Shown: positions 1 through 12,738 of the stretch, in pieces
Layout: each line of letters starts with the position of its first letter
Numbering within the stretch: the first letter of the stretch is position 1
Assembly (NCBI GenBank): GCA_039091855.1
Contig: JAWCLA010000007.1
Span: 15,415-28,152, forward strand
Direction of reading: 5' to 3'
Length of the DNA stretch: 12,738 bases
DNA from: Candidatus Aenigmatarchaeota archaeon
Lineage (GTDB): Archaea; Aenigmatarchaeota; Aenigmatarchaeia; QMZP01
Notes under the pieces: generated by a model
What the model was told of the DNA's origin: nothing
The model's database searches: none
Seen by the model: only the letters and a program-made list of their open reading frames with translations
Program-made: the position numbers and the translations under genes

Positions 1-2
1 TA

Positions 3-155
3 CCAAAAAAACCTTTCCAGCCAGAGAAGGTCATAGAACTTCTCGTGGAAAAACACGGCTTCTCTCAGGAAAGGGTTAACTCTGTCCTTGAAAAGATGAG
101 GGAGGCGCAAAGCAGGAAGAGGCAGACAGGGCTTGGGGCATTCCTTGGTAAGTGA
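3..155 (+). CDS. fen: Flap endonuclease 1, C-terminal end (gene truncated by window start)
   Basis: Frame 3 translates as PKKPFQPEKVIELLVEKHGFSQERVNSVLEKMREAQSRKRQTGLGAFLGK* (TGA 153-155). LVEKHGFSQERV matches the archaeal FEN1 C-terminal pattern, and QTGLGAF is a PIP box. Not in the ORF track. Confidence 0.9.
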   Translation, partial: PKKPFQPEKVIELLVEKHGFSQERVNSVLEKMREAQSRKRQTGLGAFLGK

Positions 156-156
156 T

Positions 157-432
157 ATGTCCGATTCAATAATTGGAGTTATAGCGGAAATGGTTTTCTA
201 TGTATTGAATAGCACTGCTGATGCAATTGTTTCGCTTTTCAGGCTTTTTCTCAAACTCGTAGGTATTGCAGAAATCGTTTCCTCCACAGGCGCTCTTGGG
301 ATTTTTGTTTCTGCCTTTGCCCTCGGGCTGGTTTTGTTCTTTCTCTGGAAGTTTGCGATAAAGTCTTTGAAAACAATAATCATTCTCCTTGTCATCGGGG
401 CATTGCTAATTCTCGCTGTTTTCCTGTCATAG
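157..432 (+). CDS. Small membrane protein, about 91 aa, 2-3 hydrophobic helices, function unknown
   Basis: ATG 157 is separated from the fen1 stop by 1 nt. Long hydrophobic segments: GALGIFVSAFALGLVLFFLW and IIILLVIGALLILAVFLS. Confidence 0.8.
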   Translation: MSDSIIGVIAEMVFYVLNSTADAIVSLFRLFLKLVGIAEIVSSTGALGIFVSAFALGLVLFFLWKFAIKSLKTIIILLVIGALLILAVFLS

Positions 433-460
433 TTTTATAATTTTTTGATAAATAAAAAAT

Positions 461-925
461 ATGGCAAGTAGGAGCTGCCTTGAGAAAATGCGAAAAATTC
501 ATGACTCCCTTGCGGAAAGAATCTATGAAAACCCCGGAATTATAATTATAGATGGTGACATTGTTTCTGAAGAAACGTTGATATCAAAGCGCAGGGAATT
601 CTGGTGCGGATACTGTACTGACATCGCTTTTCTCAGGGAGCCCCAACCAGCGACGGCAGAGTTTGACATAATAGAGGTTTGCTCAAACTGCTACGGAAAG
701 TCAATAACTGGGGCTTATAGCGATCTGAAAAACAAGACGCTTTGTTTTTGCGAAAATTACTTTCCTTTGTTTCTCAAAAAACTGAAATATGGAATGGGTT
801 TCAAGCCTCAAAATTACACCGAACTATGGCTTGACATTTTGGTGAGCTTTTTTGACTTCAACGGAGCCGTAAAGACCGAAAGGCTTCCCGGATTCAGGAA
901 AAAGCTGATAGCGAGAATACATTAG
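461..925 (+). CDS. Hypothetical protein, 154 aa; weak resemblance to a degenerate PD-(D/E)xK fold
   Basis: ATG start preceded by AT-rich TTTATAA at about 434-440. Cys-rich; TDIAFL...DIIEVCS spacing. Confidence 0.6.
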   Translation: MASRSCLEKMRKIHDSLAERIYENPGIIIIDGDIVSEETLISKRREFWCGYCTDIAFLREPQPATAEFDIIEVCSNCYGKSITGAYSDLKNKTLCFCENYFPLFLKKLKYGMGFKPQNYTELWLDILVSFFDFNGAVKTERLPGFRKKLIARIH

Positions 926-1344
926 CCAACATACCCCGCTTCCTTCTGCTTTGGTGCAACCCTCGGCATAGCAAGGGGTGGTGGAAGCTGAAGGTCGTCA
1001 GCTATGTTCGCTACTTTGAGCAGACACGACCTGAAAAGGTGGTTGAGAACCTCTATGTTGACATTTTCAGGAAGCATTTTCTTTGACTGCCACTGCTTAA
1101 TTATTTTCAGGTTGTTTTCACCCGTGTAAAGGAGCTCGCCGTTTATCTTAACCTGCCCTATGTCAGGACTGTAAGTTGTAACAAACTCGAAATTGAGGGA
1201 AATCACCTTTTTTCCTATTGCAGGCAGGTCTATCTGCTTGACAGAAACTATCCTCGGTGTTGAGTTGACCTTTATCTCACCCTTTGGGGCGTTTTTCTCC
1301 CGCTTTCCCTCCAATGAATCGAGCTTCATACCTATTATTGGCAT
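922..1344 (-). CDS. Conserved archaeal hypothetical protein, 140 aa
   Basis: SD GGAGGTG upstream of ATG and TATA-like TTTAAATA further upstream. The pattern (MPIIG..., FEFVTTY..., INGELLY, ADDLQLPPPLAMP) resembles a widespread uncharacterised euryarchaeal/DPANN family. Confidence 0.85.
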   Translation of the reverse strand: MPIIGMKLDSLEGKREKNAPKGEIKVNSTPRIVSVKQIDLPAIGKKVISLNFEFVTTYSPDIGQVKINGELLYTGENNLKIIKQWQSKKMLPENVNIEVLNHLFRSCLLKVANIADDLQLPPPLAMPRVAPKQKEAGYVG

Positions 1345-1404
1345 AGCACACCTCCAAATAGCAATATTTGAAGATTTGTATTTAAATGTGTAGTTTCTTA
1401 AGTC

Positions 1405-1602
1405 CTAAAACCCGTAATCAATCCCCCTGGATTTTAATATCTGTGAAGCAAAATATCCAGGCTTAGGCGGAAACCTTGGGTCAAAAAACGGGTCTTTTGA
1501 TTCATTTTCCCTGAGTAATACTTCGTACCTCTTTCTAACATGCCTCAAAACGCTTTTGTATACTGAGACTTCAATGTGGTCCTTTCCGTTCACGCTTCCC
1601 AT
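1405..1602 (-). CDS. Hypothetical protein, about 65 aa
   Basis: ATG 1602 preceded by SD AGGTGA overlapping the upstream gene's stop codon, an operon-like arrangement. Confidence 0.6.
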   Translation of the reverse strand: MGSVNGKDHIEVSVYKSVLRHVRKRYEVLLRENESKDPFFDPRFPPKPGYFASQILKSRGIDYGF

Positions 1603-1610
1603 GTCATCAC

Positions 1611-1904
1611 CTACCACTTTATCTCACCCTTGTATCCTTCTTTTCTAAGTATCTCGGATACATCTTCCCTTTTTTCCAGGGGGACATAATCACCAATCTC
1701 TATTGCTCTGAAACCGTCTTCAGGCTCTAACTCACGAATGTAAGGAAAACAAACTGTTTTGTATCTTTTGTGTTCAGGTTCTCCCAAAAACTCAACTTGA
1801 TACGCAAAAAACTTTCCAATGTTTGTTTCTATTACCGATATGTTGTGCCTTTTTATGCCATCCTTTTGGTTCACGAAGCTCTTTCCCAATACAAACTTTC
1901 CCAT
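1611..1904 (-). CDS. Hypothetical protein, 97 aa
   Basis: ATG with strong SD (AGGTGGTGA); charged, protein-like composition. Confidence 0.75.
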   Translation of the reverse strand: MGKFVLGKSFVNQKDGIKRHNISVIETNIGKFFAYQVEFLGEPEHKRYKTVCFPYIRELEPEDGFRAIEIGDYVPLEKREDVSEILRKEGYKGEIKW

Positions 1905-1970
1905 TTTTCACCACCTTTCTTTAAAGCTGCGGCTCACCCAAGAGGTTTTGATTTTTTCAGGAAAAGGCTG

Positions 1971-2060
1971 TCAGAAAATTTTTGCAGCCAGAAAAAGGGT
2001 GAGCAGGAAAGCCAATGCTAACTTATTGCCAAAAATAATATCCGAAGCTGATTTTGGCAC
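1971..2060 (-). CDS. Candidate 29-aa hydrophobic peptide (MPKSASDIIFGNKLALAFLLTLFLAAKIF)
   Basis: GTG 2060 to TGA 1971 by manual translation; one TM-like stretch; TATA-like TTTAAATA on the minus strand at about 2093-2100; no clear SD. Confidence 0.3.
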   Translation of the reverse strand: MPKSASDIIFGNKLALAFLLTLFLAAKIF

Positions 2061-2155
2061 TGCTTTCCATAATGAATTATTATGGGAAAAGGTATTTAAA
2101 TAACTCGGTTCGCTCTGTGTTTGGAAAATAAGTTAATTTTAATATTTTGGTTTTA

Positions 2156-4687
2156 TCATCTCTTTTCCCTATGTCCATTCTTTCGCAGGAAATCCTGAAT
2201 TCCCTTCTGCTCTGCCTTTTCACCTTTAAGCAAATCCTCCTCAGTATAACCAAGCCCTGACAGAACCCTCAGGGCGGCAGGAATCACCTGGTTTTTTATG
2301 TAATATTCAGGGTCGTAGTTCTTCGCGTCTTCCGCAGGCTCTGCCCTCTCCGATATTGAGCCCGTTCCTTTTGTGATTATGAAAGCTATTGTCGTTCCCT
2401 CCCCAACGGGCCTTCCCCTTTCCTGCGCCTTCTTTGCCGCCAAGACGTGAGGGCCGAGCTGTTGGTACTGGCTGAGTGGGCGGGTGATCTGGCTGTATAT
2501 AACCAAGTCTTCCATTTCTATTTTCCCCGAAGAAATGTCGTCAATCGTGTTCCTAACGATTTGGGCAGCCTTTTCAGGCGAATGGTCCCTTAAAACAGCG
2601 AGAAGAACCCTTTCCTGCGTTTCCTTTGCTATGTTTGACCAGTCCCTTCGCACCTTTTCGAACCCCCGTATAGTTATGTTTCCTTTATAGTCAATCAGTG
2701 CATATCTTTTCTTTGCCGCCTTTCCGGTCTTTGCGGATACGAAAATCCCTGACTGATAAAGGTCCCTGAACTCCAGCTCCATAACCCCTGGAAGCGATTC
2801 GTTTGCCTTTTCAAGAAACCTCTCAGCCTCAGACTTGCTTTTGACCTTAAGGAAGAGGGAGTCCGTGTCACCATAAATTACCTCATAACCCATTTTATTA
2901 GCGAGCTCTATAACCTGCTTTATGTAAAACCTTCCCCATGCTGTTATGGATTGGGCGCACACCCTAGAATACCACCTTGAACCAGGATAGGCGTAATATC
3001 CATAGCTGGCATTCGCAAGGATTTTCAGCCCGTGCTGCCTGTGGTCAAGAAGCTTGTATTTCTCGCTGCTGGGTCTTAGCTTTTTCATCTCCTTCTTTAT
3101 CTCATTCCTCCTTTCCATAAGGCCTTTCAGTATTTTTGGTATGAAGCCCTCGTGCTCGGAGCAGTACCAGTGTCCGTCCTCAGGAACAACATTTCTCTTG
3201 TCTTCAGATTCTGGCTTGCCCCCACAGCAGATGCAGTCCAAAGTCTCAGGCGAGACATTGTGTGTTATCGTTATTGAAGGGTAAAGCGAGTGGAAATCAA
3301 AAAGCGCTATGTTGTCGTGTATGCCCTCCTTGGGCATGTGCACATAACCGCCTGTGTATGCAGGATAGAGCCTTCTTTTTCTGACTTCGTCGTATTTAGG
3401 CCTGTTGGGAAAAAGCTCCCCGAGTTTGTAAGCCTCTCTCATATAAAGCCACTCCACAAGCTGTGAGTAACTCATCCTGCTCGTGTCGAAAAGCGTCTGA
3501 CCAGTTATCCTGCAAAGCTCTGTTATCTGTGGAAGCAGCTCCTCGGCAAGCATAAGCGTAAGCTCGGAATCCCTCATGCAGTATTCCACCAGCCCATCAA
3601 GCCCCTTTCCTGATTTCCAAAGAACCTCTATGTCTTTCCACTTGATTTTTTTCTTCCCTTCCCCTATTATTTCCCTTGCCACCTTGTCAAGCGTGAGAAC
3701 CTCTGTCATCAGGTTGGGGCTGAGTATATTTTCCACGAAGTCGTAAAGGTCTATGTGAACCCTTCCGGCAAGCTGGGCAGAGCTTATCCTCATCCTTTTC
3801 CTGAAAACAACATTGCTTTTGTCTTTGCCTAAAATCAGGTGGACCTTGTGTTCGTTTGCCCTTTCAACAAGCCTTATGAAGTCGTACCTGTCGCTGTTGT
3901 ATCCGACTATTATGTCGGGATCCCTCTCCTTTATTGTTTCCGCAAGCCTCTCTATAAGCTCCTTCTCTCCTGAAACCACCTCAACATGTGGATGGCTTAC
4001 CTTCTTGTAAGTAAGCGCCTTTGAGTAACCGGAGTTGTCTTTGAAGGACGCCATTATTATACTTTCCTTGCCTGCCTCTTCTGCCATCTCGAGGTCAAAT
4101 GCGAGAATCCTTAGGTTTGGAGGCTTCTCGTTGCTGTTTTTTTGTTGCTCAATCCTCTCCGCCTCTATGGCAACATCAACACCAATGTCTGTTTGGGTTT
4201 TCCTGCCTTTTACCTCAATCCATTCCATTGGTATTAGCGAGTTGTCGATAAGGTATCTTCGGTAGAAGGAGATTCCATACTCGTACTCTTCCTTAACATC
4301 TTTCCATTCTTTCAGCATGTCCCTAAATTTGGGGACATCGGCAGGACTTTCCGCGAAAACCTTAAGGACAGTTCTTGATATTCCGAGATACTTCCTCTCC
4401 ATTGTCTCTATTCTCATGGGCTTTTTCCCCTCAAGCTCAAGCCCCATAATCCTGTTTTTCAGTTCCTCTACCTCTGCTTTTTTAAGCTCCTGCCTCGGCT
4501 CAACATAAAAATATGGCTCAAAATTCCTGTCAAGAATTAAGGCGTTCTTTCCATCAGGAAGCTTGCACCAGAGTCTTATAACAGGTTTGCCATTCTCAAG
4601 AACATAGTCAGCGTCAACAAGAAAGGCTTTAACCCTCGTTGCTGACTGGTTGCTTATTCCCCCCTTTCCCACCTTTACTGCTGCCAT
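2156..4687 (-). CDS. polB: Family B DNA polymerase (archaeal PolB3-like) with 3'-5' exonuclease
   Basis: ExoI AFDLE, ExoII YNSDRYD, ExoIII YCMRD, motif A DFHSLYPS, motif B KILANASYGY, motif C YGDTDS, KKRYA, RRDWS and C-terminal PIP-like QKGIQDF. First ATG is at 4687; the ORF-track start at 4729 is a TTG. No intein seen. Confidence 0.97.
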   Translation of the reverse strand: MAAVKVGKGGISNQSATRVKAFLVDADYVLENGKPVIRLWCKLPDGKNALILDRNFEPYFYVEPRQELKKAEVEELKNRIMGLELEGKKPMRIETMERKYLGISRTVLKVFAESPADVPKFRDMLKEWKDVKEEYEYGISFYRRYLIDNSLIPMEWIEVKGRKTQTDIGVDVAIEAERIEQQKNSNEKPPNLRILAFDLEMAEEAGKESIIMASFKDNSGYSKALTYKKVSHPHVEVVSGEKELIERLAETIKERDPDIIVGYNSDRYDFIRLVERANEHKVHLILGKDKSNVVFRKRMRISSAQLAGRVHIDLYDFVENILSPNLMTEVLTLDKVAREIIGEGKKKIKWKDIEVLWKSGKGLDGLVEYCMRDSELTLMLAEELLPQITELCRITGQTLFDTSRMSYSQLVEWLYMREAYKLGELFPNRPKYDEVRKRRLYPAYTGGYVHMPKEGIHDNIALFDFHSLYPSITITHNVSPETLDCICCGGKPESEDKRNVVPEDGHWYCSEHEGFIPKILKGLMERRNEIKKEMKKLRPSSEKYKLLDHRQHGLKILANASYGYYAYPGSRWYSRVCAQSITAWGRFYIKQVIELANKMGYEVIYGDTDSLFLKVKSKSEAERFLEKANESLPGVMELEFRDLYQSGIFVSAKTGKAAKKRYALIDYKGNITIRGFEKVRRDWSNIAKETQERVLLAVLRDHSPEKAAQIVRNTIDDISSGKIEMEDLVIYSQITRPLSQYQQLGPHVLAAKKAQERGRPVGEGTTIAFIITKGTGSISERAEPAEDAKNYDPEYYIKNQVIPAALRVLSGLGYTEEDLLKGEKAEQKGIQDFLRKNGHREKR

Positions 4688-4735
4688 ATAATAAATTTTT
4701 GTTTTTGGGTTAAAAAGCAATCTGCTCAAAAATCC

Positions 4736-4912
4736 CTATAACAAAGACAGGAAGGGTTTATGACAATACCCTTTTTTTTCTGTATTTTTTGTCCCATATT
4801 CAAAGGGAATGAAAAACCAAAAATATATGGGCTTATAGTGTGGCTCTATCCTTATTCCTGGCTTGTACCAATTTCCTGTTGGTGAATTTTTGCTCTGCTT
4901 TTCCTTCTCCAT
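4736..4912 (-). CDS. Possible small hypothetical protein, 58 aa, perhaps leaderless
   Basis: ATG 4912 lies about 22 nt downstream of a minus-strand TATA-like CTTATAAA (4934-4941). The ORF fills the gap upstream of polB. Confidence 0.35.
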   Translation of the reverse strand: MEKEKQSKNSPTGNWYKPGIRIEPHYKPIYFWFFIPFEYGTKNTEKKGYCHKPFLSLL

Positions 4913-5008
4913 AAAAAGCATTTGGAGCTCAGTTTTATAAGCGGTTTTACAAGCCGAAACCTTTAAAAAGCCTTTTTCTAATTTGTAACTACTTAATAGT
5001 GACATATT

Positions 5009-6025
5009 ATGTACACAAAAAGGGAGATTGAAAGGGGAATGAAGGTGCTGTCCCTCTTGCAGACAGAGAGCGGGCTTTTCCTTGCCGCTCCTGCACAGGA
5101 AACAGGATACAACAAGGTCTGGATAAGGGACAATGTTTATTCAGCCCTAGGAATGGAGGTATGTAGCCCTGAGAGGGCTGTTAAGGCAGTTCGCGCGCTT
5201 TTTGACATCCTAAAGAAGCACGAGTACAAGATAGACTGGGCAATAAGGGAGAAGCCGAGGTATGCTTACCAGTACATTCACGCCAGGTACAACCCGCAAA
5301 CTCTTGAGGAATACTGGGACGAGTGGGGAAACAAGCAGAATGATGCGGTTGGTGCCTTTCTCTTTCAGGTTGCTGGGCTGTTAAAGAAGGGATACGGGGT
5401 AGTGAGGGATTCCTCTGACATAAGGGTTCTCAAGAAGCTTGTCCTTTACCTGCAGTCCATAAGATACTGGGAAGACAAGGACAACGGTATGTGGGAGGAA
5501 AACGAGGAATTACACGCCTCATCCATTGGGGCATGCGTTGCTGGATTGAAGGCAATCTCCAACTATATAGATGTTCCCAAGGAGCTGATAGAAAGGGGGC
5601 AGGAAGCCCTTGACAAACTCCTTCCAAGGGAGTCCGAAACGAAGGAAGTTGATATGGCTTTGCTCTCTCTTATCTGGCCTTACAACATTGTCACCTCAAA
5701 ACAGAGAAAACAGATTCTGAAAAATGTCGAGGGGAAGCTCGTGAGGGAAAGGGGTGTTATCAGGTATCCGGGAGACAAATATTACAACAGAAACGGAGAG
5801 GCTGAATGGACGATGGGCTTTCCTTGGCTGGCAATAATCTATAAAAAGCTTGGCAACAGGAAAAAGTATGATTTTTACATGAGCAAGACAAGGTTCGCGA
5901 TGAACGGCTTTGGCCACCTGCCAGAGCTTTACTTTGCAGGCTCGAATGAGCACAATGAGAACTCTCCTCTGGGATGGGCGCAGGCGCTATATCTGGTGGC
6001 GTTGGCTGAGGGAAGGGGTGGGTAA
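5009..6025 (+). CDS. Glycoside hydrolase family 15 (glucoamylase / phosphorylase-kinase-like) protein
   Basis: GH15-type motifs YNKVWIRD, QNDAVG, GMWEE (general acid region), GVIRYPGDKY, LPELY and PLGWAQA. Confidence 0.9.
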   Translation: MYTKREIERGMKVLSLLQTESGLFLAAPAQETGYNKVWIRDNVYSALGMEVCSPERAVKAVRALFDILKKHEYKIDWAIREKPRYAYQYIHARYNPQTLEEYWDEWGNKQNDAVGAFLFQVAGLLKKGYGVVRDSSDIRVLKKLVLYLQSIRYWEDKDNGMWEENEELHASSIGACVAGLKAISNYIDVPKELIERGQEALDKLLPRESETKEVDMALLSLIWPYNIVTSKQRKQILKNVEGKLVRERGVIRYPGDKYYNRNGEAEWTMGFPWLAIIYKKLGNRKKYDFYMSKTRFAMNGFGHLPELYFAGSNEHNENSPLGWAQALYLVALAEGRGG

Positions 6026-6037
6026 CAGGTGAAACTC

Positions 6038-7015
6038 ATGAAAAAACCGATAATAATCGTTCCCTGCTTCAGGGTCGGGGAAAAGGTGAAAAACGTCATT
6101 AAAGAGGTCAGAAGCAGGACTTGTGAGGGAGAGTATCCTGTGATTGTTGCTTATAATGACTGTTCTCCGGACAATACCCTTGATGTTCTTTTCGGGCTCC
6201 AGAAGGAATATGGCTGCCCTGAGGTAATACTCTCGGGAGAGAAAAATCTCGGCCTTTCAGGAGGCATGAAGAACTCCTTTTCCTACTGCCTTGGCGAAGA
6301 GCCAGAAAACGTTGAGGTTATAGAATATCCAGGAAAGGGATTCAAGGGCGCAGGCCCTGACTCATACCTTATTGCAATGGTTGGCGGAGACGCGCAGCAA
6401 AAGTTCTGGGAGATATTTGAAGAGGCAGGCGTTGTTGTTTATGCAGGAAAGACAAGCTACGGCTTTATGGAAAGGTGGAACATTCCAGGTGACAAAGGCG
6501 ACAGGCACATCAAGATGCCAAAGGAGAGGATAGAGAAGGAGATAATAATAAACAGGATTGCAAGGGAGTCCCTTCGCAGAATGGGATATGACACCTCACA
6601 GATAGATTCTGAGATTAAAAACAGGGGCGTGGGCGGAGGCGTGAGGGACCTGCAGACCAACAAAACATTCAGCGGCAAAAAGCTCGAGAGGCTTTATAAC
6701 GAATTGAGCGGGGACAAGAGGTATGCCTTTGACCTTGAGGTCGCTATTGTTGCCTGCAAGGAAGGTGAGCCAATACATTGGGGTATAAGAAATGATTACG
6801 GCGAGCCTGCAACACTTGGTGAAGGGTGGAAGCAAAAATGGGGTAACTCAGTGAAAGACAAGCTTTACGTAATTCAGAAACACTCAGGAATGAAAAAAGA
6901 GGACCTCAGAAAACTGATATGGGAGGTTTCTGAAAAGACAGTGGATGATGGGTTGGCTTCAAGGGAAATAGGAGAACTAGTAAAGGAGTATGGAAGGTTG
7001 TATTTTTCTGATTGA
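6038..7015 (+). CDS. Divergent GT2-family glycosyltransferase (dolichol-P-sugar synthase-like)
   Basis: SD AGGTGA at 6027-6032 before ATG 6038. N-terminal IIVPCF...NDCSPDNT, GGDAQ (DGDGQ-like), RDLQT and RYAFDLE. Confidence 0.7.
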   Translation: MKKPIIIVPCFRVGEKVKNVIKEVRSRTCEGEYPVIVAYNDCSPDNTLDVLFGLQKEYGCPEVILSGEKNLGLSGGMKNSFSYCLGEEPENVEVIEYPGKGFKGAGPDSYLIAMVGGDAQQKFWEIFEEAGVVVYAGKTSYGFMERWNIPGDKGDRHIKMPKERIEKEIIINRIARESLRRMGYDTSQIDSEIKNRGVGGGVRDLQTNKTFSGKKLERLYNELSGDKRYAFDLEVAIVACKEGEPIHWGIRNDYGEPATLGEGWKQKWGNSVKDKLYVIQKHSGMKKEDLRKLIWEVSEKTVDDGLASREIGELVKEYGRLYFSD

Positions 7016-7119
7016 AGCTTAGTTTTCGAATAATTCTTTATGGTAATCTTTCTGTTAACCAGAAGTAAATAAAAAGTACTGAGAAAATAAAAGTTTCTGT
7101 TTTTTATCAGGCGAGCCAT

Positions 7120-7341
7120 TTACTCTGTCAGGTCAAGATATTTTGGAATGTTTTCCCAACCAACATGCTTGGCGTATTTGCAGTATCTTTGCCAAGCATC
7201 CATATATTCTATATTTCTTTCGTGCGTTCCGTCTATCCTATCTCTTGCCGATTCTGCCTCTAACAGGTATTTTCTTAGGTTAGCGGCAGGATCGCCTGAT
7301 TTCCTTCTTCTCCAGTCTATGAACTTTACATACAGTTTCAT
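7120..7341 (-). CDS. Hypothetical protein, 73 aa
   Basis: SD GGTGA upstream of ATG 7341. The longer ORF-track version (from 7563) overlaps the beta-propeller gene and is unlikely. Confidence 0.65.
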   Translation of the reverse strand: MKLYVKFIDWRRRKSGDPAANLRKYLLEAESARDRIDGTHERNIEYMDAWQRYCKYAKHVGWENIPKYLDLTE

Positions 7342-7445
7342 ATTTTCACCATTTGTTACTATAAAATAGTAACAAAAGTATATAAAGCTTTTGATAGTGT
7401 AGGTCAAATAATGCAATATAAAAATCCAACATAGAAATAATTCAT

Positions 7446-8747
7446 ATGCCCCACTACGACTACTTCGAGAGCGAATTCCCAGATGCGAGGGTATCAACCA
7501 CCTTCGACACAAAGCAGTTTGGAGAGCTGGAGCTTGTTGGGACATTGATGCAGTACAAGGCAATTAAAAAATCCTTCTTTGAAAGGATTGGCGTCGGAGG
7601 CAGCATAACAGCAGCCCCTGTCTTTTGGAAGGATTCACTTCTTTTCGGTGCCTGCGACAAGAACTTCTACTGCCTTGATTTGAATGGCAAGGAAAGGTGG
7701 AGGTTCAGGACAAGTGGGATAATAACGGGAGAATGCCTTGTTCATGATGGAATTGCATTTTTCGGTTCATACGACAATAATATGTATGCTGTGAACTGCT
7801 CCACAGGAGAACTGGTCTGGAAATTCCCAACAAAAGGAATATTGCTTAATTATGGCAGCATTTCAAAGGGGGTTTTGTATTTTGGATCATGGGATGGTAA
7901 CATATACGCGCTTGACGAAAAAACGGGAAAGGAATTGTTCTCTATAAAGACGGCGAGCGAGCAGTTTTGCGCAATCGAGAAGGATGGTGTGTTGCATTTC
8001 GGTTACGGTGGAGGTGTTTTGTACGCGTACGACATTGATAAAAAAAGGGTTTTGTGGACCTTCAAGTGCCAGAGGGAGGTTGCCTGCTGGAAAGAGTGTT
8101 TTTGGAAAAACAACATTTATGTCGGTTCTTGGGAAGGAAACATATACGCTATAGACAAGAACACAGGAGCATTGAAATGGAAATTCAGCGCCTCTGATGT
8201 TGCATACACACCAAGTATATGTGAAAACAGGCTGTATTTCGGCTCAAGGGATTTCAACGCTTACTGCCTTGATGCAGAGACAGGCAAGCTTATCTGGAAG
8301 TTCAGGACAGGTGGCTATGTTTCGCAAGTGGTAGAGCATGCTGGCAAGGTTTATTTTGGTTCTTATGACAACAATCTCTATTGCCTTAACCCTTCAACAG
8401 GAAAGGAAATATGGAGATTCAAGACACAGGGATTTGTGAATTATTATTCCTTCAAGGATGGGAGAATCTACTTCGGCTCCTGGGACTGCCACATGTACTG
8501 CCTTGATGCAGAGACAGGCAAGCTTATCTGGAAGTTCAAAACAAGCATGGGAACGCCTTCCCAGATAGAGCCTCCCGAAGCAGGAATTGTCAGAAGCGCT
8601 GAAGTCGTTTGGAAGCCTATAGAAGAGGAAACAAAATCTAAAAAGAAGGAAGAGCAAACCCTTTCTGATTACGGGGCAATAACAACCGAGTACGCTTCTG
8701 CCGGAATGGGTGACTATTTAGGAAAGAAGAAGAGGGGGTATATTTAA
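7446..8747 (+). CDS. PQQ-like (BamB-type) repeat beta-propeller protein, no signal peptide
   Basis: About 8 repeats of about 39-40 aa with consensus lYFGSxDxxxYcLDaeTGkliWkF, followed by a charged C-terminal tail. Confidence 0.92.
   Translation: MPHYDYFESEFPDARVSTTFDTKQFGELELVGTLMQYKAIKKSFFERIGVGGSITAAPVFWKDSLLFGACDKNFYCLDLNGKERWRFRTSGIITGECLVHDGIAFFGSYDNNMYAVNCSTGELVWKFPTKGILLNYGSISKGVLYFGSWDGNIYALDEKTGKELFSIKTASEQFCAIEKDGVLHFGYGGGVLYAYDIDKKRVLWTFKCQREVACWKECFWKNNIYVGSWEGNIYAIDKNTGALKWKFSASDVAYTPSICENRLYFGSRDFNAYCLDAETGKLIWKFRTGGYVSQVVEHAGKVYFGSYDNNLYCLNPSTGKEIWRFKTQGFVNYYSFKDGRIYFGSWDCHMYCLDAETGKLIWKFKTSMGTPSQIEPPEAGIVRSAEVVWKPIEEETKSKKKEEQTLSDYGAITTEYASAGMGDYLGKKKRGYI
8262..8538 (+). repeat. 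43-bp exact direct repeat (8262-8304 and 8496-8538) within the beta-propeller gene
   Basis: TACTGCCTTGATGCAGAGACAGGCAAGCTTATCTGGAAGTTCA occurs twice, 234 nt apart. Confidence 0.9.
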
Positions 8748-8751
8748 TTAT

Positions 8752-10533
8752 CTACATCCCATCAGGCGCCTCTATGCCGAGAATACCAAGCCCTGCTTTC
8801 AGGACATTCCTTACCGCAATGACCAAAGCAACTCTTGCTGCCCTGATGTTTTTTTCCGCCTTCAAGACAGGAATTGACTGGTAGAACTCGTTGAAAAGCG
8901 TGGCAAGAGAGTAAACATAGTTCGCTATGTAGTGCGGCTTGCAATCCTCCGCCGCCCTGCGAACAGCCTCTGGGAACTCACAAAGTTTTTTTATTATTGC
9001 CTTTTCCTTCGGATCTGACAAGAGCGAGGCGTTTATTTTATTTGGAACTGATTTTATTTTTCCCTTTCTCAGGATTGAGCACGCCCTTGCGTGAGTGTAT
9101 TGGATATAAGGACCCGTGTCTCCCTCAAAGCTCAGCATCTCGTTCCAGTCAAACCTTATGTCCTTTATCCTGTCCCTAGAAAGGTCGGCATACTTTATAG
9201 CCCCTGTTCCAACCTGCCTCGCTGCTTTCTTCTTTCCCTTCAGCTTTGGATTTTTGAGTAGTATTATCTTTTCAGCAAGCTGCACAGCCTCCTCTATCAG
9301 GTGGTCAAGAAGTATTATCCTGCCCTTTCTTGTGGAAATCTTTCCCTCCGGAAGCGAAACCATTCCGAAATGCACGTGAACCAGTTTTTCCCTTTCATTT
9401 GGATTTATGTATCCAAGCCTTTCGGCAGCCCTGAAAACCTGCTCCATATATTCCTTCTGTTCAGAGCCAATGACATAAAGTATCCTTTCGGGCCTGAACT
9501 TCTTAATCCTGTATTTTATTGTTGCCAAGTCCCTTGTAGAGTAAAGAGTTGCCTCGTCCGATTTCTGTATTATAAGAGGTGTTTCCATACCAACATCTAG
9601 TATTAACGCTCCTTCTGACCATTTACCAATTCCCTTTTTTAATGCCTCTCTTATAACATCCCTTGCCATCTTGTTGTAGAAGCTTTCGCCAAGTTGCAGG
9701 TCAAACTTAACGCCAAGCTTTCTGTATGTTTTTTCAAACTCCTTTTTACTGAGACTGACAAACCTTTTCCAAATCCTGAGGAGTCTCTTATCCCCTTCCT
9801 CGAGTTTCCTGAAAATTTCTCTTGCCTTTTCATCAAGCTTTTTGTCAACCTCTGCCTCATCGTGAAACTTTACATAAAGCCTCAATAGCTCTTCTATCGG
9901 GTTTTTCCTCAGGTTTTTCTCAGAGCCCCATTTCTGGTATGCAACAATTATCTTTCCGAACTGGGTTCCCCAATCCCCAAGATGGTTGTCACCTATGACC
10001 TTGTAACCGAGAAACCTGTGAATCCTGCATAGAGAGTCCCCTATAACTGTTGACCTCAAGTGACCAACGCTCATAGGCTTCGCAACATTAGGGCTTGAGA
10101 AGTCAACAACTATTGTTTTCCCCTTCCCGTCTTTTGATGAGCCATACTTTCTACCTTTCGCGATAAACGGTATCGCCTCTTGCCCTATGGCATTCCAGTC
10201 AACCAGAAAATTAACATAAGGTCCTGAAGCCTTAACTTCCTTTATAAAATCCTTTGGCGAAATCCTTTCGGAAACCTCCTGAGCTATCTGTTGGGGGGAT
10301 TTTTTCAGCTCTTTTGCCAGCACAAAACAAGGCACTGCGAAATCCGCATCTATTCCCTGCGGCGGCCTTTCAATAAGCGGAACTATTTCCTCGGGTTTGA
10401 CTCCAGCCGCAGAGGAAAAGGATTCCGCTATTTCCCTTTTTATATAAAGCAGGAAATCCTGGGGGCGTTTTTGCCTTTTTACCGAGGATGGTTTTTTCCC
10501 TTTTGTTGCTTTTTTGGAAAGTTTTTTTGGCAT
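8752..10533 (-). CDS. argS: Arginyl-tRNA synthetase
   Basis: VDFSSPNVAKPMSVGHLRS (HIGH region), DNHLGDWGTQFG, YSTRDLA, KISTRKG, FEGDTGPYIQYTHAR and a C-terminal Met. Confidence 0.98.
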   Translation of the reverse strand: MPKKLSKKATKGKKPSSVKRQKRPQDFLLYIKREIAESFSSAAGVKPEEIVPLIERPPQGIDADFAVPCFVLAKELKKSPQQIAQEVSERISPKDFIKEVKASGPYVNFLVDWNAIGQEAIPFIAKGRKYGSSKDGKGKTIVVDFSSPNVAKPMSVGHLRSTVIGDSLCRIHRFLGYKVIGDNHLGDWGTQFGKIIVAYQKWGSEKNLRKNPIEELLRLYVKFHDEAEVDKKLDEKAREIFRKLEEGDKRLLRIWKRFVSLSKKEFEKTYRKLGVKFDLQLGESFYNKMARDVIREALKKGIGKWSEGALILDVGMETPLIIQKSDEATLYSTRDLATIKYRIKKFRPERILYVIGSEQKEYMEQVFRAAERLGYINPNEREKLVHVHFGMVSLPEGKISTRKGRIILLDHLIEEAVQLAEKIILLKNPKLKGKKKAARQVGTGAIKYADLSRDRIKDIRFDWNEMLSFEGDTGPYIQYTHARACSILRKGKIKSVPNKINASLLSDPKEKAIIKKLCEFPEAVRRAAEDCKPHYIANYVYSLATLFNEFYQSIPVLKAEKNIRAARVALVIAVRNVLKAGLGILGIEAPDGM

Positions 10534-10570
10534 ATTATATCCTTGTAGAATTTTTTATTAATATATCCGT

Positions 10571-10718
10571 GTCTGTATTTAACATCGGAATTTAACGAAG
10601 TCGTGCGAATCAGGATTTGGGTGTAGCTTTCTGCAAGAAAGCGGAACCGTTAAATCGCTGTTATGCTCTCTTACCGAAGTGAAGACGAAATTTTAGTGCA
10701 ACGGTGCTGGGGATAGAT
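10571..10718 (+). ncRNA. Candidate structured non-coding RNA, unassigned
   Basis: GC-richer island in an AT-rich intergenic region with no ORF. Helix ATTTAACG/CGTTAAAT (10590-10597/10648-10655), perfect hairpin 10626-10642, and G-U-rich terminal pairing that works on the + strand. Confidence 0.4.
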
Positions 10719-10846
10719 TTGAAGAATTATAAAAAGCTTCTGGGACATTTGGATATCAACTACTCAGATTTATCTTTCTTTTTCTAGAATCTTATAAAAA
10801 ACGTTAAGAGCCTTTTGGACAACATGTAAACTTCCTGCTGATACTT

Positions 10847-11227
10847 ATGGAATATATTAAGGACCCGGAGCTAGATGAAAGGGTTTTTGACATAGTCCAT
10901 AAGCTTGGGATGGAGCACATAAAATTACAGAGGGTTGTTTGCATAAGAAGCTATGGTTCAAAGAGCAGGAGAACGCTCGCCAGATGCCATGTTCTGCCAA
11001 AGATAATACAGGAAGCGCTGGGCATTAAGGCATATTATATAATAGAGGTAATATCAGAGAATTTCGACCGCCTCTCGTACGAGGAGCAGACAAAAGTCCT
11101 GATACACGAGCTTATGCACATACCAAAAACCTTCGGGGGTGGGTTCAAGTTCCACAACTATGTGAACAGGAAGGAAGTGGAAAAAATGTACAGGCTTTAC
11201 AAAAAATCAAAAGACTCTGCAATATAA
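10847..11227 (+). CDS. Putative zinc metallopeptidase-like protein, 126 aa
   Basis: YIIEVISENFDRLSYEEQTKVLIHELMHIP contains an HExxH motif typical of a small archaeal/phage predicted-metallopeptidase family. Confidence 0.85.
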   Translation: MEYIKDPELDERVFDIVHKLGMEHIKLQRVVCIRSYGSKSRRTLARCHVLPKIIQEALGIKAYYIIEVISENFDRLSYEEQTKVLIHELMHIPKTFGGGFKFHNYVNRKEVEKMYRLYKKSKDSAI

Positions 11228-11281
11228 GATTAAGGCTTTTTAATATCGAAATAAAATAATATATTGTGTTAGTATGAAAGC

Positions 11282-11413
11282 CTACCTCTTCAGCATAGCA
11301 GCCCTTCTCTCGTTTGTTTCATATTTCTTGGTCAATCTTGTGATGTGCACATTCTGCATGATTCCCGGCTGCGGCTTTATGTCGGTCTTGGTAAGCTTCT
11401 TTGTTTTCGTCAT
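11282..11413 (-). CDS. Possible small basic protein, 43 aa
   Basis: ATG 11413; Lys/Thr-rich; no recognised family. Confidence 0.25.
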   Translation of the reverse strand: MTKTKKLTKTDIKPQPGIMQNVHITRLTKKYETNERRAAMLKR

Positions 11414-11456
11414 TATGTGGGCATTCCTTCTTTTCAGCGAGGTGAAATAGAGAATA

Positions 11457-11467
11457 TTTATTTTAAG
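11457..11467 (+). promoter_or_regulatory. TATA-like box of the tRNA-Gln gene
   Basis: TTTATTTTAAG located about 25-35 nt upstream of tRNA position 1. Confidence 0.55.
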
Positions 11468-11529
11468 CATTCCAATTAGTTCTAAGTTCATAGCCCGGTG
11501 GTGTAGTGGTCAAGCATGTCGGGCTTTGG

Positions 11530-11676
11530 ACACTTGGAAGGAAGTCGGAACAGAAACTTGTGTCTTTCCGCCTTCAAACTGAAGTTCCAAAGCTTTGAGA
11601 ACCCTGCAACTGAAGTTTTCCGTGAACGCTTTTGCGGAAGTGGAAACTCCTGTAAAAGGGTTCTGTGAAAGAGGAA
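11530..11676 (+). other. tRNA intron 1 (canonical position 37/38, 147 nt)
   Basis: Relaxed BHB: C32-U35 pairs with GAGG 11671-11674, with bulges GG|A and AA|A. Confidence 0.88.
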
Positions 11677-11697
11677 ACCCGACGACAGCGGTTCGAA

Positions 11698-11782
11698 ACA
11701 AAGGCTTTTTTGAAAAAAGCCTTTGGATGCCAAAAACCTTTACCTTAACTGTGATATTGGTTCATCTAACTGGAATCGATAA
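11698..11782 (+). other. tRNA intron 2 (T-loop, probably 59/60, 85 nt)
   Basis: Separates GGTTCGAA from TCCGCT. UCG(55-57) pairs with CGA 11777-11779, with bulges AA|A and AA|T. The junction is ambiguous by 1-2 nt because of the repeated AA. Confidence 0.82.
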
Positions 11783-11803
11783 TCCGCTCCGGGCTATTAG
11801 TTA

Positions 11804-11831
11804 GACGGCTTAAACCAATAAAAAAGCCGTC
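11804..11831. terminator. 8-bp inverted repeat between the convergent tRNA and wHTH genes; possible terminator or processing hairpin
   Basis: GACGGCTT (11804-11811) pairs with AAGCCGTC (11824-11831). Confidence 0.35.
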
Positions 11832-11835
11832 CATT

Positions 11836-12057
11836 TCATTCCTCTCCTTTTATTGCCCTTATTCCCCTCTGGGTTATCACAAAACAAGTTCCTAGGGACT
11901 CAACCTTTTCTATGTATCCAGAGTCCCTAAGCCTTTGCAATATGACATCCGTTCCGTTGCACTTCTCCTTGTTCAGGAAGTTCAGTATCTCTCCCTTTGT
12001 GACAAGAAGCTGTTTTGAGACAAGCTCCAGAACTTTCCTTTCCGGTTCCGAAAGCAT
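11836..12057 (-). CDS. Small winged-helix (wHTH) domain protein, 73 aa
   Basis: SD AGGTGA. Pattern LSEPERKVLELV...ILQRLRDSGYIEKV...ITQRG is typical of wHTH domains. Confidence 0.8.
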   Translation of the reverse strand: MLSEPERKVLELVSKQLLVTKGEILNFLNKEKCNGTDVILQRLRDSGYIEKVESLGTCFVITQRGIRAIKGEE

Positions 12058-12067
12058 TTTTTCACCT

Positions 12068-12604
12068 TTAATACACTATTTCCTTCTTCACCTTTGCTGC
12101 CCTTTCCTTTCCTGCTGCAATCTCCACTATCTTCAAGGCAAAATCGACAGCAGTTCCAGGACCCTGTGAAGTGATTATGTGTCCGTCTGCTATCACTTTC
12201 TCGCCTCTTGGTCTTGGCAACTCCCTCTCCATGCCTGGATAGATTGTTGCCTTCCTGTCTGCAAGAACGCCTGCTTTTGCAAGAATGCAGGGCGCAGCGC
12301 ATATTGCCGCAAGGAGTTTTTTCTTCTCATTGTACTTCTGGACGGCATCCATTATCCTTCTTGATTGCATAAGATTTTTCCATCCGGGATCCCCGCCTAC
12401 CAGTATAAGACCGTCAAACCTGTCAAAATTCACGTCATCCATCTTTATGTCAGCTATGAGCTTTATTCCCCTTGAGCCTCTCACTATTGTTCCAGGCAAA
12501 CCCGCTGTGGTGACGTTTATTCCCGCCCTTCTCAATATGTCTATTGTTGTTGTTGCCTCTATCTCCTCAAAACCATCAGCAAGTGGGATTAAAAACTCTG
12601 CCAT
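12068..12604 (-). CDS. DJ-1/PfpI (ThiJ/YajL-like) family protein
   Basis: ADGFEEIEA, DILRRAG, LVGG, AAICAAP (nucleophile Cys) and TSQGPGTA. SD GGGTGA precedes ATG 12604. Confidence 0.95.
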   Translation of the reverse strand: MAEFLIPLADGFEEIEATTTIDILRRAGINVTTAGLPGTIVRGSRGIKLIADIKMDDVNFDRFDGLILVGGDPGWKNLMQSRRIMDAVQKYNEKKKLLAAICAAPCILAKAGVLADRKATIYPGMERELPRPRGEKVIADGHIITSQGPGTAVDFALKIVEIAAGKERAAKVKKEIVY

Positions 12605-12724
12605 AATATCACCCAACAATCATTCTAATATATTATTAGGGTCATTCATTTAAATAACCTCTAACCAATGGCTCTCCCAATACAATTCTGGAAAACCATA
12701 AATATTAGACTAGAGGTGATTCAT

Positions 12725-12738
12725 ATGCACTCTAGTCT
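12725..12738 (+). CDS. Start of next gene (truncated by window end)
   Basis: SD GAGGTGA at 12713-12719 followed by ATG 12725. Confidence 0.5.

Follow-up and report, generated by a model that had tools for sequence, protein, structure and literature searches.

The window, the whole 12,738-nt stretch of DNA analyzed here, from a tiny hot-spring archaeon of the Aenigmatarchaeota, carries a tRNA-Gln gene at 11492-11796 in which 73 exon nucleotides lie within 305 nt, divided among three exons by two introns. The neighboring genes are housekeeping genes (ArgRS, PolB and DJ-1), and an antisense 81-aa ORF has no Pfam match. The gene and its immediate surroundings consist of the following parts:

11457..11466, plus strand: A+T-rich, TATA-box-like stretch ~31 nt upstream of the mature 5' end, a possible archaeal promoter as read from the sequence
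11492..11529, plus strand: exon 1, 38 nt; acceptor 5' strand, D-arm, anticodon stem 5' strand and loop positions 32-37
11526-11528, plus strand: anticodon UUG, inside exon 1
11530..11676, plus strand: intron 1, 147 nt, at position 37/38; its excision restores the anticodon arm
11677..11697, plus strand: exon 2, 21 nt; position 38, anticodon stem 3' strand, 4-nt variable region, T-stem 5' strand and T-loop positions 54-59
11698..11782, plus strand: intron 2, 85 nt, T-loop, between 59 and 60; removing it regenerates the T-loop UUCGAAU
11783..11796, plus strand: exon 3, 14 nt; T-loop position 60, T-stem 3' strand, acceptor 3' strand and discriminator A
11804..11831, no strand assigned: 8-bp hairpin just downstream, read from the sequence as a possible terminator or another dispersed hairpin

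When the inserts were excised in silico by these coordinates, ARAGORN called the 73-nt product (63% G+C) tRNA-Gln(ttg) with a full cloverleaf, which bears out the identity proposed in the initial annotation; the positions and lengths given there for the two introns proved right as well. The product has the features of a class I elongator tRNA, including a 7-bp acceptor stem, the D, anticodon and T arms, U8, G18G19, U33, a 7-nt T-loop beginning with UUC, and a discriminator base (the four stems are those of ARAGORN, and the individual bases were read from the sequence). The restored UUCGAAU is the uninterrupted T-loop sequence of the orthologs in the genomes G033 and G003. Because of repeated A's, the boundary of the T-loop intron can slide among 57/58, 58/59 and 59/60, and that of intron 1 between 37/38 and 38/39, the product remaining identical. 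In the DNA contigs of four metagenome runs, the tRNA-Gln genes of other community members depart from the window sequence precisely at 11529-11531, beyond which they read on into the 3' half of a tRNA, and this point of divergence places the 5' exon boundary independently. Neither a joined (intron-free) form of the locus nor an insert polymorphism was found in the DNA contigs of runs X1, X2, X3 and X5. The presence of a two-intron tRNA-Gln(UUG) gene is confirmed; by its structure alone, it is unremarkable, two-intron tRNA genes of DPANN archaea being a kind already published. As for the flanks, a comparable A+T-rich stretch lies at an equal distance upstream of the G004 ortholog, and a hairpin resembling the one at 11804..11831 sits upstream of the tRNA-Gln(UUG) gene of G001.

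The suspicion that standard annotation may miss this gene was well founded. ARAGORN predicted no gene in the unspliced window, Rfam gave no match to it at the gathering score, and lowering the Rfam threshold to E<=10 over 11400-11900 yielded chance-level matches only (best E 4.4). In our own script-based search of the whole genome, the locus scored 22, compared with 204 background candidates at 16, 57 at 17 and 13 at 18; the pattern at the locus exceeds chance. All 25 tRNA genes found in this search are interrupted, by 49 inserts in total and at most three per gene, non-canonical positions included, and 22 of them have an insert in the T-loop. Default ARAGORN reports one tRNA in the genome, and RF00005 has no match over the cut-off in the 84%-complete assembly. 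Unless multi-intron genes are sought, the tRNA counts on which assessments of such genomes or inferences of codon usage are based will be badly wrong. The two introns had been described as unusually long, a claim that fails within this genome, where the median length is 62 nt for anticodon-loop inserts (range 13-208 nt) and 78.5 nt for T-loop inserts (range 14-124 nt). With its two introns, the tRNA-Gln(UUG) gene is typical of its genome. No published length range for archaeal tRNA introns was found in the excerpted text of PMC4090602, and therefore we do not claim that 147 nt exceeds a record.

The splice motifs were analyzed in constrained folds of the 305-nt precursor because its unconstrained fold is not a cloverleaf. 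Two strands define the 3' sides of the motifs:

11671-11674, plus strand: 3' strand GAGG of the H helix of intron 1 in the canonical register (5' strand at 11524-11527), followed by the 3-nt 3' bulge AA/A (the slash marks the 3' splice site), to 11677
11776..11780, plus strand: central helix of intron 2, 3' side, pairing with T-loop positions 55-58 (11777-11779 with 11693-11695), or with 54-57 at the cost of a U-U mismatch

The central helix of intron 1 in the canonical register is 4 bp long, two of its pairs being G-U; no h' helix adjoins it, and the 3' bulge is a proper one but the 5' side has a 3x3 internal loop. In intron 2, three of the four helix pairs form, an h' helix is lacking, and the 5' site is located in a multiloop. 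The strict hBHBh' motif (two 3-nt bulges and a 4-bp helix) is present in neither intron, in line with the original description of both motifs as relaxed; as modeled, they fit the relaxed hBH/BHL class. An alternative register of intron 1 (H = CUUU/AAAG, h' CAC/GUG) was rejected, being less stable (-86.7 kcal/mol) and leaving a 6-nt 3' loop. Relaxed splice motifs are the norm in this genome: the strict motif in the canonical register occurs in 2 of the 21 anticodon-loop inserts and in 7 of the 22 T-loop inserts.

The initial annotation had also called for a broad-specificity EndA, and the genome encodes an enzyme predicted to be able to cut relaxed motifs, a 408-aa, three-unit protein of the epsilon2 type that aligns along its whole length with the ARMAN-2 enzyme (PDB 4fz2; E 1.5e-97 over residues 16-408). 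Its RIY, HS.H and SVKK stretches, which we take to contain the catalytic Tyr, His and Lys of EndA, align with those of 4fz2. The enzyme of Candidatus Micrarchaeum acidiphilum ARMAN-2 (Fujishima et al. 2011, PMC3239211; 4fz2), which is of the same three-unit type, is described as cutting a relaxed hBH/BHL intron at 59/60 in vitro, and ARMAN-2 likewise has introns at 37/38 and 59/60. The two systems differ in the introns concerned (13 and 25 nt in the ARMAN-2 assays as against 85 and 147 nt here), in the fraction of disrupted tRNA genes (56% according to the same source as against 25 of the 25 found here) and in lineage label, which is Micrarchaeota for ARMAN-2 and Aenigmatarchaeota here, the relatives being so labeled. 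As far as the excerpted text of Kaneta 2018 (PMC5829648) goes, the epsilon2 type is listed for Micrarchaeum relatives only. Given that neither splice motif is canonical in any register, cleavage rests on the analogy with the ARMAN-2 enzyme; we infer that both introns are very probably spliced. A precursor of ~305 nt would be transcribed from the gene, the epsilon2-type EndA would cut the two relaxed bulge-helix motifs at 37/38 and at 59/60 in the T-loop, and a ligase would join the three exons; CCA, which is not encoded in exon 3, would be added afterwards.

Orthologs of the gene were identified in 16 other genomes (Aenigmatarchaeota-like DPANN), all with the 37/38 intron. This insert is thus common to all 17 Gln(UUG) genes examined in the order and measures 28-147 nt, the window having the longest, and 10 of the 17 also have a T-loop insert. 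The exons are conserved among the orthologs (exon 1, which is single-copy in its genome according to blastn, is 79-98% identical in relatives), and the inserts vary at the same sites. These observations bear on the possibility that the gene is a pseudogene, or that its inserts are mobile elements that are never removed, with CAA codons read by another tRNA. Both inserts do hold modules common to other loci, and the relaxed splice motifs could be taken in the same sense. The exons, on the other hand, form a flawless cloverleaf, the orthologs keep them while the inserts turn over, a broad-specificity EndA is encoded, and the same argument, applied to 25 interrupted genes out of 25, would leave the cell without tRNAs. 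A second tRNA-Gln(UUG), whose existence had been named, together with the lack of a spliced product, as a mark of a pseudogene, was found in the 84%-complete genome neither by blastn nor by the genome-wide tRNA search. We consider a pseudogene extremely improbable. The explanation that we favor, and consider likely as a whole, is that this gene, the only one found for tRNA-Gln(UUG) in this small DPANN genome, has two introns that are spliced, the first of them a composite with a guide core.

Comparison of the orthologs revealed that intron 1 comprises a conserved core of ~50 nt and two inserted hairpin modules, to which it owes its extra length. The core consists of a hexamer complementary to loop positions 32-37, two nucleotides, UUGA, a stem, a three-base bulge and GA. 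The parts of intron 1 are:

11536..11584, plus strand: insert 1 (limits approximate), an additional hairpin module that the shorter orthologous introns lack
11587..11592, plus strand: anti-anticodon hexamer CCAAAG, the complement of loop positions 37..32, with A11590 paired to U34
11595..11598, plus strand: D'-like box UUGA, two bases past the hexamer; the fifth base upstream (11590) faces U34
11599..11663, plus strand: 7-bp C-stem of the K-turn (11599-11605 with 11657-11663), enclosing a repeat element (~11612-11664)
11664..11671, plus strand: bulge UGU, tandem-GA partner (11667-11668) and C'-like box GUGAAAG, placed by constrained folds and ortholog comparison

The first module was delineated by eye against the shorter introns of G033 (52 nt) and G004 (45 nt); it forms a hairpin in the constrained fold and has no further copy in the genome. 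The enclosed repeat element, which occurs in both orientations, matches 23 of 41 genomes at E<=0.001, and on these matches this module can be assigned to a repeat family scattered through the order.

The layout of hexamer, 2 nt, NNGA, stem or loop, NNN and GA recurs in all 17 Gln(UUG) introns (0.81 of 17 expected from shuffles). The hexamer, which pairs with 11524-11529 in the constrained minimum-energy fold, tracks the variants of the loop (CUUUGG, CCUUGG and UUUUGG, each with the matching hexamer) in every ortholog; the box reads UUGA in ten genes, CUGA in four, AUGA in two and UCGA in one. The GA is preceded by U throughout, and the C-stem differs in sequence among the orthologs with its pairing kept. 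A K-turn/K-loop sequence pattern is present in all of them, in 14 with a stem and in three as a short loop. The spacer between hexamer and box is invariably 2 nt (17/17), and in the window this sets A11590, the fifth base upstream of UUGA, opposite U34. Taken together, these features make the core a candidate one-sided box C'/D'-type guide, built on a K-turn, for 2'-O-methylation of U34, a prediction from sequence to which we give about an even chance. The guide-paired fold is the constrained minimum (-95.7 kcal/mol, as against -90.0 kcal/mol for the BHB-like fold), and the genome encodes fibrillarin (286.5 bits) and L7Ae (109.6 bits).

According to this model, the core would pair with loop positions 32-37 while the intron is present, or in trans as the excised intron, and L7Ae, Nop5 and fibrillarin would assemble on the K-turn, leading to 2'-O-methylation of the wobble U34. 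Within 11664..11671 also lie the GUG at 11665-11667, which is the h' strand of the BHB, and the AAAG at 11668-11671, one of the possible H strands. Because of this overlap between the K-turn and splicing-motif strands, the RNA would have to refold before EndA can cut, and methylation would then precede splicing.

The 17 orthologs are related and, therefore, their agreement represents conservation rather than 17 independent events. Common ancestry also leaves room for a functionless core, that is, an undecayed remnant of an ancestral intron, accompanied by chance matches in other tRNAs, and long introns have an appreciable per-intron shuffle chance (0.07-0.18, with 0.18 for the 147-nt intron alone). 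The rest of the intron, however, has diverged freely, to lengths of 28-147 nt and unrelated hairpins, whereas the layout of the module was kept, with compensating changes in both stem and hexamer. Moreover, the intron has never been lost from Gln(UUG) (absent from none of the 17 genes) but is often missing from Gln(CUG), where 7 of 12 genes have no anticodon-loop insert; in the remaining five, no guide module was seen by eye. Functionless inheritance accordingly appears quite unlikely to us.

The same scan was applied to the other anticodon-loop introns of this genome, and five of 21 passed (0.54 expected), namely those of Trp, Met, Arg(UCU), Gln(UUG) and, as a weak match, Pro; the tRNA-Trp intron has the same layout as the Gln intron. 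Across the orthologs, 15 of the 18 intron-bearing tRNA(CAU) genes passed, and so did three only of nine Arg(UCU) genes, four same-genus copies having UCUA in place of the box. These introns matter for a further alternative, in which the K-turn and the anti-anticodon are structural only and fold or protect the precursor, mask the anticodon or order the removal of introns, with no transfer of methyl groups. The Arg(UCU) introns speak for it: in the same-genus copies, the box has lost its GA and the hexamer and stem are kept, which suggests that the pairing can persist without a K-turn. So does the reduced form of the module. Archaeal guide RNAs normally have two C/D motifs, and no second one (RUGAUGA/CUGA pair) was seen by eye in intron 1, which would therefore work like half a guide RNA and is not filed here as a standard C/D sRNA. 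The boxes of the window, GUGAAAG and UUGA, are to be compared with the consensus RUGAUGA and CUGA (G054 has AUGAUG and CUGA), the C'-like box agreeing in its first half only (GUGA) and being degenerate in the second. The complementarity is short as well, the guide-target duplex having 6 bp, or at most 9 with G-U pairs and the first intron base counted, against the ~10 bp typical of guides. Finally, Nop5 (PF01798) was not found in the 84%-complete assembly; 37 of 41 related genomes, including three of the four other members of the genus, have it. A purely structural role, however, does not require the invariant 2-nt spacing that puts position 34 at N+5, and the module is missing from the majority of introns in this genome, 16 of the 21 scanned not passing. 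Trp and Met, furthermore, whose introns also carry the module, are among the tRNAs in which C/D guides are known to target position 34 in other organisms; trans guides do so in Pyrococcus according to the excerpted text of PMC7994747. We regard the structural reading as rather doubtful and retain methylation guidance as the preferred role of the core.

A close parallel is the tRNA-Trp intron. In their excerpted text, reviews of 2014 and 2024 cite it as their example of an intron that assists, in archaea, in the modification of the tRNA containing it, by guiding Cm34 (PMC4090602, PMC11408192), and the 2014 review calls it unique. As described there, it shares with intron 1 the location at 37/38, a K-turn guide directed to its own anticodon loop and position 34 at N+5. 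The host here is Gln(UUG) and the target U34; furthermore, the tRNA-Trp intron has C/D plus C'/D' motifs and a second guide for position 39, in contrast to a single motif and no position-39 guide here. The predicted target nucleotide and tRNA are the same as those of Pyrobaculum sR27 (Lui et al. 2018, PMC6009581), which is presented as a free-standing, two-motif gene for a trans-acting C/D sRNA, unlike a guide placed inside the intron of its own target. An intron-borne guide in tRNA-Gln, tRNA-Met or tRNA-Arg was not found in the literature searched.

Extending the guide reading to the other introns, we propose, with roughly equal odds for and against, that certain 37/38 introns may act as enzyme cofactors, those of Gln-UUG and Met-CAU across the order and those of Trp-CCA and Arg-UCU in this genome: as minimal, single-K-turn guides, they would bring L7Ae, Nop5 and fibrillarin to the wobble nucleotide 34 of their own tRNAs for 2'-O-methylation, and a switch between guide fold and splicing fold would put methylation ahead of intron removal. 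The purpose of tRNA introns, and the very long retention of some of them, is an old open question; self-methylating guide introns, if real, would explain why these introns are never lost while others come and go, and the tRNA-Trp intron, the one textbook case, would become a member of a family of half-guides carried by introns. If the module works as we read it, at least two more tRNAs (Gln-UUG and Met-CAU) have self-modifying introns, and the stripped-down, one-motif guide is testable in vitro with four recombinant proteins and one transcript.

The second intron contains a module found in other tRNA genes:

11699..11745, plus strand: shared intron cassette, a perfect hairpin (11699-11725) followed by ~20 nt

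The cassette and the T-loop intron of tRNA-Gln(CUG) on C37 share ~90% identity across 48 nt, and further copies lie in the tRNA gene on C36:2730-2470(-), in Arg(UCG) and in Arg(UCU). In clustering, intron 2 groups with inserts of Gln(CUG), Arg(UCG), Arg(UCU) and Ile(GAU), and intron 1 with those of Ser(GCU), Ser(GGA) and Gly(UCC). Altogether, 19 of the 49 inserts have a relative in another tRNA gene at E<=0.001 and so form paralogous intron families, with modules moving between anticodon-loop and T-loop introns. The 85-nt T-loop intron would then be a member of such a family, spread among the tRNA genes of this genome; no function was found for it.

Thermoproteales (Sugahara 2008, Fujishima 2010, summarized in PMC4033280) similarly have up to three introns per gene, non-canonical positions, and similar intron sequences in different tRNA species (PMC4033280). 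They belong to another phylum and have an (alpha-beta)2 EndA instead of the epsilon2 type (PMC4033280); the features that set the present genome apart also include the exchange of modules between anticodon-loop and T-loop introns and a shared element in both orientations. Some Asgard families, according to the excerpted text of bioRxiv 10.64898/2026.10.13.758758, resemble this genome in that nearly every tRNA gene is interrupted, most by at least two inserts, and in that standard callers miss many interrupted genes; the inserts missed there are mainly in the D-arm, in contrast to the dominance of the T-loop here.

The T-loop cassette was also considered as a C/D guide and rejected: the window copy has UUAA, and a genome search for a target gave scattered coding-region matches only. 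Some other copies of the cassette have CUGA, a short loop and AUGA-like boxes.

The glutamine tRNA gene of the window consists of three exons and two introns:

11492-11529, exon 1 of tRNA-Gln(UUG), 38 nt
11530-11676, intron 1, 147 nt, at position 37/38
11677-11697, exon 2 of tRNA-Gln(UUG), 21 nt
11698-11782, intron 2, 85 nt, in the T-loop at position 59/60
11783-11796, exon 3 of tRNA-Gln(UUG), 14 nt

When the exons were joined by a script following these coordinates, ARAGORN called the 73-nt product (63% G+C; 40-48% around the gene in the window) as tRNA-Gln(ttg) with all four stems complete, which bears out the coordinates, lengths and anticodon UUG proposed in the initial annotation. The expectation that standard annotation would miss the gene also proved correct: in the unspliced window, ARAGORN reported no gene and Rfam no family at the gathering score, with only chance-level matches at E<=10. 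Because of repeated A's, the boundary of intron 2 can slide from 59/60 to 58/59 or 57/58, leaving the spliced product unaffected. An 81-codon antisense frame across the tRNA gene has no Pfam match, and the neighbours are ordinary chromosomal genes encoding arginyl-tRNA synthetase, a family-B DNA polymerase and a DJ-1/PfpI protein. A 126-aa ORF (10847-11224, plus strand), situated ~270 nt upstream, matches the 'putative phage metallopeptidase' family (PF18894, E 1.5e-24).

The 689-kb assembly (84% complete) contains exon 1 a single time, and a genome-wide cloverleaf search revealed no second UUG anticodon among the credible candidates, so that neither search recovered another tRNA-Gln(UUG), a point raised by the initial annotation. 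The same gene, with conserved exons, is present in related genomes; the parsed set comprises 17 Gln(UUG) genes from 17 genomes, the source gene included. All 17 carry an insert at 37/38 (28-147 nt, the longest being that of the source gene), 10 have a T-loop insert and two a D-loop insert. In the close relative G004, the upstream gene is common to both loci, and the locus is therefore orthologous. Among DNA contigs from hot-spring metagenomes (four coded runs), the source locus recurs unchanged on one or two contigs; the match to Gln genes of other organisms in these runs ends exactly at 11529-11531 and is followed by the tRNA 3' half, an independent mark of the predicted exon boundary.

Interruption is general in this genome. 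The Rfam tRNA model gave no match over the cut-off (top score 26.1 bits vs a cut-off of 29), and ARAGORN found one tRNA by default and four when run in intron mode. The custom cloverleaf search, in which each loop may hold an insert of 10-313 nt, produced 115,927 acceptor-stem candidates, 27,504 of them with some parse; the background fell from 204 candidates at score 16 to 57 at 17 and 13 at 18, and a separate group of 28 scored 19-26. After in silico excision, ARAGORN accepted 23 of these 28 as tRNA, which together with two lower-scoring three-insert genes gives an inventory of 25 genes, a lower bound because inserts within stems are invisible to the search. Not one of the 25 is uninterrupted. 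Their 49 inserts are distributed among the anticodon loop (n=21, 13-208 nt, median 62), the T-loop (22 of the 25 genes, 14-124 nt, median 78.5) and the D-loop (n=6). Thus, the lengths of 147 and 85 nt, considered unusual in the initial annotation, are not exceptional here. Examples of interrupted genes lie at C18:10354-10716, C1:28195-28535 and C11:12051-12349; the first of these, tRNA-Asp(GUC), has a 208-nt anticodon-loop intron made of a ~66-nt unit present three times in tandem, and the intron of a tRNA(CAU) contains an internal duplication. Asgard families show a comparable degree of tRNA interruption, according to a preprint (bioRxiv 10.64898/2026.10.13.758758).

The genome encodes a splicing endonuclease (EndA) of 408 aa (C19:129-1355), residues 16-408 of which align with the ARMAN-2 epsilon2 enzyme, which has three units (4fz2, E 1.5e-97), pointing to an EndA of the epsilon2 type. 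Its relatives in protein searches are labelled Candidatus Aenigmatarchaeota (54-81% identity) and Micrarchaeota (39-43%), yet the relevant listing of Kaneta 2018 gives the epsilon2 type for Micrarchaeum relatives only (PMC5829648). In vitro, the ARMAN-2 enzyme cuts both an intron at 37/38 with a strict motif and one at 59/60 with a relaxed hBH (BHL) motif (PMC3239211). A second, alpha-type EndA paralogue of 198 aa (C12:5287-5883) starts two bases past the end of tRNA-Phe and adjoins tRNA-Asn; in the alignment, it has Ala at the position of the reference Lys in the SVRK stretch.

A fold of the precursor constrained to the cloverleaf stems, together with inspection of the canonical register, confirmed the relaxed motifs claimed for both introns. 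For intron 1, the register contains a 4-bp helix including two G-U pairs and a proper 3' bulge of 3 nt, and the 5' site lies within a 3x3 internal loop. For intron 2, the central helix has three of four pairs and the h' helix is absent; in the fold, 11776-11779 is the pairing partner of T-loop bases 55-58, a 4-nt bulge beside the T-stem holds the 3' site, and the 5' site falls in a two-base stretch entering the hairpin, that is, in a loop rather than a bulge. Relaxed motifs are the rule in this genome, strict ones being found in the canonical register of only 2 of the 21 anticodon-loop inserts and 7 of the 22 T-loop inserts.

Comparison of intron 1 with the shorter introns of orthologs (45 nt in G004, 52 nt in G033 and 28 nt in G069) resolves it into a conserved core and two additions:

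~11536-11584, addition 1, a hairpin with no other copies found in the source genome
11587-11592, core, hexamer CCAAAG, complementary to loop positions 37 to 32, followed by two bases
11595-11598, core, D'-like box UUGA
11599-11605 with 11657-11663, core, 7-bp stem, followed by the three-base bulge UGU
~11612-11664, addition 2, a repeat element forming a ~50-nt hairpin carried on the tip of the 7-bp core stem
11667-11668, core, GA, followed by AAG

A11590, the fifth base upstream of the D'-like box, pairs with U34, the wobble base of the anticodon. Judged from the sequence, the core has the layout of a kink-turn, with a canonical stem, a bulge of 3 nt whose last base is U, and tandem G-A pairs, and its order, namely guide, D' box, loop and C' box, is that expected of an archaeal C'/D' motif.

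This module is conserved. A scripted scan required, in order, a hexamer forming 5 or more of 6 pairs, a spacer of 2 nt, NNGA, either a stem of 3 bp or longer or a loop of 3-9 nt, and finally NNN-GA or RUGA. All 17 Gln(UUG) introns passed vs 0.81 of 17 expected from shuffled introns; by eye, G010 and G011, outside the parser, have the same layout. The hexamer tracks the loop: CUUUGG occurs with CCAAAG, CUAAAG or UCAAAG, UUUUGG with UCAAAA or CUGAAA, and CCUUGG with CUAAGG, with the one exception of G033, which keeps CCAAAG. The core stems are unrelated in sequence between orthologs and retain their pairing. Among 12 Gln(CUG) genes, seven lack an anticodon-loop insert and the module was not seen by eye in the other five. 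The loop CCUUGG has C at position 33, vs the near-universal U, and is found in tRNA-Gln(UUG) of six relatives, G080, G033, G051 and G012 (loci L063, L067, L070 and L039) and, by eye, G010 and G011 (L053 and L046); five of the six have the matching G in the intron hexamer.

In the source genome, 5 of the 21 anticodon-loop introns passed the scan vs 0.54 expected: four with 5-7-bp stems, namely Trp(CCA), Met(CAU), Arg(UCU) and Gln(UUG), and a weak case, Pro(GGG). In the four convincing introns, GA lies 10-12 nt upstream of the 3' splice site. The three siblings are located as follows:

C11:12051-12349, tRNA-Met(CAU)
C1:28195-28535, tRNA-Arg(UCU)
C1:50942-50707, minus strand, tRNA-Trp(CCA)

Their modules consist of an anti-anticodon, 2 nt, AUGA, a stem, GAU or AGU, and GA, and would be directed toward position 34. 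Trp is the classic case of an intron guide and therefore serves as a built-in positive control. Order-wide, 15 of 18 tRNA(CAU) orthologs with an intron passed, the other three showing by eye the same layout with a one-base offset; of the Arg(UCU) orthologs, 3 of 9 passed, and four same-genus copies read UCUA at the box site. Position 34 targets of Pyrococcus C/D guides include Met and Trp tRNAs (PMC7994747), and trans targeting of tRNA-Gln U34 has been predicted for Pyrobaculum sR27 (PMC6009581). Fibrillarin (286.5 bits, C37:11355-12110) and L7Ae (109.6 bits) are both encoded in the source genome. Nop5 (PF01798) was not found in its 84% complete assembly, nor is there a nop5 gene beside that for fibrillarin; 37 of 41 related genomes have it, three of the four other genus members among them, and it was not found in same-genus G001.

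The sequence itself shows that the gene is present, single-copy and conserved, and that the enzyme genes and the module exist. That the module directs methylation of U34 we regard as an even bet, and we treat it as a putative half-guide of the C/D type rather than a standard C/D sRNA, because there is one motif instead of two, the C'-like box fits the consensus in its first half only, the D'-like box reads UUGA, the duplex of guide and target has 6 bp (9 at most) and the 17 orthologs are mutually related. In the cloverleaf-enforced minimum-energy fold (-95.7 kcal/mol), the hexamer pairs with the anticodon loop and the core stem forms; the BHB-like fold is 5.7 kcal/mol less stable. The kink-turn strand UGU-GA-AAG overlaps the h' strand and possible central-helix strands of the splicing motif, and in G004 a 6-bp h' helix is, by eye, made of the kink-turn bulge and GA bases themselves; the predicted guide and splicing folds are therefore mutually exclusive. 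In the sequence of events that we envisage, transcription would be driven from the A+T-rich element at 11457-11466, the hexamer would pair with the anticodon loop, and L7Ae would bind the kink-turn and recruit Nop5 and fibrillarin. Upon methylation of U34, the RNA would refold into the relaxed bulge-helix motifs, epsilon2 EndA would cleave both introns, and exon ligation would be followed by addition of CCA, as none is encoded.

At the level of structure, this is an already-known kind of tRNA gene, multi-intron tRNA genes and broad-specificity EndA having been published for a DPANN archaeon (PMC3239211; PMC5829648). A limited literature search found no printed report of an intron-borne guide for tRNA-Gln U34 or for the Met, Trp and Arg siblings; in the pertinent passages, a 2014 review presents the Trp intron as a unique case (PMC4090602) and a 2024 review cites the Trp case only (PMC11408192). 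We therefore consider the conserved, intron-borne putative guide for tRNA-Gln U34 to be what is new.

The addition 2 element has matches (E<=0.001) in 23 of 41 genomes from the family and order. In the source genome, tRNA-Ser(GGA) and tRNA-Ser(GCU) also have it in their introns, in reverse orientation. Copies in relatives are located within tRNA genes, in a 23S-like RNA, as tandem arrays with a period of ~40 nt, and behind an ORF flanked by a 13-nt direct repeat (they include G035:C4:10440-10551, G017:C69:1340-1387 and G008:C36:7019-7049). The G026 Gln(UUG) intron carries it at the same site and in the same orientation. The element resembles a small mobile element with a tolerance of, or a preference for, the tips of intron hairpins. 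No function was found for intron 2, the first 48 nt of which (a perfect hairpin and ~20 nt) are ~90% identical to the start of the tRNA-Gln(CUG) T-loop intron on C37. The same cassette is present in the T-loop intron of the tRNA at C36:2730-2470 (minus strand) and in tRNA-Arg(UCG), and opens the anticodon-loop intron of tRNA-Arg(UCU). Overall, 19 of the 49 inserts, in five clusters, are related to an insert of some other tRNA gene, in agreement with the 'intron transposition' described for Thermoproteales (PMC4033280). Immediately downstream of the gene, a hairpin (11804-11831) resembles one immediately upstream of the G001 tRNA-Gln(UUG) (locus L051, G001:C102, 17-46), and is possibly a terminator common to both genes or one more dispersed hairpin.

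Follow-up and report, generated by a model that had tools for sequence, protein, structure and literature searches.

Archaeal EndA is known to cleave any RNA presenting a BHB, and the question raised by the present locus is whether such a substrate can lie wholly within another intron. In a 12,738-nt stretch of a Candidatus Aenigmatarchaeota genome (the window; coordinates without a contig label are window positions, on the forward strand unless marked otherwise), a 67-nt stem-loop at 11598-11664 lies inside the first intron of a tRNA-Gln(UUG) gene and displays a BHB-like fold. A preliminary description of the sequence had taken this fold for a 46-nt intron that entered the loop of a pre-existing hairpin.

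The tRNA-Gln(UUG) gene and the guide-like plan of intron 1

The tRNA-Gln(UUG) gene occupies 11492-11796 and contains two introns. It was parsed by hand, and ARAGORN called tRNA-Gln(ttg) after in-silico removal of 11530-11676 and 11698-11782, leaving exons at 11492-11529, 11677-11697 and 11783-11796, with the discriminator A as the final base and CCA not encoded. The unspliced gene was missed by both ARAGORN and Rfam in scans of the window. Intron 1 (11530-11676, 147 nt) sits at the canonical 37/38 position; as A11530 and A11677 are identical, its boundary is uncertain by 1 nt. Its own BHB is relaxed, with a central helix pairing 11524-11527 and 11671-11674 (C-G, U-G, U-A, U-G), bulges at 11528-11530 and 11675-11677, and a 3-bp inner helix (CAC 11531-11533 with GTG 11665-11667) located beyond a 3-nt gap. 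Under the same parse across 15 orthologues, four central pairs are present in 14, and the 3' bulge reads A-N-A in all. Intron 2 (11698-11782, 85 nt), at T-loop position 59/60, also has a relaxed BHB, which reads from the sequence as three of four central pairs with no adjoining inner helix. It is homologous to the T-loop introns of tRNA-Gln(CUG) on contig C37 and tRNA-Lys(UUU) at C36:2469-2730 of the same genome, the tRNA-Gln(CUG) paralogue combining its homologous intron 2 with an intron 1 of 13 nt.

Two open reading frames were noted around the gene. An 81-aa frame on the minus strand (11488-11733) overlaps the tRNA gene and its introns and is most likely spurious, and a 126-aa frame on the plus strand (10847-11227), approximately 260 nt upstream of the tRNA gene, matches the Pfam family 'putative phage metallopeptidase'.

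The architecture of intron 1 is conserved in all 15 tRNA-Gln(UUG) orthologues, which were collected from related genomes and parsed with one script. Intron length ranges from 35 to 147 nt, with a constant plan consisting of a short spacer, an 8-nt antisense stretch, one nucleotide, NTGA, a hairpin, a 3-nt bulge followed by GA, and the 3' half of the BHB. In the window, the antisense, guide-like stretch TCCAAAGC (11586-11593) pairs with tRNA positions 31-37 and the first intron base, A11590 pairing with the wobble base U34 (11526). Between seven and eight of its eight positions are paired in every orthologue, with compensatory antisense changes where tRNA position 32 or 33 differs (L044, L047, L049 and L059) and one mismatch in L015. 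Position 33 is C, not the near-universal U, in the tRNA-Gln(UUG) of L015, L047, L049 and L059, accompanied by the matching antisense G in three of these four.

The D'-like box TTGA (11595-11598) follows at a distance that places the U34-paired base at the fifth nucleotide upstream of the box. NTGA keeps identical spacing from the antisense stretch in 15/15 orthologues; in each, the antisense ends 1 nt before this D-type box and the fifth upstream nucleotide pairs with the predicted target U34. The C'-like box TGTGAAAG (11664-11671) includes GA at 11667-11668, and the GTG at 11665-11667 doubles as the 3' strand of the inner helix of intron 1. Directly 3' of the hairpin stem, a 3-nt bulge whose last base is T and then GA occur in all 15, and at the sequence level the xUGA ... 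xUGA arrangement around a stem that characterises a K-turn or K-loop is likewise present in all. The D'-C' hairpin itself ranges from 6 to 65 nt across the 15 orthologues, with a stem of 2-7 bp, so insertion at this place is tolerated.

Taken together, the sequence comparison suggests that intron 1 serves as a conserved guide of the half box C/D type, aimed at the ribose of U34 by the N+5 rule. No second pair of boxes (C and D) was seen in intron 1, and the 35-45-nt orthologue introns are too short for one; the putative guide would therefore be a half-mer functioning in the manner of a C/D guide, and would fall outside the standard class. The guide fold and the BHB fold share nucleotides and must consequently form in turn. 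Fibrillarin and L7Ae genes are encoded in the same genome. Nop5 was not found in this genome (84% complete) and was found in 27 of the 31 genomes searched, this one included, that is, in 27 of 30 relatives. A compact, intron-encoded guide for the wobble U of tRNA-Gln, conserved across an archaeal order, would extend the tRNA-Trp paradigm.

The 5' spacer of intron 1 shows a lineage-specific expansion of about 52 nt (11534-11585), as indicated by orthologue comparison. The distance from the anticodon loop to the antisense stretch is only a few nucleotides in 13 of the 15 orthologues and is longer in the window's own gene, L018 and L049; a BLAST search with the locus found no match to the expansion elsewhere in 61 genomes. 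A second, far weaker BHB-like motif with 3-bp flanking helices lies in this spacer at 11540-11572, delimiting a 26-nt piece (11546-11571). It stands at chance level, as 39 motifs of this stringency occur in the 336-nt region.

In intron mode, ARAGORN identified four tRNA genes in the whole 689-kb genome (84% complete), and no Rfam tRNA match reached cut-off anywhere in it. Nearly all tRNA genes must therefore be hidden by non-canonical or multiple introns, and standard tRNA finders miss almost all of them. In the tRNA-Lys(UUU) gene at C36:2469-2730 (minus strand), three introns (47, 51 and 89 nt) leave positions 31-37 as a micro-exon of 7 nt; its joined exons were accepted by ARAGORN. The middle intron of this gene contains a GATGACAG box, which is well conserved, and a stretch antisense to the anticodon loop. 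The tRNA-Lys introns were considered as full C/D guides, an assignment not upheld because the D'-like position is not conserved there.

The BHB-like fold at 11598-11664

Sequence reading and a BHB scanner confirm all base pairs of the preliminary description, and the polarity of the fold is that of a BHB. The outer helix joins AGAACCC (11598-11604) and GGGTTCT (11658-11664) by seven Watson-Crick pairs, and the central helix joins TGCA (11605-11608) and TGTA (11651-11654) by three Watson-Crick pairs and one G-U. The bulges, ACT (11609-11611) and AAA (11655-11657), each lie 3' of their own central-helix strand. The inner helix (11612-11620 with 11642-11650) is paired at 8/9 positions, with an A-C mismatch at the second position and one U-G. 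This candidate nested BHB (11605-11657) shows the hBHBh' geometry, having two 3-nt bulges, a 4-bp helix and flanking helices of at least 2 bp each, and the scanner recovers it only with one inner-helix mismatch allowed.

EndA reportedly cuts after the second nucleotide of each bulge, which predicts a 46-nt excised piece (11611-11656) whose removal leaves a 9-bp hairpin with a CAA loop, just as had been proposed. No C/D boxes were seen at the junction of the predicted 46-nt circle. Applied elsewhere, the BHB geometry and the cut rule yield 7-nt T-loops for two hand-checked strict T-loop introns (L036 and L032), and the tRNA-Gln and tRNA-Lys spliced in silico in this way are valid by ARAGORN. 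The nested motif is also, as previously stated, stricter than those of the tRNA itself, since intron 1 has two central G-U pairs and three extra nucleotides before a 3-bp inner helix, and intron 2 has only 3/4 central pairs. Two EndA-type genes are present in the same genome, at C19:129-1355 and C12:5584-5856; one corresponds to a 408-aa ORF with two endonuclease-domain matches, and the other lies within a 204-aa open frame.

The geometry alone is not rare, as 144 comparable motifs were counted in the whole genome (1.38 Mb of strand, approximately one per 9.6 kb) with an outer helix of at least 5 bp, at most one G-U in the central helix and an inner helix of 7/8. The nested motif is fairly judged against a null of imperfect hairpin stems instead of random sequence. 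RNAfold gave a minimum free energy of -23.9 kcal/mol, compared with -20.6 kcal/mol for the BHB fold (3.3 higher), and a probability of about 0.05 for the central pairs. On the same measure, seven genuine strict BHB introns from relatives span 0.01-0.99; the value of 0.05 thus leaves room for function, because true BHB introns reach as low as 0.01. Among the DNA contigs from four runs, the sequence of the locus was identical in X2, and no deleted form (deletion joint) was present in any run. No RNA run was found to contain the locus.

A multi-copy hairpin element and its arrival at the tRNA-Gln locus

The stem-loop fills the variable D'-C' hairpin of intron 1, and most of it belongs to an element found repeatedly in related genomes. 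The forward copy in the window extends over 11599-11663, with a terminal helix formed by GAACCC (11599-11604) and GGGTTC (11658-11663) and a core delimited by nhmmer at 11616-11661. In a BLAST search with the locus against 61 genomes, of which 48 gave matches, the segment 11615-11665 had many matches per genome across the order. The nhmmer profile identified 49 copies in the same genome and the fetched loci, six of them in the genome itself. Rfam returned nothing at gathering thresholds, giving only three chance-level matches with E values from 3.7 to 7.5. A K-turn in the element core was considered and dropped, as the GAA/GAA loop, inspected by eye, is symmetric and lacks a 3-nt bulge.

The element occupies diverse hosts. 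It forms the body of strict BHB introns at T-loop position 59/60 (L036, L032, L060, L014 and L019) and, in L005 and L034, at a site of tRNA-Ser that lies between D-arm and anticodon stem, occurs in both orientations across tRNA and rRNA introns, and is also found adjoining tRNA ends. Introns of tRNA-Lys exist with and without it. In one tRNA-Lys intron (L172, genome G020), the reversed core is enclosed by the same GAACCC...GGGTTC stem. In a 23S rRNA copy (L011), the forward element and the rRNA are on opposite strands, and a strict-looking BHB is also present on the forward strand of that copy, antisense to the rRNA. The same 23S site holds the element in two genera (L011 and L035, in genomes G017 and G027). 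On the 23S sense strand, a BHB whose outer helix has just 2 bp can be recognised by eye and was not picked up by the scanner, the predicted splice junction having been judged against what we take to be the 23S sequence. The own-genome 23S rRNA at the L011 insertion site is absent from the assembly.

Four intergenic copies (L028, L012, L020 and C2:17100-17300 of the same genome) lie between direct repeats of 10-23 nt. At C2:17100-17300, the gene for ribosomal protein S10 is closely preceded by a partial element, whose flanking 18-20-nt direct repeat duplicates the ribosome-binding site and start codon. At L021 (G047:C4:10250-10750), a short form of the element makes up a tandem array with a 40-nt period beside a tRNA gene on the opposite strand. 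The copy at 11599-11663 has no flanking direct repeats, the 10-nt repeat AACTGAAGTT sitting on one side only. This repeat occurs twice in intron 1, at 11577-11586 and 11608-11617, with the second copy within the unusual 5' arm of the element, and may mark a local duplication or conversion.

The element is thus multi-copy, and host sites without it exist. At the tRNA-Gln site itself, three same-genus orthologues (L041, L042 and L058, from genomes G004, G003 and G001) lack the element, which makes the insertion young and without evolutionary depth at this locus. Their D'-C' hairpins have unrelated stems, those of G004 and G003 being short with a GCAA loop and that of G001 longer. Collectively, these distributions point to mobility of the element at the DNA level.

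These observations separate what holds from what does not in the proposed insertion history. DNA of an intron family has indeed entered another intron, and same-genus sites without it exist. Conversely, the 46 nt were not the inserted unit, because the conserved element, approximately 11599-11663, takes in the outer helix and the AAA bulge. This assignment of both parts to the element follows from the stem shared with the reversed core of L172 and from the recurrence of the 3' arm through GGGTTCT, which has the same form in copies of other genes and genera. The perfect 9-bp hairpin had been regarded as a pre-existing host structure and was expected, uninterrupted, in relatives; the three empty same-genus sites were indeed located, but all carry unrelated hairpins and none shows the uninterrupted 9-bp stem, so that the restored hairpin does not represent an ancestral form.

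Bare GAACCC...GGGTTC hairpins were additionally searched in 91 genomes, giving about 88 sites compared with about 42 for a control pattern (roughly twofold). Twenty of the approximately 88 sites were fetched, 19 of which lie outside a D'-C' site and appear by eye to be mostly protein-coding, with one (L144) inside a tRNA gene. The only bare hairpin at a D'-C' site among the 20 belongs to a tRNA-Lys intron (L140, genome G055), and its loop has 4 nt, whereas BHB excision would leave 7 nt.

Readings of the motif and known systems

Related forward copies show how far the BHB register is kept. At least 11 long forward copies occupy D'-C' hairpins of tRNA introns (two in tRNA-Gln, six in tRNA-Lys, one in tRNA-Glu and two unassigned). 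A search with the pattern AAAAGGGTYN{1,3}TGA gave 353 matches, of which 150 were considered and 20 picked by the look of the C' box; 13 of the 20 were irrelevant, the pattern being too loose. All 11 copies have 7 nt per strand between the outer and inner helices. Central-helix pairs in the BHB register number 4, 4, 4, 4, 4, 3, 3, 2, 2, 2 and 0, amounting to 32/44 paired cells and a complete helix (4/4) in five copies. When 5' arms were dealt among the copies (20,000 partner shuffles), at least 32 pairs arose in 1.7% and five full helices in 0.4%, and letter shuffles reached 32 pairs or five full helices in 0.005%, with helix boundaries set by eye and the 11 copies being kin. The register thus recurs in these copies beyond what shuffling yields. 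In three of the full helices both sides have changed, giving G-U/C-G (this copy), U-G/G-C (L040) and G-C/G-C (L102). The five complete helices come from tRNA-Gln, tRNA-Lys, tRNA-Glu and the unassigned L102, representing three families of the order (f1, f3 and f6), and the consensus arms of the element alone give 3/4 central pairs in this register, which, with the kinship of the copies and the choice of boundaries, lowers the weight of the shuffle figures.

On balance, it is probable that the locus holds a copy of the element in which the BHB is incidental or at most occasionally cut. The 67-nt stem-loop would be one copy, in forward orientation, of a small mobile hairpin element that encodes no protein and belongs to the archaeal order; it would have replaced the apical hairpin between the D'-like and C'-like boxes of intron 1, and the C'-like box is predicted to refold for splicing, forming the inner helix of that intron's BHB. 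The resemblance to a BHB would arise because the arms each hold seven poorly matched nucleotides, a 4-bp block pairing in a register shifted by three, and is probably for the most part incidental. EndA may cleave the nested fold part of the time; such a cut is unneeded for tRNA maturation, since splicing takes out intron 1 in its entirety. Genuine EndA cleavage at the 11598-11664 motif is possible, and we consider it doubtful.

The alternative that survives best is a true nested intron, with the forward strand acting as a self-contained BHB from which EndA would remove a 41-46-nt core as a circle, either from the pre-tRNA or from the excised intron, leaving a compact D'-C' hairpin. We entertain this only tentatively, and are similarly hesitant about its corollary that the element is tolerated or spreading since it is spliced from whatever RNA reads its forward strand. 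The strict geometry with long flanking helices, the two EndA-type genes, the role of the same element as the body of strict BHB introns elsewhere and a product hairpin of the size seen in orthologues are all consistent with it. The central helix, complete in 5/11 forward copies with compensatory changes and a shuffle frequency of 0.4-1.7%, argues in the same direction, whereas the other six copies retain 3/4 pairs in two, 2/4 in three and none in one. The BHB fold is moreover disfavoured by RNAfold, and the solo hairpin of L140 has a loop of 4 nt, not 7 nt. Because the outer helix moves together with the element, part of the insertion would remain after the cut, and the variation of the hairpin from 6 to 65 nt removes any selective need for cutting. 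In its general form, with a complete BHB on the forward strand that would let EndA release a circular core of 41-46 nt from any transcript, including from within another intron, the proposal strikes us as conceivable and rather unlikely. If true, a protein-less mobile element would survive as an intron wherever it landed, giving the first BHB 'twintron', and the nested cut would trim a parasitised guide RNA to working size. If cut, the motif would be the first archaeal endonuclease-spliced intron inside another, and a concrete case of protein-less intron spread through a DNA-level hairpin element whose ends make the splice site.

Considerably less probable is a role for the conserved 7x7 internal loop, with a 3' side ending in AAA beside GGG, as a protein- or RNA-binding motif unrelated to EndA, for example as a dock for assembly of the half-mer guide RNP. 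Spacing and AAA are kept in 11/11 forward copies at D'-C' hairpins, and the core loop is symmetric and G/A-rich (GAA opposite GAA) on the forward strand and not on the reverse. Conversely, inspection by eye matched no known motif, a K-turn would need a 3-nt bulge that is missing from the core, Rfam gives nothing, and sites of this kind also hold the element in reverse (L172). The exact model of the preliminary description, a 46-nt BHB intron that entered the loop of an older host hairpin AGAACCCTG-CAA-CAGGGTTCT, is very improbable: excision restores a perfect 9-bp hairpin, the retained GCAA (11606-11609) resembles the GCAA loops of same-genus hairpins and a bare GAACCC-loop-GGGTTC hairpin stands at the equivalent site of one G055 tRNA-Lys intron, but in unrelated hosts the element consensus includes the same 3' arm as far as GGGTTCT, GAACCC/GGGTTC also flanks the reverse-oriented core of L172, and same-genus tRNA-Gln hairpin stems are unrelated.

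Returning to the preferred reading of a mobile element copy inside a guide-like intron, three known systems invite comparison. A literature search for nested or twintron BHB introns found no report of an archaeal BHB intron within another, and tRNAGln does not occur in the text of PMC7994747. The archaeal pre-tRNA-Trp intron, as described in parts of PMC4090602 and PMC7994747, encodes a box C/D guide for Cm34 and Um39. As far as those parts extend, intron 1 resembles it in being a 37/38 intron antisense to its own anticodon loop beside a D'-type box, in having the wobble ribose as the predicted N+5 target, and in possessing guide and BHB folds that are mutually exclusive. Against the same description, it differs in that the host is tRNA-Gln(UUG) and the predicted target U34, with a single D'/C' pair and a single guide (half-mer), and in that the shortest tRNA-Gln(UUG) orthologue intron is only 35 nt.

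Other multi-intron archaeal pre-tRNAs have been described as containing 'nested' BHBs, the formation of which requires prior removal of other introns (passages of PMC3728597, citing Sugahara 2008 and Tocchini-Valentini 2009). In the account given in those passages, as here, a precursor has more than one EndA substrate (here a candidate), and sequential cuts are possible. The introns there all interrupt the tRNA body, whereas the inner motif here is wholly intronic, with an outer BHB independent of the inner one.

Transposed BHB tRNA introns of Thermoproteales have near-identical bodies in different tRNA genes and positions (Fujishima et al. 2010, as related in a portion of PMC4090602). On that summary, the two cases are alike in that mobility is implied without an encoded protein. 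The present element differs from the introns so summarised in its range of sites, which extends to rRNA, to the interior of another intron and to intergenic DNA flanked by 10-23-nt direct repeats, and in taking both orientations.
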